64,000 nucleotides of DNA from Candidatus Woesearchaeota archaeon (GTDB taxonomy: Archaea; Nanobdellota; Nanobdellia; SCGC-AAA011-G17; PNOQ01): positions 117 through 64,116 of the forward strand of contig JABJPM010000030.1 in the NCBI GenBank assembly GCA_018663865.1, given 5' to 3'. The notes under the pieces were generated by a model. The model searched no databases and had not been told where the DNA came from. It saw nothing but the letters and a program-made list of their open reading frames with translations. This document shows positions 1 through 64,000 of the stretch, piece by piece. Made by a program: the position numbers and the translations under genes. Within the stretch, counting starts at the first letter, position 1; the number at the start of each line of letters is the position of its first letter.

Positions 1-1091
1 ATTGTCTTTATTCATCTGGTTCACCAATTTTGGGAAATTTTTGGTTGAGAGATAATCTGAATTTTCTTAGTTTAGAATCTTCGTTTCCGTTTGATATGTT
101 GTGGTATCAAGGCACTTGTACGATTCCTGAATGTAATGATAACTTAAAATCTTTAAAAAAATCTAAAAAATCTAAAAAAAGAAACGTGCTATGGGATTGT
201 ACTAATATTAATTTAAATTTTCACTTTGGTGATGAGTTGGAGATTATAGAATATTGCCTTTATAGCTCTGGTCCCCTTATTGGGTATTTTGATAATAATG
301 AATTTCCAGATCATAGTATGTTAATTATAGGAACTACTCCTGATGGAGATCTTATATTGAAGAATAGTTGGGGAGATGGATTTATTGAACATAATGAATT
401 TCCTGGATTAATTCAAGAGGGAAGTTTTATCCCAGAAAATGATTATGATGTTACTTGTTCTAATTTTGATGGAGATGATTTCTGTTTTTGGGGAATAAAA
501 GGGTTGAGATTTGAAGGTTCTAAACCCGCTAGTTGTAATGATCTTAGTTCTTATTGCGGAAGTTCCAAACTAGACTGTAATGATCTTGATGGATCTTCTG
601 ATGGGTGGGGTTGTCAATTTTCTTGTGGTAATGGTTATTGTGATCCTTGGGAAGATTGCCATTTTTGCTTTGAAGATTGTTGGATGCAAGGGGGAAAAGA
701 AAGAAGTTTTTGTTGTGGTGATAATATTTGTAGCGAGGAATATGGGGAAACATGTGATTTGTGTTCACAAGATTGTTGCCCTGGTTTAGAAAATGGGATT
801 TGTGATTTTGCTGAAAGATGTGAAGAGTCTAATGGAGATTGTATAGGTGGGGAGGGGGGTTGTGGTTTTAATCGTTTATGTGTCGAATATAATCCCAATA
901 ATGGGGCAGAACAAGAAACATGCGCTCAAATATGTGATTCTGAATCCAATGCTGCTTGGTATAGAATAGAATGTCCAAGGAACAATAATAATTTTCAATA
1001 TTTAGATATTACTGGATATAATGATTTTGGTCCATATCCTGGCGATATTCCACACGAAGAAGAATGGCGTTGTTGTGAAATTATATCTTAA
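1..1091 (+). CDS. Secreted papain-like (C1) cysteine peptidase C-terminal part plus Cys-rich C-terminal domain; 5' end is cut by the window edge (frame open to nt 3; the track's 'M' at 30 is an internal TTG)
   Basis: Motif 'LKNSWGDGF' resembles the C1 family 'NSWG..WG' block near the catalytic His/Asn. Downstream is very Cys/Asp/Gly-rich. Confidence 0.5.
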   Translation, partial: CLYSSGSPILGNFWLRDNLNFLSLESSFPFDMLWYQGTCTIPECNDNLKSLKKSKKSKKRNVLWDCTNINLNFHFGDELEIIEYCLYSSGPLIGYFDNNEFPDHSMLIIGTTPDGDLILKNSWGDGFIEHNEFPGLIQEGSFIPENDYDVTCSNFDGDDFCFWGIKGLRFEGSKPASCNDLSSYCGSSKLDCNDLDGSSDGWGCQFSCGNGYCDPWEDCHFCFEDCWMQGGKERSFCCGDNICSEEYGETCDLCSQDCCPGLENGICDFAERCEESNGDCIGGEGGCGFNRLCVEYNPNNGAEQETCAQICDSESNAAWYRIECPRNNNNFQYLDITGYNDFGPYPGDIPHEEEWRCCEIIS

Positions 1092-2865
1092 TTTCTATTT
1101 TTCTATTTGTATCTAACGCTTCTAAAATTGTTCTCCCAATTTGAGATTTTTTATGAATTTGAATTTTGCCCTTATTCGAAACTACTGCGGAAAATAAAAA
1201 ATTATCCTCTAATAATATTTCTGCTTGTTTTTTTATCAGTGATTTTGGAACTGTGAATGTTACAAATTTTTTAGATTCCGCTGCATGATAATTTATTATT
1301 TCTTTTTGTTCTTTTTGTTCTTTTATTGTAATTCTTATTCCCAATTTGTCTTCTATATTTGAAATTCTTTTCCCCTTTACTCCTATTAATTTGGGAATTT
1401 CTTTTTCTGGAACATAAATTGTTGCCCTATTGTTTTTTATTTCAACTTTGGCACTTCTTGAATATTGTTTGAATTCTTTATCTAAATATTGTTCTGCAAA
1501 TTTTATTGTTGATGATTTCTCTTCTGAAACTGGGATGACTACCGTGTTTTCCCCATAACTATAAATTTCATAAGATAATCTATTTTCTAAAAAATCATAA
1601 ATCTCTATTACTGGCCTTGCTAAATCGGATTCTGTCATTCCACTTGGGACCTTTACTGTAATCTTTAAAGTTAATACTGATTCTATTTTTCCAGATTCCA
1701 TGAAGATTATTGTATCTATCACGGAAGGGATCATTCCTGTTTCTATCCTCGGAATAAACCTTTGTATTGAGTCAATTGCAGATGCTGAGTGAATTACTCC
1801 TAAACAATTTGAACCGCCTAATCTCAGATCTGTAAATAGTTTGAAGTCGGGAGTATCCCTTATTTCGTCAAAAAGAATATTGTCTGGTCTTGATAAAAAT
1901 AATATGTCATGTATTTCTCCAGATGCAGCAAAGTTCTTAGAATATTGAGTTATATTTTTGGATAATTGTAAGTCCCTCGGAGATTCAACAGTTTTTGTAA
2001 TTTTCCCTTGCTCCGCATAAAATTCCGCGATTGCTTGTGCAAATGTTGATTTTCCAGAACCAACTTCTCCAGCTATTAAAATTCCTCGTGCTTGAGTTTT
2101 TATTCTATCCAAAATACTTTCTTCTATTTCATAATCACTTAATGTTAATTTTTTGATTGGTTTTACGGCAGTTATTTCTAATCCATTTGAAACCGGGGGC
2201 CTAACAATTACAATCCTATAATTTCTGTATTGAACTACTGTTGATCCTGGTCTAGAGATTTCTACAAATGATCCTGGATCCATTTTGGCTTTTTCTACAA
2301 TTTCTTTTGATAATTCCATTAATGTTTCTCTTTTTAATGGTTTTTTTGCAAGTTTTGTTAATTCCCAATTTCCTGGTAATCCTTTTTTTGCTACAGGAAT
2401 TGCATCTTCTTTTAAATGAACTGACATTGTTCTATCATCAAAATATTTTTCTAAAGATAATTTTGTTTTTGGTTTTTGATGTTCTATGAACTCAACTTCT
2501 AATCCATAAACTCTTGCTGATTCTGCTTGTACAATATCGGCTGTGATTAATATCGCGGAATGATCATATGCAATTTGCCTGATTAATGCATCTATTTCTC
2601 CAGATTTTGCAAATCTGATTTGATCTACTGTTGGCCTGTTCCCCATAAATTGCAAATCAATTTTGTTTTGTTTTTTTAATTCTTGAAGTTCTTTCAATTC
2701 TTCTAAACCTAGAAATCCTGTCTCTCTTCTTTTATTTGCCTGCGACTCTATTTCTGCAACAACTGCATTTGGAATAATTATTGTACCATTAATTTTCTTT
2801 TCTTTTATTAGATTAGAAACAATTTTTTCGATAATTACTGAAGTATCTGGAACATAAGTTTTCAT
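1081..2865 (-). CDS. PIN-domain / KH-domain ATPase (archaeal COG1855-type, PilT-like NTPase)
   Basis: N-terminal PIN-like acidic residues; Walker A 'GEVGSGKST'; C-terminal KH-like 'IGVKGKRISNIE'. Confidence 0.7.
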   Translation of the reverse strand: MKTYVPDTSVIIEKIVSNLIKEKKINGTIIIPNAVVAEIESQANKRRETGFLGLEELKELQELKKQNKIDLQFMGNRPTVDQIRFAKSGEIDALIRQIAYDHSAILITADIVQAESARVYGLEVEFIEHQKPKTKLSLEKYFDDRTMSVHLKEDAIPVAKKGLPGNWELTKLAKKPLKRETLMELSKEIVEKAKMDPGSFVEISRPGSTVVQYRNYRIVIVRPPVSNGLEITAVKPIKKLTLSDYEIEESILDRIKTQARGILIAGEVGSGKSTFAQAIAEFYAEQGKITKTVESPRDLQLSKNITQYSKNFAASGEIHDILFLSRPDNILFDEIRDTPDFKLFTDLRLGGSNCLGVIHSASAIDSIQRFIPRIETGMIPSVIDTIIFMESGKIESVLTLKITVKVPSGMTESDLARPVIEIYDFLENRLSYEIYSYGENTVVIPVSEEKSSTIKFAEQYLDKEFKQYSRSAKVEIKNNRATIYVPEKEIPKLIGVKGKRISNIEDKLGIRITIKEQKEQKEIINYHAAESKKFVTFTVPKSLIKKQAEILLEDNFLFSAVVSNKGKIQIHKKSQIGRTILEALDTNRKIEIKI

Positions 2866-2908
2866 ATTTTAGAATATTTTATTTTATTTATAAAGGTTGG
2901 GTTAATGA

Positions 2909-3628
2909 TTATATTTTTCTTATAAATGTTAAAAATGCAGTATGTCCTATCATTCTTATTTGAGGATGCAGAATTAATTTAGTTATATCCCATTTTCGTT
3001 CTATAGTTTCTATTGTATCTAGAACTATTAAATCTGGGTTTTGTTTTGCTTCTTTTATTACTTGGTTTGATTGTGTTAATGATGGTGAATATGAAACAAT
3101 ATATCCCCCAGATTTCAATGCTTCTGAGACGTTTTTTAGTACTGTCCAAGGTTCTTTTACATCTATTGTTGCAATATCAAAATCATTTTCTTCTATTTCT
3201 GTAGAAGCATCTTGAGTAATTAATTTTACATTCTCTATCTCGAAATCTTTCAAATTTCTTTTAACAATTTTTGTATGATCTTCCCTTATATCATAGCTGA
3301 TTATCTCTTTAGCAATCCTTGCCATATACATTGTAAGTGCTCCAGATCCTGATCCGATTTCTAATACTTTAGAATTTTTATTCATCCCCGTGCGGGTGAT
3401 GATTTCTCCTATGTCTTTCGGAGACATTGTCTGAGGGCCACGTTTCATTTTTTCTAAATTATCCTGAAATGATGCCTCAATTATTAAGAATTCATTATCC
3501 TTATTAGAATTAGCTATTTTTTTACTCTTTATTTCTTCTTCTTTTACTACACCAAATTCTGTGTGTAAGTCTCCTTCTTTCCAGAAGAATTTTCTCCCTT
3601 TATGGATTAATATTTTTTTAATTTTCAT
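2909..3628 (-). CDS. trmI: tRNA (adenine-N1)-methyltransferase TrmI/Gcd14 family
   Basis: SAM-binding motif 'VLEIGSGSGALT' and overall TrmI-like layout at 239 aa. Confidence 0.75.
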   Translation of the reverse strand: MKIKKILIHKGRKFFWKEGDLHTEFGVVKEEEIKSKKIANSNKDNEFLIIEASFQDNLEKMKRGPQTMSPKDIGEIITRTGMNKNSKVLEIGSGSGALTMYMARIAKEIISYDIREDHTKIVKRNLKDFEIENVKLITQDASTEIEENDFDIATIDVKEPWTVLKNVSEALKSGGYIVSYSPSLTQSNQVIKEAKQNPDLIVLDTIETIERKWDITKLILHPQIRMIGHTAFLTFIRKI

Positions 3629-3638
3629 GTTTTAAAAG

Positions 3639-3722
3639 TGCAGGTGACAGGACTCGAACCTGCGTAAGCACTAAGCTAATGGATTTTGAGTCCATCCCGT
3701 TTGACCACTCCGGCACACCTGC
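3639..3722 (-). tRNA. tRNA-Leu (anticodon CAA), type II with long variable arm
   Basis: Reverse complement folds as a cloverleaf with acceptor GCAGGTG/CACCTGC, anticodon loop CTCAAAA and T-arm GGTTCGAGTCC. A GC-rich island in an AT-rich background. Confidence 0.85.
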
Positions 3723-3808
3723 GGATGATTTTATTGCTCATATATTGTTTAAAAAGATTATGGAAATGATTTAGTTAACTTTTTATACTAGTTCTTCTAT
3801 AGGATATT

Positions 3809-4030
3809 ATGTCTGACAAAGATAATCTTGAAAAATTTGTTTCTAAAAATGGTTTTGATCTTTGTGTTTTGTGTAAATTTGTAACTGAGTATAAAACTGA
3901 GGTCAATATTGAATCTAGGGAATATTATATTGATGGCGTTGGCCAATTGTGCAATACCTGTTATTCAACTGCAGAAGAAACTTTATTTGAACAAAATTTC
4001 ATAAAAAAATATTTGGACAATTTTTTCTGA
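3809..4030 (+). CDS. Small zinc-ribbon protein (CxxC...CxxC), function unknown
   Basis: Two CxxC pairs (CVLC, CNTC) in a 73-aa ORF. Confidence 0.35.
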   Translation: MSDKDNLEKFVSKNGFDLCVLCKFVTEYKTEVNIESREYYIDGVGQLCNTCYSTAEETLFEQNFIKKYLDNFF

Positions 4031-4073
4031 AATAATGAAAAGGTTATTAAGGAATGAATTGATAATGAATTAA

Positions 4074-4919
4074 ATGCCAACTAATGTTACTTTTGAATAT
4101 GAGAATGCTGAAAAAGAATATTTGCAAGCTAGTACGTTTTCTGAAAAAATAATTTGTCTTAAAAAAATGTTAACTGCTGTCCCCAAACATAAAGGGACTG
4201 AAAACTTACGTAATGATATTAAAAGAAGAATTTCTAAATATAAATCTCTGGTTGATCGAGAAAAAAAAATATCTAAATCTGGCGGAAGAAGTGAATCAAT
4301 AAAAAAAGAAGGCGCCGCAAGAATTGTTCTAATCGGAGTTACAAATTCTGGAAAATCTACTTTACTAAGCACAATCACTAATGCAAAACCCCTGGTTGCA
4401 GATTATGAATATACTACTAAAAAACCAGAAATTGGAACATTGGATTATGATGGTATAATTTTGCAAGTCATTGAAATTCCGGCTATTACGAAAGATTATT
4501 TGGATAAAGAAAAAGGCCCAGCCTATATGGGCATTGTCAGAGATTCAGATTTAATTGTTATTGTATCAAAAAATAAAAAGGGTGTGGATTTGGTCAAAAA
4601 AGAATTAATTGATGCTGGAATAAAATTTAAGGGAATCCTATTGGATGCTAAGAATGCCAATTCTAAAGAGAAAATTTGGAAAAAGTTGGGATTGGTATAT
4701 GTTTATACAAAATCTCCTGGGAAGGAAAAAGAATATCCACCAATTGCCTTGAGAAAGGGATCTAATGTTAAAAGTTTAGCAAATAAAGTTCATAGGGATT
4801 TTATAAAAAACTTCGATTATGCTCGAGTTTGGGGAAAAGGCGCCAAGTTCGATGGTCAAAGGGTCGGGCTGAGACACATATTAAAAGAAAAAGATGTTGT
4901 GGAATTACACCTAAAGTAA
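4074..4919 (+). CDS. DRG/Obg-family GTPase with C-terminal TGS domain (shortened form)
   Basis: DRG-like N-terminal 'KHKGTENLRNDIKRRISKYK'; G1 'GVTNSGKSTLL'; C-terminal TGS-like 'RVWGKGAKFDGQRVGLRHILKEKDVVELH'. Confidence 0.7.
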   Translation: MPTNVTFEYENAEKEYLQASTFSEKIICLKKMLTAVPKHKGTENLRNDIKRRISKYKSLVDREKKISKSGGRSESIKKEGAARIVLIGVTNSGKSTLLSTITNAKPLVADYEYTTKKPEIGTLDYDGIILQVIEIPAITKDYLDKEKGPAYMGIVRDSDLIVIVSKNKKGVDLVKKELIDAGIKFKGILLDAKNANSKEKIWKKLGLVYVYTKSPGKEKEYPPIALRKGSNVKSLANKVHRDFIKNFDYARVWGKGAKFDGQRVGLRHILKEKDVVELHLK

Positions 4920-4952
4920 AGACTTTTAAATCTCAGAATTATTTAGATTATT

Positions 4953-5237
4953 ATGATTGAGTTGGGCGGAAATATTAATTTAGATGGATTTGATAATGTC
5001 GAACAAGGAAAGTTAATTATTATAAAAAAAATTCTTGGTAATTATGTAAAAAACCTTATTGAAAATACAGAAAATTTTGAAAGTATATTGCTCTCTCTCA
5101 AAACTGAAGAAAATAATTTAATTGAAGTAAAATTAAAGTGTGGTGCAAATGAGTTAATTTGCAATTCCAGTGATAATAATATTTTTTTCGCAATGAATAA
5201 TGTGTTGACTGAACTTGAAAGCAATCTGACGCAATAA
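4953..5237 (+). CDS. Hypothetical protein (94 aa)
   Basis: ORF in operon position upstream of rpl21e; no recognisable motif. Confidence 0.3.
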   Translation: MIELGGNINLDGFDNVEQGKLIIIKKILGNYVKNLIENTENFESILLSLKTEENNLIEVKLKCGANELICNSSDNNIFFAMNNVLTELESNLTQ

Positions 5238-5285
5238 AAACATTTATAAAGGGATTAATTCTTCGATTTAACTGAGGTAATCAAA

Positions 5286-5573
5286 ATGCAAAGAACCGGT
5301 GGATTCAGAAGAAAATCAAGAAGCAAGTTACGAAAAAATGTACGATCTAAGGGAAAAATCTCTATTAGAAAGTTCCTTCAAAAATTTATTGAAGGAGATA
5401 GGGTTAATTTAGTTGCTGAACCAGGTGTTCAGGGCGGAATGTATCATCCAAGGTTTCATGGGAAATCAGGAATTATTGGAATTAAACAAGGAAGTAATTA
5501 TTATGTTAAAATAAGGGATGGGAATAAAGATAAGTCTTTATTGGTGCATCCTATTCATTTGAAAAAAGATTAA
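5286..5573 (+). CDS. rpl21e: 50S ribosomal protein L21e
   Basis: 'RKSRSKLRKNVRSKG...GMYHPRFHGKSG' matches the L21e pattern; conserved L21e-RpoF-DUF655 gene order. Confidence 0.9.
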   Translation: MQRTGGFRRKSRSKLRKNVRSKGKISIRKFLQKFIEGDRVNLVAEPGVQGGMYHPRFHGKSGIIGIKQGSNYYVKIRDGNKDKSLLVHPIHLKKD

Positions 5574-5574
5574 A

Positions 5575-5904
5575 ATGGAAATAGTTGAAAAAAGACCGGT
5601 TAGTTTGCCTGAGATGGAAATTCATATTCAGGAAATGAAAAAGCGAGATAAAGAATTAAATTTCCGATCTAAAAAAGTAGAAGAATATTTAAAGAATGTT
5701 CCAAAAGTTAAAGAGTATGAAAAATTAATAAAAGCACTTGAGGAAATTGAAATCTCAAGGTTAAATGAAAAACACATAACACTTATAGTTAATATACTTC
5801 CTGTTGATTTAGACAGTTTAAGAACTGTTTTGTCAGGAGAGAATATCACATTAAAAGACGACGACTTGAAAAAAATAGTGGAAACAGTGATTAAGTATGT
5901 TTGA
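5575..5904 (+). CDS. rpoF: DNA-directed RNA polymerase subunit F (Rpo4)
   Basis: About 110 aa, directly downstream of L21e and upstream of DUF655 (conserved archaeal arrangement). Confidence 0.7.
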   Translation: MEIVEKRPVSLPEMEIHIQEMKKRDKELNFRSKKVEEYLKNVPKVKEYEKLIKALEEIEISRLNEKHITLIVNILPVDLDSLRTVLSGENITLKDDDLKKIVETVIKYV

Positions 5905-6476
5905 GAGAAAAAATGATGAGACAAACAACGAAGGAGGAAGTAGCAATAGTATTGGATTTTCTTCCGCATGGGTATCCTTTCGATTCGAGACCTATGCACC
6001 AGAAGACAGCAATAGCACAAGCTATGGGAAAAAAGTTTTTCACGCTGTTGGAATTGGTTCCAAAAAAAGGAGAATTTCTCCAACCTCATGAAGAAGTATA
6101 TATTGGGGATGGAAAAAGGGATAAGATCCACCACATTGTTGGAAAAGTACCTCTTTCGAAGTTAACTCAGACAGCGAAGATGGAATTAGATTTCGTCATC
6201 GAAAAAATGGTTGATAAAAATGAAGAAAAGTTTATTGCTTTCTTCAATAAAGCTGGACCAATAAATATGAGGGTGCACCAACTGGAATTATTGCCAGGCA
6301 TTGGAAAAAAGCACACTTTAATGATATTGGAAGGGCGTGAAGAATCACCGTTTGAATCGTTTGAGGATTTGAAAAAAAGGGTAAAATTAGTGCCTGATCC
6401 GAAAAAAACAATAGTGCGAAGGATATATGCCGAGTTAGATGATGGGGATAAACACAAACTGTTTGTTCGATCGTAG
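5901..6476 (+). CDS. DUF655-family RNA-binding protein (helix-hairpin-helix)
   Basis: Conserved position after rpoF; 'LELLPGIGKKHTLMILE' HhH-like motif. Confidence 0.65.
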   Translation: MREKMMRQTTKEEVAIVLDFLPHGYPFDSRPMHQKTAIAQAMGKKFFTLLELVPKKGEFLQPHEEVYIGDGKRDKIHHIVGKVPLSKLTQTAKMELDFVIEKMVDKNEEKFIAFFNKAGPINMRVHQLELLPGIGKKHTLMILEGREESPFESFEDLKKRVKLVPDPKKTIVRRIYAELDDGDKHKLFVRS

Positions 6477-6510
6477 GCAAAACCTTTTTAAATAGGCCAA
6501 CAACACAAAT

Positions 6511-6963
6511 ATGAGAATGGAAGATAAGAAATTAAAACACATCATTCGTATATTCGCTGCAGATCTAAATGGTCACAAAGCGATTAAACATGGATTGACA
6601 AAAGTAAAGGGTATAAGCTTTTCTATGGCTAATGCAATTTGTCATCTTTCTGGAATTGATATTAATAAAAAAGCTGGATATCTAGAGGATGCAGAAGTAA
6701 AAAAAATAGAGGCTACTTTAGATAATTTAGATAAATTTCCAACTTGGATGCTAAATAGAAGAAAAGATTATGATGATGGTTCTGATGGACATTTATTGAA
6801 TGTTGATTTAAAATTAAGAACTGAATTCGATGTTAAAAGATTAAAGAAAATAAAGAGTTTCAAAGGGATGAGGCATGCTGTGGGATTAACAGTTAGGGGC
6901 CAAAGAACAAAAGGACATTTCAGGGCTAGAAATAAATCTCTTGGAGTAAAGAGGAAGAAATAA
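6511..6963 (+). CDS. rps13: 30S ribosomal protein S13 (uS13)
   Basis: 'IFAADLNGHKAIKHGLTKVKGIS' and C-terminal 'GLTVRGQRTKGHFRARN' are typical uS13. Confidence 0.9.
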   Translation: MRMEDKKLKHIIRIFAADLNGHKAIKHGLTKVKGISFSMANAICHLSGIDINKKAGYLEDAEVKKIEATLDNLDKFPTWMLNRRKDYDDGSDGHLLNVDLKLRTEFDVKRLKKIKSFKGMRHAVGLTVRGQRTKGHFRARNKSLGVKRKK

Positions 6964-6964
6964 G

Positions 6965-7741
6965 ATGGGACAAATAAAGAAATTTCGAAAAAAATATGAA
7001 ACTCCTATGCATCCTTGGCAAAGAGAGAGACTTATTGAAGAAAAAGAATATGTTTTAAATTATGGTTTCAAAAATAAAAAAGAAATTTGGAAAGAAATTG
7101 CAAAATTGAAAAAAGCAAGATTGCAATCAAAGAAAATTATTGCAAATAAAACTTCTGAACAAGCTCTAAAAGAAAAAGATCAATTATTATCAAGGTTGAT
7201 AAAATTTGGAATTTTAATGAAGGATTCAACTATTGAAGATGTATTGGGATTAAAAGCAACAAATTTCTTCGAGAGAAGATTGCAAACTGTAATTGTTAAA
7301 AAAGGTTTAGCAAGATCTGTTAAACAAGCAAGACAATTTATTGTTCATGGACACATATTTATTGGTGATCAAAAAGTTAGTTCACCCTCATATATGGTAT
7401 CCTTGGCTGATGAGTCCAAACTCTCTTTTAATACAAATTCAACTTTATCTAAAGAAGATCATCCTGAGCGAGCAGTATTAACTAAAAAGGATGAAAAAGT
7501 TTTAGAAGAGATAAAAGAGAAGAAAGAATCTGCTAAAAAAGAAAAAAAAGTAGAAGTTAAAGAAGAGAAAAAAGAATCTCCTAAGGAAGAAAAAAAAGTA
7601 GAAGTTAAAGAAGAGAAAAAAGAATCTCCTAAGGAAGAAAAAAAAGTAGAAGTTAAAGAAGAAAAAAAAGAATCTCCTAAGGAAGAAAAAAAAGTAGAAG
7701 TTAAAGAAGAACCTGTCAAAGTGGCAGGGGCAAGTGAATAA
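6965..7741 (+). CDS. rps4: 30S ribosomal protein S4 (uS4) with repetitive Lys/Glu-rich C-terminal extension
   Basis: uS4 N-terminus '[15 protein letters not shown]', S4 domain, then four 48-nt tandem repeats encoding [16 protein letters not shown]. Confidence 0.9.
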
Positions 7742-8159
7742 AATGAAACCTACATATCAAAATAAACAAAAAAAGATGAAATGGGGTATTGTACATATTT
7801 ATGCTTCTTATAATAATACTATAATTCATGTTACAGATATTACTGGATCAGAAACTATTACAAAGGTTAGTGGTGGAATGGTCACAAAAACGCATAGATT
7901 GGAAGCTAGTCCAACTGTTGCAATGACTGCAGCAAAAATGGCGGCTGAAAATACTTTGGAAAAAGGAATTAATGCTGTACACATTAAAGTTAGGGCACCG
8001 GGAGGTCATAATGGACCGACTGGAACTGGCCCTGGTGCACAGGCAGCAATTCGAACTTTGACTAGAGCTGGATTAAGAATTGGAGATATTGAAGAAGTTA
8101 CTCCTCTTCCACATGATGGTTGTAGAAAAAAAGGCGGAAAACGAGGAAGAAGAGTTTAA
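7734..8159 (+). CDS. rps11: 30S ribosomal protein S11 (uS11)
   Basis: '[17 protein letters not shown]...[23 protein letters not shown]' is canonical uS11. Confidence 0.92.
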
Positions 8160-8161
8160 AG

Positions 8162-8983
8162 ATGGAAATGAAAATAATCGATAAAACTGATGAAAAGTTA
8201 GTATTAGAATTTTCTAATGCTGATGCAGCTGAAGTAAACACATTTAGAAGAATGGTTGTTTCAGGTGTTCCAGTTATGGCGATTGAAGAAGTTGAATTCA
8301 TAAAAAATGATTCTGCTCTTGTTGATGAAATAGTGGCTAATCGATTAGGATTAATACCATTGACTACTCCGACAAATACTTATAATAAAAGAGAAGATTG
8401 TAAATGTGATGGGAAAGGTTGCCCATTATGTCAGGTTGAATTTTCATTAGATGTTAAAGGGCCTTGTGTTGTGTATGCATCTCAATTAATTTCCCAAGAT
8501 GAAAAAATTAAATCTGCTTTTGATGATATGCCAATTACAAGATTATTGGATGGTCAAGAATTAACAATCAATGCCATTGCAGTAATGGGTGAGGGGAGAG
8601 AACATATGAAATATGCTCCTGCTATTGCATTCTATCATCATAAACCAAAATTCATAATCAATAATGATGAAGCAAAATTAAGTAAATTTAAAAATCAATA
8701 TCCTGAAGCAGCAATTAAAGATGGAAAATTTGATGAAGAGGCTTTATTGAATGATAAATTATATAATGCCTGCGAGGGTGTATGTGACGATCTATTAAAG
8801 ATTGAATATGAAGAGGATAAATTTATATTTTATTTAGAATCATTTGGTCAAATGACTGCGAGTGAAGTTATGTCAACTGCGCTTAACAAATTTAATGACA
8901 AATTGGATGATTTTGAAAAATCTATGAAAGGGGGAAAAGGAAAACCACTTGCAGATATCGCTAAAAAATTAATGAATAAATAA
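8162..8983 (+). CDS. rpoD: DNA-directed RNA polymerase subunit D (Rpo3)
   Basis: Position after S11, 273 aa, Cys cluster 'CKCDGKGCPLC'; conserved S13-S4-S11-RpoD order. Confidence 0.85.
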   Translation: MEMKIIDKTDEKLVLEFSNADAAEVNTFRRMVVSGVPVMAIEEVEFIKNDSALVDEIVANRLGLIPLTTPTNTYNKREDCKCDGKGCPLCQVEFSLDVKGPCVVYASQLISQDEKIKSAFDDMPITRLLDGQELTINAIAVMGEGREHMKYAPAIAFYHHKPKFIINNDEAKLSKFKNQYPEAAIKDGKFDEEALLNDKLYNACEGVCDDLLKIEYEEDKFIFYLESFGQMTASEVMSTALNKFNDKLDDFEKSMKGGKGKPLADIAKKLMNK

Positions 8984-8989
8984 TAATTT

Positions 8990-9073
8990 GCAGGGGTGCC
9001 GGAGTGGTCAAACGGACATGGTTAAGGCCCATGTGGCTTAGTGCCTACGCAGGTTCGAGTCCTGTCCCTTGCA
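8990..9073 (+). tRNA. tRNA-Leu, type II. Strict folding gives anticodon AAG in loop TTAAGGC; A34 is atypical, so UAA/other cannot be excluded
   Basis: Near-identical backbone to the tRNA-Leu at 3639-3722 (same acceptor, D-arm, variable arm, T-arm GGTTCGAGTCC); only anticodon-arm and acceptor nucleotides differ. Confidence 0.75.
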
Positions 9074-9085
9074 TGAGGATCAAAA

Positions 9086-9436
9086 ATGAAAAAAACTGGA
9101 TCAACAAACAAAAATCTTGTATCTTTGATACAAGATTTGAAAGAGTATGCAGGTAAAGAGAATTCTGCATTTTGGAAGAGAATAGTTAAAGATTTAGAAA
9201 AGCCATCTAGAAATAGAAGAAAGGTTAATCTTAATAAAATAAATGAAAATACTAACGATGGGGAAACAGTTATAGTTCCTGGTAAAATATTGGGTATTGG
9301 AAATTTAGATCATACAGTTACAGTTGTAGCTTTAAATTTCAGCGAAAGTGCGTCTGAAAAATTGAAAGATAAAATGACAATCAGAGAATTATTTGAAAAA
9401 AACCCAAAAATAAAAGATGCGAGGATTTTAGGATAA
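9086..9436 (+). CDS. rpl18e: 50S ribosomal protein L18e
   Basis: Position after rpoD; 116-aa basic protein with 'PSRNRRKVNL' pattern. Confidence 0.8.
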   Translation: MKKTGSTNKNLVSLIQDLKEYAGKENSAFWKRIVKDLEKPSRNRRKVNLNKINENTNDGETVIVPGKILGIGNLDHTVTVVALNFSESASEKLKDKMTIRELFEKNPKIKDARILG

Positions 9437-9437
9437 A

Positions 9438-9851
9438 ATGATAGTAATTGATGCAACAAATTTAATTTCAGGAAGAATGGCTACTTGGGTAGCTAAACAA
9501 GCATTGCTCGGAGAAGAAATAAATATTGTTAATTGCGAAAGTGCAGTAATTACTGGAAAGAAAAAATCAGTATTAACTAGATATCGTGAAAAATATGAAA
9601 TTGGGGATGCATTAAAAGGCCCTTATTTTCCTAAAATGGCAGATAGATTCATTAGAAGAATGGTCAGAGGAATGTTGCCATATAAACAAAAGAAAGGCAT
9701 AGATGCATACAAACGAGTTATGTGTTATCTTGGAGTTCCAATTGAATTCAATGATAAAAAATTAGAAACAATTAAAAGCGCGGACGTTTCCAACAGCAGA
9801 GTATTATCTTATATTACTGTTGGTGATATTTGTAAAAATCTTAAAAAATGA
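9438..9851 (+). CDS. rpl13: 50S ribosomal protein L13 (uL13)
   Basis: 'IDATNLISGRMATWVAKQALLGEEI' is the uL13 N-terminal signature. Confidence 0.9.
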   Translation: MIVIDATNLISGRMATWVAKQALLGEEINIVNCESAVITGKKKSVLTRYREKYEIGDALKGPYFPKMADRFIRRMVRGMLPYKQKKGIDAYKRVMCYLGVPIEFNDKKLETIKSADVSNSRVLSYITVGDICKNLKK

Positions 9852-10240
9852 AAGTTATACATAAAGCTGGAAAGAGAAAGACTGCAATAGCTCGAGCTAC
9901 AATGAAAGCAGGAAAGGGCGTTGTTAGAATTAATTATACTACTTTGGAAAATTATGAACCAGAAATAGCGAAGTTGAAAATTACTGAACCATTATTAATT
10001 GCAGGCAAAATGTCTGAAAAATATAATTTTCAAATTAATGTTCGTGGCGGGGGATGGCAATCTCAAGCTGAAGCTGCAAGATTGGCAATAGCCAGATGTT
10101 TAATGGAAGCAGACGGAAAGTTAAAAGACAAATTTTTAGAGTATGATAGAAATTTAGTTGTTGCAGATACTAGAAGAAAAGAAGTATGCAAACCTAATGA
10201 TTCTAAAGCAAGAGCTAAAAGACAAAAATCTTACAGATAG
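9848..10240 (+). CDS. rps9: 30S ribosomal protein S9 (uS9)
   Basis: 'GKRKTAIARATMKAGKG...INVRGGGWQSQAEAARLAIARCL...KRQKSYR'. Confidence 0.92.
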   Translation: MKVIHKAGKRKTAIARATMKAGKGVVRINYTTLENYEPEIAKLKITEPLLIAGKMSEKYNFQINVRGGGWQSQAEAARLAIARCLMEADGKLKDKFLEYDRNLVVADTRRKEVCKPNDSKARAKRQKSYR

Positions 10241-10244
10241 AAAA

Positions 10245-10442
10245 ATGATAATACCAATAAGATGTTTCAGTTGTGGAAAGCCAGTAGGGCATTTGTGGGA
10301 GAAATACTTGGAACAAATTAATGCTGGAGAAGATCCAAAAAAAGTTATGGATGATTTAGATATAGAAAGGTATTGCTGTAGGGCTTTGTTTATGGGCCAT
10401 GTAGATATGCTTGAAGATATTGCCCAATTCAAAAAGTTTTAG
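10245..10442 (+). CDS. rpoN: DNA-directed RNA polymerase subunit N (Rpo10). Trimmed from the longer track ORF 10158-10442
   Basis: 'MIIPIRCFSCGKPVG...YCCRALF' zinc-binding RpoN motif; follows rps9 as usual. Confidence 0.85.
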   Translation: MIIPIRCFSCGKPVGHLWEKYLEQINAGEDPKKVMDDLDIERYCCRALFMGHVDMLEDIAQFKKF

Positions 10443-10516
10443 TTATTATTAATTCTTTATTTAGATATCCTAATTTTATAGAAACACTTATATTTTTTTT
10501 TCATTATTATATATTT

Positions 10517-11089
10517 ATGAAGGTAGGTATATTAATTTTTATTTTAATTTTAATAAGCGGATGTCAGACTCCTCAATTGTCTAAACAAATATCGTATGAT
10601 GATAAAATTATTTTTGGAAATGCATTTAATACTCCTTGTGAAAAAGAAGAAACTAAATCTACTGCATTGATTCGTACTTATAAATTTAAATCTCGCGAAG
10701 AAATAACGACTAATTTTCCAATTATTCTTTCAGAGTTAGGTGCATCTGAAAAAATCATAAATGAATATGCATCTGAAAAAAATATTGTTGAAAAATTTCC
10801 AATGTTGTCTGAAAATTATGACGAATATCATAAATTGAAAGAAGAACAAAAAGGGTGCATACCTTGTGGATTTGCAGGTGGATGCGAGTTTGGAATAACT
10901 CATTGTGAAGACGGTTGTTGTGAATTAGATGATTTTGGATTAAATTGTGAGGAGTGTAGTTCTGGCAGTGGACAAAGATGTATTGGTTCTGTATGTACTA
11001 ATATTGATTATGATCCTTTACGCCCAGAAGAGGGGAGAATAACATTTACAATTGAATTTAATACATGGGATGAATTATTACCCTGGTGA
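10517..11089 (+). CDS. Putative lipoprotein with Cys-rich C-terminal domain
   Basis: Signal peptide with lipobox-like 'LISGC'; nine Cys in last 70 residues. Confidence 0.5.
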   Translation: MKVGILIFILILISGCQTPQLSKQISYDDKIIFGNAFNTPCEKEETKSTALIRTYKFKSREEITTNFPIILSELGASEKIINEYASEKNIVEKFPMLSENYDEYHKLKEEQKGCIPCGFAGGCEFGITHCEDGCCELDDFGLNCEECSSGSGQRCIGSVCTNIDYDPLRPEEGRITFTIEFNTWDELLPW

Positions 11090-11125
11090 TAAATTTTAAA
11101 AAGTCTAGTTCTTTTCTTTATTATT

Positions 11126-11530
11126 ATGAGAGATGATATTTGGTTAAATGATCGTTTAGATGTTGTTTGGGATAAAATTATTCCCGAGGTCGAGAGAAAA
11201 AATGAAGTCATTATCCGATTTATAGGAAAATGGAAAAACAAATTTGCCCACATAAAAATGCTTCGAAATGGTTCAACTGAGATTGCAATTAATTCATTGT
11301 TTAAATATCCGGATGTGCCAGATTTCATTTTAGAAACTACTATTGCCCATGAGTTAATACATTATATGCATGGCTTCCAAAGTCCGCATCCTCAATTATT
11401 TAGGCACCCTCATCGAGGGGGAATTGTAGATAAAGAAATAAAAAAAAGAGGATATGCATTTCTATTTGATTTAGAAAAAAGTTGGGTTAAGAATAATTGG
11501 TTTAGATTACATTCTATTTTAATTTCTTAG
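11126..11530 (+). CDS. SprT/DUF45-like zinc metallopeptidase
   Basis: HExxH motif 'AHELIHYMHG' with downstream His. Confidence 0.5.
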   Translation: MRDDIWLNDRLDVVWDKIIPEVERKNEVIIRFIGKWKNKFAHIKMLRNGSTEIAINSLFKYPDVPDFILETTIAHELIHYMHGFQSPHPQLFRHPHRGGIVDKEIKKRGYAFLFDLEKSWVKNNWFRLHSILIS

Positions 11531-11810
11531 GAATTGGATATCGGGTAAATTTTTTACAACTTAAACAAGCATAAATTACCTTATTGTTTTTCGTTCTAAC
11601 CCTTAAATTATCCTTATTAAAATAATTGTAACAATGTTTACAGAATTTTCTATTGTAATATCTTGGAAGTTTAAGATTAAACTTCATTCCTATTTTTCTA
11701 GCTGTACTAATATATTTATTTGAAAGTGATTGTGTTTTCGTTTTCTCAGCTTGTTCGAAAAGAATTTTAATTCTTTCTTTCGCAATTTCAATATTTTTTT
11801 GTTTTCTCAT
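11514..11810 (-). CDS. rnp4: RNase P protein subunit Rpp21/Rpr2
   Basis: 'IAKERIKILFEQAE...KLPRYYNRKFCKHC...RVRTKNNKVIYACLSCKK' matches the Rpp21 zinc-ribbon pattern. Confidence 0.8.
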   Translation of the reverse strand: MRKQKNIEIAKERIKILFEQAEKTKTQSLSNKYISTARKIGMKFNLKLPRYYNRKFCKHCYNYFNKDNLRVRTKNNKVIYACLSCKKFTRYPIPKKLK

Positions 11811-11842
11811 GATATTGATTTATTTTAATTAATTAAAAAGGT

Positions 11843-11990
11843 TTTGAAAAATAAAAGTGGACAGCTTTTTGAGGTTCCCGTATAAAATACAGTACAACTC
11901 AAAACGTGGGCCTGCTTGACTTCCGAGATCGAGACGAGTTCGGGTATAACCAGGTCGCTTTGACCGTCCTAAAATTTGGGTAGATTTAGT
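11843..11990. ncRNA. Candidate structured small RNA (unassigned)
   Basis: GC-rich island (gggcctgcttgacttccgagatcgagacgagttcgggtataaccaggtcgctttgaccgtcc) in an AT-rich intergenic gap; no ORF. Confidence 0.3.
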
Positions 11991-12000
11991 ATTTATAAAC

Positions 12001-12420
12001 TTATTGTTTTTTATGAGAAAGTATTGTTTTTGCTAATCCTGCAATTCGATGATATTGATGCTTTAATCCTCGGTAATCCAATGATTTGGCTAAATCTGAG
12101 TCTCTTGTGACATCATAAATTAATGTTCTCAATGATTCTTCATTTTGAGAATATTTGATAATTTCTTCTGCGTGATCGTAACCTCTTATTTTAAATCCAA
12201 TGCCATTCGGTTTTCGTCTCTTTCTTTTTATTGGTTGAGATTCCCTTTCCAACATTATTTGATCTGCTAAATATCTTTCATAATGTTCTAATTCTCTGGA
12301 ATGTTCACCAAATGATTCTTTAACGTTTTCTAAGGAATATTCTAAATTCGTAAATAATGTTCCAATCTCAGGAGTATTTTCTTCTTCAATTAATTTTTCT
12401 AGGGATTGGTAATCTATCAT
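12001..12420 (-). CDS. Hypothetical protein (139 aa)
   Basis: ORF only; charged, no recognisable motif. Confidence 0.35.
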   Translation of the reverse strand: MIDYQSLEKLIEEENTPEIGTLFTNLEYSLENVKESFGEHSRELEHYERYLADQIMLERESQPIKRKRRKPNGIGFKIRGYDHAEEIIKYSQNEESLRTLIYDVTRDSDLAKSLDYRGLKHQYHRIAGLAKTILSHKKQ

Positions 12421-12456
12421 GAAAATAGTAATAAGAATTGATTAATAAATCTTCTG

Positions 12457-12804
12457 TTACATTATTTTTAATTTACCTGTAATTTTATCAATTATTTCTT
12501 CTTTGTCTGGTCCAATTCCTAAACAAGTCATTGTCCCTGCAGGTATCTCTGTTTTTCCAGCATCCTTTATTATTGAAGCCACCAATTTTTCTTTTTTTGC
12601 TAATCTTTGATATTTTAATAATTCTTTTCGATCTTCAACTTTTAAGATCACTTTCTTCATCCCCATATTTCTCCAATCTAAAATTTTTTGTTTATTCGAG
12701 TTAAGTGTCGCTTCTACTGCTGCATGGGCTACTTGTGCCCCTAATTTTCCCTTGCTCAATTTTAGATCTTTTCTGACCAAAATTACTTGTTTATATTTGT
12801 TCAT
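12457..12804 (-). CDS. pth2: Peptidyl-tRNA hydrolase, archaeal type (Pth2)
   Basis: 'KQVILVRKDLKLSKGKLGAQVAHAA' is the Pth2 signature. Confidence 0.9.
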   Translation of the reverse strand: MNKYKQVILVRKDLKLSKGKLGAQVAHAAVEATLNSNKQKILDWRNMGMKKVILKVEDRKELLKYQRLAKKEKLVASIIKDAGKTEIPAGTMTCLGIGPDKEEIIDKITGKLKIM

Positions 12805-13099
12805 TTTTCAATTTATGGTGAACACTATTTTTTAGTTTGTTCATTACTTTGTGCATAGCAGTTGAAAGTAACCAGTCATCTCCCTCTACAGTGATTAGAC
12901 TATCGGGTGTTTGAATTTTTGCATGGAAAGAGTATTTTGCCCTATCTCCATCTTTATTATGTTTTTTTGCATGCATTACTAAATCCCCTTTTATATCTCT
13001 GGAAATTTTTTCAAAATTAGTGAATGTCAATTCTTTTATTTTTTTAACTTCTTCTTCTGTAAACTCGTCTAATCCTTTTATTGTAATATCATCTCTCAT
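12791..13099 (-). CDS. Small protein with ribosome hibernation factor (HPF/YfiA)-like pattern
   Basis: By-eye alignment to bacterial HPF across the full length (ITIKG..EF.E..KK.....F..I.....V.....K.... / EGDD.L.A.D.L.DKL..Q..KHK). Confidence 0.35.
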   Translation of the reverse strand: MRDDITIKGLDEFTEEEVKKIKELTFTNFEKISRDIKGDLVMHAKKHNKDGDRAKYSFHAKIQTPDSLITVEGDDWLLSTAMHKVMNKLKNSVHHKLKNEQI

Positions 13100-13133
13100 A
13101 GGATTATTTTGTTTGAATTATATTTAATATTTT

Positions 13134-14828
13134 CTATTCTAGAGATTTAGTTACATATGGCCCTTCTTTTTCATAACCCAAATTATAATAATATTTTTTA
13201 ACACCAATTCCAGAAATAATTATCATTTTGTTTTTTTTATTTTGTTTTGCAATTTCTTCCGCCTTTTTTAATAATTTTTTACCAAATCCTTTATGCTGGA
13301 CACTGCCCTCTGCACCAATGTTTGTTGCAACGCCATATACATGTAATTCTCTTATTATTGCTGAAGAAGTTGTTATTTCTTCCCTTAAACTTTCTGAAGG
13401 GAATCTCATTCTTATGAAACCAATTATCAAATCATTTTCAGTATCTTCTGCAGAAATAAAATATTCTGTTCCATTTGATGCACCATATTCATTTATTTTT
13501 ATTTCTACTTTATCCCAATTTATCTCACGTTTTCTTGGTTCTCTGCATCGTATACATTTACATTTCGGTTTATGTTTTTGAAATAGGTATTGTCTGAAAT
13601 TTGTTAGTTCAACTCCTGCTTCCCATTGTTTTGTTGGAACATCTCGCTGTATTCTTTGTATTCGACAATATTCTGGAACTGATTCTTTAAATTCAGCAAT
13701 TATTTCTGCTGCGCTATCTGCAGTCAATGGTTTGAAATTTCCTTTTTTATAATCTAAATATAAGGGGGTTCCTTTTGAAACCATTGTCGGATATATCTTT
13801 AACATGTCTGGACGATAATCTTCGTCTGAAAACAATTGTTTCATTCCTTCTAAATCTTTTTTCTTATCTGTTAATGGCAATCCAGGCATATAATGTGCAG
13901 AAATTTTGAATCCTAAATCTTTTAAGATTCTTATTGAATCAATAGTATCTTTTATTGTGTGTCCCCTATTGACTTTTTTTATAACTTCTTCATAGACACT
14001 TTGGATTCCTAATTCAACCCTAGTACATCCAAGTTTTAATATTTGGTTTCCATGCTCTAATAGTCCCCAATCTGGTTTTGTTTCAATGCACAATGCAACA
14101 CATCTAACTTTTACAGATTCATTTTTTTCTTGTTCTGTTTTTAATTCACATTCTCCCTTCATTTCTAAAAGTTTTTTATGAATTTTTTTGGTTCTTTCCT
14201 CGCTTTGAAAATCCTTTGCAGGTAATTCGAAAAATTTTTTAAATTTTGGATAATCGAGTGTTCCATCTTCTTCGAAAAATAATTTTGAAAAATCATTCAT
14301 TGCTTTAAATGAATATTTTATGAATTCTTCTTGATATTCTTTATCAAATGCTGTGAATGTTCCGCCCATAACAATTAATTCAATCTTATCTACTGAGTGG
14401 CCCAATAAGACGTAATGCTCCAATCTATTAAATACTTGGAGATAAGGGTCATAATTATTTCTTATTGCCCTCATTGTTGCGGGTTCTCCCCCTGTGTAAG
14501 ATTGTGGAACGTTACCAAATTGAGAATTTGGTCCACCTGGACAATATGTACATCTGCCGTGTGGACAAGGAATTGGTTTTGTCATTAATGCTACTGGGGA
14601 TACCCCAGACATTGTCCTAGTTGGTTTTATTACAAAATTATAACTTCCCCTTGGAAGGTAGGTCATAATTTCAACTAAACTGGGAATCGTATTTGGTCTA
14701 TGTTTTTTTATCAAACTATCTCTAAGATCTGCAATTTGTTTTTTTGTTTTCAAATCGTCTTTTTCTATTTCCTTTGCCATCAATTTGCAAAAATCTTGGG
14801 TTTCCATAAGATTTGTCCAAAAGCACAA
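13134..14828 (-). CDS. elp3: Elongator Elp3-like radical-SAM/GNAT tRNA modification enzyme
   Basis: Radical SAM 'CPHGRCTYCPGG', 564 aa, C-terminal GNAT region. Confidence 0.85.
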   Translation of the reverse strand: MCFWTNLMETQDFCKLMAKEIEKDDLKTKKQIADLRDSLIKKHRPNTIPSLVEIMTYLPRGSYNFVIKPTRTMSGVSPVALMTKPIPCPHGRCTYCPGGPNSQFGNVPQSYTGGEPATMRAIRNNYDPYLQVFNRLEHYVLLGHSVDKIELIVMGGTFTAFDKEYQEEFIKYSFKAMNDFSKLFFEEDGTLDYPKFKKFFELPAKDFQSEERTKKIHKKLLEMKGECELKTEQEKNESVKVRCVALCIETKPDWGLLEHGNQILKLGCTRVELGIQSVYEEVIKKVNRGHTIKDTIDSIRILKDLGFKISAHYMPGLPLTDKKKDLEGMKQLFSDEDYRPDMLKIYPTMVSKGTPLYLDYKKGNFKPLTADSAAEIIAEFKESVPEYCRIQRIQRDVPTKQWEAGVELTNFRQYLFQKHKPKCKCIRCREPRKREINWDKVEIKINEYGASNGTEYFISAEDTENDLIIGFIRMRFPSESLREEITTSSAIIRELHVYGVATNIGAEGSVQHKGFGKKLLKKAEEIAKQNKKNKMIIISGIGVKKYYYNLGYEKEGPYVTKSLE

Positions 14829-14856
14829 TATTTAAAAGTTGTGGATTTGTTGTAAA

Positions 14857-15140
14857 AGGGTAGGCTAGACTGGGCGGTTAGCTCTCGCTTGTTATCGCAA
14901 ATGAGCTATATGGTGAAGTCGAATGCCTGATTGAGGCTTTAATCTTTATTATTGGTCTCAACTTGGACGTTGATCCTTTGTCTCATGGGATCGTTGTTTT
15001 TGGGAATCAAGTCAGATCCGGAAGGAAGCAGCTTTTACCTTAAATATCGATGCTTGTGAATCGCAGAGAGGAGGAAAAGTTGAGGTCAACCCAATAATAT
15101 CGTTTATTGTCGATTTCAGGATGCCTGCATTTTAGTTACA
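14857..15140 (+). ncRNA. ffs: Signal recognition particle RNA (7S/SRP RNA); ends approximate
   Basis: Contains 'UCAGAUCCGGAAGGAAGCAGC', matching the universally conserved SRP RNA helix-8 motif. It lies in a roughly 290-nt GC-rich ORF-free island. Confidence 0.75.
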
Positions 15141-15160
15141 TTTATAAATGAATTTATTTT

Positions 15161-15730
15161 TTGATGAATTCCATGACTATAGTAGACTGCGACACAAGAA
15201 ATAGAATATTGATGGAATCTGATTCTGCACCCAGCGGTAGAACTCTATTAAATGCATCCTATGCGCTGGCAAATGGTTCTGAGGTTGGTTGCGCATTTAG
15301 AAATAATAAATGGTTAACATATACTAGTGACAGTCTTGGATCTCTTGAAAAATATTTCGATTTGAAAACAGTTCGACATACGCATCCAATGGCGGATGCT
15401 TCGACTGATGGGGCCGAATTTGAAAATCTTGCACCTTCTTCTGATGATTTAATTTTGTCTTTACTTGATTCTGTAGAGAAACCAATTTTTAATACAATAT
15501 ATACTGTCGCGCCAAATGAAATAAATCCAGTATTGATTGGCTATCGTCCATTCGAATCAGGATATGCAAATTTGAATTCGCCTTATTATGATGATAAGGA
15601 TATATCTTTTGATGTTTATTGGAGGGCCATAGGGACTTCAGACATGGGCCATTCAATGATGACTAAAGAATTTATAGAAGATGAATTGCATCATTGTTTA
15701 CATAGTTGGTTAATTAATCGAGGATATTAG
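15161..15730 (+). CDS. Hypothetical protein (189 aa)
   Basis: ORF only. Confidence 0.35.
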   Translation: MMNSMTIVDCDTRNRILMESDSAPSGRTLLNASYALANGSEVGCAFRNNKWLTYTSDSLGSLEKYFDLKTVRHTHPMADASTDGAEFENLAPSSDDLILSLLDSVEKPIFNTIYTVAPNEINPVLIGYRPFESGYANLNSPYYDDKDISFDVYWRAIGTSDMGHSMMTKEFIEDELHHCLHSWLINRGY

Positions 15731-16209
15731 GTTCTCATTTCAGAAATAATTTCCCCTAGATTCTGTGCTAGAAGATTATACATTTTTTGAATAGTTAATT
15801 CATAAATTGTTTCTTTCAATGTTCCTTGACAAAAATTCAATTCGCTTGTCGAAAATCCTTCTGAGATTGGAAGGGCACAAACCATAGATTTGTCTTGAAA
15901 TTTTTCTTTTGTTTCCTCATCCAATTGAGGATTCACTTCTTTCAATTCTATTTGTACAATGCAACTTTCCTCATTCCGTTCTAGTATTTCATATTCGAAT
16001 AAATTATTATTTTCGTATCCAACAACTTTTGCAGGAGAACAGGTTGAAAAGGCCCTATTAAAACAATTTATGTCTTCTTTACAATCTGTTTGATAATTTG
16101 AAACTATTGCAGAAGTAATTAATAATATTGTAAATATTGCTAAAATTAAACCTTGAATTTTATTTTCTTTTCTCAAAGTTTGTTTTTTCTTTAATGATTT
16201 TTTTTTCAT
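15727..16209 (-). CDS. Membrane-anchored hypothetical protein with extracytoplasmic Cys-containing domain
   Basis: N-terminal TM 'GLILAIFTILLITSAIV', six Cys. Confidence 0.4.
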   Translation of the reverse strand: MKKKSLKKKQTLRKENKIQGLILAIFTILLITSAIVSNYQTDCKEDINCFNRAFSTCSPAKVVGYENNNLFEYEILERNEESCIVQIELKEVNPQLDEETKEKFQDKSMVCALPISEGFSTSELNFCQGTLKETIYELTIQKMYNLLAQNLGEIISEMRT

Positions 16210-16265
16210 ACACTTAAAATTTATTTTTTTGTTTTATATTTGTTTCGATTTAAAAAAGAAAAAAA

Positions 16266-17501
16266 TTAAAGATTCTCTTTTGTGAGAATTTTTATTTTTG
16301 TTTGTGTTCGAGGGATTTTTGAATCCATTGCAATTATGTTTTTGATCTCTGATCTTTCTGCAATTTTAATCAAATCTCGATTTACTACACCATCAAATAC
16401 TATTGTGTTTATGCCTGTTTTTAGGTTTTTAACAGTAGTATTTAATTCTGAAGTTGGAACTTTTCCTAACACGTTTTGTTCCTCATCAAGTATATATGCT
16501 CCCCTTGTACCCATTAAGTCATCTAACATTTTTGCATATGTTTCAGTATCTTTTTTGGATAATTTAGATTCATATTTTGGACTTGTTGTAGGTTTTTGTA
16601 TTGGTTTTGTATATGTTGAAACCTTTTTTTGTAACCTATTAGGGATTGGTTTTTTTCTCGAAATTGGTGCTTTTAATTCGATTTTTGTTTGTTCCATTGA
16701 AACCCTACTTCTCAAAGCTTTGTTTATTTCTTTTTTTGTAAGTTCTTCAACTTCTTTCCCATCTGGCGCTTTAACTACAAAATCAACATCTCCTATTGCT
16801 TTTAGTTCTCTTATGATCAAATCGCCCCCTCTATCTCCATCAACAAATAGTGTAGCTGTTTTTATTTTTGTTAGTTCTGCTATTGTTTTTGGTATAGAAG
16901 TTCCATTTAATGCAATCCCATTTTTGAAACCATTTTTTAATAATGTAAGGACATCTGCTCTTCCCTCTACAATTATTATTTCATCTGAATCTTTAACAGC
17001 TGGTCCAGCTGCAAGTTTTTCTGGTCCAAATTCAACAATTTCCGTCATTCTTACAGATTTTGAAACTTCTTCTGTAATTTCTTGTGTATCTGGAAGTGTA
17101 TTGTGTGTTAATTCTTTCAATAATTCTTTCGCTCTATTAATAACTGCGGTTCTTTTTGAAATTCTAACGTCTTCTATTGATTTTGCAGCTACATTTGCAT
17201 TACATGGTCCAATTCTTTCGATTGTTTCTAATGCTGCAGCAATAATTGCAGTTTCTGTTTTATCTAATGAGGAAGGAATTAGAATCTCTCCATGCGCTTT
17301 TCCAGCAGCAGTTTTCAGATTTACTTCTATTCTTCCTATTTTTCCATTTCTTTGTAATTCTCTCAATTCCAAATCAGAACCTAAAAGCCCTTCAGTTTGG
17401 CCAAAAATTGCACCAATTACATCAGGTCTATCTACTGTTCCTTCGATTGAAATATCAACATGAATTATGTATTTTGCCGTTACTAGGCCTATTTTTCCCA
17501 T
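16266..17501 (-). CDS. dnaG: Archaeal DnaG-like primase (Toprim domain)
   Basis: 'VEGRADVLTLLKNGFKNGIALNGT' and 'FVDGDRGGD' are Toprim motifs; archaeal DnaG N-terminus. Confidence 0.85.
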   Translation of the reverse strand: MGKIGLVTAKYIIHVDISIEGTVDRPDVIGAIFGQTEGLLGSDLELRELQRNGKIGRIEVNLKTAAGKAHGEILIPSSLDKTETAIIAAALETIERIGPCNANVAAKSIEDVRISKRTAVINRAKELLKELTHNTLPDTQEITEEVSKSVRMTEIVEFGPEKLAAGPAVKDSDEIIIVEGRADVLTLLKNGFKNGIALNGTSIPKTIAELTKIKTATLFVDGDRGGDLIIRELKAIGDVDFVVKAPDGKEVEELTKKEINKALRSRVSMEQTKIELKAPISRKKPIPNRLQKKVSTYTKPIQKPTTSPKYESKLSKKDTETYAKMLDDLMGTRGAYILDEEQNVLGKVPTSELNTTVKNLKTGINTIVFDGVVNRDLIKIAERSEIKNIIAMDSKIPRTQTKIKILTKENL

Positions 17502-17734
17502 TTTATTTCCTCCATGAAATATCTTTTAGAATAAGCAGTATTAAATGCACTCTTGTCTGTGCCCGTACTTTTTAATAATGTGAATGTGATAATGATACTT
17601 ATTCTATTTTTTTTTGATTATGTTGCCCGTTTCTAACTCCCAAGCTCATTGCTTGATAGTTATCGTATGCTCCATTGGGTAATTCGCAAAACGGACTGAT
17701 AGAATATGTTCGAAATCCTTTAAAAAGGTTTTGA

Positions 17735-18226
17735 TTATCTAAATTTTTGTAGATTTAAGAATGATTTTGTCTTATTATACACATCATAGGTGTCATTTTT
17801 GATCTCTTTTTTATATACTGAGAACTTATTAGCCATAAAATACTTATCCGAGATGGCCCTTAAAAGCTTTAGGAATGGTTTTTTATCCCATCTTTCCTCA
17901 TAATCCGTGACCATCATTGATTTGAATTTCAAGTTAAGCTTCCCATTTGTTAGTTTTTCTGATTTTCCTTCAATTATTTCATAATCTTTTAGATCTATTT
18001 CGGCTTTTATCTCAATTTTTGTGTAATCGTCCAATTCTTTTGTTCCAGTCCATTGAATATTCACTGATTTTTTATCGCCAGTTGCTTTTTCATCATAGGA
18101 TGTTTCATAGAATGTGTATCTGTTTATATCAAACCAAGATTTTAAAGAATTGTATAAATCAATCATGTTAAATGGAGCATTATATTTTACTGATATTCCT
18201 TTGACAATCATGTCTTTTTCAGCCAT
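17735..18226 (-). CDS. Member A of a three-copy paralogous family of about 163-aa proteins, function unknown
   Basis: Shares length and motifs with 18259-18753 and 38262-38759 (GKLNLKF/NKLDLSL/GKLNFII; DYEERWDKK/KEKWGIS). Confidence 0.5.
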   Translation of the reverse strand: MAEKDMIVKGISVKYNAPFNMIDLYNSLKSWFDINRYTFYETSYDEKATGDKKSVNIQWTGTKELDDYTKIEIKAEIDLKDYEIIEGKSEKLTNGKLNLKFKSMMVTDYEERWDKKPFLKLLRAISDKYFMANKFSVYKKEIKNDTYDVYNKTKSFLNLQKFR

Positions 18227-18258
18227 TTTCTAATTTTAGTAAATTTTATTTATAAGTG

Positions 18259-18753
18259 TTATGCTCTTCGTAATTCTAAATATTCTTTTATTTCATCTGC
18301 CAAGGTATATGCCTTGGCACTTAACATGCTTTTACTCGCAGATATTCTTTCGTTTATTATGTAATCCTCATATAATTTTTTTATAAATTTTCTTTTTTTG
18401 AATTTGCCTTGCCTATCTGTGGTCACTTTGGCATCCATTTTTAAGGAAAGGTCTAATTTGTTTGTTCCAATTTTTTTACCATCAATTTCCACTTCAATGT
18501 CTTTCATTCCCAAGATATTAAATGTAATATTTATTGTATGCAAAAGGTATGGGCCCATGAATTTTTCTGCACACCATTTTATTTCAATTTGTTTTGAATC
18601 GCCCTTTATTCGTTCAACATAAACTTCTTCTTGGAATGTTTTTTTTTCATCACCGTAACCTTCCCAAGTCAACCATTCTTTAATTAAAGAATATAATTCT
18701 CCCATATCAAAGATGCCTTTATCTTTAATTGCAGTGGACATTACTTTTCCCAT
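18259..18753 (-). CDS. Member B of the same about 163-aa paralogous family
   Basis: Tandem to member A; same architecture. Confidence 0.5.
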   Translation of the reverse strand: MGKVMSTAIKDKGIFDMGELYSLIKEWLTWEGYGDEKKTFQEEVYVERIKGDSKQIEIKWCAEKFMGPYLLHTINITFNILGMKDIEVEIDGKKIGTNKLDLSLKMDAKVTTDRQGKFKKRKFIKKLYEDYIINERISASKSMLSAKAYTLADEIKEYLELRRA

Positions 18754-18777
18754 GGGTTAATTTAGAATTAATTGGTT

Positions 18778-19707
18778 TTAAAGTTTTTGGTGATGCTTTT
18801 TTATTATTGTGTAACTTATATCATCATCTCTTTGAGATTTTAAAATATCTTGTTTCATTATTTGGCAAATCTCTTCTGAAGATTTTTCTGTATTTTCGGA
18901 TAGTATTTTTTCTAGATTATTTTCTAAATATATTTCGTGATCATACAGTCCGTCTGAATAAAGTAATAATATGTCTCCAGGGGATATATCTATTTCATTG
19001 ATTTCATAAGGTGGTTTAATGATATCTGATTCGGACCCAGTTTCGTCTGCCCCGGAATAAGAAGATAATGCAAACCCAATTGGCAATGCCGAATTGTGAG
19101 TTTTTTTAAGTCTCAACATCGTGTCATATTGTGCCGAATACAATATTGGTTCATGGGTGTTTGCAGCAATATATCTGAAATTTCCGCTTTCTGAAATCTC
19201 CCCATATAATAATGCTAAACTTGATTTGAAATCATCTGTACTTTTGAATCTGGTATTTAAATTTTCGAATAATGCTACTGGAACTTCGCCCCTTATTGGA
19301 AGATGGTCTAAAATTCCATTCAATAAAGATTGGTGAAATGCTGCATTTATTATTAGTGCTTCATCATTGTGTCCTGCAACATCAGTCATTGCAATTCCTG
19401 CTTTTTTCTTATGTTCCAATATTTTATTGGACAGATTTGATCTATAATTATTAATTATTTCTGTTTTAATATCTTCAGAAATATTTTCTAATGCTGGTAA
19501 AATTATGTGGTCTTTTCCGCCTTCTAAAACATTCTCCGACCATTTATCTAAAGGGTATCTATCTTTGAATGAAATCCAGGTAATTCTATCTCCGCCTTCC
19601 TCTAATAGAGGGATTACAGTTCCGTAAATATCTAAGTTATCCAATTCTGGAAGTTTCCCTGTTTTTGGAGCAACTTTTCTCGATATTTCTAAAGACATTG
19701 ATATCAT
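18778..19707 (-). CDS. PP2C/SpoIIE-family Ser/Thr protein phosphatase
   Basis: 'AMTDVAGHNDEA' (DxxGHG-like) and 'LLLYSDGLYD' metal-binding motifs. Confidence 0.65.
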   Translation of the reverse strand: MISMSLEISRKVAPKTGKLPELDNLDIYGTVIPLLEEGGDRITWISFKDRYPLDKWSENVLEGGKDHIILPALENISEDIKTEIINNYRSNLSNKILEHKKKAGIAMTDVAGHNDEALIINAAFHQSLLNGILDHLPIRGEVPVALFENLNTRFKSTDDFKSSLALLYGEISESGNFRYIAANTHEPILYSAQYDTMLRLKKTHNSALPIGFALSSYSGADETGSESDIIKPPYEINEIDISPGDILLLYSDGLYDHEIYLENNLEKILSENTEKSSEEICQIMKQDILKSQRDDDISYTIIKKHHQKL

Positions 19708-19760
19708 TTTGATTGAGAATTAGTTATTGACTAGTTTATAAACCATTTGGTTTTGAGAAA

Positions 19761-19832
19761 GCCTTCGACGGGACTCGAACCCGCGGCCTGCTGGTTACAA
19801 ACCAGCTGCTCTACCAACTGAGCTACGAAGGC
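19761..19832 (-). tRNA. tRNA-Thr (anticodon TGT)
   Basis: Reverse complement GCCTTCGTAGCTCAGTTGGTAGAGC...anticodon loop TTTGTAA...GGTTCGAGTCCCGTCGAAGGC. Confidence 0.85.
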
Positions 19833-19869
19833 ATGGTTAAAGAAATACGATTTTAATTTAAAAGCTTTT

Positions 19870-20448
19870 TTATTTTACCCTGCTCAAATGTTTTATTTCA
19901 ATTTTGTTAATTGGGGTAATAACTTTAAGCTCATTTTTTAACATTTTTTGTAGATCATATTTCAAGATAGAATCCAATAATGTGTCGAATGTATGTTTTT
20001 TAACTTCTTTTTCTAATGCTAAAATTGCACTTGTTTTCAAAGTAGTGTGCGCGCCACCTTTTATTTTTCCTCTTGTAATTATAATTGGTTTTATTTTTAT
20101 TTTATTTTTATCTTTTGTTTCAAGAGTTAAAGATGCATCAATCTTACTTTTATTTTTCTTTGCCATTCGATTAACTTGAGTATTTAATAATTCATAAGAA
20201 ACAGGCTCAGTGAATCCTTGTTCATCTCTTATTTCTGTAATTTCGAATTTTAATCTCATATTTTGAGATCTAACTCTTGAGACTTTTGATAGATTTACTT
20301 TGACAACTTTCCCCATTAAATCTTGAGGTGTTACTACATAGCTTTGGCCTAATTCTGCGCCTCCAAAACTTTTTGGAGCAAAAATTGAAAACCACTTCTT
20401 TTTCTTCTTCTTATCTAATTTTTTTGATATTTTTCTTTTTGCAGCCAT
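19870..20448 (-). CDS. rps3ae: 30S ribosomal protein S3Ae (eS1)
   Basis: 'KKWFSIFAPKSFGGAELG...KFEITEI' is typical S3Ae. Confidence 0.85.
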   Translation of the reverse strand: MAAKRKISKKLDKKKKKKWFSIFAPKSFGGAELGQSYVVTPQDLMGKVVKVNLSKVSRVRSQNMRLKFEITEIRDEQGFTEPVSYELLNTQVNRMAKKNKSKIDASLTLETKDKNKIKIKPIIITRGKIKGGAHTTLKTSAILALEKEVKKHTFDTLLDSILKYDLQKMLKNELKVITPINKIEIKHLSRVK

Positions 20449-20449
20449 T

Positions 20450-20905
20450 TTATTCTACCAGTAGTTTAGCCTTAGACCTATCAAATTTCCAATCTTTTGG
20501 CATTCTATTTGTTTTTTTATAATACTTAACTAATCTATTAATTTTTGATTCTGTTAATTGAAATCCTCTTTTTGCAGTCATATCTTGTTTGTTATTATCT
20601 CTATGATTTGTAATTGTTATATGTTTTTTAATTAAATTTAATAAATCTTCAGGTAATTTTGTACCTAACTCATTTTCTTTAAGAATTTGACATATTTTCT
20701 TTTTGGTAATTGCTTTCACATCTGGAATTCCATATGAATCTCTTAATGTAATCCCAATTTGACTAGAATCTATATCTGTTTTTCCAAGTTTTATTACTAA
20801 TGCTTCTACTTCTTTCGCACTGTATGTGACCCATTTTTGTTTTTTTCTAATTTCAGGTCTAGTACTTCCAGATTTTCCCTTGTCTCTTGAATGCATTCTT
20901 GCCAT
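20450..20905 (-). CDS. rps15: 30S ribosomal protein S15 (uS15/S13e)
   Basis: 'MARMHSRDKGKSGSTRP...KWV' N-terminus and S15 C-terminal domain. Confidence 0.85.
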   Translation of the reverse strand: MARMHSRDKGKSGSTRPEIRKKQKWVTYSAKEVEALVIKLGKTDIDSSQIGITLRDSYGIPDVKAITKKKICQILKENELGTKLPEDLLNLIKKHITITNHRDNNKQDMTAKRGFQLTESKINRLVKYYKKTNRMPKDWKFDRSKAKLLVE

Positions 20906-21005
20906 TTTTTTATGTTATTGGTGAATTTTTACAGAAATAAAATTTATTCCTGGCATAAGTGAGCATTCACCAACTTATCCTAGGAAAAATGAGTTAATTC
21001 AGTCT

Positions 21006-21263
21006 TTATAAAGCTTTGTATACCTCATCGCCCTTTTCAACTTTATTGGAAATTTGAATCCCTACTGACTTCCCAGCTTCCACATATTCCACTTCTTTTT
21101 TATCAATTTGCATAGATTCTACTTCTTGTTTAAAATCTGTGTTGGGCCCCTTAAAACGGATGTTTTCTCCAATTTGGAGATGGTCATCAGTTATTTTTAT
21201 TGCAGCTACACCTATTTTTTCTAAATAGGTAAAAACTTTACCGATTTTTTTTTCTTCAATCAT
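21006..21263 (-). CDS. Small beta-barrel protein resembling EF-Tu domain 2
   Basis: 'IGKVF...IKITDDHLQIGENIRFKG....GDEVY' pattern. Confidence 0.3.
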   Translation of the reverse strand: MIEEKKIGKVFTYLEKIGVAAIKITDDHLQIGENIRFKGPNTDFKQEVESMQIDKKEVEYVEAGKSVGIQISNKVEKGDEVYKAL

Positions 21264-21345
21264 AGTATCATTTTCCTTAATTTTGAAATATTTAAAGATT
21301 GTGGAACAATAATTTTTTTAAAGGCTTCACCTATTTGTTAAATTA

Positions 21346-21558
21346 ATGAAATTAAATATTTTTAGATATGAGGGATATGTGGTTGTTGGAATTTTGTTAA
21401 CAGTATTCACCTTTGGCAAATTGATGGGATTATATGATATTAGCTCTGATTGGTTTTGGTTTTTGGCTGGTCTAGCTTTGGTATTTGAAGGTACGATTTC
21501 ATTAATTAAACAAAGAAGATTCGATAGGAAGTATAAAATTATTGAGCGCGAGTCCTAA
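21346..21558 (+). CDS. Small two-TM membrane protein
   Basis: Two hydrophobic segments; 70 aa. Confidence 0.3.
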   Translation: MKLNIFRYEGYVVVGILLTVFTFGKLMGLYDISSDWFWFLAGLALVFEGTISLIKQRRFDRKYKIIERES

Positions 21559-22174
21559 CTTTATTTGCAAATTCATCATAGGCATTTAGTTGTTTTTTAG
21601 TCATTCTTCTAAAATTTCCACGAAGAGTTATAGGCATGGTATTTAATATTCCAATATCATCATAGGTCGAATATCCCCTTTTACTTGCCAGTTTCCTTCT
21701 TATGTGCATGTAATTATAATGGTGTACATTTGCTGCTGCGGCTTTTATGTAATTCAAATGATCTATTGGCAATTTGTATTTTTTTATTTTTTTTAATGCC
21801 CTTCTTTCACAATCTAATTCTAAATCTCTACTTAAATCTGATGCTTTTTTTACTAAATCATCCGGATATTCTTTTCCATTCATCCAAGAATATAATACAT
21901 CTAATGAATCTATTTCATTATTCATCCAGGTGTCTGTGTATGCTGGACATTGTTCAATCCATTGATCCATGTGGGCGTGTTCATGAATTAGGATCGGAAT
22001 CCAAATCTCTTTTTCTTTATTTGTCGCAACAACAAGTTCTAGTGGTTCTTCCCCAAAATAGCCGTTTGCAGGAGATCCGTCTACATCAACATAAGTAGTA
22101 TTTCTTAGAATTAATTTAACATTGTGTTTTGATGTTTCTTCTTTGATATTTTCTAGATATTCTTCTAAATTCAA
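21539..22174 (-). CDS. Hypothetical HExxH-motif protein (putative metallohydrolase)
   Basis: 'ILIHEHAHMDQW' motif. Confidence 0.35.
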   Translation of the reverse strand: MNLEEYLENIKEETSKHNVKLILRNTTYVDVDGSPANGYFGEEPLELVVATNKEKEIWIPILIHEHAHMDQWIEQCPAYTDTWMNNEIDSLDVLYSWMNGKEYPDDLVKKASDLSRDLELDCERRALKKIKKYKLPIDHLNYIKAAAANVHHYNYMHIRRKLASKRGYSTYDDIGILNTMPITLRGNFRRMTKKQLNAYDEFANKVRTRAQ

Positions 22175-22215
22175 GTTATTAATTTATGTTTAATATATTT
22201 TATAAGAATTTAGAT

Positions 22216-22288
22216 AGTCCCGCCAGGATTTGAACCTGGGTCACTTGGACCAAAACCAAGTATGCTGGGCCTCTACACTACGGGACTT
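22216..22288 (-). tRNA. tRNA-Gln (anticodon TTG)
   Basis: Reverse complement AGTCCCGTAGTGTAGAGG...anticodon loop TTTTGGT...GGTTCAAATCCTGGCGGGACT; A1:U72 as in archaeal tRNA-Gln. Confidence 0.8.
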
Positions 22289-22396
22289 TCTATTTTAGTT
22301 TGTAAATATGTTGCTTTTAAAGTTTGTGTTTTAGTTAAAGTTTAGGAAAGGTTTTTAAGTTCAATATTTTTCTCTTTTATTATTGAGGGGATTATT

Positions 22397-23440
22397 GTGG
22401 GAAAACAATTTAAAACATTATATATTGTAAAAAAAAGAGATTTAGAAGATTCTCTTTCTGTCGAGGTGAATAATTTATATGCTGCCCATCATCGTGGACA
22501 TGATGTTCATGTGGTATATCCAAAAGATTTATTTGTAAAACACAATGAATTATATGCCATTACACGGCAACCAAATGCTGCCAAATTGTCTAGCATCGAA
22601 TCCTTTGTAGAGTATTTAAAAAATCCTCAATTTATGTTGGATAATAGAGTCCCAGTTAGAGATTTCGATATAATTTTTTCAAGAACTGTGCCAAAGACCC
22701 GGGAGGAATCTTTAAGTGATAATGCTGTGATAAATTATCTTCAATGTATGAAAACTTTATACCCCGGAATTGCATTTATTAATGATCCCGATGCGATTTC
22801 CAAGGCAGGTTCAAAGATATATGATTCGTTGGTACTTGGAGATACTTTGCCAGATACACATATTACAAAAGATGAGGTTCGAATAAAAGAGATTTTAAAA
22901 AAAGGTGATGAATGGATTGCTAAACCTGTTCATGGTTTGGGCGGTACAGATATTATAGGGATTAATAAAGATTATAAGAAAAATTTAGGTGCATTGATTC
23001 AATTATTGTTGAGAGATTTGTATTCTTCAACTGACGAACCTAGGCCATTTATTTTACAAGACAAATTGGAAGGACTTGAAAGGAGATTAGTACTTTTAAA
23101 TGGATCAGAGATAGTTGGATCATATGGAAAAATTTTAAGTGAGGATGATATTCGTGGCAATTCTGAGATGGGTGCAACCTATACTGATTATGATCCTACT
23201 GAAATCGATTTAAAACTGGTTTCAAAAATTGCACCAATTTTACAAAAAGATGGATTGTATTTAACTGCTGTTGATATTATTGGTCCAGAAAATAAAGCTA
23301 ATTTGAAGAATACAAAAATTTTAGAATTGAATGCGCGTTGCCCACAATGGAGCAAAGGAATAAAAGATTGGTCAAAAATTGGGGAGATCAGTGATAAAAT
23401 TATTCAATTCGCGGAGGATCTTCATGCAGAAAAAAATTAA
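22397..23440 (+). CDS. ATP-grasp ligase, RimK/glutathione-synthetase-like (copy 1; GTG start)
   Basis: 'IAKPVHGLGGTDII' phosphate-binding loop and 'ILELNARCP' C-terminal ATP-grasp motif. Confidence 0.65.
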   Translation: MGKQFKTLYIVKKRDLEDSLSVEVNNLYAAHHRGHDVHVVYPKDLFVKHNELYAITRQPNAAKLSSIESFVEYLKNPQFMLDNRVPVRDFDIIFSRTVPKTREESLSDNAVINYLQCMKTLYPGIAFINDPDAISKAGSKIYDSLVLGDTLPDTHITKDEVRIKEILKKGDEWIAKPVHGLGGTDIIGINKDYKKNLGALIQLLLRDLYSSTDEPRPFILQDKLEGLERRLVLLNGSEIVGSYGKILSEDDIRGNSEMGATYTDYDPTEIDLKLVSKIAPILQKDGLYLTAVDIIGPENKANLKNTKILELNARCPQWSKGIKDWSKIGEISDKIIQFAEDLHAEKN

Positions 23441-24410
23441 GGTTGGATTCATGTATTCTGAAAATGATGGAATTTCACCTCATGATTCTTTGGTTACTGG
23501 TTGGCCTACGGGAATAACCTATGCTTCTATTATTGAGGGAATTATGTCTGAAGGCGGGATGCCCTATAATTTAAAATGGGATGATGTTGGGGATAATCTT
23601 AAAGTTTCTAGAATGCACAATTTATCTAATCCAGAAATTATTCGTAATGCATCAATTGATTATTTAGACGTTTTATGTTTTATGGGGTTTGGAAATGTTT
23701 TGGAAGTACGAGAAAATGATAAAGATCTTTGCAAGGTTATTCGTAATTTAGAAGAAAGCGGAATTGTTCCAACTATTAATCCATCAAAAACTGTGCTCAA
23801 TGCTAGAGAAGGCAAAAAAAGATATCTTGTTGATTTATTTGAGAATGGAATTTCTGTTCCAGATACATATATTGTTGATTCTCTTTCAGGTGTAGAAGAT
23901 ATTTCTTCTGAATTGGTTGATAAATATGGGGGATATGTTACTAAACCTCTTAACGGGTTTGGAGGATTTGGAGTTGAAAAATTTCCTGGAGGTGATTTGG
24001 AAAGTGTGAAGGATATTCTTTCCAAAGATGGAGAGATTATTGTACAAGGTTATGTCAATAATATTCAGGAAACTGGGGAAAGATCTGTTTTCATATTTGG
24101 GGATGATATCAAGTATACAGTTCTTAAAAAATCTTCAGGATTCAAAACAAATGTCACTGGAAATATTTCTGGAGTTAGTCGATCGCTTGTTGACTGTACT
24201 TCTGCTGAGAGAAAATTGGCTTATGAAGCCAAGGAATTAATTGCACCTGAAGCATTAATCGCACGTGCAGATTTGATTGGAGATCGGGATAATCCATATG
24301 TGGGAGAATTAACATTATCCTCCATTGGACTACATACTGCGGTTTTTGGAAATGGAAGAAATTTATCAGTTGAAGGATATATTAAATTGATTGAAAATTT
24401 GGTAAGATAA
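23424..24410 (+). CDS. ATP-grasp ligase, RimK-like (copy 2; start trimmed to internal Met)
   Basis: 'VTKPLNGFGGFGVEKF' loop, 'IVQGYV', C-terminal ATP-grasp region. Confidence 0.6.
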   Translation: MQKKIKVGFMYSENDGISPHDSLVTGWPTGITYASIIEGIMSEGGMPYNLKWDDVGDNLKVSRMHNLSNPEIIRNASIDYLDVLCFMGFGNVLEVRENDKDLCKVIRNLEESGIVPTINPSKTVLNAREGKKRYLVDLFENGISVPDTYIVDSLSGVEDISSELVDKYGGYVTKPLNGFGGFGVEKFPGGDLESVKDILSKDGEIIVQGYVNNIQETGERSVFIFGDDIKYTVLKKSSGFKTNVTGNISGVSRSLVDCTSAERKLAYEAKELIAPEALIARADLIGDRDNPYVGELTLSSIGLHTAVFGNGRNLSVEGYIKLIENLVR

Positions 24411-24413
24411 ACA

Positions 24414-25226
24414 ATGTTCTATAATACTATTACTGGGGATGTGGAGGATTCTAATAATTCATTTTCATTTGAAAGTGTTCCAGATTCCAAAGTTTTGATT
24501 GTTGCCCCGCATGGCGGGGAGTATGTGCCTCCGTGCGCTTTCCCCTTTTTAGATTATACTCATCAATTATTTCCTTTGGAAATCGATCAAGCCTCTAATG
24601 AAATTTATAGGGCGAATGGTTATTCTTTTGCAGGAACGTCCATCCATCGCCATGTTATTAATCTGAATAAACGAAAATATAAATTGGAGGAATTCAATGT
24701 TTTTCGAGATGTGGGATTTGATGGTTCACCATTATATTTGGAAGATATGCCAGATTCTATTTCAGAAAGATTGGTCAATCTTTATTATAATCCTTTTTTG
24801 AATTTTGTTAAGAGCGAATTATTCCGAATTCGTGAGAGATTTGATGATGCCTTTTTATTGAATGCCCACACAATGGAATCAAAAATTCCAGAAGTAAATA
24901 AATTTTTGGAACATCGTAAACGCCCAGATTTTTGTTTGGGAACAAATAATATGCATTCAATTGATTATAATTTATTAACTGAATTTCATAGCTCTCTTGA
25001 ATCTCACGCAAGAGATTATTTCGGATCTGATGTGAGTATTGCTATTGATCGCCCATTTGTTGGTCGCGTGGGTTTAACTAGATCATTTGGATGTCCGAAC
25101 GAGAATTTAAACGCTTTATTATTGGAAATTAATCAGGGACTTTATTTTTCAGAAAATGGATCCGATTCAGAAGTTGTTTCTGCATTGAATTCTATTGTTC
25201 AGAATACATTGGATGATATTTTTTAA
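24414..25226 (+). CDS. N-formylglutamate amidohydrolase (FGase)/M14-like zinc hydrolase family protein
   Basis: N-terminal 'VLIVAPHGGEYVPP' resembles FGase family 'PHsG..vP'; 270 aa. Confidence 0.5.
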   Translation: MFYNTITGDVEDSNNSFSFESVPDSKVLIVAPHGGEYVPPCAFPFLDYTHQLFPLEIDQASNEIYRANGYSFAGTSIHRHVINLNKRKYKLEEFNVFRDVGFDGSPLYLEDMPDSISERLVNLYYNPFLNFVKSELFRIRERFDDAFLLNAHTMESKIPEVNKFLEHRKRPDFCLGTNNMHSIDYNLLTEFHSSLESHARDYFGSDVSIAIDRPFVGRVGLTRSFGCPNENLNALLLEINQGLYFSENGSDSEVVSALNSIVQNTLDDIF

Positions 25227-25831
25227 TTTTTTCTTTTATATCTTCCACGTTTGTTAACTTTCTCTAATCTTTGAATGGTTTCTTTATAATTAATTGATTT
25301 TTTGTAACCTTTTAGTGTGTTTTTTATTAATTCTTCGTCGTGTTTATAATGTTTTGATTCAAAAGCTTGTTGTAATAATTTTAAATCTGTTGCTTTGTCT
25401 TCTAATTTATGTGAAATTTTTCCTAATCCAAAATCTATGAAATAAACTTTATTATCTTTTAGAATCATATTAGAAGTTGTTAAATCTCCATGAATTATAT
25501 CATTATCATGCATTAATGCAATTTGTTCTCCAATTAATTTTGCTACTTTTTCTCTTTTATTTTTATTGTATGTACCTAATGTTGTTTTTAATAAATCTCC
25601 TTTTAGATATTCCATCACTATTTTAGAATTATTTTCTTCAACTTTTATTGGATTTGGAACATTAATTAGATCTTTAGCTTTTGTTAGAAGTTTGAATTCT
25701 CTTCTTGTTGGATATTTTGTTTTATTTTTATCAATTACTTTATGCCTGTAACCCTTTGTTATTCTTTCTTTAATTAAATTATTATCTTCTTTATAGAGAA
25801 TTGCTTCTGCACCTTTATGAAGGATTTTCAT
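25223..25831 (-). CDS. bud32: KEOPS-complex Bud32/PRPK small protein kinase
   Basis: 'IVMEYLKGDLL', 'IIHGDLTTSNMIL', 'YFIDFGLG', 'EDKATDLKLL' match Bud32. Confidence 0.85.
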   Translation of the reverse strand: MKILHKGAEAILYKEDNNLIKERITKGYRHKVIDKNKTKYPTRREFKLLTKAKDLINVPNPIKVEENNSKIVMEYLKGDLLKTTLGTYNKNKREKVAKLIGEQIALMHDNDIIHGDLTTSNMILKDNKVYFIDFGLGKISHKLEDKATDLKLLQQAFESKHYKHDEELIKNTLKGYKKSINYKETIQRLEKVNKRGRYKRKN

Positions 25832-26095
25832 CTTTTATTTTTTCTTCTAATCCTAAATTTTTTAACCAATACGGATCAAGATTCTTTTTTGAGAATTTAA
25901 TAACGCATTGATCCATATTTTCAAAAGGCATTACATATTGGTTTGGATCATACCCTGGCCTGGTTTCTAATATTATTTTTGGTTCTGTATATTCCATTCT
26001 ATTTTATAAGGAAATTCAATTATTTATAAATATATTGTAGGAAAAGTATTTATATCACCAATTCTAGAATTTAGTATTAAAAAGGAGGCAAATAA

Positions 26096-26281
26096 ATGAA
26101 AGACGTAAATATATCATGGTGGGAGATGGGTTTAGTTAAACTGTCTGTTATCGCATTTGCATTTTTTGTAATACAAATTTGGCCTGCAGCAATGAATTGG
26201 GTACATGGTGTTAACGCATGGTGGTTCTTTGTACTGTTTGTTGTTTTTGCAATTAAGCCAATGATAACCTATTACAAATAG
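26096..26281 (+). CDS. Small two-TM membrane protein (61 aa)
   Basis: Preceded by AAAGGAGG Shine-Dalgarno; Trp-rich hydrophobic segments. Confidence 0.4.
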   Translation: MKDVNISWWEMGLVKLSVIAFAFFVIQIWPAAMNWVHGVNAWWFFVLFVVFAIKPMITYYK

Positions 26282-26283
26282 AA

Positions 26284-27624
26284 TTACATTCCCGGGATTT
26301 TTCCCTTGAATTTTTTCATCATTTTAGATGGATCGCCCTTCATCATTTTTGACATTTTTTTAGTTTGGCGATATTGTTTTAGCAATTCTCTTACTTCTCC
26401 AGTTTTGGATCCCGAACCTTTTGCTATTCTATCTAATCTTGATCTTGTTAATATCTCTGGATTTTCTAATTCTTCTTTTGTCATGGATTGCATTATTATT
26501 TTCCATTTTTCTAATTTTCCTTCTTGAACTTTTAATGCATCTTTTGGAAGTTTTATTTGTCCCATTCCTGGAACCATTTCCATTAATTTTGATAATGAGC
26601 CCATTTTATTCATTGCAGCCATTTGTTCATACATGTCTAGGAAATTGAATTCTCCTTTTAGAAATCTTTTTCCCAAATCTTGTGCTTGTTCTTCTGTCAT
26701 AGCTTCTTTGGTTTTTTCTAATAAAGCTTTTAGGTCGCCCATTCCTAATAATCTTCCAACAAAACCTTCTGGATTGAATTCTTCTAAATCGTTATTTGTT
26801 TCTCCAGTTCCTATAAATTTAATTGGTGCATTAGTTGTTGCTGCAGCAGAAAGTGCACCTCCGGCTTTTGCAGTTCCATCCATTTTGGTTGCGATAATTC
26901 CCGTGATGTTACATGATTCGTGGAATTTGTTTGCTTGTGTTTCAGCTGTTTGTCCTAAGTCTGCAGAAATAATTAATAATTTTTCATCTGGATTAATATG
27001 TTTATTTAAAGAAGTTATTTCTTCTACTAAATCTTCTGATAAAGCATCTCTTCCTGCAGTATCTATTAATACTATGTCATATTGTGTAAGTTTATCTTTT
27101 ACTTTGTCGTAAATCTTTTTTGGATCTTTTTCTTTTTCATCTGTGAATGTTTGAGTTGATGTTATTTTACCAATTTGTTCAAGTTGTTTCATTGCAGCAG
27201 GTCTATGAACATCTAATCCTAAAAGTGCTACCTTGTAACCTCTTTTACTATAGTAAGTTGCTAATTTTCCTGTTGTTGTAGTTTTACCGTTTCCGAAAAG
27301 TCCAACAAGCATTATTTTGAATGGTCTTTTTTTTGTTATGTTTATTTTTTTAAGTTCTCCACCTAGGAAGACTGTTAATTCTTCGTAAACTATATTTACT
27401 AAGAAATCTCTAGGATTTACTCCCTTCGGAGGTTCTTTGTTTATTGCTTTTTCTTTAATATTTTTGGATAAATTTAATACTAATTTAACATTAACATCTG
27501 CACTCAATAAAGCTCTTTGAATATCTTTTACTAGTTCGTTGATTAAAGCTTCATTTATTATTGGAGCTCCAGCTATCTTTTTGAGCACATTCTTTAAATT
27601 GTTGCTTAGTTTTTCCATTACCAT
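26284..27624 (-). CDS. srp54: Signal recognition particle protein SRP54
   Basis: 'LVGLFGNGKTTTTGKLA', 'DTAGR', Met-rich M domain. Confidence 0.95.
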   Translation of the reverse strand: MVMEKLSNNLKNVLKKIAGAPIINEALINELVKDIQRALLSADVNVKLVLNLSKNIKEKAINKEPPKGVNPRDFLVNIVYEELTVFLGGELKKINITKKRPFKIMLVGLFGNGKTTTTGKLATYYSKRGYKVALLGLDVHRPAAMKQLEQIGKITSTQTFTDEKEKDPKKIYDKVKDKLTQYDIVLIDTAGRDALSEDLVEEITSLNKHINPDEKLLIISADLGQTAETQANKFHESCNITGIIATKMDGTAKAGGALSAAATTNAPIKFIGTGETNNDLEEFNPEGFVGRLLGMGDLKALLEKTKEAMTEEQAQDLGKRFLKGEFNFLDMYEQMAAMNKMGSLSKLMEMVPGMGQIKLPKDALKVQEGKLEKWKIIMQSMTKEELENPEILTRSRLDRIAKGSGSKTGEVRELLKQYRQTKKMSKMMKGDPSKMMKKFKGKIPGM

Positions 27625-27755
27625 TAGAAATCATTGTTATTTGATTGTTTTTAAAGTTTGTTAGTTTAATTAGATTTAAATAGTTAGTTAGACTGTTATT
27701 ACTTATAAGTTGCTAAATTAGGAAGATTTATAAATACTCCTTATTTCTTATTTTA

Positions 27756-28160
27756 ATGAGAATGGCAACAGATTCAAATTTAGTTTCACGTTTAGTGCAA
27801 GACTCTTTTGGAAAAACTTGGAAATCAAATGTTAATATTGATTTTTTAAGTGTTGGAGAACCTGGATGGGTAGTCTCTGAAACTGAAAAATTAAATAGAA
27901 TAGTAAATATGAATTTTTGGAATCGTATAAAGGCAGCTGGTTATTTTGGATGGGGCTCTCCCGAAGTTGCAGGAAAGTTTTTTGAACAAGATGGATCTAA
28001 ACTACAAGTTGCTGAAAAATATAGAAAAAAGGCATTGGACTACACAGATACATACAAAAAAGAAACAGGTAATTATCCTTCTATTGTTCTAGTTGATATG
28101 ATAAGACCAGATAACGGAGAGCATTTACAGAAATTCCGTGAGACTTTAGTTTTTGAGTAA
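27756..28160 (+). CDS. Hypothetical protein (134 aa)
   Basis: ORF; upstream carries the shared promoter-like repeat TTTAATTAGATTTAAATAGTTAG. Confidence 0.4.
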   Translation: MRMATDSNLVSRLVQDSFGKTWKSNVNIDFLSVGEPGWVVSETEKLNRIVNMNFWNRIKAAGYFGWGSPEVAGKFFEQDGSKLQVAEKYRKKALDYTDTYKKETGNYPSIVLVDMIRPDNGEHLQKFRETLVFE

Positions 28161-28177
28161 AAAATTTCTTTTTGTCA

Positions 28178-28262
28178 ATCTTACATTAATTCAAGTTGTT
28201 TTACAACTGAACACCATTTTCTATGAAAATGATTGTTTGTTAGACAGAGAATTAGATATTTA
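28178..28262. repeat. About 80-nt direct repeat copy 1 with internal hairpin (GTTGTtttACAAC)
   Basis: Near-identical to 28722-28805; the copies flank the membrane-protein ORF at 28260-28646. Confidence 0.8.
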
Positions 28263-28646
28263 TATCTTTAACCAAGGAAGAGTTTTATATTTTTTTGGAT
28301 TTAATTTATTTAGCATACCATAAGATAATAAAATAATAACAATACTCCAAAGCCCTTCGTAAGATAGTATGTAACTTGGGTTATTTAAAGAAATACTCCA
28401 AAGTATTAAAACTATAACATTCATAATAATAAAAAAGAGATAAACCCACTTCATTTTTTTGTATAAAGAATAAATGACAAAAGAACCAAGAACAAGGTCC
28501 AATGCTATAAGAAGTGCTGTTAGATTTCCAGAATTATATCTAACCAATATATTTGAAATTATTCCAATAACTATGAGTGCCAGTAAGATGTAATTAATTA
28601 TGTAATTATTTTTCTTAGTTTCCTTTTCACTCCTCTTTTTTCGCAT
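28260..28646 (-). CDS. Four-TM membrane protein (128 aa)
   Basis: Hydrophobic helices throughout. Confidence 0.45.
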   Translation of the reverse strand: MRKKRSEKETKKNNYIINYILLALIVIGIISNILVRYNSGNLTALLIALDLVLGSFVIYSLYKKMKWVYLFFIIMNVIVLILWSISLNNPSYILSYEGLWSIVIILLSYGMLNKLNPKKYKTLPWLKI

Positions 28647-28721
28647 ATAAATTTATTAAATAATATATTATATAAATTTAACCCATATAAATCATTCTTT
28701 ACGATTGTGTTTTCCAGAAAC

Positions 28722-28805
28722 TGTCAACATTACATTAGTTCAAGTTGTTTTACAACTGAACACCATTTTCTATGAAAATGATTGTTCGTTAGATAAAGAA
28801 TTATT
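28722..28805. repeat. About 80-nt direct repeat copy 2
   Basis: Matches 28178-28262 at about 90% identity. Confidence 0.8.
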
Positions 28806-28904
28806 TATTTAATACATGTTTGTTTCAATTGATTTCTGGCGTCTAATACATAACTATTACTGGAAAGAAATATGTCAATAGAAAGAAAAGAAGAATAATT
28901 TTTT

Positions 28905-28953
28905 TATTTGTTAGTTTAATTAGATTTAAATAGTTAGATTTGGTTTCTTTTTT
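28905..28953 (+). promoter_or_regulatory. Conserved promoter-like element (TTTAAATAG TATA-box-like), shared by three genes
   Basis: 'TTTAATTAGATTTAAATAGTTAG' recurs at 27662, 28910 and 29231, each about 25-95 nt upstream of a start codon. Confidence 0.5.
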
Positions 28954-29214
28954 ATGGGAATTTGCGATCATATTAATGGATGTGCTTATGAGCGTAAATC
29001 TGAGGATTATATATGTCAAAACATTTCTAATGCTTCTAATTGTAATTTATATAGAAAACTTTCTAAGTTGCGTTATAAAGGTCTCAAGTATGGTGTGCGT
29101 CGAAGAAGTCCGGAGCTTTCTAAGCTTATTCATGCAATTGAGATAAAGCAGCCTACTCAAGCAGAAGTTGAAGCATCTGTATTTGCTCTTAAACCTTGGT
29201 ACAGAATCATTTAA
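28954..29214 (+). CDS. Small Cys-containing protein, tandem paralog 1 (MGICD...)
   Basis: Shares N-terminus 'MGICD..ER.AY.RK..D..CQNI.N.NLYRKL' and upstream region with 29274-29510. Confidence 0.5.
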   Translation: MGICDHINGCAYERKSEDYICQNISNASNCNLYRKLSKLRYKGLKYGVRRRSPELSKLIHAIEIKQPTQAEVEASVFALKPWYRII

Positions 29215-29273
29215 TTTTTTTAACATTTTTTGAGTTTAATTATATTTAAATAGTTAGATTTTGTTTATTTTTT

Positions 29274-29510
29274 ATGGGAATTTGCGATTATCTTGAGAGA
29301 TATGCTTATAGTCGTAAAAATAGGGATATTATGTGTCAAAATATTCCTAATTATAATTTATATCGAAAATTGAAAGTATATTCTGAGTCAAAATTGGATT
29401 TTCTTGTTTCTAGAAGTAATGTGAGGCCGCTAACTCAAAAGGAAGTTGATGCGGCAAATTATAAAACTAGTTATCGTAAATTTTTTGGAAAATCTAATCG
29501 TCCTCGTTAA
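29274..29510 (+). CDS. Small Cys-containing protein, tandem paralog 2
   Basis: Paralog of 28954-29214. Confidence 0.5.
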   Translation: MGICDYLERYAYSRKNRDIMCQNIPNYNLYRKLKVYSESKLDFLVSRSNVRPLTQKEVDAANYKTSYRKFFGKSNRPR

Positions 29511-29513
29511 AGT

Positions 29514-29708
29514 TTATTTCTTTTTCTTTTGAAAAAATCCTAAGTAAACTATTTCCAATATTGTAAATGTGTTTAGTAATAATGAAGCTATAAACCATTT
29601 TTTTTGTTTATTTCTTGCTGATTTCCATAATGTTACTCCTTTCCATGGAAGTGACCAAATAATTAATGCGGTTATGAACCATTCATTCGATATTATTTCA
29701 AATAACAT
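29514..29708 (-). CDS. Small two-TM membrane protein
   Basis: Two hydrophobic helices; 64 aa. Confidence 0.3.
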   Translation of the reverse strand: MLFEIISNEWFITALIIWSLPWKGVTLWKSARNKQKKWFIASLLLNTFTILEIVYLGFFQKKKK

Positions 29709-29787
29709 ATTATCTTTGGTTGGTTAGTGTTTTTATAGTTTTGTTTTTTTGGGGAAGTTTTTTAAATTCTTAATTGTTTAATTTATT

Positions 29788-31602
29788 ATGAAATGGTTTT
29801 TTATCTTGTTGATATTTGTATTAGTTTTATTTTTAGTTAATTTTGTTAGTTCTGATGATTGTGGCATTGATACCTGTGGTGGATTTTCGCAACCAGATAT
29901 TTTTGATCAAACTAGTATGAGTTATAATTATTGCATTCGTGATTCAGATTGTGTTCAGGAATTTAGGATAACCAACTTGGGAAGTCCAGTTAATTTTGAG
30001 AATTGGAGAGTGCTTGGTTCTAGCCATAGAAGTGAATTAGATATTGATTATCCTTGTAATTGGAATCCTACCGGCGGATATACTTTTTCTGCTGTTGATG
30101 GTTGTATGCCTCCTTCTGGAGGTGAATGTGTTTCACCATTCTATTTAAATGTGGATAGTTCATCTGGTGTAATTACCCTTCCTGCAGACACTTATCCTGT
30201 GGGAGTTGTAGGGGTTAGTTATGGCGGTGCATGTTCGGGCGGTGGATGGGCAGAAGGTTTTAATTGGTATAATTTAAATCCTTTTGCAGATGATTTAGCT
30301 TTTTCTGATCCTGGTTGCGTTGCCGATGAACCTTGTGAAATTTCAATTGCTAGTCAAGATGAAGGAAGAAAGTTTTATGGTGATGTGGCTGTGAGTGGAA
30401 CTGATGATTGTTCAAATTCGCTTTACCTCGATCAAAGTGAGATAACTAAAGAATACTCAGATGGGGCGATTAGGTTTACAATCCCTGCAAATACCTTTTG
30501 TTCTGGCGATATTGAATTGAAAATTTATGATTTAATAGATCATATTAATATTGAAGATCAAAGTGGTGGATGGGTTAGTTTTGTTATGGATGAAGGAGAA
30601 GGGGTTATTGATCCAATTGTTATTGAAGTTTCACCCAATCAATGTTATATTGATCAGAGTTGCGATATTACGATTACTGTTGTTGAAGGAACTATTGATG
30701 TTGATGTTCATTCAATTGAATTTTTCAAAGGTGATGATAGTTTTTGGGAATTAATTGCACTTGATAGTGGGGATGTCATAATTAATGGAAATGTAATTTC
30801 TTATACTCTGCCGCCGAATCTGGTTAATGTAGGGGAGATGAATGTTATATATTCTATATTAAGTACACTTGATATTTTAGATTTGAAAACTATAACGATG
30901 ATTGAATCTCAATCGTCTACATGTATTCCTGATGGCTGTAATGATATTTGTCCGAGTTATTGTACTGCTTCAGATGATCCTGATTGTGGTGCCACTGGTT
31001 GTTGTGGTGATTTTTCTATTGGATTGGGAGAGGTTTGCGAACTTGGTCATGATGGTTCTGCCGGAACCTCTGATGATGATTTGGGTGGAGAAAATTGTAC
31101 TAGTATTCCTGGTGGATTTGATGGTGGAACTCTAGGTTGTTTAGACGATTGTACGTTTGATATTGGTGGATGTTATAATAATGATTTTGTTTGTGGAGAT
31201 AATATTATTCAAACTCCAAATGATGATGGTTTAAATGAAACTTGCGATGGAAGTGCAAATTTTTCTGAAACGTGTATTACTGAAGGATTTGATGATGGAA
31301 CTTTAAGTTGTTTAACTGATTGTACTGGTTTTGATCCAAGTGATTGTAGTTCTCCTGCCCCTGTTGTCGGGCCGGATGAATACATAGTATATACTTCTTG
31401 TGAAGAAGATGGGGATGGAAATCAGTATGGGGTTTCGAATTGGACTTTGTATGCGGGAAATGGTTCCCAATTAAATAGTAGTAGTGCTTTATGTATTTTA
31501 TATAGTTCTGAAGTTCCGTTTTCTGGAATTATAGGAATTCTATTATTTCTTGTGGTGATATTTGGATTCTATTATAGAGAAAATTACCAACCTAAACTTT
31601 GA
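29788..31602 (+). CDS. Large Cys/Asp-rich secreted surface protein with N-terminal signal peptide and C-terminal TM anchor
   Basis: Signal peptide 'FFILLIFVLVLFLVNFVSS'; DDxG/Cys-rich repeats; C-terminal 'IIGILLFLVVIFGFYY'. Last seven codons lie inside the 66-bp repeat. Confidence 0.6.
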   Translation: MKWFFILLIFVLVLFLVNFVSSDDCGIDTCGGFSQPDIFDQTSMSYNYCIRDSDCVQEFRITNLGSPVNFENWRVLGSSHRSELDIDYPCNWNPTGGYTFSAVDGCMPPSGGECVSPFYLNVDSSSGVITLPADTYPVGVVGVSYGGACSGGGWAEGFNWYNLNPFADDLAFSDPGCVADEPCEISIASQDEGRKFYGDVAVSGTDDCSNSLYLDQSEITKEYSDGAIRFTIPANTFCSGDIELKIYDLIDHINIEDQSGGWVSFVMDEGEGVIDPIVIEVSPNQCYIDQSCDITITVVEGTIDVDVHSIEFFKGDDSFWELIALDSGDVIINGNVISYTLPPNLVNVGEMNVIYSILSTLDILDLKTITMIESQSSTCIPDGCNDICPSYCTASDDPDCGATGCCGDFSIGLGEVCELGHDGSAGTSDDDLGGENCTSIPGGFDGGTLGCLDDCTFDIGGCYNNDFVCGDNIIQTPNDDGLNETCDGSANFSETCITEGFDDGTLSCLTDCTGFDPSDCSSPAPVVGPDEYIVYTSCEEDGDGNQYGVSNWTLYAGNGSQLNSSSALCILYSSEVPFSGIIGILLFLVVIFGFYYRENYQPKL

Positions 31603-31647
31603 ATCAATTTATCCAAATTGAATTTTTCTATATCTTTCAATTCTTGT
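31582..31647. repeat. Perfect 66-bp direct repeat, copy 1 (also encodes the C-terminal seven codons of the surface protein)
   Basis: Identical to 32448-32513. Confidence 0.95.
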
Positions 31648-31697
31648 TTGCCAAACACCAGAAAAGGATTTATAAATACGCAATTACTAGTTATATC

Positions 31698-32252
31698 ATG
31701 CGTTTACTACCTGAAAAAAATATTTTGGATAAGTTTTGTATAAAATTCTGCAGATTAATCGAAAGATATACAGAATATATAATTGTTTCTGGATTTGTAG
31801 TAATTTCTTCAGGTAGGGCAAGATCTACTGAAGACATAGATATGATAATCCCTAATCAAACTAAAGAGAAATTCGAAATTATTCATAAAAGTCTCGAAAA
31901 TGACGGATTTGTTTGTTTACAATCAAATAATTATGAAGAGATATATGATTATTTAATTAATGATACTAGTGTTAGATATACTCTAAAAAATAAACCTCTT
32001 CCTGAAATGGAATTAAAATTTGCAAAAGATAAATTAGATGATTATCAAATAAAAACAAAAACAAAATTGGAATTGACAGGATTGGATATTTGGTTTAGTT
32101 CTATAGAAATGAATATTGCATTTAAAGAAAATTATCTTAAAAGCAAGAAAGATTTAGAGGATGCGCGACATTTAAGAATTGTTTACGAAGAATTAATAAA
32201 TGAGGAAGAAATAATTAATATTAAAAGAATGATAATGGAGTCAAGGTTATGA
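31698..32252 (+). CDS. Minimal nucleotidyltransferase-fold protein
   Basis: NTase motif 'ISSGRARSTEDIDMII' (hG[GS]...D[IL]D). Confidence 0.5.
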   Translation: MRLLPEKNILDKFCIKFCRLIERYTEYIIVSGFVVISSGRARSTEDIDMIIPNQTKEKFEIIHKSLENDGFVCLQSNNYEEIYDYLINDTSVRYTLKNKPLPEMELKFAKDKLDDYQIKTKTKLELTGLDIWFSSIEMNIAFKENYLKSKKDLEDARHLRIVYEELINEEEIINIKRMIMESRL

Positions 32253-32449
32253 AAGATCAAAGAATCGCATCTGTAGAAACTTGGGCAAAATATGTTCGAT
32301 CAAATAAAAATTGGAAAAATGAACACACGAAATTTATTAATGCCCAATTTAAAAAACATGATAGAATATTAAGTAAATTATCTAAAGAAAAAATAATAAA
32401 ATTATATGGTATTAAAAATGTTAGTGGATACACTAAATTGCTGAAATAA
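32249..32449 (+). CDS. Small basic protein (66 aa), possible partner of the nucleotidyltransferase
   Basis: Translationally coupled overlap ATGA with upstream ORF. Confidence 0.3.
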   Translation: MKDQRIASVETWAKYVRSNKNWKNEHTKFINAQFKKHDRILSKLSKEKIIKLYGIKNVSGYTKLLK

Positions 32450-32513
32450 TTACCAACCTAAACTTTGAATCAATTTATCCAAATTGAATTTTTCTATATC
32501 TTTCAATTCTTGT
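32448..32513. repeat. Perfect 66-bp direct repeat, copy 2 (encodes the C-terminal 21 codons of FtsY on the minus strand)
   Basis: Identical to 31582-31647. Confidence 0.95.
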
Positions 32514-33505
32514 CCAGTACCAAGATAGAGAATTGGTTTATCAGTTACGTGAGAAATTGAGATTGCAGTTCCACCTTTTTCATCAACATCTGCTTTAGAA
32601 AGAATTATGCCATCTATTCCAACGGATTTGTTAAATGTTGTGGCTTGTTCTATGCAATCATTTCCAGTAATTGATTCCCCTACAAATATTTTTAAATCAG
32701 GTTTTGCAATACGAACTATTTTTTTTAGTTCATCTCTCAAATTAATATTTGAATGCATCCTTCCGGCAGTATCTATCAGGACCACATCTACTTTTTTCGC
32801 CTTGGCATGTTGTATCGCATCAAATGCTACTGCCGCAGCATCTGAACCGTAATCATGTTTTATTAGTTTAACATCTAATTTGTCTGCCCAGATCTGTAAT
32901 TGATCTATTGCTGCTGCCCTGAATGTGTCTGAGGCTGATAGGGCAATCTTTAGGTCATTTGATTGTAATAGTTTTGTCAATTTTGCGGTTGTTGTTGTTT
33001 TTCCAGAACCGTTCACCCCTAGAAGTAAAATAACATATGGTTTTTCAGATTCTTTTATTTTATCGACCAAATCAAAATTTGAATCTTTAAATAATTCTTT
33101 TATTGCGTCTTTTAATGAGTCGCCAATTATTTGTTCTATATTATTTTTGTTTAATGGCACATTTACCAAATCCACTTTTAATGATTCTTTTATTTTTTCT
33201 ATTGCCTCTACTGCAACATTGTTTTCTAATAATGCTAATTCTAATTCCCAGAATAAATTTTCGAATTCTTTTTCAGAAATCTTTTTTGTGGTTACTTTTT
33301 CTTTTAATTTGGAAGCTAGAGATTGTTTTGGTTCTTTTTCAATTATTGCCTGTATTTTTTCTTTTGTTTCTTTTTCAATTATTGTGTCAGGTTCAACTTT
33401 CTCTTCTTTGATCATTTCTACAATTTCTTCTTGTGCTTTTTCTTCAACCTCTTGAGAGATATTTTTTACTGCACCCTTTATCTTCTTTTTTAGAAACTTA
33501 AACAT
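32450..33505 (-). CDS. ftsY: SRP receptor FtsY
   Basis: 'LLGVNGSGKTTTTAKL', 'DTAGR', acidic/lysine-rich N-terminal A domain. Confidence 0.93.
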   Translation of the reverse strand: MFKFLKKKIKGAVKNISQEVEEKAQEEIVEMIKEEKVEPDTIIEKETKEKIQAIIEKEPKQSLASKLKEKVTTKKISEKEFENLFWELELALLENNVAVEAIEKIKESLKVDLVNVPLNKNNIEQIIGDSLKDAIKELFKDSNFDLVDKIKESEKPYVILLLGVNGSGKTTTTAKLTKLLQSNDLKIALSASDTFRAAAIDQLQIWADKLDVKLIKHDYGSDAAAVAFDAIQHAKAKKVDVVLIDTAGRMHSNINLRDELKKIVRIAKPDLKIFVGESITGNDCIEQATTFNKSVGIDGIILSKADVDEKGGTAISISHVTDKPILYLGTGQELKDIEKFNLDKLIQSLGW

Positions 33506-33558
33506 GATTTGAATGTAAATAAAGAGTTTTATAAAGGTTTTTGTGTTGTTTTTTTTAT

Positions 33559-33927
33559 ATGAAATATCTAAATGAATTGAAGGATTTGGGTTTACCCGAA
33601 AATGAGTATGCTATTTTTGGTAGTGGTCCATTGGCAATAAGATCATTGAGAGAAAATTTAGATATTGATATTGTCGTTTCCGAAAATCTTTGGAATAATT
33701 TAATTGATAAGTATGGTTTAAGTGGCAGGTGTGTATGTATTGGTAATGTTGATGTTTATCGAGATTGGTTTGGGATGGATATTGATGATTTAATTAAAAA
33801 CTCTGAAATTATTGAGGGTTTTAGATATGTATGTTTAAATGATGTTGTTAAATGGAAAGAAAATACTTCTAGAGATAAAGATAAAAAAGATTTAATTTTA
33901 ATTAGGGATTATCTTAAGAATAATTAA
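33559..33927 (+). CDS. Nucleotidyltransferase-fold small protein
   Basis: 'FGSGPLAIRSLRENLDIDIVV' NTase-like motif. Confidence 0.4.
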   Translation: MKYLNELKDLGLPENEYAIFGSGPLAIRSLRENLDIDIVVSENLWNNLIDKYGLSGRCVCIGNVDVYRDWFGMDIDDLIKNSEIIEGFRYVCLNDVVKWKENTSRDKDKKDLILIRDYLKNN

Positions 33928-34594
33928 TTTTATTTTTGATTTTTTTGATTGCCCTTTTTCTTCCTTTGTCTCTTTCTTCTTTTAATTCTGGTGAATCATA
34001 GATTTCCTCTTTTGTTATTATCATCATATCTAGTCCGCCGGAATATAAATCATGTATTGCAAAATTTAATGCAGTTTCTGCTAAATCTATTCCTTGTTCT
34101 AAAGTTATATTATTTGAATCTAGTGGATCTCTTCTTCCTTTTGCTAGGGATATAATTTGTTCTGAATCTAAATATTCTTCTACATATTGCGAACCGCTAC
34201 CCATGTATATTCCTAATCTTTCTTCTACTCCACCCAATGGCCAACAAGTATAAAGTTTTGGTTCTTCTTCAAAATTTGTTGCTAAAAATAACCCATTATA
34301 GGTATCGTCTGGAATTTGATTGTCCCATCTATTAAGGTTCAATCCCAATAATTCCGGAAATATTCCTGTTTCAACAATTTGTTCGATGTCGTACTTATCC
34401 TCTTTTAATTCTTCTAAGAAGTTTTCAAATTCTTGGTCATAGATTCCTGCAATTCCAAAGACTGCATTTCTACTTTTGTTAATATGTAATTTTCTAATAA
34501 TACTTTTTTGATCTCCGGCAGTCCCTTGCAAATCGGATGCCATTATTATTCCTTTTTTCCCTTTTTCCGCTTTTAATCCTAATACTGTAGTCAT
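33914..34594 (-). CDS. Proteasome beta-type / HslV-like N-terminal-nucleophile peptidase
   Basis: Thr directly after Met ('MTTVLGL'), 'GIIMASD' and 'GSGSQY' family motifs. Confidence 0.6.
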   Translation of the reverse strand: MTTVLGLKAEKGKKGIIMASDLQGTAGDQKSIIRKLHINKSRNAVFGIAGIYDQEFENFLEELKEDKYDIEQIVETGIFPELLGLNLNRWDNQIPDDTYNGLFLATNFEEEPKLYTCWPLGGVEERLGIYMGSGSQYVEEYLDSEQIISLAKGRRDPLDSNNITLEQGIDLAETALNFAIHDLYSGGLDMMIITKEEIYDSPELKEERDKGRKRAIKKIKNKINYS

Positions 34595-34618
34595 TCAATA
34601 TTTGAATTAGGGTAGAAC

Positions 34619-35410
34619 TTATAATACTTTGGAATTGAAAACTTTTTCAAATTGTATTGTAGAATCATCTATTTTATTTTTCTTTATTAATTTTTTCAAG
34701 TCTTGAATATCTTTATTTTCTGGATCTTCAGGAAGTTTTTTTATTGGTTTCTCTTTTTTCTCAATAACTTTTTTTATTTTTTTTCTCAATAACTTTTTTA
34801 TTGTTTTTTCATCAACTTTGGAAACTTCTGAATATGCATGTTGTTTTAATAATGACATTTTAAGATGAGCCTTTAAATCGCTCAATTCTTTCGCCAATTC
34901 ATCATTCCTTTTGAAGGCGATTGTTTTGTTAAATATCTTCATCACTTCTGGAAAAATTGATAATGCTCTATCGTAGTTTTGTTCTCTAATCATGGTTTTT
35001 ATTGTTTCTAATAATAAACTTAATTCTGCTTTGTGAATTTTGTGCCCATATACTTTATATGCTTGTGAATAATTGTGTTGCAAGTATGAATAAAATCTTT
35101 CTGGAATTTCTCCGATTTTATGAAATAGATAGTCATTAACATCTGTCAACTTTTTATTTATTGCTTCAATATCATCTGTCTTTGTAACCCTTATTAATTC
35201 TTGGACTTTCATCAAAAGAATTAATTTATTTTGAGTAATCTGATAGTCTTCATAGTGAATGTGCCTTAGTTCATTTCCCAGATTCAGATATTCTTCTTGT
35301 AGTTTAGAATAAAGAGCTAATGCCATAGTAAATTTTCTGTTTTTTAAATTTTCATCTATCGCTTCTTTTATTAGCGTGAATTTTAATTTGTTTTTTTTCT
35401 TGAAAAACAT
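34619..35410 (-). CDS. Hypothetical alpha-helical protein (263 aa)
   Basis: ORF; lysine-rich C-terminus with a small internal tandem duplication. Confidence 0.35.
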   Translation of the reverse strand: MFFKKKNKLKFTLIKEAIDENLKNRKFTMALALYSKLQEEYLNLGNELRHIHYEDYQITQNKLILLMKVQELIRVTKTDDIEAINKKLTDVNDYLFHKIGEIPERFYSYLQHNYSQAYKVYGHKIHKAELSLLLETIKTMIREQNYDRALSIFPEVMKIFNKTIAFKRNDELAKELSDLKAHLKMSLLKQHAYSEVSKVDEKTIKKLLRKKIKKVIEKKEKPIKKLPEDPENKDIQDLKKLIKKNKIDDSTIQFEKVFNSKVL

Positions 35411-35432
35411 ATAAGAATTTAGATTAGTTATT

Positions 35433-35978
35433 TTATAAAAGTTTTTGTTGAGATAGTTTTGAATAATAATGTTTTAAATTTTTAATTATGCAATTTTCAA
35501 GATCATTTGTGACATTTCTTTTTCCTAATCTTATATCTGCCAATTGATTTTCATATGCATCTATTTCTGCAATAATTGTAGTTTGAATTATATAATCTTC
35601 TTTCTGTTCTATTGAATAGTTTTCAGATTTTAATATTGATAATTGGGGAAAATATTTTTCAGGATGCATGTATGCTTGCTTTGCATGCCTTAGTTCGTGT
35701 TCCATAGTAGATAAAAAATTTTCCTTTGTACTTCCTATGAACCATGTGAATGAGGTTGGATAAACGACAATGTCTGATTTTGTCCCCATTATTCCACTAA
35801 GTAAATTTTGATTTGGATTAATAACAGTCCTCATTGCAATTTCGTTTTCTAAATCTATATTTTTGTATTGATTTGTTGAATCATATTTTATAGAATTTAC
35901 AAATGCCCTTTTCAATTCCAATTTATTTAGAAATTCTTGCCTCAATTCTGGATTTTCTTTTGATTCTTCAAACAACAT
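35433..35978 (-). CDS. Hypothetical HExxH-motif protein
   Basis: 'MEHELRHAKQ' motif. Confidence 0.35.
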   Translation of the reverse strand: MLFEESKENPELRQEFLNKLELKRAFVNSIKYDSTNQYKNIDLENEIAMRTVINPNQNLLSGIMGTKSDIVVYPTSFTWFIGSTKENFLSTMEHELRHAKQAYMHPEKYFPQLSILKSENYSIEQKEDYIIQTTIIAEIDAYENQLADIRLGKRNVTNDLENCIIKNLKHYYSKLSQQKLL

Positions 35979-35979
35979 T

Positions 35980-37590
35980 TTACATCATTGGGGGCATTCC
36001 ACCTTGTGGAATTTCTTGCCCATTTGTTGATGCTGCAATTATGTCATCGATTCTTAAAATCAATTCCGCAACTTCTGAAGCAGATTTTATTGCCTGAGTT
36101 TTAACCTTGAGTGGTTCTAAAACTTTTGCATCCCAAGAGTTTACAATTTTCCCATTATAAACATCTATTCCTGCCCATTTTTCATTGTTATCATGTTTAA
36201 CTTTCATTTCAGTTAACATATCGATAGGATCAAGGCCAGCATTTTCTGCCAATGTTTTTGGAATTATTTCTAGTGCTTCTGCAAATGCAAGAACTGCTAG
36301 TTGCTCTCTTCCACTTAATGTGTGTGCATATTCTTTCAATTGTTTGGAAACTTCCATTTCTGGTGAACCTGCGCCCGCTACAATTTTCCCATCGTTTAGT
36401 GCTGCAGTTATATCTCCTAATGCGTCAGTTATTGCTCTTTCAACTTCGTCAACAACGTGTTCTGTTCCACCCCTAACTAAGATTGTTACTGCTTTTGGAT
36501 TTTCACATTTTGTTATGAAAGTCATTTTTTCATTACTGATTTTTCTTTCCTCAACAAGCCCTGCGAACCCTAAATCTTCTTTTGATAATTCTTTCAAGTT
36601 ACTTACAATCTTTCCTGAAGTTGCTTTTGCAATTTTCCTCATGTCGGATTCTTTCACCCTTCTCAATGCAAAAATTCCTTTTTTTGCTAAGAAATATTGT
36701 GCCATATCATCAATTCCTTTTTGACAGATAACTACTTTTGCTCCAGAATCATTTATTCTATCAGTCATTTCTTTTAGGATTGATTCCTCTTTATCTAAGA
36801 AAGATTGTAGTTGTGCCGGATCTGAAATTTGTATTTTCGCATCTATCTCTGTATCTTTGATTTCTAATGGTATGTCAATTAATGCGACGTTAGCATTTTC
36901 TAATTTCTTTGGCATTTCTGAATGTGTTCTTTCTTTGTCTATAACAATTCCTTTGATTAATTCAGAATCTTCTATGCCCTCGCCAACTTTTTTTTCAATT
37001 TTAATATTATCTTTATCTGTTTTTTCTGTTGTTACTTGAGTTATTGCGTGTAAACAAATATCGGAAATTTTATCTTTTGCAGATTCTACTCCTTTTCCAG
37101 TCATTGCTGTTTCAGCAATATATTTTAATAATTCTTGATCGTTTATGTTTATATCTTCGGCGATCTCATTTAGAATTTTGTTTGCTTTTTCAGATGCCAA
37201 TCTGTAACCTCTTGTGATGACAGTTGGATGAATTTTTTCATCTAATAATTTTTCAGCATTTTTCAATAATTCTCCTGCAATAATTACTGCAGTTGTTGTT
37301 CCATCGCCAACTTCATTTTCTTGAGTTTTTGCAACTTCAACAATCATTTTTGCAGTTGGATGTTCTACTGCAATTTCATCTAGAATTGTAACACCATCAT
37401 TTGTGATTGTTACATTATTATAAGGATCTACTAACATTTTATCCATTCCTTTTGGACCTAATGTTGTTCTAACTGTTTCTGCAACTATTTTTGCAGCCAT
37501 AATGTTGTTTCTTTGTGCATCTTTGCCTAATGTTCTTTGTGCATCTTCTGGTAGAATATATACTGGTTGTTTATCTGTCATTTTTATCAT
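35980..37590 (-). CDS. ths: Thermosome subunit (group II chaperonin)
   Basis: '[11 protein letters not shown]', '[15 protein letters not shown]' are canonical. Confidence 0.95.
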
Positions 37591-37711
37591 AACCTCCGGA
37601 GCTAGTTTTTTGACGCTTGATCCTTTTATAAATGTTTTGGTTTTGTCCCTTTTCAGTAGGGATATTTTTTATCACAGATAACTTTATTAATTTGCAAGTA
37701 TTATTTTTATT

Positions 37712-38248
37712 ATGAAAACCGGCATAAAGATTGTTGATGCGATGACTGCGAATCCAATTTCTGTCAATGCAGATGAAAATGTATTGAATTGTGTTAAAAA
37801 GATGATTGATGAACAAGTTGGAAGTGTGCTTGTTGTTGATGAAACCAAATTATTGGGTATTGTTACTGAGCGAGACTTATTGAATAAGGTTATTGCTAAG
37901 AATGTAGACCTTAAGAAAACTCCCATTAGCGAAGTAATGTCAAAAAAACCAATTTATGCTGAACCTGAATTAGATATTTATGATGCAATGGTTTTAATGA
38001 GAATTGAAGAAATTAGAAGGTTGCCTGTTATTGATAAGGGAATTGTGGTTGGAGTTCTCACCCACAAAGACATATTAAGTATTCAACCAGAATTATATGA
38101 TATTGTTATTGAATCTTTCAAAATTAAAGATGGTGATCGAAAAGCTTCGCTGAATGGATTTATGGAAGGAAATTGCTATGCTTGCAAATCTCATGGACCT
38201 TTAACCAAGATTGGTGGCAAGTGGTTATGCGATTCTTGCAAAGAGTAA
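37712..38248 (+). CDS. CBS-domain pair protein with C-terminal zinc ribbon
   Basis: Two CBS repeats ('VLVVDE..LLGIVTERDLL', 'LPVIDKGIVVGVLTHKDIL'); 'CYACKSHG...CDSCK'. Confidence 0.7.
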   Translation: MKTGIKIVDAMTANPISVNADENVLNCVKKMIDEQVGSVLVVDETKLLGIVTERDLLNKVIAKNVDLKKTPISEVMSKKPIYAEPELDIYDAMVLMRIEEIRRLPVIDKGIVVGVLTHKDILSIQPELYDIVIESFKIKDGDRKASLNGFMEGNCYACKSHGPLTKIGGKWLCDSCKE

Positions 38249-38261
38249 AGTTTATTAATCG

Positions 38262-38759
38262 TTGATTCTAAAGTTTAATATGGTCAGTGAAACTATAAAG
38301 GTTTTTTCTAAACACAATATGAAATATCATGGCGTTTTTGATTTGAGTAGATTATATTCTGAAATGAAAGGCTGGATTGTTGATAATGATTATTCCTTTG
38401 AAGAAAAAGAGCATGCAGATAAAGTAAAAGATAAAGGGCATGAGATAAAATATGTTTTATTGGGTGAGAAAAAAGTTACTGATTACATCAAGTACAAGGT
38501 TAGTATTGAAATAATCGCTGCTGAAGTAAATTCCCTTTCTGAAAATTTAGTTAGTGGAAAATTAAACTTTATTATTGATACTGATCTAGAATTGGATTAT
38601 AAAGAAAAATGGGGAATTTCTAGGATGGCCATGTTTTTCTTCAACATTTATAATAATTATTTGGTTAAGGATGAAATTGAAAATCATGAAGAAAAATTAT
38701 ATGATGAATCATTGAATTTGCAGGACTTGGCAAAAGATGTTTTGGAATTCAATCGTTAG
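38262..38759 (+). CDS. Member C of the about 163-aa paralogous family (see 17735-18753)
   Basis: Shared motifs GKLNFII / KEKWGISR. Confidence 0.5.
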   Translation: MILKFNMVSETIKVFSKHNMKYHGVFDLSRLYSEMKGWIVDNDYSFEEKEHADKVKDKGHEIKYVLLGEKKVTDYIKYKVSIEIIAAEVNSLSENLVSGKLNFIIDTDLELDYKEKWGISRMAMFFFNIYNNYLVKDEIENHEEKLYDESLNLQDLAKDVLEFNR

Positions 38760-38783
38760 TTTTTTAAAGGTTTTAATCAATTT

Positions 38784-39428
38784 ATGCGTATGAACAAAAG
38801 AGGGCAATTTTATTTAATTATTGTATTCATATTATCTTTAGCCATATTTGGAGTAACTTATCAAGTGAACAGTATTTCTGAGGCAGTTATTTGGGAGGAT
38901 TTCAATAGTGTTTCTCAAAATTATTTATCTGAATCAACGAAGGTTGCAAATAATGCTGTTAAAGAACATACACTTGTTGCTGACGAATTGGAATTGTTTT
39001 CCACCTCATTTCTAGAATATGCTCAGAAACGAAATCCAAATTTGGGATTGTTATTTGTATATGGGGATAAAGATAACATTTCTATTAAAAATTATTTGGA
39101 TTCTGCAGGGGCCGTCAATGGTGAAAAAATATTTGGAAACAATCAAGAATTTGTACAAGATGTCACAGTGCGAATTGGGGGAAAAGATTTCATTTACAAG
39201 GTCCCAATTACTTCGCAAAATTTTGGTGAAGATTGGAGTGGTCTAACTGTGGATAATAGTCCTTTCAATTTAAGTATCGCTGGAATTTTGCACCCTTTCA
39301 ATTTGACTTCTGGCAATCCAGAATTCAAAGTTATTTTGAGAACTGAAAGTGGAGATCTCAATGAGACGTATGGTTCTGGAGAATGGGATCCTAGTTTTTC
39401 ACCCAATATTCAACAGTTTACAAATTAG
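38784..39428 (+). CDS. Type IV pilin-like protein (class III signal peptide)
   Basis: 'MRMNKRGQ|FYLIIVFILSLAIFGV' N-terminus. Confidence 0.55.
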   Translation: MRMNKRGQFYLIIVFILSLAIFGVTYQVNSISEAVIWEDFNSVSQNYLSESTKVANNAVKEHTLVADELELFSTSFLEYAQKRNPNLGLLFVYGDKDNISIKNYLDSAGAVNGEKIFGNNQEFVQDVTVRIGGKDFIYKVPITSQNFGEDWSGLTVDNSPFNLSIAGILHPFNLTSGNPEFKVILRTESGDLNETYGSGEWDPSFSPNIQQFTN

Positions 39429-39441
39429 AAATATATAAAAG

Positions 39442-39978
39442 ATGGAAAAGATTAAACGAAATATGAAAAGAGGAATTTCACCTTTAATATCGTACATTTT
39501 AATTATTACTTTGTCAGTTAGTATTGGTTTTTTAGTTATAAATGCGTTAACTTCTGAAGTTGATAAATTTGAGATTGATCCGATGGTGGGATATTGCGAT
39601 GATGTAAGTATTTCTGTTGAGGGGGTCTGCCTTAATGGAAGTATGATTAAAGTAAATGTTACGAGTACAGGGTCTTTTTCTGTCCATAAGTTTTCTTTTG
39701 GGAGAGTGACCAATGTTTCTGCCTTGCAATGGTGTGATGTGAATTTGTCTGCATCCCCCTTAGATTTTGGGATTGAGACTATATATGGGATTAGTCGTGG
39801 TGCTGATTTTAATGTTGCTGTGAATGAGTCTACAAAAGCATGTGATTATTTGTATCCCACCTCTACTGCAGGAATTGCAGAAATTAGAGTAATGCCTTGG
39901 ATAAAACCTGAGGGAGAATTAATAAGTTGTAAAAATAAAGAAGTAATAATTAAGGAGGGAATAAATGGGAATTGTTAA
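39442..39978 (+). CDS. Archaeal type IV pilin
   Basis: 'MKRGISPLISYILIITLSVSIGFLV' class III signal. Confidence 0.65.
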   Translation: MEKIKRNMKRGISPLISYILIITLSVSIGFLVINALTSEVDKFEIDPMVGYCDDVSISVEGVCLNGSMIKVNVTSTGSFSVHKFSFGRVTNVSALQWCDVNLSASPLDFGIETIYGISRGADFNVAVNESTKACDYLYPTSTAGIAEIRVMPWIKPEGELISCKNKEVIIKEGINGNC

Positions 39979-40453
39979 TAAAAAAGGAGTTTCACCATTA
40001 GTAGCAAGTATATTGTTAGTTGCAATTGTTATTGTTATCGCATTTCTTGTATTTTGGTGGTATGGGGATTATGTTGCTGAGAATTTAGATAAATCTGGAA
40101 TAACTGCAGATCAAGCATGCATGCAAGATGTAGGATTTAGTATAACTAATGTTAATTGTTTACAAAATTCATTAGATACTAATAAATTAGTGTATTTTGA
40201 TTTAGAAAATACTGGTGACATTGGACTGAGTGCTTTCAAAGTAAGTATTGATGGCAATTTGGCTGATGATGTAAAATCAATATCTCAAGAAGTTAGGGAG
40301 GGTGTAACTAGCAAATTAAGTTTCGAGTATGATTTTGATGTTGTTGGAAATACTTTAACTACTGATATTGTTCCATTGATTTGGGCTGGTGGAGGTACAA
40401 AGTATTGCAAAGATAAAACTCAGACAATAAATGTGGTTTGTTTGTCTGCATAA
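39965..40453 (+). CDS. Archaeal type IV pilin
   Basis: 'NKKGVSPLVASILLVAIVIVIAFLV'. Confidence 0.7.
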   Translation: MGIVNKKGVSPLVASILLVAIVIVIAFLVFWWYGDYVAENLDKSGITADQACMQDVGFSITNVNCLQNSLDTNKLVYFDLENTGDIGLSAFKVSIDGNLADDVKSISQEVREGVTSKLSFEYDFDVVGNTLTTDIVPLIWAGGGTKYCKDKTQTINVVCLSA

Positions 40454-40492
40454 AGGTTAACTTTATATATTTCTTTTTTTATTTTTCTTTTT

Positions 40493-40903
40493 ATGTTTAA
40501 AAAAGGGGTTTCATCACTAATTGCTACTATTTTATTAATTGGAATTACTATTGGATTATCTTTATTGGTTGTCAATTGGGCCAAAGACAGTGTTGAAGAT
40601 CAAACCGATAATCCTGTTTTTGATATTGAAACTAGGGAAATTTGCAGGAGTGCTTTGACGGACTTTGAATTTGTTTTTGAGAGTGTGCGTGTCAATATTC
40701 AAAACAAAGGTCCAAATGATTTTAGTTCTGTTGCAATTCTTTGGACGGCCGAGAATGGTTCAATTGGATATAATTCTTTAACTTCGAGTATTTCTGGATT
40801 TGGATTCGGAAATGCTAGTTCTGATAGTGGAGTGTATTCTGGAGTGAAAGTAATTCCTTATGTTTCTGGATTGGAATGTGATGGATTCTATGTTGAAATT
40901 TAA
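40493..40903 (+). CDS. Archaeal type IV pilin
   Basis: 'MFKKGVSSLIATILLIGITIGLSLLV'. Confidence 0.7.
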   Translation: MFKKGVSSLIATILLIGITIGLSLLVVNWAKDSVEDQTDNPVFDIETREICRSALTDFEFVFESVRVNIQNKGPNDFSSVAILWTAENGSIGYNSLTSSISGFGFGNASSDSGVYSGVKVIPYVSGLECDGFYVEI

Positions 40904-40979
40904 ACCACAATATTTAAATAGATATAATTTTATTTTAGATATAATTATATTTAATTATAATTAAAAAGGAGGTAAGAAA

Positions 40980-41414
40980 ATGAATAATAAAAAAGGAGTT
41001 TCTCCATTAATCGCTACTGTGATGATTGTTGGAATTGTTATTGCTCTATCTTTTTTAGTTACTACTTGGATAACTGGTAGTGTTGAAGATACGATTGATG
41101 ATACTGATTGTGAAATGGAAGCTCAAGAGAGATGTAGTGAATTAACTAGTGCTGTGAAGTTATCTGTTAATGGTGCGGGTAATAAACTTATTGTTTCTAA
41201 TGAGGGTGCAACTGATATAAAGGGATTGAATGTAGTTCATTATGATAAGGATGGAAATTCTAATTCGGGGTCTGAATTTGATCTGAGTGCATATAAATCA
41301 AATATTAATACTAGTATAGGGAGTAGCGATATTGCTTTCAAAGTGTTTATGGTTGGAACTGATGCAGATGAATTATGTAGTGTGGAATGTTCTCCAGTAT
41401 TATTAGAACTATAA
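40980..41414 (+). CDS. Archaeal type IV pilin (recent paralog pair, copy 1)
   Basis: 'MNNKKGVSPLIATVMIVGIVIALSFLVTTWITGSVED'. N-terminal 40 aa and about 75 bp upstream are nearly identical to copy 2. Confidence 0.75.
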   Translation: MNNKKGVSPLIATVMIVGIVIALSFLVTTWITGSVEDTIDDTDCEMEAQERCSELTSAVKLSVNGAGNKLIVSNEGATDIKGLNVVHYDKDGNSNSGSEFDLSAYKSNINTSIGSSDIAFKVFMVGTDADELCSVECSPVLLEL

Positions 41415-41528
41415 TTTTTTCTTTTTTTCTTTAATTTTTTTCTTTTAATATTACCACAATATTCAAATAGATATAATCTTATTTTTTACATATTCATATT
41501 TAATTATAATTAAAAAGGAGGTGAAAAA

Positions 41529-41957
41529 ATGAATAATAAAAAAGGAGTTTCGGCATTAATTGCTACAGTGTTAATTGTTGGAATTGTTATTGCTCTATCT
41601 TTTTTAGTTACTACTTGGATAACTGGTACTGTTGAAAATGATATTGGTAATATTGATTGCGAAATTGAGGCTCAAAATCTTTGTTTAGAATTGACTGACG
41701 ATCTTAAACTTAGTTCTGGTACAAGCGCAGTGATTTTTACTAATGAGGGTCCAACTGATATAAAAAATATCACAATTGTACAATTTGCACTCAATGGGTC
41801 TACAATATCCAGTAATGATCCTTCCGGGATAAATAGTTATTCGAGTCATGCTCAATCAACTGACGCGGGCGCTTTCCAAATGAAGGCATTCATAACGGTG
41901 TTTGGTGAAGATGGGCTGTGTGAAGTTGGTTGTAATCCTGTTACAATCGAAATATAA
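41529..41957 (+). CDS. Archaeal type IV pilin (recent paralog pair, copy 2)
   Basis: 'MNNKKGVSALIATVLIVGIVIALSFLVTTWITGTVEND'. Confidence 0.75.
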   Translation: MNNKKGVSALIATVLIVGIVIALSFLVTTWITGTVENDIGNIDCEIEAQNLCLELTDDLKLSSGTSAVIFTNEGPTDIKNITIVQFALNGSTISSNDPSGINSYSSHAQSTDAGAFQMKAFITVFGEDGLCEVGCNPVTIEI

Positions 41958-42021
41958 TTTTTTCTTTTTTTCTTTAATTTTTTTAGAAAGATATTTAAAT
42001 GAAATTTTTCATTTTTAGTGT

Positions 42022-42531
42022 ATGTATAAGAAGGGTGATATTTGGATTTCTGCAATTTTATATTTTGCTTTGGGCGTCATTCTGTTATCCATAATTTTGG
42101 CTGCAGGTTTGCCGGCCATAACTAAAATGAAAGATGATTTCACTGTTAAGCAAACTAAGGATTTAATGATTAATTTAGATGGGAGTATTAGGACAGTTTA
42201 TCATGAAGGTCCCGGGTCCCAAAGGATTGTTAGTTTGGATATTGGAAGGGGAGATTTTTTTATAAAAGAAGATTTGGAAGTTATTGAATGGAGTATTGAA
42301 AGTTCTGCATTAATTTCTGAAGTTGGGGTGGAAATTCAAGAAGGAAATTTATTCATATTAACAGAGGATTCTGCAGTTAGTGGAAAGTACTTAGTAAATT
42401 TAAAATTAGATTATACGGATGTCAATCTTAATTTATCCTATTCTGGTCCAGAAAGACTTTCTGGAGAGGTTGGATTATCAATTGCAAATGGAGGAGAAAG
42501 CCCGATTAATGTGGTTATGACTCAATTATGA
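42022..42531 (+). CDS. Pilin-like / pilus assembly membrane-anchored protein
   Basis: 'MYKKGDIWISAILYFALGVILLSIILAAGL' N-terminal helix; in-operon position. Confidence 0.45.
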   Translation: MYKKGDIWISAILYFALGVILLSIILAAGLPAITKMKDDFTVKQTKDLMINLDGSIRTVYHEGPGSQRIVSLDIGRGDFFIKEDLEVIEWSIESSALISEVGVEIQEGNLFILTEDSAVSGKYLVNLKLDYTDVNLNLSYSGPERLSGEVGLSIANGGESPINVVMTQL

Positions 42532-44123
42532 AAAAATTACATGAAATGTCAAAAAAAGAATTACCGGATTTACCTAGTAAATCCCATACAGTATTTAATA
42601 TTGAACCAAATACGGTGAAACCAGAGTTTCCAGATGTTAATAAGGAAGAGATAAATTTTAGATATGGTTTATTGAAACCATATGCTTATGCCCACATTTA
42701 TTGGGATGAAAAATTAAAGGAATTGATTTATTATGTTGATGAGCCAGAATTAAATTCAGAAGAAAAAAAAACTCTGATATTATTAGAGGATGGGATTAGA
42801 GAATTAATCAATATCAGTTATCTGAGTCTTGAAAAAGATGAGAAGATGATTGAGTATTTAGAGAAAAATGTTAAAGTTTTGTTAAGCGAATTGAGGATTA
42901 CCCCTCCGCGAGATTCTTTTTTGAAATTAATGTATTATATATACAGGGATTTTGTTGGAATGGGAAAAATTGAACCTTTGCTGAATGATTATTTTATAGA
43001 AGATATAGAATGTAATGGTGCGGGATATCCATTGTATGTAGTGCATAGAAAATATCGAAATATTAAAACTAATGTTATTTACAAAGATGTCCCAGAATTA
43101 GCTAGTTTTGTTGAAAAGTTGGCTCAAAAAACTGGGAAATATGTTTCTTATGCAACCCCCTTATTGGATGGGGCGTTGCCCGATGGATCAAGAGTAAATG
43201 CGACCTATACAGGGGATATCTCTTCTAGGGGTCCGACTTTCACAATAAGAAAATTTACTAAAAATCCTTGGCCACCAACACAATTGATCAAGTTTGGAAC
43301 CATCTCTCCAAATATACTAGCCTATTTGTGGATGGCTGTTGAATATGGGAAAAATATAATGGTTATCGGTGGAACTGGTTCTGGAAAAACAACTTTGCTC
43401 AATGCTTTAACGTTTTTCATCCCTCCTCAAGCAAGAATTGTATCTATTGAGGATACAAGAGAATTAAATTTGGAGCACTCGAATTGGTTGCCTTCTGTTT
43501 CTAGGGAAGGAGTTGGATTGGCAAATCTTGTTGGTCAAAAATATGGGGAAGTAACAATGTTTAATTTACTTAAGGAAAGTTTTAGGCAGAATCCAGATTA
43601 TGTTATTGTTGGTGAGATTAGGGGAGAAGAGGCCTATGTTTTGTTTCAGGGAATGGCATCCGGACATCCTTCTTTTGGTACTATGCATGCAGATTCTGTA
43701 GATACGATGGTTAAACGTTTAGAAACCCCGCCTATTAATCTATCTGCGTCATTGGTTGAAACTATGGATGTTGTGATTTCTATGACTTCCACAAAAAGAG
43801 GTGGAAAATCTGTTAGAAGATTAAAAGATGTTAATGAAATTATCAGTATTGGAAAAGAAGGTGGAAATATTGTAAATAAACCATTTATTTGGAATCCAAT
43901 TAGCGATAAATATGATTATGTGGCAGAATCACATATTTTTAATAAATTGATTAAACAACAAGGATTGAGTGAAGAGAATATTATCCAAGAATGGAAAAAT
44001 AGAACATTGTTATTGATTGCAATGTATAATGCTGGAATGTTTGATTTTCATGAAGTGCAAAAAGTAATCGATACTTATTATAAATCTCCAGATGGGGTTT
44101 TGCATAAATTTGGGATAAAATGA
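42528..44123 (+). CDS. Type IV pilus/secretion ATPase (FlaI/TadA/VirB11 superfamily)
   Basis: Walker A 'GGTGSGKTTLLNAL', 'VGEIRGEE', His box region. Confidence 0.85.
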   Translation: MKKLHEMSKKELPDLPSKSHTVFNIEPNTVKPEFPDVNKEEINFRYGLLKPYAYAHIYWDEKLKELIYYVDEPELNSEEKKTLILLEDGIRELINISYLSLEKDEKMIEYLEKNVKVLLSELRITPPRDSFLKLMYYIYRDFVGMGKIEPLLNDYFIEDIECNGAGYPLYVVHRKYRNIKTNVIYKDVPELASFVEKLAQKTGKYVSYATPLLDGALPDGSRVNATYTGDISSRGPTFTIRKFTKNPWPPTQLIKFGTISPNILAYLWMAVEYGKNIMVIGGTGSGKTTLLNALTFFIPPQARIVSIEDTRELNLEHSNWLPSVSREGVGLANLVGQKYGEVTMFNLLKESFRQNPDYVIVGEIRGEEAYVLFQGMASGHPSFGTMHADSVDTMVKRLETPPINLSASLVETMDVVISMTSTKRGGKSVRRLKDVNEIISIGKEGGNIVNKPFIWNPISDKYDYVAESHIFNKLIKQQGLSEENIIQEWKNRTLLLIAMYNAGMFDFHEVQKVIDTYYKSPDGVLHKFGIK

Positions 44124-45163
44124 AATATGGATTTAAGAAGAAAAATGAAATTGAGAAAGCGATCCCAGTAGATGCAATTCAGATTTCTCAACGTGAAAAA
44201 AAGAAATTTATGAAAGAGTTAAAGTTGGGGGATAAACAAATAAAAAAAGCCCTTAAAAAAGAAACAACAAAGAAAAAAGTTACTGATACGGTAGTTTATA
44301 AAACAAATCCCTATTCGAAATTATCTAATTTTTTTATGGAAAATTTATCGTTTGAAGTTATTAAAAAAAATCCGCCTTATGTCAAACCTTTGTTGAATGC
44401 ATTATCTTCTTCAAATGTTAGAATTCTATCAAGGACATATTTGAGTGTAATTTTATTTACGGCTTTAATTTCATTGCCAATATTTTTAATATCACTATAT
44501 ATATTTACAAAAAGTATTTTGTTATCTTTATTCTTTTCTTTATTTGGCACAGTTTCTGTTTTTGGAATTGTTTATGGATATCCATTCATGATTTCTAATG
44601 ATAGAAAGGTTAAAATTGATCAAGAACTTGTTTTCGGAATTGCACATATGGCTTCGATTGCTGGGTCTGGTGCTCAACCAATAAAAATTTTTAAATTATT
44701 GGTAGATTCAAATGAATACGACGAATTGAAAGAGGAACTAAAGAGGGTTTTAAATTATGTCAATGTTTTTGGACTCAATTTATCAAATGCTTTAAGGGAA
44801 GTTGCAAAATCTACTCCTTCTGGAGACTTGAGAGAGTTGTTTAATGGGATGGTTTCCACAATTGAAACTGGGGGAGATATCAGGCAATATTTGCAAGACA
44901 AATCTTCAGATAGTTTAAATAAATATAGGTTGGATCAGAAGAAGAGATTAGAAACTATCGCAACATATTCTGAATTTTATACTGGGTTTTTGATTGCTGG
45001 CCCATTATTGTTTATTGTTACTTTTGCCATATTGGAAAAAATTTCTCCAGAAGTATCTGGCATTCCTATTGCCTTATTGGCAAAATTGGGAACATTTGTT
45101 TTGTTGCCATTTTTGAATATACTGTTTATATTATTTTTAGAAACTAACCGGAGTGTGTCTTAA
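44120..45163 (+). CDS. Pilus assembly platform membrane protein (TadB/TadC-FlaJ-like), part 1
   Basis: Polytopic membrane protein; overlaps the ATPase stop (ATGA). Confidence 0.55.
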   Translation: MKYGFKKKNEIEKAIPVDAIQISQREKKKFMKELKLGDKQIKKALKKETTKKKVTDTVVYKTNPYSKLSNFFMENLSFEVIKKNPPYVKPLLNALSSSNVRILSRTYLSVILFTALISLPIFLISLYIFTKSILLSLFFSLFGTVSVFGIVYGYPFMISNDRKVKIDQELVFGIAHMASIAGSGAQPIKIFKLLVDSNEYDELKEELKRVLNYVNVFGLNLSNALREVAKSTPSGDLRELFNGMVSTIETGGDIRQYLQDKSSDSLNKYRLDQKKRLETIATYSEFYTGFLIAGPLLFIVTFAILEKISPEVSGIPIALLAKLGTFVLLPFLNILFILFLETNRSVS

Positions 45164-46018
45164 ATGAAATTTAAAACAAGACACGCAATTGGAATATTTG
45201 TTGGTGCATTAATACTGTTATTCGCCATATTTGTATTATATCCTCTTGAATCAAGATGGTTTAAACCTATGTTGGGAATTGCATTTCTTGCAGCAGTCAT
45301 TCAGTTTTGGTTAGATGTCCTTGCTGAAAATAAATCCAACAAAGATGTGGAGGCAAACTTTTTAGAATTTGTTAGGGCGGTTTCAGATGGTGCAAAAACT
45401 GGTATTCCAATTCCAAAAGCAATTACTGAATTAAAAAATAATGATTTTGGTGCATTAACACCATACATAAAAAAATTGATTTATCAAATTGAATGGGGAG
45501 TATCCCTTAGGGAGGCATTTTTGAGGTTTTCAAAAGATACTAAAAATCCTTTGATTAAACGTTCTATGGCAATTGTTATTGAGGCCGAACAAAGTGGAGG
45601 GCATATTGATAAAGTGCTTGAATCCATTACTACTTCTGTTTTGGAAATTAAAAAAATTAAAGATGAACGAAGGGCAAATATTTTCTCTCAAGTTTTGCAA
45701 GGATATTTTATTTTCATAATGTTTGTTGGAATTATGATTGCTTTGCAAGTGTTTTTATTACCTCAATTAACGCAAGTTGGGGGGAGTGTTTTACAAGGAG
45801 TTAGTCTTGAGGATACTGGCGCTTCAGCATCTACTGCGATATATGCAACATCTATTGATTTTAATATGATTTTCACATTTTTGTTATTGATTCAAGGATT
45901 TTTTACTGGATTAATGGTTGGAAAGTTTTCAGAAGGAAGTTTAAAGTTTGGATTAAAACATTCTCTTGTTTTAATGTTTATTGGGTATATGGCATTCACT
46001 ATTGCCGTAGGATTTTAA
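45164..46018 (+). CDS. Pilus assembly platform membrane protein (TadC/FlaJ-like), part 2
   Basis: Polytopic membrane protein directly following part 1. Confidence 0.55.
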   Translation: MKFKTRHAIGIFVGALILLFAIFVLYPLESRWFKPMLGIAFLAAVIQFWLDVLAENKSNKDVEANFLEFVRAVSDGAKTGIPIPKAITELKNNDFGALTPYIKKLIYQIEWGVSLREAFLRFSKDTKNPLIKRSMAIVIEAEQSGGHIDKVLESITTSVLEIKKIKDERRANIFSQVLQGYFIFIMFVGIMIALQVFLLPQLTQVGGSVLQGVSLEDTGASASTAIYATSIDFNMIFTFLLLIQGFFTGLMVGKFSEGSLKFGLKHSLVLMFIGYMAFTIAVGF

Positions 46019-46019
46019 A

Positions 46020-46748
46020 ATGAATAAGAAAGGTTTATCTCATGTGGACTGGGTAATAAGTTTTGGAATATTTGTTATATTTGTTTTGCTGTTATTTATT
46101 TGGTTTGGCCCATCTTTAACAACAGAGTTTTCAGATGAATATTTGGGTGAAATTGCTGTTGAAGGGTTTAAGGATGCTAGCTATCATGAAGTATATAATT
46201 ATCCAATATTTTTTGAAGTTGCTAATGAAGTGCATGATTGCGAGATTAATGTTAAGGGCATGAGTGGTTTAGGAATTAATATTGAGAATATATTTTTGAT
46301 TGATAATAATGATTCTGAGGTGAGCAATGTGACTATTCATAATGATAATTTAATATTTTTGACAAGTGTTAATCCCGGGAGCGTATATGAGTATAATATG
46401 TATGTTTCTGATTATTTTAATAATACTCATCCTTCTGCCAATGGATCCTCGGTTGAATATAATGCGACCCTTGGCGTAGGTGAACGATTATATGGATTTT
46501 CTGAAAAAAGATTTAATGATCTTTCTTCATTAGATTATTCTGATTTTAAAGCGGAATTGAAATATCCTTTAAATAGGGATGCGAGTGTTTATGTTTATGA
46601 TTCTGTTGACTTTTCAACATTATTATTTAATTATAATGTTAGTGAACCTACTGCAGATGATAATGTTTATGTAGTTAGTTGGTCAGATGTATTAATAAAT
46701 GAAAGTGGGGGAATTGAACAAATTACTGTTTTGATCAAAACATGGTAA
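46020..46748 (+). CDS. Pilin-like protein
   Basis: 'MNKKGLSHVDWVISFGIFVIFVLLLFIWF' class III-like N-terminus. Confidence 0.55.
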   Translation: MNKKGLSHVDWVISFGIFVIFVLLLFIWFGPSLTTEFSDEYLGEIAVEGFKDASYHEVYNYPIFFEVANEVHDCEINVKGMSGLGINIENIFLIDNNDSEVSNVTIHNDNLIFLTSVNPGSVYEYNMYVSDYFNNTHPSANGSSVEYNATLGVGERLYGFSEKRFNDLSSLDYSDFKAELKYPLNRDASVYVYDSVDFSTLLFNYNVSEPTADDNVYVVSWSDVLINESGGIEQITVLIKTW

Positions 46749-47119
46749 ATAAAAGGGGATATATACAAACTTTGGAGGCGGTTGTTGCCATACTCATATT
46801 ATTAAGTGTTATTTTATTTTCTATTTCTTTGAGGGGAGTGGATGAACCTCGGGTCCCGGAAGATATTGCATTACTGCAAAAAAATATATTGGGCCAAGTT
46901 CAAAATAATCAGGAATATAGGGATTGTGTTTTTTATGTGGACACTTGTTCAGGATTTTCTAGTTTATTTGATTTAATTCCCGAAACTATTGATAAGAATT
47001 ATACTGTTGATGATTCGGTTTTTATCAAAACAGATGTTAACCTTTATGTTGATAGTGTTATAATTGTCAATGAAACAAATTCTGCCAAGACTTTCACATT
47101 ATATCTTTGGAGAAAATAG
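46742..47119 (+). CDS. Pilin-like protein (minor pilin candidate)
   Basis: 'MVNKRGYIQTLEAVVAILILLSVILFSI'. Confidence 0.55.
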   Translation: MVNKRGYIQTLEAVVAILILLSVILFSISLRGVDEPRVPEDIALLQKNILGQVQNNQEYRDCVFYVDTCSGFSSLFDLIPETIDKNYTVDDSVFIKTDVNLYVDSVIIVNETNSAKTFTLYLWRK

Positions 47120-47180
47120 TTTTGGTATGGAAATCTTTATAAGTTAAGTTTTGTCTACTTTCGAATAAGAGGTTATATAG

Positions 47181-47813
47181 ATGATAAAAAAATTCAAAGT
47201 TATTTTTAATAAATTAATCGGTAGATTATTGCGTAAAAAATCAGGTATTAAATTAGGGTTTTATGGTCCGCCAAATGCGGGTAAAACTACTTTGGCGAAT
47301 CGAATTTGCATGGATTGGATTGGCGAAGAAATGGGGGGTGCATCAAATGTGCCTCATGAAACTAGAGAAATTAAAATTAAAGAAAAAGTTGAAATTGAAA
47401 GTAATGGTAAAAAATTATCTTTTAATCTTATTGATACTCCTGGGATCGCAACACAGATCGATTATGAGGATTTTTTAAAACATAAGATAAGTAAAACTAA
47501 AGCAAAAAAAAGGGCCAAGGAAGCAACAAAAGGAGTCATAGAGGCAATTAAATGGCTTGACGATGTGGATTGTGTTGTTGTCGTTTTAGATTCTACTAAG
47601 AACCCATATTCACAAGTTAATATTACAATAATTGGAAATTTAGCTGCTAGAAATATTCCTGTTTTGATTGTTGGGAATAAAGTTGATTTGAAAGCTTCCA
47701 AATTAAAGAAGATAGAATCTGCATTTCCACAGTACGATGTGATTGGAATTTCTGCCAGTAAGGGCAAAAATATAGAAAACTTTTATAAGGAGGTATTTCG
47801 ATTAGTTAAATAA
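47181..47813 (+). CDS. Small Ras/Arf-like GTPase (archaeal predicted GTPase)
   Basis: G1 'GPPNAGKTTLANRI', G3 'DTPG', G4 'GNKVDL'. Confidence 0.7.
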   Translation: MIKKFKVIFNKLIGRLLRKKSGIKLGFYGPPNAGKTTLANRICMDWIGEEMGGASNVPHETREIKIKEKVEIESNGKKLSFNLIDTPGIATQIDYEDFLKHKISKTKAKKRAKEATKGVIEAIKWLDDVDCVVVVLDSTKNPYSQVNITIIGNLAARNIPVLIVGNKVDLKASKLKKIESAFPQYDVIGISASKGKNIENFYKEVFRLVK

Positions 47814-47814
47814 A

Positions 47815-48201
47815 ATGTTATCTTTTCAATATTTACCTCATAGAGAATATTCCGGCTTGACAACGGATGAAAAATTAAAGAAAGTTTTTCGAATTGTTAA
47901 GAAGGATAAAATTGTGTTAATGCAAGGCAGACTTAAGCCACACGAGGAAGCACAATTAATTGAAAGAACTATGGGTCAGATTACAAAAAATTTTTCAGGT
48001 ATATCTTTTTGTACTATTTTGCCAGAACAAACTGGGAAAGGCAAGAAAAATAAAGATGAGAAAAAGGTTCCAATGATGTTAAAATCTGCATTCTATAATG
48101 CATTTTTAAGAAATAGAGATACATTGACAATAATTGGCCCTGCCAATTTAGTAAAAGAAATAAGGAAAAATCCAAATAGGATTGATCTAATGATGGATTA
48201 A
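47815..48201 (+). CDS. Small conserved protein co-transcribed with the GTPase
   Basis: 1-nt spacing after GTPase gene; 128 aa. Confidence 0.35.
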   Translation: MLSFQYLPHREYSGLTTDEKLKKVFRIVKKDKIVLMQGRLKPHEEAQLIERTMGQITKNFSGISFCTILPEQTGKGKKNKDEKKVPMMLKSAFYNAFLRNRDTLTIIGPANLVKEIRKNPNRIDLMMD

Positions 48202-48202
48202 A

Positions 48203-48574
48203 ATGCCACACCAATGCGTAAGATGCGGAAATTTTCATGAGGATGGAGCAAAAGAGTTATTGAGTGGATGTTCTTGTGGGAGTAAATTCTTTTTCTTTAT
48301 GAGCGATAAAGCTTTGAAAAAAGTTAAAAAAATTTCTACTGAGCTATCTAAAGAAGATCGATTACAAATTGAAGAGGACATAAAAGAAATTGTGGATATT
48401 AAAAAAGATGATGAACCAATAATTTTAGATATAGAATCTGTTAGAGTTATTAAGCCTGGAAAATATGAATTAAACTTGGTTGATTTATTTCGAGGCAAAC
48501 CTGTTGTCTATAAGTACGGTAATGGGAAATACATGATTGACCTTGCATCCGCGTTTGGCGAAGACAAAATTTAG
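48203..48574 (+). CDS. Zinc-ribbon protein co-transcribed with the GTPase
   Basis: 'CVRCGNFH...CSCGSKFF' zinc ribbon. Confidence 0.4.
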   Translation: MPHQCVRCGNFHEDGAKELLSGCSCGSKFFFFMSDKALKKVKKISTELSKEDRLQIEEDIKEIVDIKKDDEPIILDIESVRVIKPGKYELNLVDLFRGKPVVYKYGNGKYMIDLASAFGEDKI

Positions 48575-48680
48575 GTCCGTTGGGGCTCCTTCTAATCGAA
48601 TTCAGAGTTACCAAAAGATTTATAAACCGTTCACAACTGTCCAATTGTAACATATTTATTAACTTATGGAGGGTTAAAAG

Positions 48681-49943
48681 ATGAACAAATATTTGAAAAT
48701 GTTAACAGTTGTAATGTTGCTTTTAGTAACAGCTTTCAATGTTTCGGCTACAGAAGATGCTGAGATATCAACTGTGACTATCGATGATATTGAATTCGAT
48801 TTTGATTCAAATGGTACTAATTACATTTATGCTCCTGTTTATTTAGGTTCTACTTTTGAAGTAGTTGTTGAATGGACTGGTCTTGATGTATTGAATGGTA
48901 CTATTCTTGAAGATGTCGAAATTGAAGTAGAATTCGATGGTGATGAGTATGAAAGTGAAGAATTTGATATTGAATCAAACCATATCGGAAGGCAAGTTTT
49001 CGAAATCGAAATAGCTGATGACGAAGATTTACTTGAGGGAACTCAATATATTACTATTACTATGACTAGTGATAATGGTACTCCTTTGGATATTGTAAGT
49101 ATTGAATTAGATATCAAAAGGGAAAGACATTCAATAGAAATCTTTGATGTTAATTTCAGAAATGGATTACAAGCAAATGCTGGTGAAATTTTCACTGCAA
49201 GTATTGGTGTGTCCAATGAAGGAAGAGAAAACGAAGAAGATGTTTATGTTGTTATGAACATTCCTGAATTAGGTTTGACTACTCGAACTGATAGATTTGA
49301 TTTATTTACAGAAGACTACAACTTTACAGATGATGATGATGAATATAAGATGTACAAGCAATTATTGGTTAATCTACCATTGACTGTGCCATCCGGTGTA
49401 TATGATGTACACTTTAAGGTATACTTTGATGATGGAGATAACTACAACGAAGAAGTTTATACTTTGGTAGTTGGTGCTGGTCAAGCTTATGAATCTCAAA
49501 TCAGTATGGATACACAAAGCCAAATTGCTGGAGCAGGCGATGCTATAGTTTACAAGGTTTTGTTTGAAAATCCAAATGTAGAGTATGATATTGAAGTTAT
49601 TGGTTTAAACTTTGGAACATATGAAGTTAGAATCGAAGAAAACATGGCTTACATTTTTGTTTCTATAAATGAAGATGTAAATCTTGGTGAATATAATTTC
49701 AATGTTGCAGTTAAAGCTGGATCAAATGTTTTAGAAGATTTTGATGTTTCAACTAGAATTACAAACAATGCCAACTCTGGTAATAGTGCGAATTTTAGTG
49801 ATGCAAAACAAGGTCTTGAAATTGGTTTCGCTGTTTTATTGGTGATCTTAGTTATTTTAGGTATCGTTTTGGTAGCTAAAAGATTAGGAAAAGGCGATGA
49901 ATTAGAAGAACCTATGCTTGATGAAGATCAAACATACTACTAA
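48681..49943 (+). CDS. Acidic secreted surface protein with signal peptide and C-terminal TM anchor
   Basis: 'LKMLTVVMLLLVTAFNVSATED' signal; 'GFAVLLVILVILGIVLVAKRLGK' anchor; strong GGAGGG SD. Confidence 0.6.
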   Translation: MNKYLKMLTVVMLLLVTAFNVSATEDAEISTVTIDDIEFDFDSNGTNYIYAPVYLGSTFEVVVEWTGLDVLNGTILEDVEIEVEFDGDEYESEEFDIESNHIGRQVFEIEIADDEDLLEGTQYITITMTSDNGTPLDIVSIELDIKRERHSIEIFDVNFRNGLQANAGEIFTASIGVSNEGRENEEDVYVVMNIPELGLTTRTDRFDLFTEDYNFTDDDDEYKMYKQLLVNLPLTVPSGVYDVHFKVYFDDGDNYNEEVYTLVVGAGQAYESQISMDTQSQIAGAGDAIVYKVLFENPNVEYDIEVIGLNFGTYEVRIEENMAYIFVSINEDVNLGEYNFNVAVKAGSNVLEDFDVSTRITNNANSGNSANFSDAKQGLEIGFAVLLVILVILGIVLVAKRLGKGDELEEPMLDEDQTYY

Positions 49944-49975
49944 AACTTTTTTTCTTTTTTTCTTTTTAAATTAAT
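49940..49975 (+). terminator. Oligo-T terminator-like element TTTTTTTCTTTTTTTCTTTTT (family recurring after surface/pilin genes)
   Basis: Same T-rich motif after genes ending at 41414, 41957, 49943, 50742, 53990. Confidence 0.4.
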
Positions 49976-50055
49976 TATGGGAACATATATATATATGTAA
50001 AATTATTATTTCTTTTATAATATTAAAGGAGAGTGATAATAAATGAAAAAAAATA

Positions 50056-50742
50056 ATGTTTGGAATTTTATTTTTGGCTGTGATTATGATTTCTAGTTGT
50101 AGTCCTGAAATGAGTCCTGAAAGTAAAAGTTTGCAATTAAATGTGCCTAGTGGCGGTGGCGCGACTCGCATATGCGAGGATAATGATGGTGGAAGAAATT
50201 ATTATCTCCAAGGAGATGTTTATTATCACTCTGCCCCTGAGAAGAGATTTACAGATACTTGTGTAAGTGATAATGGTGATGGGACCCCTGTTGAGTCTTC
50301 AAGGTTATTGAAGGAATATTATTGCGATGATTTTTCTGAAATTATGCATATTAATTATGGTTGTGTTAATGGATGTTTAGATGGAGTTTGTTTAGATGAA
50401 CCAAGTTATATGGATCCTACTCAATGTGTTTTTCAAATTGCCACGGAAGGATATGGGGATCAGGATGTTGTAGTGGGTTGTGATCAAGATCAATTTGTTG
50501 GAAAAATTACCCACATTTTATGCCCAGTTTCAGATGATAATCATTATTTGATTTCTACAGGATGGATGACTAATACATTGCCTTTTGAAATGGGCTATAC
50601 TTGTGTAGATTCAAATACTGGTGAATGGAAAAAACCTACTAGAATATCGGCATATTGTTGTAATATACTTGATTATGATTTAGCTGGAAAAGAAATTCAT
50701 AAAACTAGTATAGATAAATCGGGGAATTTAATTTCCTCTTAA
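50056..50742 (+). CDS. Cys-rich lipoprotein with conserved leader (family copy 1)
   Basis: 'MFGILFLAVIMISSCSPEMS' lipobox. 5' region is about 95% identical to 53547-53645 and 63941-64000. The upstream ATG is out of frame because of an A8 versus A7 tract. Confidence 0.6.
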   Translation: MFGILFLAVIMISSCSPEMSPESKSLQLNVPSGGGATRICEDNDGGRNYYLQGDVYYHSAPEKRFTDTCVSDNGDGTPVESSRLLKEYYCDDFSEIMHINYGCVNGCLDGVCLDEPSYMDPTQCVFQIATEGYGDQDVVVGCDQDQFVGKITHILCPVSDDNHYLISTGWMTNTLPFEMGYTCVDSNTGEWKKPTRISAYCCNILDYDLAGKEIHKTSIDKSGNLISS

Positions 50743-50878
50743 TTTTTTTCTTTTTTTCTTTTTAAATTCTTTTTAAATATTTATAAAGGATGTTTACTGC
50801 ATTATACTAATTAAAATACCACAGTGTTTTTATATAAAACTCAGACTTCTCTTAAGTAATAAAAGGGGGTTTAAACAA

Positions 50879-53497
50879 ATGAGTGATAAAAAATTAAGTT
50901 TAGTATTATTGATGTTATTTATTTTACCTATTGCATTTGCAAGTAATAGTTTTACGTTTTATTCTGGGGCGGAATTCGAAAGTGTATGTCCTAGGTCTAC
51001 TGGATTATATTCAGATGTAATTGAGAACAATGGGGATACCGTATTGGATTTTAGTGTTTCTGCTTCTGGCAGTGCATCATCTTTTTCTACTAGTGTCCCA
51101 ACAGGATTCACATTATATCCTGGAGAGATAAAAAATATTTATACATATGTTACTCCAACATCTAGTGTTGATGTTGGGAATTATGTTTTAACATTGGATG
51201 TAAATGCTAATGGAATTTCTAAAACAATTAATCATGATGTAATTGTGGGAGATTGTTATGGTTATACATTTGATGTATTAGATGAACAAAAAAACATTTG
51301 CCCATGCGGTGATGAAAAATTTGGATTTGAATTAACTAATTTTGGAGAATATTCCGAAACTTATGAATTGAGTATTGGCGGATCATATTCTAATGAAGTT
51401 GTTTTAAGTCAAAATATTGTATCCTTAATTTCTGGCGGAAGTAAAATAATTTATGCATATGTGCAATCTTCTTGCGATAGTGCCCCTGGAGATTATGAAT
51501 TTAGTATAAATGTTGATCCGGTATCTGGAACTTCTGTAAAGTCTCAAGTTGCTTTGTTGAAGATTGATGGTTGCTATGAATTTGATATTAATACTGAAAA
51601 AGATTTAATTAATATTTGTGAACATTCTGTAGAAAATATACCTATCACTGTTGAAAATACTGGTATGTCTTCGAATGTTTTCAATTTCGATTTGGATGGG
51701 CCTTTGTGGGCTAATTTAGAGAAAAATAAATTGAATATTGTTTCTGGTTCAGAGGGAATAGTAAATTTAGAATTAGTACCGGATTATGGTGTTGAAGGGA
51801 GTTTCCAAATTACATTTAGTGCAACTCCTGAAAATGGTGTTGTAAAAGCAGTTAATGTATTTGATGTTAATGTTAAGAAATGTTACGATATTTCTGTTTC
51901 ATTAGAAAAAGATGAAGACAAAATCTGTAATGCATTAGAAAATACCTACAATGTTTTGGTTAGAAATCAAGGAGAATTTGAAAAAGAATTTTTTGTTGAT
52001 ATTGATGGGCCAAACTGGGTAAGCGTAGATGAAACCTCTGTTTTATTGGGTGCTGGAGAAGAAAAGCAATTGACTTTGAGAGTTTTCCCACAGTACAATA
52101 CTCCTGCTGCAGAATACAATGTCGAAGTTAGTGTAACTGCAAAAGATAGTAATAAAATAGCAAGTAAAGATTCAATGGTTATTGAAACGGCGACTCAAAC
52201 TGAATGTTATGATGCATTATTGAGTTTGGAAGAAAAATCATTAAATATTTATTATGATGCTAGTGCAACAATTCCGATTATTGTTGAAAATAAAGGGGCA
52301 GATGTGGCTACATATAGTTTGTCTGTAAGTGGGACTGCATCAAATTTTGTGTATTTAAATCCATCCACAATTGATGTAGAACAAGGTAAATCTGAAATTG
52401 TATATCTTTATGTTGCACCTTCAAATAAGGTTTCCAATGGAGATTATGAGGCTAGCATCGCAGTGAGATTGGATGATTCTACAATTTTAGCATCTGACGA
52501 TATTAAAATAACTGTGACTGATAGTCCAGAGGATATTCCTGAATATTCTCCTGAAGATGAAAATTCAAAATCTTTCTTTGAAAAGATTATTGAACTTTTC
52601 TCCAATTTAGTCGGAGGATCTGAAGATGTTATTGATACACCATTATTGAATATTACTCCGGAAGTAATTGAAGAAGAAACTCCAGAAGTAATTGAAGAAG
52701 AAACTCCAGAAGTAGTCGGGGAATTGATGAATATTGGGGAAGAAATCGATTTTGAAGTTGGAGAAGAAGATCACGTAATGAAAATTAAAGAACGATCTGG
52801 CGAAGTATTATTGATGGAATCAAATTCAGTGTATGTTCAATTATATCCTGGAGATGTTAAGAAAGTAGATGTCAATGGTGATAGTGCAGAAGATATCGAA
52901 TTAACATTTAGCGGATTCGTTGGCGATAAAGCAGATGTAAGTTATGTTTTATTGGAACAACCAGAATTGATTGATGATTCTGGAATGGAAGATATTAGTG
53001 GAGAGGTAGTCAAAGAACCTGAAGATGATGGTAATGGTTTCTTTGGAAATTTTTTCAATAGCTTAAAATCAATTTTCGTTGGATTTGGTGGAGCAATTGT
53101 TTCATATGGATTACAAATTGGAATCTTCATTTTGCTTATTGCTGCAATTGTGGCAATGAACAAAACAAAATTTTGGGAAAAAATTGCAAAATTCTTTGAA
53201 GAAGAAGTTGAAGAAGGAGTTGTTTCAAAAAGTGAAGAAACTCCGCTTGAAGTCAAAGAGGAAAAAAAGGTTGAATCTCTTGATGCGAAAGAGGTTGATG
53301 ACCTTGTTATAGAATCTTTTGATGATGAAAAAGAAATAAAAGAATCTGAGGAAGAAACTAAAGAAGAACCTGCGAAAAAAGAAGTAAAACCTAAGATAGA
53401 AAAAAAAGCCAAAAAAGAAAAAAAACCTAAGAAAAAGAAAGAAGAGCCAAAAGAAGAAGAAGAAGATGAGTTCGTTATCGAGTTTGATGACGATTAA
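50879..53497 (+). CDS. Very large (872 aa) surface protein: signal peptide, repeated beta-rich domains, C-terminal TM helix and K/E-rich tail
   Basis: 'LVLLMLFILPIAFASNS' signal; recurring 'GDCY/KCYD/DGCYEFD' domain starts; 'TPEVIEEE' x3; TM 'GLQIGIFILLIAAIVAM'. Confidence 0.6.
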   Translation: MSDKKLSLVLLMLFILPIAFASNSFTFYSGAEFESVCPRSTGLYSDVIENNGDTVLDFSVSASGSASSFSTSVPTGFTLYPGEIKNIYTYVTPTSSVDVGNYVLTLDVNANGISKTINHDVIVGDCYGYTFDVLDEQKNICPCGDEKFGFELTNFGEYSETYELSIGGSYSNEVVLSQNIVSLISGGSKIIYAYVQSSCDSAPGDYEFSINVDPVSGTSVKSQVALLKIDGCYEFDINTEKDLINICEHSVENIPITVENTGMSSNVFNFDLDGPLWANLEKNKLNIVSGSEGIVNLELVPDYGVEGSFQITFSATPENGVVKAVNVFDVNVKKCYDISVSLEKDEDKICNALENTYNVLVRNQGEFEKEFFVDIDGPNWVSVDETSVLLGAGEEKQLTLRVFPQYNTPAAEYNVEVSVTAKDSNKIASKDSMVIETATQTECYDALLSLEEKSLNIYYDASATIPIIVENKGADVATYSLSVSGTASNFVYLNPSTIDVEQGKSEIVYLYVAPSNKVSNGDYEASIAVRLDDSTILASDDIKITVTDSPEDIPEYSPEDENSKSFFEKIIELFSNLVGGSEDVIDTPLLNITPEVIEEETPEVIEEETPEVVGELMNIGEEIDFEVGEEDHVMKIKERSGEVLLMESNSVYVQLYPGDVKKVDVNGDSAEDIELTFSGFVGDKADVSYVLLEQPELIDDSGMEDISGEVVKEPEDDGNGFFGNFFNSLKSIFVGFGGAIVSYGLQIGIFILLIAAIVAMNKTKFWEKIAKFFEEEVEEGVVSKSEETPLEVKEEKKVESLDAKEVDDLVIESFDDEKEIKESEEETKEEPAKKEVKPKIEKKAKKEKKPKKKKEEPKEEEEDEFVIEFDDD

Positions 53498-53567
53498 TCT
53501 CCTTATTTTTTTTCATTAATTTTTTAAACTTTCAATTCCGATTATTTCTCAAGGAGAGTGATAATAA

Positions 53568-53990
53568 ATGAAAAAAATAATGTTCGGAATTTCATTTTTA
53601 GTTGTGATTATGATTTCTAGTTGTAGTCCTGAAATGAGTCAAAGATATGATCTCGGAATTACGTCCAATGAATGCATTGATTTGGATGGAGATGGATTTG
53701 GAGATGAATGCCCATTGGGAATCGATTGTAATGATGAAGATGATTCTAGGTGGTTTTGGAGACCTTTCTATCTTGATGAAGATCAGGATTCTTATGGTGC
53801 TGAAGAATTAGTTACATTTGAATGTTGGGGAAATTTTGAAAATTCGCAATATCCGTTGGATGAGATGGCTTTTAATAAATTAGATTGTGAGGATTTAAAT
53901 AGGAATATTAATCCTGGTGCAAAGGAAATTTGTGGCAATGGGGTTGATGAAAATTGTGACGGATTCGACCTTAGATGTTTGAAGAAATAA
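53568..53990 (+). CDS. Cys-rich lipoprotein with conserved leader (family copy 2)
   Basis: 'MKKIMFGISFLVVIMISSCSPEMSQ'. Confidence 0.6.
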   Translation: MKKIMFGISFLVVIMISSCSPEMSQRYDLGITSNECIDLDGDGFGDECPLGIDCNDEDDSRWFWRPFYLDEDQDSYGAEELVTFECWGNFENSQYPLDEMAFNKLDCEDLNRNINPGAKEICGNGVDENCDGFDLRCLKK

Positions 53991-54004
53991 TTTTTTTCTT
54001 TTTT

Positions 54005-56839
54005 TTATAATCTCAAACTAGTTATTTTGGAAACTCCGCTTTGCATGGAAACACCATAGATTTGATTTGCCTCCGATATTATAGAATCATTATGCGAGAT
54101 TACGATATATTGTGCACTAGAGGAATATTTTGCAAATAATTTTCCTAATTTTTCTGAATTATGTTTATCCAATGCTGCATCCACTTCGTCTAAAATGTAA
54201 AATGATGCAGGGTTATATTCTTGGATTGCGAATATGAATGCAAGTGCAGCCATTGTTTTTTCTCCTCCAGATAAACTTCGTATATCTAAATATTTTCTTG
54301 ATGCGATTCGCACGGTTATGTCCAATCCTGCATCCAAGGGGGCCTCGGGATTTTCTAAAACTAATGATGCTTCCCCTTTTGTTGACAAGCTGTTAAATAT
54401 CTCTCTAAATCGATTATTTAAGTGGGTATATGTTTTCATGAATACTTTTGTTTTATCTTGCTCTATTTCAAGTATCATGCCCATAATGTCATCTTTTTCT
54501 GATCTCAAAGTGTCCGTTTTTTCTACTAGTATGGCATGTTCTTTTGCTAATTGATCATAAATTTCTAAAGCTTTCATATTTACATTGCCCAATCTTATCA
54601 TTAATACTTCAAAATCTTTTATTTCTTTTTTTAATACTTCAATGTTTAAGTTTTTCTTTATTTTTCCTTCTTTATAATCTTCTGCCTCTTTTTTCAGCCC
54701 GGCTATGGATGCAATTGCCCCTGCTTTTTCTATTGCAATTGTATTTATTTTATTTTCAATTATCCTAACTTTTTCATTTTTTTCAGAAATTCTGATGTTC
54801 TGTCTATCGATATCATCTGTCAATTTATTTCGTTTTGAAAATAATGATTTTTGTTTTGCATAAAATTCTTTCTCTTTAGTTTCACTATCTTTCAGACTTC
54901 CGGATTTGAATTTCATTAATCCTTGAATACCATCTAATTCTTGATTAAATTCTAATGTTTCTTTATCTAAATCGGCCATTATCTGATATGTTTTTTCATT
55001 TTCATTTCCTAGATATTCAATTTTGTTATCAAAATTTGATATGGCCGCTTTCAATTCAAATTCTTGAGTCATTAATTGTGTTTTTTGTTCATTGAGCATT
55101 GATGGTTTGTTTGATGATTCTAGGTCTCTTTCTAATTTCAATATTTCATCTTCCACATTATCTTGTTTGAATCCGATTCTTGTTTTTTCCCTGGATCCAC
55201 CTATCATTGCTCCACTTTTCTCTACTAAATCTCCTTCAAGTGTCACCATCCTTATTCTGCCCATTCCCACTCTTCTTGCAATTTGGATACTTTCTACAAT
55301 CAATGTATTTCCGAATATATTTTCAAATGCTGATTTATATTTAGGATTAAATTTGATTAAGTTTAATGCAACGCCATGCACCCCTTCTTTTTTTGTTAAA
55401 TCATTTAAACTTGGATGAAGCAATCTTGGTTTTATTCTATTTAATGGCAAGAATGTAGCTACCCCAGTTCTATTTTTTTTCAATGTACGTATGCATTCTT
55501 CTGCAACTGTATCGTCTGCAGTCACCACACTTTTCATTTTTCCACCTGCAGTAACTTCTAATGCTAATCCATATTTTGATGAGACTTTCCCTAATTCTGC
55601 GATTGTGCCGTGCACTCCTGGAAAATCAAGGATAGATTCTATTGCACTGTTTGATGCCCCACCAGATGATCCAAGTTTGGATTTTAATCTTGCTAATTCA
55701 TTAATTTTTACATTCATATCTATCTTTGAAGGGATTTTTTTGGATATGCTCGATTGTTGTTTTTCAATTTTTGATATTTTTGAATCTAATTTCTTTTTTT
55801 CATCAACAAAGGATTTTATTTTTTTATTATTTTCCTGAATGCTTGATTTCAATTGTGATTTTCTACCTTCTATTTTTTTAATTTCGTTTTTTATCATTTC
55901 CAATCTGGATTGAGATTTAACAACATCTGTTTTTATATCGGTAATATTTTCCCGTATATTTATTTGATCTTTCTCTCCTCGTTTTTCCAAATCTTCATTT
56001 ATTTCAGTTAATTCTGATTTTTTCTTGTTCAATTCAATTGTCAATTCATCCATCGTTTCCTTGAACTTTCGATAATTGAGTTTATGTTTTTCTATTATTT
56101 CAATGATATTATCTAATTTTTTTTCTTTTTCTTTTATTTGAATATGAATATATGTTGCTTTATTATCTTTAATTTTGTTTTTCAATTCTAAATATTTCGT
56201 CGCTTGATCTTTATCTTTCTTAAGTTCTCTAAGATTTGCATCTCGTTCTGTCAATAGGATATTTGCTTCTGTTAATTTTTCATCAACTTTTCCCAATTCC
56301 AATAATGATTTGTTTTTCTTTTCTTCGAATACAGATATTCCTGCGATTTCTTCAATCAATTGCCTTCTTTCTAATGGTTTCATTGTCATAAAATGTACAA
56401 TGTCTCCTTGAAGAATTATGTTGTGCCCATCTGGATCAATTTTTGCGATTCTTAAAATGTCCACAATTTGTTGACGGGTCATTGTTTTATTATTTAATTT
56501 GTAAACGGATTGCCCGTTTTGTTTTACAATTCTTGAGACTTTCAATTCTTTCCCTTCTACTGGGAATTCTTTTTCTGAATTATCAAAGTAAATAGAAACT
56601 TCCGCTGTCTTTGAAGGATTTTTGTTCTTTCCTCCGTTATAAATTAAGTTTGATGATTTTTCTGCCCTCATGGATTTTGCAGATGTTTTTCCTAAAACAA
56701 AACATAACGCATCCATGATGTTGGATTTTCCAGAACCATTTGGTCCAAGAACACAATTAAATTCTGTACCAAATTTTAAATCTGTTTTTTTTGCGAATGA
56801 CTTGAAGCCGGTCATACTTAGTCTTGTCACTGTAGTCAT
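54005..56839 (-). CDS. smc: SMC chromosome segregation ATPase
   Basis: Walker A 'GPNGSGKSNIMDA', hinge 'VHGTIAELG...LEVTAGG', signature 'LSGGEKTMAALAFIFAIQ', Walker B 'FYILDEVDAALD'. Confidence 0.9.
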   Translation of the reverse strand: MTTVTRLSMTGFKSFAKKTDLKFGTEFNCVLGPNGSGKSNIMDALCFVLGKTSAKSMRAEKSSNLIYNGGKNKNPSKTAEVSIYFDNSEKEFPVEGKELKVSRIVKQNGQSVYKLNNKTMTRQQIVDILRIAKIDPDGHNIILQGDIVHFMTMKPLERRQLIEEIAGISVFEEKKNKSLLELGKVDEKLTEANILLTERDANLRELKKDKDQATKYLELKNKIKDNKATYIHIQIKEKEKKLDNIIEIIEKHKLNYRKFKETMDELTIELNKKKSELTEINEDLEKRGEKDQINIRENITDIKTDVVKSQSRLEMIKNEIKKIEGRKSQLKSSIQENNKKIKSFVDEKKKLDSKISKIEKQQSSISKKIPSKIDMNVKINELARLKSKLGSSGGASNSAIESILDFPGVHGTIAELGKVSSKYGLALEVTAGGKMKSVVTADDTVAEECIRTLKKNRTGVATFLPLNRIKPRLLHPSLNDLTKKEGVHGVALNLIKFNPKYKSAFENIFGNTLIVESIQIARRVGMGRIRMVTLEGDLVEKSGAMIGGSREKTRIGFKQDNVEDEILKLERDLESSNKPSMLNEQKTQLMTQEFELKAAISNFDNKIEYLGNENEKTYQIMADLDKETLEFNQELDGIQGLMKFKSGSLKDSETKEKEFYAKQKSLFSKRNKLTDDIDRQNIRISEKNEKVRIIENKINTIAIEKAGAIASIAGLKKEAEDYKEGKIKKNLNIEVLKKEIKDFEVLMIRLGNVNMKALEIYDQLAKEHAILVEKTDTLRSEKDDIMGMILEIEQDKTKVFMKTYTHLNNRFREIFNSLSTKGEASLVLENPEAPLDAGLDITVRIASRKYLDIRSLSGGEKTMAALAFIFAIQEYNPASFYILDEVDAALDKHNSEKLGKLFAKYSSSAQYIVISHNDSIISEANQIYGVSMQSGVSKITSLRL

Positions 56840-56927
56840 ATGGTTTTTTCCTCTTTTTTATTTAAATAGTTTTTGCTAGATTTATGAAATTAGTTATGTT
56901 TATAATATCTTCTTTTCTCCCACATAT

Positions 56928-57455
56928 ATGATAAATTTAAGTGAATTGGTGAGGAAAGAGGATAAAACCAGTTTTTTTAATTCTTTAAAATTTGCTCATT
57001 CTTCTGATGTTTATCTTGCGGAAGAAATTGGGGATTTTCTAGCTAATAAGGGCAGAATTTATGTCCCCTCTTTTAAACAGTTTCCTATGCCAATCCTTGA
57101 TTCCTATTTTAGTTTTTATTATGTCAAAATGCATGATGTTTTTTTAGAATATCTTGATGAGGAATACTGGAATGTTCATGATGAAGACAATAAATTTATT
57201 GGATTGTGGCCAGAGGAAGAAAAAAGGATTATTAGGCCAAGTGAGTACACCTATGCGATGGCTAATGTTGAACAAGGATTCGAATCTGGAGACCAGGTAC
57301 ATTCTTTAACTTTCAAGTATTTTCAAAAAATACCTTTAGTGCTAATAGTTGATGTCCAAAAGAATATGAATTTTGAATATTCTGAAAATTCTGTTTTAGA
57401 CAAAATTAAGGATAAGTTTGAAGAAATTATTCTTCGTGAACCAGAGTTAAATTAG
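56928..57455 (+). CDS. Hypothetical protein (175 aa)
   Basis: ORF only. Confidence 0.35.
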   Translation: MINLSELVRKEDKTSFFNSLKFAHSSDVYLAEEIGDFLANKGRIYVPSFKQFPMPILDSYFSFYYVKMHDVFLEYLDEEYWNVHDEDNKFIGLWPEEEKRIIRPSEYTYAMANVEQGFESGDQVHSLTFKYFQKIPLVLIVDVQKNMNFEYSENSVLDKIKDKFEEIILREPELN

Positions 57456-58797
57456 AGTCTTTATTTATTATTCCTTCTGCTGCTAAAATCCCAGTTAATC
57501 CTGCCCCCACAATGCCCCTTGATTTTCCGGCCCCATCACCAACCGCATATAAATTATTCATGGATGTTTCCATTGTTTTTCCTTTTGTTTTGTAGATTGT
57601 GTCGCAAAATTTTGCTTCTGGGATGTATAACAATGTGGATGGATGTCCAAATCCAGGAATTATTTTATCTAGTTGATCTATCATTTCTGTTATGCCTGAA
57701 TAAAATCTTTCTGGGAATGCCAGAGATATGTCTCCAGGAGTATATTTATTCAGGGTTGGATTTAATCTATCAAAACCCCTCTCTTTACTAAAAAATGTTT
57801 CTTCTTTTGATCTTGATCCTCTTTTTAAATCGCCCCATCTTTGAGCTAACGGTTCACCGTCTCCCAACCGGTAGGTATTTTTTATTACTCTTTTTATGTA
57901 TTCTTTTGGATCTGTTTCAGGCTCGGTTAGTGGCAAACTTACTAATATTGCCAGGTTACTATTTTCAGTTCCATTGTCTGATTTCGAATGTCCGTTTACC
58001 AAGGAATATGAATCCCCATTTATTTTTATGCTGTCCGATTTCGATTCTAATGTAACTTGCCCACCAGGGTTTACACAAAAAGTTCTTACAGGGTCATTAT
58101 GTGACAAACTTCTAAAATAAAATTTTGCATCATAGGAAATATCGGTAATTGGATCAAGAATCCATTTTGGAACTTCGATTCGTGCACCCAATTGTATTGG
58201 CCCATGATTATATTCTATTTCTAATTTATCTGCCTGATTCCTCCACCATTCTGAATTTCCCCTTCCAGGGCCAACTATGAGATTTTTTGTTATTAATTTT
58301 TCCCCATCATCTAATGTTAATTCGTATTCATTATTTTCTTTTTTTATTTCTTGAACTCCCGTTTTCATTCGAAATTCAATATTATTATCTTCTAATCTAG
58401 ATTTAAATTTCTTCATTATTGATGGCGCAATATCTGTCCCCATGTGCCTAGTTTTATGAAGTAAAAATTCTAAGTTATGCTTGGCAGCGTCTTCTTTTAA
58501 TGCTCTGCCTTCATCAGTATTTGCATTAGAAATTTTATCTGGATTTATTCCTAATGATAAAAAGTAATTTTCAATGTGGTCCGCATAACCTTTTGATTCT
58601 TGTTCAGAAATTCTTAATTCTTCCAAATCCATTCCAACTCTTGGGTGAAATACAAGTTTTCCATCTGTTAATGCTCCTGCACCCCCTGGAATGCGTTTTT
58701 TATCAATTATTAATGTTTTATAGGATTCATGGGAAAGCCTTTCTGCTGCAAATAATCCTGAAGGTCCAGCCCCAATAATGATTACGTCATAATTCAT
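57427..58797 (-). CDS. FAD-dependent oxidoreductase (uncharacterised COG2509-like family)
   Basis: 'YDVIIIGAGPSGLFAA' Rossmann FAD motif; 'NLYAVGDGAG' C-terminal motif. Confidence 0.7.
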   Translation of the reverse strand: MNYDVIIIGAGPSGLFAAERLSHESYKTLIIDKKRIPGGAGALTDGKLVFHPRVGMDLEELRISEQESKGYADHIENYFLSLGINPDKISNANTDEGRALKEDAAKHNLEFLLHKTRHMGTDIAPSIMKKFKSRLEDNNIEFRMKTGVQEIKKENNEYELTLDDGEKLITKNLIVGPGRGNSEWWRNQADKLEIEYNHGPIQLGARIEVPKWILDPITDISYDAKFYFRSLSHNDPVRTFCVNPGGQVTLESKSDSIKINGDSYSLVNGHSKSDNGTENSNLAILVSLPLTEPETDPKEYIKRVIKNTYRLGDGEPLAQRWGDLKRGSRSKEETFFSKERGFDRLNPTLNKYTPGDISLAFPERFYSGITEMIDQLDKIIPGFGHPSTLLYIPEAKFCDTIYKTKGKTMETSMNNLYAVGDGAGKSRGIVGAGLTGILAAEGIINKDSNLTLVHEE

Positions 58798-58890
58798 GCA
58801 TGGTTTGAAGAGAAATTTATTTAATAAGGATTGTTATAATGGTGCATATAAGTATTTTTAAAGTAAGTTTTCCTTTTTTATTTTTTAGAG

Positions 58891-59169
58891 ATGGTTTATT
58901 TATTAGATGAAAAATTAGTTCTGGATAGCTTTGAACGTGGAGATCGATATTCTAATTTTGAAGTCCGTGGCGAAATTAAAGAAGTTAATGAAATTTTGGG
59001 TAAAATATATGGCGGGAATAAGATAGTTGATTTATGTATTAATTTTCAGGCTTATGAATTTGAGAATGTAAGGGTCCAATATATAAAAAATTGGAGTTTA
59101 AATGTTAGGGTTTTCACCCCAGATAATAAAAAAATAGATTGTTTGGAAAATTTAATTAGGGAAATTTGA
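58891..59169 (+). CDS. Hypothetical protein (92 aa)
   Basis: ORF only. Confidence 0.3.
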   Translation: MVYLLDEKLVLDSFERGDRYSNFEVRGEIKEVNEILGKIYGGNKIVDLCINFQAYEFENVRVQYIKNWSLNVRVFTPDNKKIDCLENLIREI

Positions 59170-59769
59170 TTAATAGTCCCCTAAATTTTTTTGAGCTTCT
59201 GCCTTCGCAATTCGCTTATATGTTGCCCAAGTTTGCCTGAATAATTCTGGATGTTTTTTCCAATTCGCCTTTAGAAATGCTTGAGTAATTGGGTTTGCCG
59301 GATAACCTGGCCCTGTTTCGCCGTAGATTTTCCTTAATTTATCAATTTCTGCATCTCTTGTAACTTTTGCTAAGATAGACGCCGCACCAGGTTCTATGTA
59401 GTTTAAATCTGCTTTGTGTTCAGTCACGAATTTCACATTTTTATCTTCAACTCTTTCTTTTACAAATTCCTCATATGATTGAATATTTGTTGAAGGGCAA
59501 TCTAATATTGCTTTTTCTGGTTTTAACTCGTTAATTATTTGTGCAGTTGCGACCCCTTCTAATTTATTTAAGTTTGAATCTGGAGAATTTAATGCATTAT
59601 CAATCTCCTGAGGAGATAAAATTATAATTTTGTATGAAGTGACTATTTTTTTAATAACTTCAAACATATCTTCTCTTTTTGCAGGAGGAATTAATTTTGA
59701 GTCTTTAACGCCCATATTTCTTAATTGTTCTGCTTGTTCTGGAGTTACCACTACACCAGCCATAACCAT
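59170..59769 (-). CDS. rnhB: RNase HII, C-terminal roughly 90% (lacks the N-terminal catalytic GIDEAG block in this frame)
   Basis: 'MVMAGVVV...DSKLI...' continues a canonical RNase HII. The upstream in-frame sequence reads ...TAGGPVLGPMVMAGVVV immediately after a TGA. Confidence 0.8.
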   Translation of the reverse strand: MVMAGVVVTPEQAEQLRNMGVKDSKLIPPAKREDMFEVIKKIVTSYKIIILSPQEIDNALNSPDSNLNKLEGVATAQIINELKPEKAILDCPSTNIQSYEEFVKERVEDKNVKFVTEHKADLNYIEPGAASILAKVTRDAEIDKLRKIYGETGPGYPANPITQAFLKANWKKHPELFRQTWATYKRIAKAEAQKNLGDY

Positions 59770-59813
59770 TGGACCAAGGACAGGACCCCCTGCGGTGAGA
59801 AAAACTAGTTGCT

Positions 59814-60848
59814 TTACTCATTTCCGGCTTCGTCGATGCCACAAGTCAATGATTTTCCTTTTTCAGTTTTATTCCATTCCGTATCCATTTGTTTTACCAA
59901 TTCCTCTTTTTTTAACAATCTTAGTTTTTTTCTGATTGTTTTTCTTGGAATGTTTGTATCTCTCGATAAATCGCATATCTTTTTAAATTTATCTAGGGAA
60001 GTTAAAATTACTTTTTTATCATTTAATAAGATTTCTGTTATTATTTTTTTCTTGGCCCAAACGGTTTTATTTTTTATTTTCATATAACTTATCTTTTTTT
60101 CTGTTTTTAATTCTCTTAAAACATCTAATATTCTTGCTGGAGATCTATTAAATTTTTTAGATAATTCGAGTGTTCTAGTTGGTTTTATTAAAGTTTTTTC
60201 TATATTTTTTTTAAGAAATCCTTTTGAGTAGTGTGGTTCTTTTAAACTATTGATCATTCTTGCAAATTTAAATTGTTTTTCTGGATGTAATTCGGCAATG
60301 TTTAATTTATTTGTTTTTTCTAGTTGACAACCATATATCCAATAGTTTCTGTCTTGTGATTCGAATGTATGTTCTATATTAAAATGATTCAGAATATTTT
60401 CTAATATTATATATCTTTTTGATTGAGATATTCTTATACTTCTTGAATTATTATTTTTTGGATTGTGTTTAATATTGCCTTCCCCTGCAAAAAACCCTCT
60501 CAATATTCTCGAATAATTTATTTTTTCTTTTAATGTTTTGTTTACTATACTTTTCCATTCCTTTACGAAATTCACATCTGCTAGTCTATAAATATAATAT
60601 GTCTTTTTTGCTCTAATGTCTTGATAATATCTTATTTTTATATTTCCTATTTTATTGAAAAGTTTTCTTTTTGATGGGGAATATACATAAATTCTTGGTT
60701 TATTGTCTCCGGTATATATCGAATTAATTGTTTCATGAAAAAATAATATTAATTCTATGCAGTTATTTGTAAATGTTATTTCAGAAATTGTTTTATTGTC
60801 TCCTTCTGCTAACCATAATCCAACGCATTCTGATATTTGTTTATTCAT
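59814..60848 (-). CDS. LAGLIDADG homing-endonuclease-like ORF with HTH-like C-terminal region, ending in the RNase HII N-terminal catalytic motif (...SLTCGIDEAGNE*)
   Basis: Two LAGLIDADG-type motifs ('CVGLWLAEGD' at residues 8-17, 'GFFAGEGN' about 108 aa later); K-rich wHTH-like segment; last 8 residues GIDEAG = RNase HII motif I. Confidence 0.6.
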   Translation of the reverse strand: MNKQISECVGLWLAEGDNKTISEITFTNNCIELILFFHETINSIYTGDNKPRIYVYSPSKRKLFNKIGNIKIRYYQDIRAKKTYYIYRLADVNFVKEWKSIVNKTLKEKINYSRILRGFFAGEGNIKHNPKNNNSRSIRISQSKRYIILENILNHFNIEHTFESQDRNYWIYGCQLEKTNKLNIAELHPEKQFKFARMINSLKEPHYSKGFLKKNIEKTLIKPTRTLELSKKFNRSPARILDVLRELKTEKKISYMKIKNKTVWAKKKIITEILLNDKKVILTSLDKFKKICDLSRDTNIPRKTIRKKLRLLKKEELVKQMDTEWNKTEKGKSLTCGIDEAGNE

Positions 60849-60945
60849 ACTTAAAAAAGTATTTTTTTATTTATAAATTTCATGTTGGTGTTTGGCAAGC
60901 ATTTTGGAAATAAATGTGAAAAAATATTAAAAAATTTAAATGAAT

Positions 60946-61019
60946 AGCGGGAGAAGGATTTGAACCTCCGACCTCCGGGTTATGAGCCCGACGAGCACTC
61001 CTAACTGCTCCATCCCGCT
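60946..61019 (-). tRNA. tRNA-Met (CAT), probably initiator (A1:U72, three G:C pairs in anticodon stem)
   Basis: Reverse complement AGCGGGATGGAGCAGTTAGGAGTGCTCGTCGGGCTCATAACCCGGAGGTCGGAGGTTCAAATCCTTCTCCCGCTA. Confidence 0.8.
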
Positions 61020-61065
61020 ATTATAATAAAGAGAAAATTTAATTAGTTTTTAAAGGTTATGTTTT

Positions 61066-62025
61066 TTAAAATAAATTGAATAATTTTCCTATGAATAATA
61101 TATAAAGAATTACTAACATCCACCCTTCCCATTGTGTAACTTCTCTATCTTGAGTTGTGAAATAATATGTTAATGTTGCTATGATCATTACTGGTAAAGC
61201 AAATGTTAACATTGAAGCAGGAATTATTAATTTTCCGAATAATGCTGGAATTCCCATTACTGCTAATGTATTGAAAATATTAGATCCTAAAACATTACCT
61301 ATTGCCATTTCTGGATTTCCTTTTTTAGCTGCAGTTATAGAAACAAATAATTCAGGTAATGATGTTCCTAGCGCTATTGCACTTACTGCAATTATTTCTG
61401 TTGCGATATTAAGTATTTCGGAGATTTGGATTACAGAATCGATAGTATATTTTGCTCCGAAAAATATAAAGATTGTACTTAATATTAAAGTCCACCAAAC
61501 TTTTTTGTCTAGTTTTTGTTTTTTAATTTTTTTTCTCTTTTTTATTTCTTTTTTTATTTCTTTATCTTTTTTTGAAGTTGAAATTGTATATTTCATATAT
61601 ACAAATAATAGTGCTAGTGAAAGTATTGCTTCAAAAGTTGAAAAATGTTGGTCCCATATTGCTATTGTGAATAGCATTGTCGCACCAAATAATATTGGTA
61701 AATCAACGTGAACTAACCCATAATGAACTTTAAGTTTTTTCCCCATTATTGCTGCTACACCAAGTACTAAGAATATGTTTGCAATATTTGATCCAATTAC
61801 ATTACCAACTACAATTTCTGATGAATTTTGCATTACTGCAAAAAGAGAAGATATTAACTCCGGCAGTGATGTACCGATTGCAACTATTGTAACTCCTACA
61901 ATAAATGCGGGCATTTTTAAGTGCAATCCAATTTTTTCTGCTGAATCTGTAAAATAATCTGAAGCTTTGATTAGTGTGTACAATCCTGCTATGAAAATTA
62001 TTATCCAGATTGTTATGTTTAACAT
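61066..62025 (-). CDS. Ca2+/Na+ antiporter (CaCA family)
   Basis: Duplicated alpha-repeat 'GTSLPELISSLFA' / 'GTSLPELFVSITAA'. Confidence 0.85.
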   Translation of the reverse strand: MLNITIWIIIFIAGLYTLIKASDYFTDSAEKIGLHLKMPAFIVGVTIVAIGTSLPELISSLFAVMQNSSEIVVGNVIGSNIANIFLVLGVAAIMGKKLKVHYGLVHVDLPILFGATMLFTIAIWDQHFSTFEAILSLALLFVYMKYTISTSKKDKEIKKEIKKRKKIKKQKLDKKVWWTLILSTIFIFFGAKYTIDSVIQISEILNIATEIIAVSAIALGTSLPELFVSITAAKKGNPEMAIGNVLGSNIFNTLAVMGIPALFGKLIIPASMLTFALPVMIIATLTYYFTTQDREVTQWEGWMLVILYILFIGKLFNLF

Positions 62026-62100
62026 TAGAATTATTTTAATTTTTTGTTTTAAATATGTTTTGGAAAGTTTTAAAAGTAAGTTTATGATTTAATTTCTTAT

Positions 62101-62184
62101 GCCGAGATCGCATAGCCTGGTTATTGCACTGGATTGCTAATCCAGGTCCTTTGGGACTCCTGGGTTCAAATCCCAGTCTCGGCG
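62101..62184 (+). tRNA. tRNA-Ser (anticodon GCT), type II
   Basis: GCCGAGATCGCATAGCCTGGTT...anticodon loop TTGCTAA...long variable arm...GGTTCAAATCCCAGTCTCGGCG. Confidence 0.85.
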
Positions 62185-62253
62185 TATTCCTTATTAAGCA
62201 AAAGCCCTTAAAGCTATAGAACATTTTATAAATAATAATTTCTTTTTATTATT

Positions 62254-62718
62254 ATGAAATTATATTCAATCTTATTACTATTAGCTTTAACTATTTTTAT
62301 TAGTTCTTGTTCTGGAAATATCAGTTCTCAACAAATTGGATGTGACCCTACTGAAGATCAGTTTTATTTAGTAGAAAATATTGGATATACAATTGATAGT
62401 GATTCTGATGCTTTGGAAGCGTTTAAAGAATATTCTTGTTCTTATGATGATGAAGGAGGTAGTTTTGGAATGACAGATTGTATTAGAAATAATATGGCTG
62501 TTGATGAAGCCATTGGAAGCATTATAAGAAAATATGATTCAATAACTTTAAAAGATGGTTCTTTAATAGATTCTGTTTGGGTATTGTGGAGTAATCAAGC
62601 TTTCGATAAGGAAGGAAATTTTTATTATTGTGAACATATTTCAATCAATGATGGACCAGGACAATTTTGTGATGAAACTGGATGCTCTCCTTTACCAGAA
62701 GGGAAACAACCTGAATAA
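62254..62718 (+). CDS. Lipoprotein (154 aa)
   Basis: 'LLLLALTIFISSCSGNIS' lipobox. Confidence 0.55.
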   Translation: MKLYSILLLLALTIFISSCSGNISSQQIGCDPTEDQFYLVENIGYTIDSDSDALEAFKEYSCSYDDEGGSFGMTDCIRNNMAVDEAIGSIIRKYDSITLKDGSLIDSVWVLWSNQAFDKEGNFYYCEHISINDGPGQFCDETGCSPLPEGKQPE

Positions 62719-62770
62719 TAAATAATAGGAGGAAAAACTAAGAAACAATAGTTTTTGCTTAATAGGCCTT

Positions 62771-62788
62771 CAGCCCAGTCTCGGCGTT
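62771..62788 (+). repeat. Duplicate of the tRNA-Ser 3' end (CCCAGTCTCGGCGT), att-site-like
   Basis: 14-nt exact match to 62171-62185, 600 bp downstream of the tRNA. Confidence 0.6.
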
Positions 62789-62827
62789 TTTATTTTATTG
62801 AAAATGTTAGAATTGAAATAGAGTAAT

Positions 62828-63850
62828 TTATTTTAATCTTGATTTTATTTCTTCAACTAATTTTGGATTTATGTAAAAATTCATAGTCATTGTTGGATTA
62901 TTTTTCCAAACATGATCTTTTTTAACATATTTTTTGTGTCCTAATTTTGCAGCTATATTTGTGTATAGCTCATTAACTTCTTGTTTTGTTGGAGATTTAT
63001 TTTTATTTAAAAAGTTTTGAGTTGTTTTTGTTGCATAATAAGATCTTACTATATGTGGATAAAATTCTTTTCCACAATATTGTTTGAATGCTTTTTTGAA
63101 ATGCATATCTGAATAAGGGTGATTTGTATTTGGATTGACAAATATAAAATCATGATCTTTTTTATTGTTCATCCTTTGTTTTAATTGTTTAATATATTCT
63201 TTAGGAAATTCATTTGATAATTCTAATGGTACTCCATCTTTTGCTTTGTATTTGAATGTTACATTATTTTTATTTATTGTTATATCTTTTTTCTTTAATG
63301 TTGATAATCCTTTGTGTTTATGAGTTTTATAATAAATTTCACTTCCAACTCGCATGTATGTTTTTAATAATGTATACATTGGTAAAGCAATATCTTCTTT
63401 TGTTAAGGATTTTTGAATATTTATTTTTAGTTTAGAATAATATTTTTCAAATTCTTTCTCTGTGTTGTATTTTTTTGTTTTTGCCCTTTCTTTTTTTTCT
63501 AGGGTGTAAACATATGAATATGTGTTTGATGGATTTTTATAAATTACATCCCAATGTGCATTCGATGATTCGTCATGAATTGTTAGGTCTTTTGCAAAAA
63601 GAGAATATGCCTTGTCAAGTTTTTCATTATTGGGTAGCATGTTTATTCTTGCACCCTGTGGTTTTTCATTAAATTGCCCTTTCAAGAAAGTATTATCTTT
63701 TTTGTCTATTAAGACTTTGAAATTATTGTGATCTTTGAATAATTGAATTACTTTCATTGCATTTGGAAATTGACTTTTTGATTTTTTCCAAGAAGTTTTT
63801 GTTTTTTCATACACTTGAAGATCTTCTGTTTTGATTCTGTATGTTTTCAT
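62828..63850 (-). CDS. Tyrosine-recombinase / type IB topoisomerase-fold protein
   Basis: Box-II-like 'YPHIVRSYYATK' (HxxR...AT) followed by 'KLGH'; 340 aa; adjacent to the tRNA-Ser 3'-end duplication. Confidence 0.45.
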   Translation of the reverse strand: MKTYRIKTEDLQVYEKTKTSWKKSKSQFPNAMKVIQLFKDHNNFKVLIDKKDNTFLKGQFNEKPQGARINMLPNNEKLDKAYSLFAKDLTIHDESSNAHWDVIYKNPSNTYSYVYTLEKKERAKTKKYNTEKEFEKYYSKLKINIQKSLTKEDIALPMYTLLKTYMRVGSEIYYKTHKHKGLSTLKKKDITINKNNVTFKYKAKDGVPLELSNEFPKEYIKQLKQRMNNKKDHDFIFVNPNTNHPYSDMHFKKAFKQYCGKEFYPHIVRSYYATKTTQNFLNKNKSPTKQEVNELYTNIAAKLGHKKYVKKDHVWKNNPTMTMNFYINPKLVEEIKSRLK

Positions 63851-63959
63851 TATGTTTATTTTGGTTTATTTTATTAAAAAGGTTTGTTTTTTTGACCAAT
63901 ATATATATATATATGTATATTTTTATTATGATTATATATTAAAGGAGAGTGATAATAAA

Positions 63960-64000
63960 TGAAAAAAATAATGTTTGGAATTTTATTTTTGGCTGTGATT
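63960..64000 (+). CDS. Cys-rich lipoprotein family copy 3 (5' end only; cut by window end)
   Basis: 'MKKIMFGILFLAVI' and upstream RBS/(TA)n region identical to copy 1. Confidence 0.5.

Follow-up and report, generated by a model that had tools for sequence, protein, structure and literature searches.

A short pre-mRNA intron of the bulge-helix-bulge (BHB) type is reportedly known from the archaeal gene cbf5 through work by Watanabe et al. in 2002. In Crenarchaeota, this short intron lies within the coding region of cbf5, depends on the tRNA-splicing machinery and has been gained and lost by lineage (PMC2738675). Introns in archaeal protein genes are deemed extremely rare: in 2020 cbf5 was the sole mRNA BHB intron on record in a coding region, and one further case, in the HVO_1309 mRNA of Haloferax volcanii, was located in the 5' UTR (Schwarz et al. 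2020, PMC7714728). According to the description in PMC6083498, the free-standing endonuclease F-CphI adjoins an ORF-less group I intron in the cyanophage gene psbA (Zeng, Bonocora & Shub 2009).

Here, we analysed a 64-kb stretch of DNA from an archaeon of the Woesearchaeota type (64,000 nucleotides, hereafter the window) in which the gene for RNase HII, rnhB, appears in two pieces. From the sequence data we infer, with a probability of about 0.85, that rnhB is interrupted by a 32-nt BHB intron of the kind removed by EndA and that this intron is paired with a free-standing, putative homing endonuclease, both splicing and homing being predictions. As in cbf5, a short BHB-type intron is located within an archaeal protein-coding region, but the host gene is rnhB, the carriers belong to DPANN phyla and the Nitrososphaerota, the intron (21-52 nt, splicing predicted) falls in a catalytic motif and it is tightly associated with an adjacent LAGLIDADG gene. 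Like HVO_1309, the locus would provide the archaeal splicing endonuclease with an mRNA substrate beyond tRNA and rRNA, whereas the HVO_1309 intron is situated in an untranslated leader, interrupts no reading frame and has no associated endonuclease gene.

The resemblance to psbA lies in a free-standing endonuclease gene beside a target that has an ORF-less intron at a conserved site, with both parts co-occurring. Here, however, the setting is archaeal chromosomes instead of phages, the intron is a protein-spliced BHB intron rather than a self-splicing group I intron, the enzyme is of the LAGLIDADG rather than the Endo VII type, and any cleavage of intron-less alleles or protection by the intron is hypothetical. 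Archaeal rRNA introns that contain homing endonucleases, such as the I-DmoI intron in the 23S rRNA of Desulfurococcus mobilis, carry the ORF inside the intron. They share with the present locus the combination of a BHB intron and a monomeric double-motif LAGLIDADG enzyme, but here the ORF is outside, upstream of an exon 1 of about 11 codons, and the intron is ORF-less; moreover, the host gene is protein-coding rather than an rRNA gene, and the enzyme has two extra winged-helix domains. In the searchable literature, neither an intron in rnhB nor a link between LAGLIDADG proteins and RNase HII turned up, and the rnhB intron would be the second BHB intron in a coding region, present in about 66 genomes in the active-site motif of a near-universal enzyme.

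All features of the locus are on the minus strand. An ORF of 344 aa (59814..60848), read on unspliced RNA and encoding a LAGLIDADG protein with tandem winged helices, contains the motifs CVGLWLAEGD (aa 8-17) and GFFAGEGN (aa 118-125) and has the C-terminus ...SLTCGIDEAGNE, i.e. ...GIDEAGNE followed by a TAA stop at 59816-59814, which is the UAA of the putative intron. The spacer that follows includes the palindrome AACTAGTT, occurs in its exact form only once within the window and has stops in the upstream frame (TAA and TAG) as well as in the downstream frame (TGA). The body of RNase HII (GGPVLGPMVMAG...) continues in a different frame, where the earliest start codon is that of MVMAGVVV (59769). 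In these respects the sequence was as described in a first-pass annotation of the stretch. The same annotation had noted that deletion of 29 or 32 nt restores a normal junction; the arithmetic held, but the boundaries given for the 32-nt segment did not, as the predicted intron is placed one base further 3' (59821..59790) and its removal yields GIDEAG-R-GPVLGP, not GIDEAG-G-GPVLGP.

The remnant of rnhB exon 1 (59822..59849) encodes ...LTCGIDEAG plus the first base of an Arg codon and carries the motif I catalytic residues Asp and Glu. The remnant shares its frame with the upstream ORF and lacks a separate start codon; the nearest in-frame ATG is that of M321 (59888-59886). Exon 2 (59170..59789), which matches Pfam RNase_HII, starts with the GG of the Arg codon, proceeds from GPVLGPMV... 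to ...GDY and a stop codon, and represents an intact ORF of 205 codons in which all RNase HII motifs are present. The Pfam RNase_HII score was 104 bits from profile position 15 for the unspliced exon 2 and 142 bits from profile position 1 after excision of 32 nt (59821..59790), and the predicted spliced protein passed the NCBIfam equivalog TIGR00729 with 188.9 bits (cutoff 123.3). RNase HII is near-universal in archaea, and no second rnhB was visible within the 64-kb window.

In the proposed mechanism, the insertion point is inside the Arg codon of the active-site motif GIDEAG-R-GP. A central helix H would form in the transcript between CCGG in exon 1 (59824..59827, bases of the Ala codon GCC and the Gly codon GGA) and CCGC inside the intron (59792..59795), and an intron hairpin would close the structure. 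The two ends of the helix would be flanked by 3-nt bulges on opposite strands, AAA at the 5' splice site (59821..59823, with the cut at 59822/59821) and AGG at the 3' splice site (59789..59791, with the cut at 59790/59789). EndA, the tRNA-splicing endonuclease, would cleave each bulge after its second nucleotide and release a mini-intron of 32 nt (59790..59821; AUGAGUAAAGCAACUAGUUUUUCUCACCGCAG), upon which an RtcB-type ligase would join ...GCC GGA A to GG GGU CCU... and produce an intact RNase HII. Excision at these canonical bulge positions rebuilds the Arg codon as AGG and gives GIDEAG-R-GPVLGP. The predicted spliced RNA has GACGAAGCCGGAA joined to GGGGTCCTGTCC, and its product reads GAAGCCGGAAGGGGTCCTG, with the residues GIDEAGRGPVLGP across the junction. 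The intron is supported by the BHB geometry, a gap in the alignment to an uninterrupted allele, and ten identical assemblies.

The uninterrupted allele, L174, is a syntenic sister allele without insertions that shares the gene order of the window and has an identical tRNA-Met gene (77/77). Its junction, GGA A/GA GGC, encodes MVLTLGIDEAGRGPVLGPMVMAGVVV as part of the uninterrupted sequence GGTATCGATGAAGCAGGAAGAGGCCCAGTC, and the gap in the alignment corresponds exactly to 59821..59790, that is, to the predicted intron to the base. Also missing from L174 is the inserted endonuclease cassette (59870..60939), which begins 5 nt after the tRNA-Met gene; in the alignment, homology restarts at the exon 1 remnant, where the sister allele reads MVLTLGIDEAG. 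The three nearest relatives (L174, L176 and L178) have neither the endonuclease gene nor the intron, and no remnant of the gene was detected at these syntenic empty sites. The empty-site alleles surfaced during a search for a seamless protein of the spliced type, which might have been a trace of cDNA; this search of the protein collection with the predicted spliced sequence yielded no seamless junction-spanning sequence of the strain in the window.

An assembly or indel artefact, as considered in the first-pass annotation, is a general possibility for any metagenome-assembled genome. A segment of 111 nt across the junction was, however, base-identical in 10 independent assemblies, which derive from different samples and assemblers (MEGAHIT, SPAdes, JGI) and cover strains that are 1.6-3.7% divergent over the locus, and a homologous interruption is present in about 66 other genomes, which makes an error in the spacer exceedingly improbable. 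Between strain alleles, exon 2 differed at 58 of 620 nt with a pN/pS ratio of about 0.19 and no stop codons.

The BHB of the window is among the weakest of its family. Its central helix, CCGG/CCGC, has three of four pairs, with a C.C mismatch at the outer position, and represents a relaxed version of the motif. The inner helix h' adjoining the 5' bulge is present (UGAG/CUCA and AAAGC/GUUUU) in an intron-internal stem-loop (59796..59820; UGAG-U-AAAGC / loop AACUA / GUUUU-U-CUCA) that is predicted in MFE folds and has the palindrome AACTAGTT at its tip. The outer exon-exon helix h of the full hBHBh' form was absent across the 60 loci compared: one closing C-G pair is kept (56/60), and the other positions are unpaired and display no covariation. 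This places the motif in the relaxed H-B-h' class, and an endonuclease tolerant of relaxed motifs would be required for cleavage.

A search of the window copy on structure only favoured an internal hairpin, splicing at which leads to a stop codon; since that pick is non-productive, the intron was assigned from register homology and the alignment to the empty site. MFE folding of the window junction did not recover the BHB, and its stability relative to shuffled sequences was unremarkable (z ~0). Folding one sequence at a time gives no information in this case, and it takes a comparison of loci to make the BHB clear.

These features of the window could be read as signs of decay, such that an intron with a 3-bp central helix is no longer spliced, the rnhB copy has recently become a pseudogene and expression is limited to the endonuclease-like ORF. 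The C.C mismatch, the non-productive outcome of the structure-only search and the loss of rnhB's own start codon fit with this, but decay is hard to reconcile with an exon 2 that retains 205 intact codons and all RNase HII motifs, with the pN/pS ratio of 0.19 and the lack of stops among strain alleles differing at 58 of 620 nt, and with a junction that is invariant in 10 assemblies. Furthermore, two other loci, L004 and L078, have the same 3/4 helix and intact genes, and the enzyme is near-universal with no second gene copy in the 64-kb window. Recent pseudogenisation, also raised in the first-pass annotation, is likewise contradicted by the roughly 66 loci in which this codon is interrupted and the downstream ORF remains intact; we consider it improbable.

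Comparative evidence for a spliced BHB intron comes from these other loci. About 66 loci with the upstream gene carry an intron of 21–52 nt at the same rnhB codon and have intact downstream ORFs; they are spread over many phyla, including several DPANN phyla and the Nitrososphaerota. The splice that restores DEAG-[R/K]-G coincided with a BHB in 60 of 61 interrupted loci, and BHBs were also identified in 6 further loci that had been overlooked by the motif search. BHB scores were 8/8 in 49 loci and 7/8 in 11, among them the window, against a background in which a median of about 0.3% of position pairs per locus reach an equal score. The central 4-bp helix with two 3-nt bulges on opposite strands had all four pairs in 49 of the 60 loci and three of four in the remaining 11. 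The closest relatives that share the -1 register of the window have perfect central helices (CAGG/CCUG, CGGG/CUCG and CUGG/CCAG).

To quantify the covariation, we compared the 60 loci with shuffled controls. Paired cells amounted to 86.8% versus 58.6% in shuffles, and the covariation score was 0.729 versus 0.201, a level matched by none of 500 shuffles; partners slid out of position scored at most 0.204. The central helix varies in step with the wobble positions of the Ala and Gly codons, and all six counted pairs of the h' stem have changed on both sides. Seven loci with a shifted register (six at -1, including the window, and one further 3') are structurally misregistered in the MAFFT alignment, so that the covariation counts are conservative for these rows. 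In a blind test on structure only, a unique best BHB was obtained for 35 loci, of which 30 restore the frame, and a cut after the second bulge nucleotide was the only one to give Arg in every one of the 30. The covariation is strong enough for the intron to be defined without experiments. The archaeal BHB-type mRNA intron, which was one of several explanations in the first-pass annotation, is thus strongly supported by the BHB, the covariation and the empty-site allele.

Another of these explanations was translational bypassing, in which the ribosome would cross the spacer by hopping as in T4 gene 60 or the mitochondrial byp elements, or else by a -1 frameshift. It is true that the upstream frame ends on GGA with a stop two codons further on and that the gap contains a small hairpin, but there is no GGA landing codon, and landing on GGG would give GIDEAG-GPV, which is one residue short and lacks the conserved Arg; no take-off/landing pair restores the motif. 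A -1 shift would be confined to GAG-UAA, because TGA closes the downstream frame until just before the upstream TAA, and would add about 12 foreign residues to the active-site loop. The spacers of the relatives (21-52 nt) occur in all three relative frames, and a BHB is the only feature that they have in common, with no shared codon pairs. Passage of the ribosome across the spacer is thus very improbable. An intein was rejected since the spacer holds stops and no N-extein accompanies the endonuclease, which is encoded upstream of GIDEAG; a group I or group II intron is excluded by the size of 21-52 nt.

The 344-aa ORF gave matches to Pfam LAGLIDADG_3 (E=1e-5; 26.1 bits, above the cutoff of 22.5) and HTH_5 (E=9e-5), which bears out the LAGLIDADG and HTH-like regions recognised in the first-pass annotation. 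In the AlphaFold2 model (mean pLDDT 91.7), the nuclease domain (aa 1-185; 60294..60848) comprises two alpha-beta-beta-alpha-beta-beta-alpha repeats, and the LAGLIDADG motifs GLWLAEGD (E15; motif 1 at 60798-60827) and GFFAGEG (E123; motif 2 at 60474-60503) occupy the C-terminal end of helix 3-15 and of helix 109-123, respectively. Two winged helix-turn-helix units follow (aa ~205-335; 59844..60236), with matches to Pfam HTH_5, HTH_45 and TrmB and with corresponding secondary structure in the model. Foldseek retrieved proteins with the pseudo-dimeric LAGLIDADG fold, with bI3 maturase as the top match and with E-DreI and I-DmoI as further matches (E 2e-5 to 1e-3); I-DmoI ranked among the best structural matches to the N-terminal domain, with a target-normalised TM score of about 0.6, and the C-terminal half matched the SelB WH2-4 winged helices and ArsR-type domains. 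A profile search of the PDB by sequence did not find any LAGLIDADG enzyme.

The family numbers 356 proteins with lengths of about 340-350 aa, and no relatives were found in viral contigs. The Glu-containing motifs are kept in 118 (motif 1) and 116 (motif 2) of 120 homologues. In the bacterial transcription factor WhiA, which combines a LAGLIDADG scaffold with an HTH domain, the catalytic acidic residues have been lost. WhiA resembles the 344-aa protein in having a LAGLIDADG fold followed by a helix-turn-helix and gave weak Pfam and Foldseek matches to it, whereas the upstream family retains both glutamates (>=97% of 120 homologues) and is optional rather than core. As modelled, the upstream protein has an I-DmoI-like fold with near-invariant catalytic glutamates, and its nuclease activity is putative. 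The family could supply new LAGLIDADG enzymes that additionally carry two winged helices in tandem as a DNA-binding module.

We also examined the association of the upstream gene with rnhB and the intron. The gene had 89 matches across 185,579 species genomes. Of the genome loci encoding the upstream protein, 78 extended far enough downstream to be usable; in all of these rnhB was located directly 3' of the gene, and 66 of the 78 contained the intron. A sample of 51 rnhB loci drawn independently of the endonuclease contained 3 with both gene and intron, none with the gene only, 2 with the intron only and 46 with neither (Fisher p=5e-4), and the upstream gene was thus present in 3 of 51 unbiased loci. 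The intron was observed without any such gene in three loci, and an intact gene beside an uninterrupted rnhB in 11. The endonuclease ORF was disrupted in 13 of the 66 intron-bearing loci, in at least 8 by frameshift, and it ended at or within exon 1 in all loci. Divergences of the endonuclease and RNase HII were discordant (r=0.50).

To account for this association, we propose that the upstream ORF stands on its own as an optional gene and encodes a double-motif LAGLIDADG endonuclease equipped with two winged-helix domains. The enzyme would cut rnhB alleles that lack the unit, and the ensuing repair would introduce its gene together with the short exon 1 and the intron. Within the conserved coding sequence, the intron would be harmless because the host removes it by splicing. 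It seems an even call whether the gene and the intron constitute one mobile unit, an archaeal BHB-intron counterpart of 'collaborative homing'. More tentatively, a two-part element made up of the free-standing LAGLIDADG gene and an ORF-less BHB mini-intron may home into rnhB at its active-site codons in DPANN and Nitrososphaerota archaea. If true, collaborative homing would be known from archaea for the first time, and no concrete mechanism for the mobility of an ORF-less BHB intron would precede this one. The 11 loci with an intact endonuclease gene and no intron fit poorly to a strict model of immunity conferred by the intron, and the AGR codon at the insertion site was found in 4 of 12 intron-less loci with the gene versus 22 of 45 alleles without it (p=0.52).

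It is possible, albeit rather unlikely, that the intron is real and the upstream protein is a domesticated host factor, for example a DNA- or RNA-binding protein that assists or regulates RNase HII, or one that aids the intron in the manner of a maturase, and is co-inherited with rnhB because the two act together. Strong conservation of length and sequence over about 350 homologues would fit such a role, as would a position always beside rnhB on the same strand, often with overlap or fusion. The best fold match to the maturase bI3, the similarity of the C-terminal half to the RNA-binding winged helices of SelB, the 11 intact copies beside an uninterrupted rnhB and the lack of difference in the codon test (p=0.52) point in the same direction. 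Yet the distribution of the gene is sparse and uneven (3 of 51 unbiased rnhB loci; 89 matches across 185,579 species genomes), none of the three closest relatives has it at the otherwise syntenic site, at least 13 copies bear frameshifts or truncations while rnhB remains intact, and its divergence is discordant with that of rnhB. Both catalytic glutamates are near-invariant, unlike in domesticated LAGLIDADG proteins of the WhiA type, and the three loci that have the intron without the gene indicate that the gene would not be needed for splicing.

A possible trace of homing is an identical block of about 2 kb, containing the endonuclease gene and the intron, that is joined to alternative flanks with 5-9% divergence, although this strain mosaic is partly due to the selection of contigs by an identical endonuclease protein. 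The pairing of ORF-less BHB introns with a LAGLIDADG gene, the empty sites and the strain mosaic make homing testable as the means of their spread. An exon-1-like duplication at the N-terminus of the endonuclease, as a sign of an ancestral ORF within the intron, was seen in only 2 of 63 loci and was discarded; the upstream copy of this duplication is without helix-forming bases and was likewise rejected as part of a second BHB. A scan for other ORF-joining BHBs across the window returned only the rnhB intron, in AT-rich DNA that is too noisy for the scan to be interpreted.

The first-pass annotation had described an N-terminal fusion of the endonuclease-like module to rnhB. The two are indeed in frame in the window, but RNase HII in general does not have the module as an N-terminal domain; the module is an optional gene cassette of its own, inserted between the tRNA-Met gene and rnhB. 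In the window clade, the cassette has replaced the start codon of rnhB and reads in frame into exon 1. Unspliced RNA would yield the 344-aa endonuclease-like protein that stops at the intron UAA, while spliced RNA would give a fusion of 548 aa, or an RNase HII of 228 aa from Met321. If true, splicing in this clade would choose between the endonuclease alone and an endonuclease-RNase HII fusion. Gene callers shorten RNase HII proteins of this kind to 199 aa, without the catalytic Asp and Glu, and over-extend the upstream ORF, and genome-based claims of a defective rnhB in small archaea would consequently be wrong. A natural counterpart to the predicted fusion is found at locus L037, where the endonuclease and RNase HII are encoded in a single uninterrupted in-frame ORF of 555 aa.

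The rnhB locus of the window contains a 344-aa ORF (HE; 60848..59814, minus strand) with the motifs CVGLWLAEGD and GFFAGEGN and the C-terminal end SLTCGIDEAGNE-TAA, followed after a stop-containing spacer and in a different frame by the body of RNase HII, for which MVMAGVVV is the earliest start codon. The split gene and the LAGLIDADG ORF ending in a GIDEAG block are present as described in the first-pass annotation, and the affiliation suggested there for the ORF holds in Pfam (LAGLIDADG_3 at 26.1 bits, cutoff 22.5, plus winged-helix families); the RNase_HII match of the downstream ORF begins at profile position 15. A protein with a sequence 100% identical to HE is annotated in a Candidatus Woesearchaeota MAG, and the window is archaeal, as it carries an archaeal SRP RNA (14858-15130) and a 5S rRNA gene (11856-11971). 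No intron was reported in any of its six tRNA genes. In public gene calls, for example on the strain contigs L161-L170 of the same species, rnhB (window 59170-59769) is a 199-aa protein that starts at MVMAG and lacks the catalytic Asp and Glu, and the upstream ORF is a hypothetical protein or transcriptional regulator. Mis-annotation of this kind is to be expected in the ~66 other genomes.

The 111-nt junction of the window recurs unchanged in ten contigs, which come from various samples and assemblers and include strains with 1.6–3.7% divergence from the window across the locus. This contradicts the assembly or indel artefact listed earlier as possible, and the probability that artefact or bypassing explains the spacer is negligible. 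The HE family comprises 356 detectable homologues across DPANN lineages, nearly all of 330–370 aa, none of which contains the RNase HII Pfam domain; a C-terminal G(I/V)DE(A/S)G, with a few more residues before the stop, is common. A genome scan with one genome per species returned 80 HE loci from Woese-, Pace-, Aenigm-, Micr-, Nanohalo-, Iain- and Altiarchaeota and Nitrososphaerota, some of the 80 being in MAGs labelled Thermoplasmata or Methanosarcinales. The gene directly downstream on the same strand was rnhB in 78/78 loci with enough downstream DNA. It was split between DEAG and GP by 25–46 nt in 61 loci, with stops in the inserts and the two halves in any relative frame, and uninterrupted in twelve; six further interrupted loci, outside the catch of the motif search, include a Micrarchaeota group with the insert 3 nt further 3′.

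The inserts share a common architecture. A helix joins the four exon-1 bases that precede a 3-nt bulge to four intron bases, after which comes another 3-nt bulge, on the opposite strand; an intron-internal stem lies between the paired segments. Such a bulge-helix-bulge (BHB) serves as the recognition motif of the archaeal tRNA-splicing endonuclease. In a scan that admitted only splices rebuilding DEAG-[R/K]-G, the restoring splice coincided with a BHB in 60/61 loci (score 8/8 in 49, 7/8 in 11), a score level reached by only 0.3% (median) of the position pairs of a locus. In a splice-anchored alignment of these 60 loci, 86.8% of the cells were paired compared to 58.6% in shuffles, and the covariation score was 0.729 versus 0.201, a value reached by 0/500 shuffles; sliding the partners gave scores of at most 0.204. 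In the central helix, the two pairs that vary do so in step with the wobble positions of the Ala and Gly codons.

Because this alignment had been chosen with the cutting rule in mind, we repeated the test blindly from structure alone. A unique best BHB was obtained in 35 loci and restored the frame in 30 of those. Cutting after the second bulge nucleotide gave Arg in 30/30, which no other cut position did (5 Ile after the first nucleotide, 6 Ser after the third). The outer exon–exon helix of a full hBHBh′ motif was unsupported, with a single closing C–G pair conserved, so that the rnhB motif is of the relaxed kind. Among the explanations listed in the first-pass annotation, these comparisons favour the archaeal BHB-type intron, and we estimate a probability of roughly 0.85 that the spacer is a BHB mRNA intron of rnhB.

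For the window, the predicted intron is 32 nt long (59821..59790, minus strand), placed by register homology and empty-site alignment, with the layout GAAG-CCGG-AA ^ A-UGAG…CUCA-CCGC-AG ^ G-GGGUCC (^, splice site) and the spliced junction GCC GGA A+GG GGU CCU (A-G-R-G-P). Taken alone, this copy is not convincing. Single-sequence folding of the junction, the check suggested earlier for a BHB, gave nothing special. The central helix has 3/4 pairs with an outer C·C mismatch, and a structure-only search favours an internal hairpin whose splicing yields a stop codon. These features would agree with an intron that has decayed and left rnhB a pseudogene in this genome; we regard this as very unlikely, given an exon 2 pN/pS of 0.19 among strains of the species. 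The intron prediction becomes convincing because loci in the same register (L003, L005, L011, L171, L172) have perfect, covarying helices (CUGG/CCAG, GCGG/CCGU, CAGG/CCUG, CGGG/CUCG), because the spliced product scores 188.9 bits against the RNase HII equivalog TIGR00729 (NCBIfam; cutoff 123.3) and gains 38 bits in the RNase_HII Pfam match, and because a syntenic sister allele is uninterrupted. Relative to the majority, the intron lies 1 nt further 5′ in the window, L003-L005, L011, L078, L171 and L172, and 3 nt further 3′ (AGA G^GC; central helix GCAG/CUGC) in L027 and the Micrarchaeota loci L038, L043, L071, L076 and L080. The three neighbouring registers may reflect either intron sliding or independent insertions.

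A search with the predicted spliced protein identified RNase HII proteins of 217 aa that are uninterrupted and 93, 84 and 81% identical to it. Their loci (L174, L176, L178) keep the gene order of the window (Na/Ca exchanger, tRNA-Met, rnhB, ~91-aa ORF), with neither an endonuclease gene nor a remnant of one. Alignment to L174, in which tRNA-Met is identical (77/77), left two window-only segments, a cassette with the endonuclease (60939..59870, minus strand) and a segment coinciding exactly with the predicted intron. The L174 junction GAA GCA GGA A^GA GGC CCA encodes MVLTLGIDEAGRGPVLGPMVMAGVVV, as predicted for the spliced sequence. The cassette begins 5 nt past the 3′ end of tRNA-Met (CAT; 60944-61020), which lies 95 nt upstream of the HE ORF. 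A TATA-like TTTATAAATA (60868-60877) about 24 nt ahead of the HE ATG suggests a leaderless transcript; the empty-site alleles share CTTATAAACAAACTTAATTCTAA ahead of the rnhB ATG in its place. L178 contains a different 209-aa ORF (482-1111, minus strand) about 2 kb upstream of rnhB, adjoining a topoisomerase I / integrase-like gene, with a faint LAGLIDADG_3 match and insignificant tblastn similarity to HE (E=0.7).

In the window, KSLTC, the in-frame tail of HE, takes the place of the native rnhB start MVLTL, so that rnhB has no own start close by; the closest ATG in frame is that of Met321 of HE (59888–59886). No stop codon separates HE from exon 1 in the window, L001–L003 and about one third of the 120 closest homologues. 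On unspliced RNA the HE frame would stop at the intron UAA (344 aa), and on spliced RNA it would run on through RNase HII (548 aa); alternatively, translation could start at Met321 (228 aa). An uninterrupted fusion frame does occur naturally, since L037 from a Nanoarchaeota MAG has a single 555-codon ORF (3001-4668) joining an HE-like protein to an intron-less RNase HII, with an internal Met just ahead of ILGIDEAGKGP.

An AlphaFold2 model of HE on the family alignment (mean pLDDT 91.7) consists of two α-ββ-α-ββ-α repeats (aa 1–185) and, after them, two winged-helix units. The best PDB matches by Foldseek were bI3 maturase, E-DreI and I-DmoI (target-normalised TM about 0.6), the last of which belongs to a BHB intron of an archaeal rRNA, and the C-terminal half matched the tandem winged helices of SelB. 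By sequence, HE matched none of the solved LAGLIDADG enzymes in PDB, and NCBIfam has no curated model for the family. The protein fits an active nuclease rather than a WhiA-like scaffold, as the acidic residues E15 and E123 at the ends of the LAGLIDADG helices are kept in 118/120 and 116/120 homologues.

To relate HE to the intron, rnhB loci were sampled via a motif in the C-terminal half of RNase HII, independently of junction and HE. Among 51 loci with at least 1,100 nt of upstream sequence, both were present in 3, HE alone in 0, the intron alone in 2 and neither in 46 (Fisher p=5×10⁻⁴). In the HE-anchored set, 66 loci had the intron and 12 did not. HE is disrupted in 13 intron-bearing loci (frameshifted in at least 8), and three loci have an intron without the HE gene. 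Divergences of HE and RNase HII are loosely coupled (r=0.50), with large discordances both ways. Strains of the window's species share an identical ~2-kb block (window 61530..59516; 519-2533 in L161-L170), spanning the 3′ half of the exchanger gene, tRNA-Met, HE, exon 1, the intron and 275 nt of exon 2, which is joined in all combinations to alternative left and right flanks, 5–9% divergent.

Co-occurrence, HE decay, loose coupling and the strain mosaic are traces expected of a homing element, and HE and the intron plausibly form a selfish endonuclease–intron cassette. We infer homing with some reserve, because an intact HE gene accompanies an intron-less rnhB in 11 loci, target-site escape, tested at the codon level, was not borne out (p=0.52), the mosaic was found via contigs selected on an identical endonuclease protein, and HE had no relatives in viral contigs. 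The 11 loci and the escape test would also suit an HE domesticated as host partner of rnhB, a less likely alternative in view of the 13 disrupted ORFs and the conserved acidic residues, unlike a WhiA-like scaffold.

BHB splicing, LAGLIDADG endonucleases and collaborative homing are known components. The sole coding-region mRNA BHB intron named in the searchable literature is that of cbf5 (PMC7714728, PMC2738675), with a 5′-UTR case in Haloferax mRNA (PMC7714728), and our literature search found no report of an rnhB intron or a LAGLIDADG–RNase HII association. The layout parallels the collaborative homing in cyanophage psbA, where a free-standing endonuclease accompanies an ORF-less group I intron (PMC6083498). 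As far as we can tell, what is new is rnhB as host gene, the wide distribution, the in-frame read-through of HE into exon 1 and the fact that an ORF-less BHB intron is paired with a free-standing LAGLIDADG gene.

Three loci (L116, covered for only 674 nt upstream, L140 and L148) have a well-formed BHB intron and no upstream HE gene, with a short intergenic region beside an unrelated gene; if their rnhB is functional, splicing must work without the endonuclease. In place of the 92-aa ORF downstream, L161, L162 and L168 have adenylosuccinate synthase and a 94-aa ORF that differs greatly from it. In some HE ORFs, the 5′ end is a shortened copy of rnhB exon 1 (MTTILGIDE…; proteins P0037-P0039, P0045, P0102), which places exon 1 on both sides of HE, as in L003 (1927-1953 and 2965-2991) and L012 (2956 and 4014). 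The L003 copies are identical at 22/27 nt, the upstream one ending 7 nt short of the splice site, and the duplication could mark the break-and-rejoining point of an integration event.

Follow-up and report, generated by a model that had tools for sequence, protein, structure and literature searches.

A probable integrase-less, single-gene cassette at the 3' end of a tRNA-Ser gene in a marine woesearchaeon

The 3' end of a tRNA-Ser(GCT) gene recurs a short distance downstream in the 64-kb stretch of archaeal DNA analysed here (the window), and directly beyond the second copy lies a minus-strand ORF of 340 codons whose motifs recall tyrosine recombinases as well as type IB topoisomerases. Such an arrangement raises the question of whether the two copies are the attachment sites of an integrated element and, if so, what inserted it and what the neighbouring gene has to do with it.

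The duplicated tRNA 3' end and its insert

The tRNA-Ser(GCT) gene was recovered both by ARAGORN (62100-62185) and by Rfam RF00005 (62101-62184, 55.5 bits). The repeated 14-mer, CCCAGTCTCGGCGT, spans in its first copy the 3' strand of the T-stem, the 3' strand of the acceptor stem, the discriminator G and one further base. The sequence-only reading of this DNA had claimed its exact recurrence, which was confirmed, although the second copy lies at 62774-62787 and not at 62771-62785 as first given (Table 1). Exactly two copies, 602 nt apart, were found in the 64 kb with up to two mismatches tolerated, and the five other tRNAs in the window show no such duplication. In 100 dinucleotide-preserving shuffles of the window the mean number of CCCAGTCTCGGCGT matches was 0.05 and two copies never occurred, which bears out the earlier expectation that chance recurrence is unlikely. 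What is found, then, is an intact tRNA gene whose 3' end recurs as a direct repeat, with foreign DNA between the two copies, as in an att pair.

Table 1. Coordinates of the features at the tRNA-Ser(GCT) locus, with the two predicted junctions
Feature	Position in window	Strand	Basis
tRNA-Ser(GCT), intact; putative integration target with attB in its 3' end	62101..62184	+	ARAGORN, Rfam RF00005
Putative attL copy of the core CCCAGTCTCGGCGT; covers tRNA positions ~61-73 and 1 nt more; dyad probably centred on the T at 62177	62172..62185	+	
Conserved left end of cassette ATTCCTTATTAAGCAAAAGCC; holds inverted-repeat arm 62190-62203	62186..62206	+	conservation in L108 and L109/L137; inverted repeat
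TATA-like TTTTATAAAT, ~25 nt 5' of cargo ATG; putative cassette promoter	62224..62233	+	by eye
Cargo gene, 154-aa secreted lipoprotein-like protein	62254..62718	+	signal peptide and ISSC lipobox-like motif
Conserved right end of cassette AATAGGAGGAAAAACTAAGAA...TAGTTTTTGCTTAATAGGCCTTCAG; holds inverted-repeat arm 62753-62766	62714..62773	+	matches in L108 and L155
Putative attR copy of the core, an orphan fragment of the tRNA 3' end; dyad probably centred on the T at 62779	62774..62787	+	
Right flank: original tRNA-downstream T-run TTTTATTTTATT plus ~38 nt missing from empty-site relatives; like the L026 right flank	62788..62827	.	
Type IB topoisomerase, resident chromosomal gene outside the element	62828..63850	-	Pfam, fold, catalytic residues, synteny
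Predicted cassette-free attB junction, ...GGGTTCAAATCCCAGTCTCGGCGTTTTTATTTTATTG			
Predicted circular attP junction, TTTTGCTTAATAGGCCTTCAGCCCAGTCTCGGCGTATTCCTTATTAAGCAAAA			

The insert, carried by a marine Woesearchaeota (DPANN) archaeon, amounts to ~0.6 kb and holds one lipoprotein-like gene, as had been read from the sequence: 62254-62718 (+) is the sole sizeable ORF between the core copies and the only one of at least 40 aa on the coding strand of the cassette, and one 40-aa antisense ORF lies inside it. Its product begins with MKLYSILLLLALTIFISSCSG and matches no Pfam or NCBIfam family. A word-indexed search returned only its own 99% cluster, and among 1.8 billion representatives 15 weak homologues were found, the best of which (45% identity) itself sits in a tRNA-Val-flanked cassette. 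No integrase gene was found inside the cassette by ORF scan, and no integrase homologue or other element protein in the 64-kb window by tblastn. Just within the direct repeats lies a 14-nt inverted repeat that had escaped the earlier reading, with CTTATTAAGCAAAA at 62190-62203 and TTTTGCTTAATAGG at 62753-62766. The idea that the element might reach past the end of the window found no support, since a third copy of CCCAGTCTCGGCGT (up to three mismatches) is absent from the ~10 kb that follow (contig L011), where the genes are syntenic housekeeping genes.

Comparison with relatives, proposed earlier as a way to look for an empty tRNA-Ser site, uncovered such sites in four of them. There, the 3' end of tRNA-Ser(GCT) abuts the 3' end, or stop codon, of the gene homologous to the 340-aa ORF, a type IB topoisomerase (TopIB, see below), whose identity to the window protein is 85% in L027, 79% in L023/L028, 70% in L163, where the acceptor stem is compensated, and 56% in L079. 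Once the insert is excised in silico, the window aligns to these empty sites, except for ~38 nt that separate the orphan core from the TopIB stop and have no counterpart in them, so the junction is not that of a perfect one-step insertion. Occurrence is patchy, the cassette being present in the window, L108 and L155 and the site empty in L027, L028 and L163, which requires repeated gain or precise loss. Within the species of the window, the cassette is present in every contig spanning both junctions and thus looks fixed.

Shared ends and dyad geometry in related elements

The same core is occupied by larger, integrase-bearing elements in sister strains. In L106, tRNA-Ser(TGA) is followed by the core, a 391-aa tyrosine integrase (PF00589, 6.9e-24), a PF27228 replication helicase, more genes and a second core, the whole spanning ~8.95 kb. 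This ~9-kb element is found in L026 at 99.7% identity to the L106 copy with a different right flank, and a related 3.7-kb element, whose integrase is 90% identical, in L109/L137. In both element types the integrase gene is intact and adjoins the tRNA, and in 15 of the 47 loci with relatives of the integrase, a tRNA on the same strand is found within 350 nt upstream. Homologues of the PF27228 helicase are often fused to PrimPol. Neither Cas1 nor PolB was detected among the called genes of the larger elements on this core, and the search for integrase relatives in viral contigs gave one weak, uninformative match. The core repeat itself varies in length (14 and 18 nt).

Cassettes comparable to that of the window occur in tandem with these elements and share its ends, 21 nt on the left and ~55 nt on the right. 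In L108, the closest relative (90% nucleotide identity in Na_Ca_ex), tRNA-Ser(GCT) is followed by the core, the left end, a GNAT gene in the place of the lipoprotein gene, the right end and the core; directly after this cassette comes the ~9-kb element and then two further core copies. The left end ATTCCTTATTAAGCAAAAGCC is identical at 21 of 21 positions in L108 and at 19 of 21 in L109/L137, with unrelated cargo after each, an OmdA-family gene in the case of L109/L137. The right end is 88% identical to L108 1273-1330, abuts TopIB together with the core in L155, and is truncated in L137. Three unrelated single-gene cargos (lipoprotein, GNAT and OmdA-family) lie between the same 21-nt and ~55-nt ends. 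In L108 and L137 cassettes and integrase elements occupy the core where TopIB is not nearby. The same element was also seen beside different tRNA-Ser genes (L106/L108 and L109/L137), for which metagenome assembly chimeras are a possible cause.

When the cassette ends are joined around the core, a dyad-symmetric, attP-like site of ~53 bp results, TTTTGCTTAATAGG-N12-T-N12-CTTATTAAGCAAAA. The left inverted repeat lies 4 nt and the right one 7 nt from the direct repeat, and each lies 12 nt from a base within the core. In the reconstructed attP, the best dyad has its centre at core position 6.0 (T6) both in the window cassette (arms 13/14) and in that of L108 (arms 15/15), and the centre falls at 6.0 also in the ~9-kb element, the 3.7-kb element and a third, 1.6-kb element. 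Arms this good were obtained in ~0.2% of pseudo-attP sites from random window positions. Despite the common centre, the arm sequences vary with the type of element. No dyad symmetry was found at the tRNA-Val cassettes (L159), and the rule is therefore shown for the tRNA-Ser core only. The arms also show that the ends of the cassette are unlike those of the integrase elements found, and no autonomous element with CCTTATTAAGCAAAA arms was seen among the loci compared, so that no cognate integrase is assigned to the cassette. The excised attP junction was absent from IMG/VR and from JGI metagenome contigs, with flexible spacers allowed in the latter; the 18-mer AAATCCCAGTCTCGGCGT had one match in viral contigs, which was discarded as a chance match to an unrelated GC-rich contig.

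The neighbouring topoisomerase gene

The 340-aa minus-strand ORF does hold the HIVRSYYAT and KLGH motifs on which its assignment to tyrosine recombinases or type IB topoisomerases had been based, and only the topoisomerase part of that assignment stood. The profile search proposed for it matched Topoisom_I (PF01028) over residues 120-313 at 2.5e-18, with 66.7 bits against a cut-off of 23.7, and gave no match to Phage_integrase (PF00589) at E<=1. By sequence, it matches 6z01, 2f4q, 2h7f and 1a41 in the PDB. R167, K204, R269, H305 and Y326 do not vary across 13 sequences with identities down to 59%. Of these five residues, R167 and K204 correspond in the alignment to the IRFG and GKDKV motifs of the variola enzyme and R269 to FRTY of 6z01, and H305 and Y326 are presumably catalytic as well, judging from their motif position (LGH...NFYINP) and from features of the family. 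The AlphaFold model is mostly at a block-mean pLDDT of ~85-95 over residues ~130-340, with the N-terminal ~110 residues poorly modelled, and in a Foldseek search of the PDB the best 21 matches were all TopIB (E 1e-10 to 7e-8), with the XerH recombinase at ~1e-4.

Homologues number 560, and the best 120 of these are mostly full length (~350 aa) and belong to DPANN genomes, the contigs reaching 1.4 Mb. Synteny on the 5' side of the gene is conserved, and its convergent adjacency to tRNA-Ser is kept in relatives without the insertion. The TopIB gene is thus the ancestral convergent neighbour of tRNA-Ser, and the 340-aa ORF, as judged from sequence and model, is a conserved DPANN type IB topoisomerase with a predicted DNA relaxation activity, a bystander to the insertion. 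It has the same Topoisom_I core, Arg-Lys-Arg-His-Tyr set and fold as the TopIBs of poxviruses and bacteria (both ~310-350 aa) and of Thaumarchaeota/Caldiarchaeum (2h7f, 2f4q/3m4a, 6z01); in size it comes close to the short enzymes of viruses and bacteria, although its gene is chromosomal and conserved in DPANN archaea. A review of archaeal topoisomerases gives TopIB for Thaumarchaeota only (PMC8185306), and the DPANN family seems barely discussed in the available literature.

Origin of the cassette, rival explanations and known systems

Taken together, these observations make it likely that the two 14-mers are attL and attR of an integrase-less cassette of ~0.6 kb (62186-62773, with the duplicated core in addition), inserted site-specifically in the 3' end of tRNA-Ser(GCT), most likely by a tyrosine integrase. 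The best reading is that of a non-autonomous att-flanked cassette resembling a CIME, with attL and attR kept and genes for integration and transfer missing. The att pair proposed from sequence is supported by the empty sites in relatives and by the integrase elements on the same core, and of the options raised with it, a minimal integrative cassette fits better, its ends being conserved across species and its cargo exchanged. Under such a scheme, the cassette would bring its own copy of the 14-nt core, made up of the final 13 nt of the tRNA and one further base, leaving the tRNA intact, and would push the original 3' end with its T-run 602 nt downstream. It would consist of a TATA-like promoter, one 154-aa lipoprotein-like ORFan and short conserved ends. 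With no recombinase of its own, it may be moved in trans, or along with a neighbour, by a tRNA-Ser-specific integrase, for which the 3.7-kb and ~9-kb elements of sister strains are candidate sources, and crossover would fall around T6 of the core.

The role of element recombinase, which the sequence-only reading had entertained for the TopIB-fold neighbour, is extremely improbable for this protein, whether it acted in an integrase-like manner or through topoisomerase-mediated illegitimate recombination. The gene adjoins attR, TopIB and tyrosine recombinases have a common catalytic fold, to which the XerH match attests, and PF00589 is weakly flagged, as a precomputed annotation, in some homologues; against this weigh the Topoisom_I match above cut-off with no Phage_integrase match, the uniformly TopIB character of the best 21 folds, the mostly full-length DPANN homologues among the best 120, the adjacency to tRNA-Ser in the four relatives without the insertion, the use of the same core by cassettes and integrase elements in L108 and L137, with no TopIB nearby, and the position of the gene outside the repeats. 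A TopIB with conserved synteny had been named beforehand as the outcome against this role, and it is the one that came out, removing a false lead in favour of a conserved DPANN topoisomerase of housekeeping type. That the 14-mer recurs by chance, or is part of a conserved terminator, as had also been considered, or of a processing motif, and just happens to resemble a tRNA end, has a probability close to nil. A T-run does follow the second copy, but the shuffles never yielded two copies, empty-site relatives hold the tRNA copy only and have the T-run directly 3' of the tRNA, and additional core copies always lie at the edges of inserted DNA.

Very improbable, too, is a miniature transposon with terminal inverted repeats (TIRs), such as a non-autonomous casposon, whose 14-bp target-site duplication would stem from staggered cleavage and repair. 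Casposons do produce 14-15-bp duplications, favour tRNA 3' regions and have inverted repeats nearby (PMC5137440), as seen near both ends here, and the second lipoprotein gene beside TopIB also has an imperfect direct repeat on its two sides. However, the inverted repeats are offset from the direct repeat and asymmetric as TIRs, being symmetric about a core base; the duplication of A. boonei overlaps the tRNA by just 5 bp whereas here it lies almost entirely inside it (PMC5137440); elements on the same core carry a tyrosine integrase, with neither Cas1 nor PolB; and a repeat of 14 or 18 nt behaves as an att identity block. The casposon or TIR reading was therefore rejected on the geometry of the inverted repeats and on the tyrosine integrase associated with the core. 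More weight is due to a fossil scar, that is, attL and attR of a larger element stripped by deletion and now fixed and immobile, with ends shared by common descent and cargo replaced later, and even this is unlikely. All contigs of the species that span both junctions have the cassette, neither attP nor attB variants were found (IMG/VR, JGI metagenome contigs), the window has no integrase, the truncated right end in L137 indicates decay, and 38 additional nt stand at the right junction; several of these points also count against the preferred reading, in which the cassette may still move. Nevertheless, three unrelated cargos occupy the same ends, whose shortness would make homologous replacement difficult, site-specific excision or insertion is required in any case by the patchy occurrence among close relatives with its precise empty sites, and the inverted-repeat arms of L108 are perfect (15/15).

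Returning to the att-flanked cassette, archaeal tRNA-targeting integrative elements of the pNOB8 type keep their integrase gene intact, as opposed to those of the SSV type. The elements of L106, L108 and L137 resemble the former in their intact integrase adjoining attL, 14-18-nt tRNA core and PF27228 plasmid-type helicase, whereas the window holds a non-autonomous cassette only. No description of such elements in marine Woesearchaeota was found in the literature searched. As in the bacterial CIMEs and tandem accretions of Streptococcus ICE/IME/CIME (PMC5704250) and of the Dehalococcoides ssrA islands (PMC3146451), attL and attR repeat the 3' end of an RNA gene and no integrase is present, arrays form with integrase elements at the same site, orphan repeats mark islands and content varies between strains. 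Unlike them, the window cassette is archaeal and, with 0.6 kb and one gene, extremely small, its ends are conserved across species while cargo is swapped, and nothing visible marks it as a deletion derivative of the integrase elements resident with it, from which its ends differ.

Integron cassettes, archaeal ones included, offer a further parallel in their promoter-proximal arrays of mostly single-gene, unrelated cargo and in an imperfect inverted-repeat site with variable arm sequence and conserved geometry (PMC9668308). In the window, by contrast, IntI and attI are both missing, a tRNA 3' end acts as the docking site, and each cassette end bears one of the two arms (GCTTAAT...ATTAAGC), with the core in the centre, whereas an integron has a complete 3' attC with crossover in R' (GTTRRRY). 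Reading the site as an integron attC was accordingly rejected on the architecture seen in the sequence, and no intI lies nearby. As a speculative extension, with distinctly low probability, marine Woesearchaeota may nonetheless run an integron-like shuffling in which tRNA 3' ends (tRNA-Ser, and tRNA-Val in L159/L160) dock arrays of very small single-gene cassettes moved in trans by the tRNA-specific tyrosine integrases of small plasmid-like elements, which would recognise the dyad geometry about a fixed crossover base (variable arms 11-19 nt from T6) and not the arm sequence. Recognition of this kind, if true, would be like the structure-based recognition of attC sites.

The locus offers a concrete att site (a 14-nt core and a putative crossover base), a candidate integrase family and natural cassettes whose cargo (lipoprotein, GNAT, OmdA-family) can be exchanged. 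Should these cassettes still move, uncultivated archaea would have in them a simple means of site-specific gene delivery, from which genetic tools might also start. DPANN archaea have very small genomes and rely on contact with host cells via their surfaces; to our knowledge, the gain and exchange of surface-protein genes in this group are poorly known. A further lipoprotein-like ORF, with the similar leader MKKIMFGILFLAVIMISSCS, begins at 63960, beyond the 340-aa ORF, where the earlier reading had placed it.

Three minor observations were made in passing. The RNase HII gene carries a 32-nt interruption, for which a bulge-helix-bulge was not in the minimum-energy fold (z-score 0.07). The second small lipoprotein gene beside TopIB is flanked by an imperfect direct repeat of ~19 nt. 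In L027, a LAGLIDADG gene inside the tRNA-Ser intron was ruled out, the ORF lying upstream of the tRNA, and the intron measures only ~35 nt.

A single-gene cassette at tRNA-Ser(GCT)

The 14-nt 3' end of the intact tRNA-Ser(GCT) gene, hereafter the core (CCCAGTCTCGGCGT), occurs twice in the window, with no other copies even at 2 mismatches, and two copies were obtained in 0 of 100 shuffles of the window; none of the window's five other tRNAs has a duplicated 3' end. The core copies enclose a sole ORF, and a 14-nt inverted repeat lies immediately inside them. The repeat, tRNA end and ORFs are thus as described in the sequence-only reading, whose coordinates were off by 2-3 nt. The core pair is read as the attL and attR sites of a tyrosine-integrase-type integration into tRNA-Ser. 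The DNA gained is a non-autonomous cassette with a single gene, present in all contigs of this species spanning both junctions. No integrase was found in the window, no third core copy in the 10 kb past its end, and no attP junction of the cassette (its ends joined around the core) among assembled contigs. A casposon-like target-site duplication was rejected because the arms are asymmetric as terminal repeats (4 nt vs 7 nt from the direct repeat) and integrases occur on the same core in sister strains; in the A. boonei casposon, no more than 5 bp of the tRNA are covered by the duplication, which is directly adjoined by the TIRs (PMC5137440). Among known systems, bacterial CIMEs and tandem accretion at tRNA/tmRNA genes come closest (PMC5704250, PMC3146451), integron cassettes being a looser analogue (PMC9668308).

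Coordinates of the features (window positions unless a contig is named)
Feature	Position	Remark
Archaeal SRP RNA	14858-15130	
RNase HII	59170-59769	
32-nt insertion	59791-59822	minus strand
LAGLIDADG/HTH ORF	59814-60848	344 aa; between tRNA-Met and RNase HII
tRNA-Ser(GCT)	62101-62184	3' end is the first core copy
Core, attL copy	62172-62185	
Inverted-repeat arms	62190-62203; 62753-62766	
154-aa ORF	62254-62718	signal peptide, ISSC motif
Core, attR copy	62774-62787	
340-aa ORF	62828-63850	minus strand; outside core copies
~19-nt repeat	63920-63936; L011 4405-4421, 4950-4966	flanks second lipoprotein gene
Second lipoprotein gene	63960-64000; L011 4444-4896	150 aa

The window (GC ~30%) belongs to an AT-rich archaeal genome, its contig also being present in the Woesearchaeota-type MAG GCA_018692575.1 and several marine metagenomes; every comparison, including those with the contigs of the same population, sister strains or relatives (L-numbers), is based on metagenome assemblies. 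Among 1.8 billion representatives, the cassette lipoprotein has only 15 weak homologues, the best of which (45% identity) sits in a two-cassette array bounded by tRNA-Val 3'-end copies. This tandem array (L159 2900-4060) comprises tRNA-Val(GAC), the 203-aa homologue, a copy of CCTTGGGACCA, an 82-aa membrane ORF and another copy; L160 (250-1350) carries the same array with an orphan copy in the tRNA's place upstream, and upstream content varies between the two strains.

The adjacent topoisomerase and the empty site

The 340-aa ORF, previously read as a putative recombinase, is a topoisomerase and not an integrase. Indeed, it matches Topoisom_I in Pfam (2.5e-18, over cut-off) with zero Phage_integrase matches, and its PDB sequence matches are type IB topoisomerases (TopIB) from archaea, bacteria and poxviruses. 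In its AlphaFold model, block-mean pLDDT is mostly ~85-95 over the catalytic half (residues ~130-340), and the best 21 fold matches in PDB are all TopIB, the XerH recombinase appearing only at E ~1e-4. Residues R167, K204, R269, H305 and Y326 do not vary among relatives. Synteny with relatives is kept over the block TopIB, small ORFs, TP_methylase, PF1765-like gene, 156-aa gene, ThrRS-like gene. The best 120 of 560 matches in a family search share ~50-60% identity, mostly across the full ~350 aa, and stem from MAGs of Woesearchaeota, Aenigmarchaeota and Nanoarchaeota, with contigs up to 1.4 Mb. A short (~350 aa) TopIB is kept across these three groups; a review of archaeal topoisomerases gives TopIB for Thaumarchaeota only and none for DPANN (PMC8185306). 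One same-population contig (L013 6620-7358) departs from the window inside TopIB (window 63199 onward) into a Peptidase_S74 (tail-fibre chaperone) gene, a departure that may stem from structural variation, a viral insertion or a chimeric assembly.

In four relatives the site is empty, the TopIB stop codon being directly touched by the tRNA-Ser(GCT) 3' end (L027, TopIB 85% identical; L023/L028, 79%; L163, 70%, in which the acceptor stem is compensated; L079, 56%). The T-run behind their tRNA matches the window sequence behind the second core copy, and the window aligns with them once the insert is removed in silico, apart from ~38 additional nt ahead of the TopIB stop that resemble the right flank in L026. 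These empty sites indicate that the convergent tRNA-Ser/TopIB pair is ancestral and that the window gained ~0.6 kb. The slot between the two genes is variable even without detectable repeats, containing a 1617-aa Peptidase_S8/FG-GAP protein (L024 7033-11886, also L025), three genes of 477, 212 and 82 aa (L026 8176-10595) or an 82-aa ORF (L157/L158).

Shared ends, swapped cargos and integrase elements

Cassette presence is patchy across close relatives. In the closest, L108 (Na_Ca_ex 90% nt identity), tRNA-Ser(GCT) and the core are followed by a 21-nt left end (ATTCCTTATTAAGCAAAAGCC) identical to that of the window cassette, a 176-aa GNAT gene (Acetyltransf_3, 2e-23) where the window has its lipoprotein gene, and a conserved right end of ~55 nt, closed by another core. 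Next come a ~9-kb integrase element, a third core, a TrmB-family gene on a 1.6-kb segment and, with one mismatch, the fourth core. In L109/L137, tRNA-Ser is followed by a 3.7-kb integrase element and, after the core, by a cassette whose left end matches at 19/21 positions, whose cargo is an OmdA-family gene and whose right end is truncated. Thus, three unrelated cargos are found inside the same short ends, and the cassette can precede or follow an integrase element. In L155 (TopIB 79%), the right end and core stand directly against TopIB.

In the sister-strain contig L106, tRNA-Ser(TGA) terminates in the same core, followed by a 391-aa tyrosine integrase (PF00589, 6.9e-24; RxxxE...HxLRHxR...Y), a PF27228 helicase (PrimPol fusions are frequent among its homologues), small ORFs, CAP/NUDIX/methyltransferase/permease genes and, 8.95 kb downstream, a second core, the direct repeat there being 18 nt. 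L026 carries this element at 99.7% identity with another right flank, near TopIB. A metagenome scan with the integrase gave 47 loci. In at least 15 of these, a same-strand tRNA gene (Ser, Thr, Lys, Glu, Asp or Leu) lies upstream at a distance of up to 350 nt; the true number may be higher, since ARAGORN overlooks intron-containing tRNAs. In two pairs of contigs, a shared integrase element with its right flank is joined on the left to differing tRNA-Ser genes, namely L106 vs L108 (TGA vs GCT) and L109 vs L137 (GGA vs GCT); these joins may be integrase-mediated rearrangements between att sites or assembly chimeras, joined at the 26-nt tRNA end common to both.

When right end, core and left end of the window cassette are joined, the site TTTTGCTTAATAGG-CCTTCA-GCCCAG-T-CTCGGC-GTATTC-CTTATTAAGCAAAA forms an exact 14+12+1+12+14 dyad. 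Core position 6.0 was the best dyad centre in five sites, namely two cassettes (arms 13/14 in the window, 15/15 in L108) and three elements (~9 kb, outer 9/11 plus inner palindrome 10/14; 3.7 kb, 12/14; 1.6 kb, 9/11). Arm sequences are not alike between element types, and arms of the window's quality occur in ~0.2% of pseudo-sites assembled from random window positions. We infer both the crossover position and the cassette promoter.

Other small insertions in the neighbourhood

The 5' strand of the tRNA-Ser(GCT) anticodon stem, a non-canonical position for an intron, is the site of a polymorphic insertion of 32-35 nt. This insertion is missing from the window (62132/62133), L011, L017 and L019, and is carried by near-identical strains or relatives (L013 5525-5554, L018, L108 601-718, L027 11077-11111, L157), where ARAGORN calls the tRNA in intron mode only. 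The second lipoprotein gene with a conserved leader, with TopIB on one side and a conserved 153-aa membrane-protein gene on the other, is missing from relatives L021 and L155 and is flanked by an imperfect direct repeat, TATTTT(T/AA)ATTATGATTATA, that copies the start of the 153-aa gene. It may be another small-gene insertion, without a tRNA; because its repeat consists of A and T alone, a chance origin is less easily dismissed.

RNase HII is split from its own first codons by a 32-nt insertion with a stop codon, and the detached codons (...TCGIDEAG), which include the catalytic DEAG motif, now form the C-terminus of the upstream LAGLIDADG/HTH ORF. When precisely 32 nt are taken out, the protein again reads DEAG-GGPVLGPM, the form seen in relatives (DEAGRGPVLGPM). 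The insertion, in which a bulge-helix-bulge fold was not seen, could represent an mRNA intron or a recoding site, or mark a pseudogene; the arrangement is also found in the independent assemblies L006, L013, L014 and L017. Free-standing LAGLIDADG-type ORFs adjoin tRNA genes in this lineage, as in the window and beside tRNA-Ser in L027 (11163-11792).
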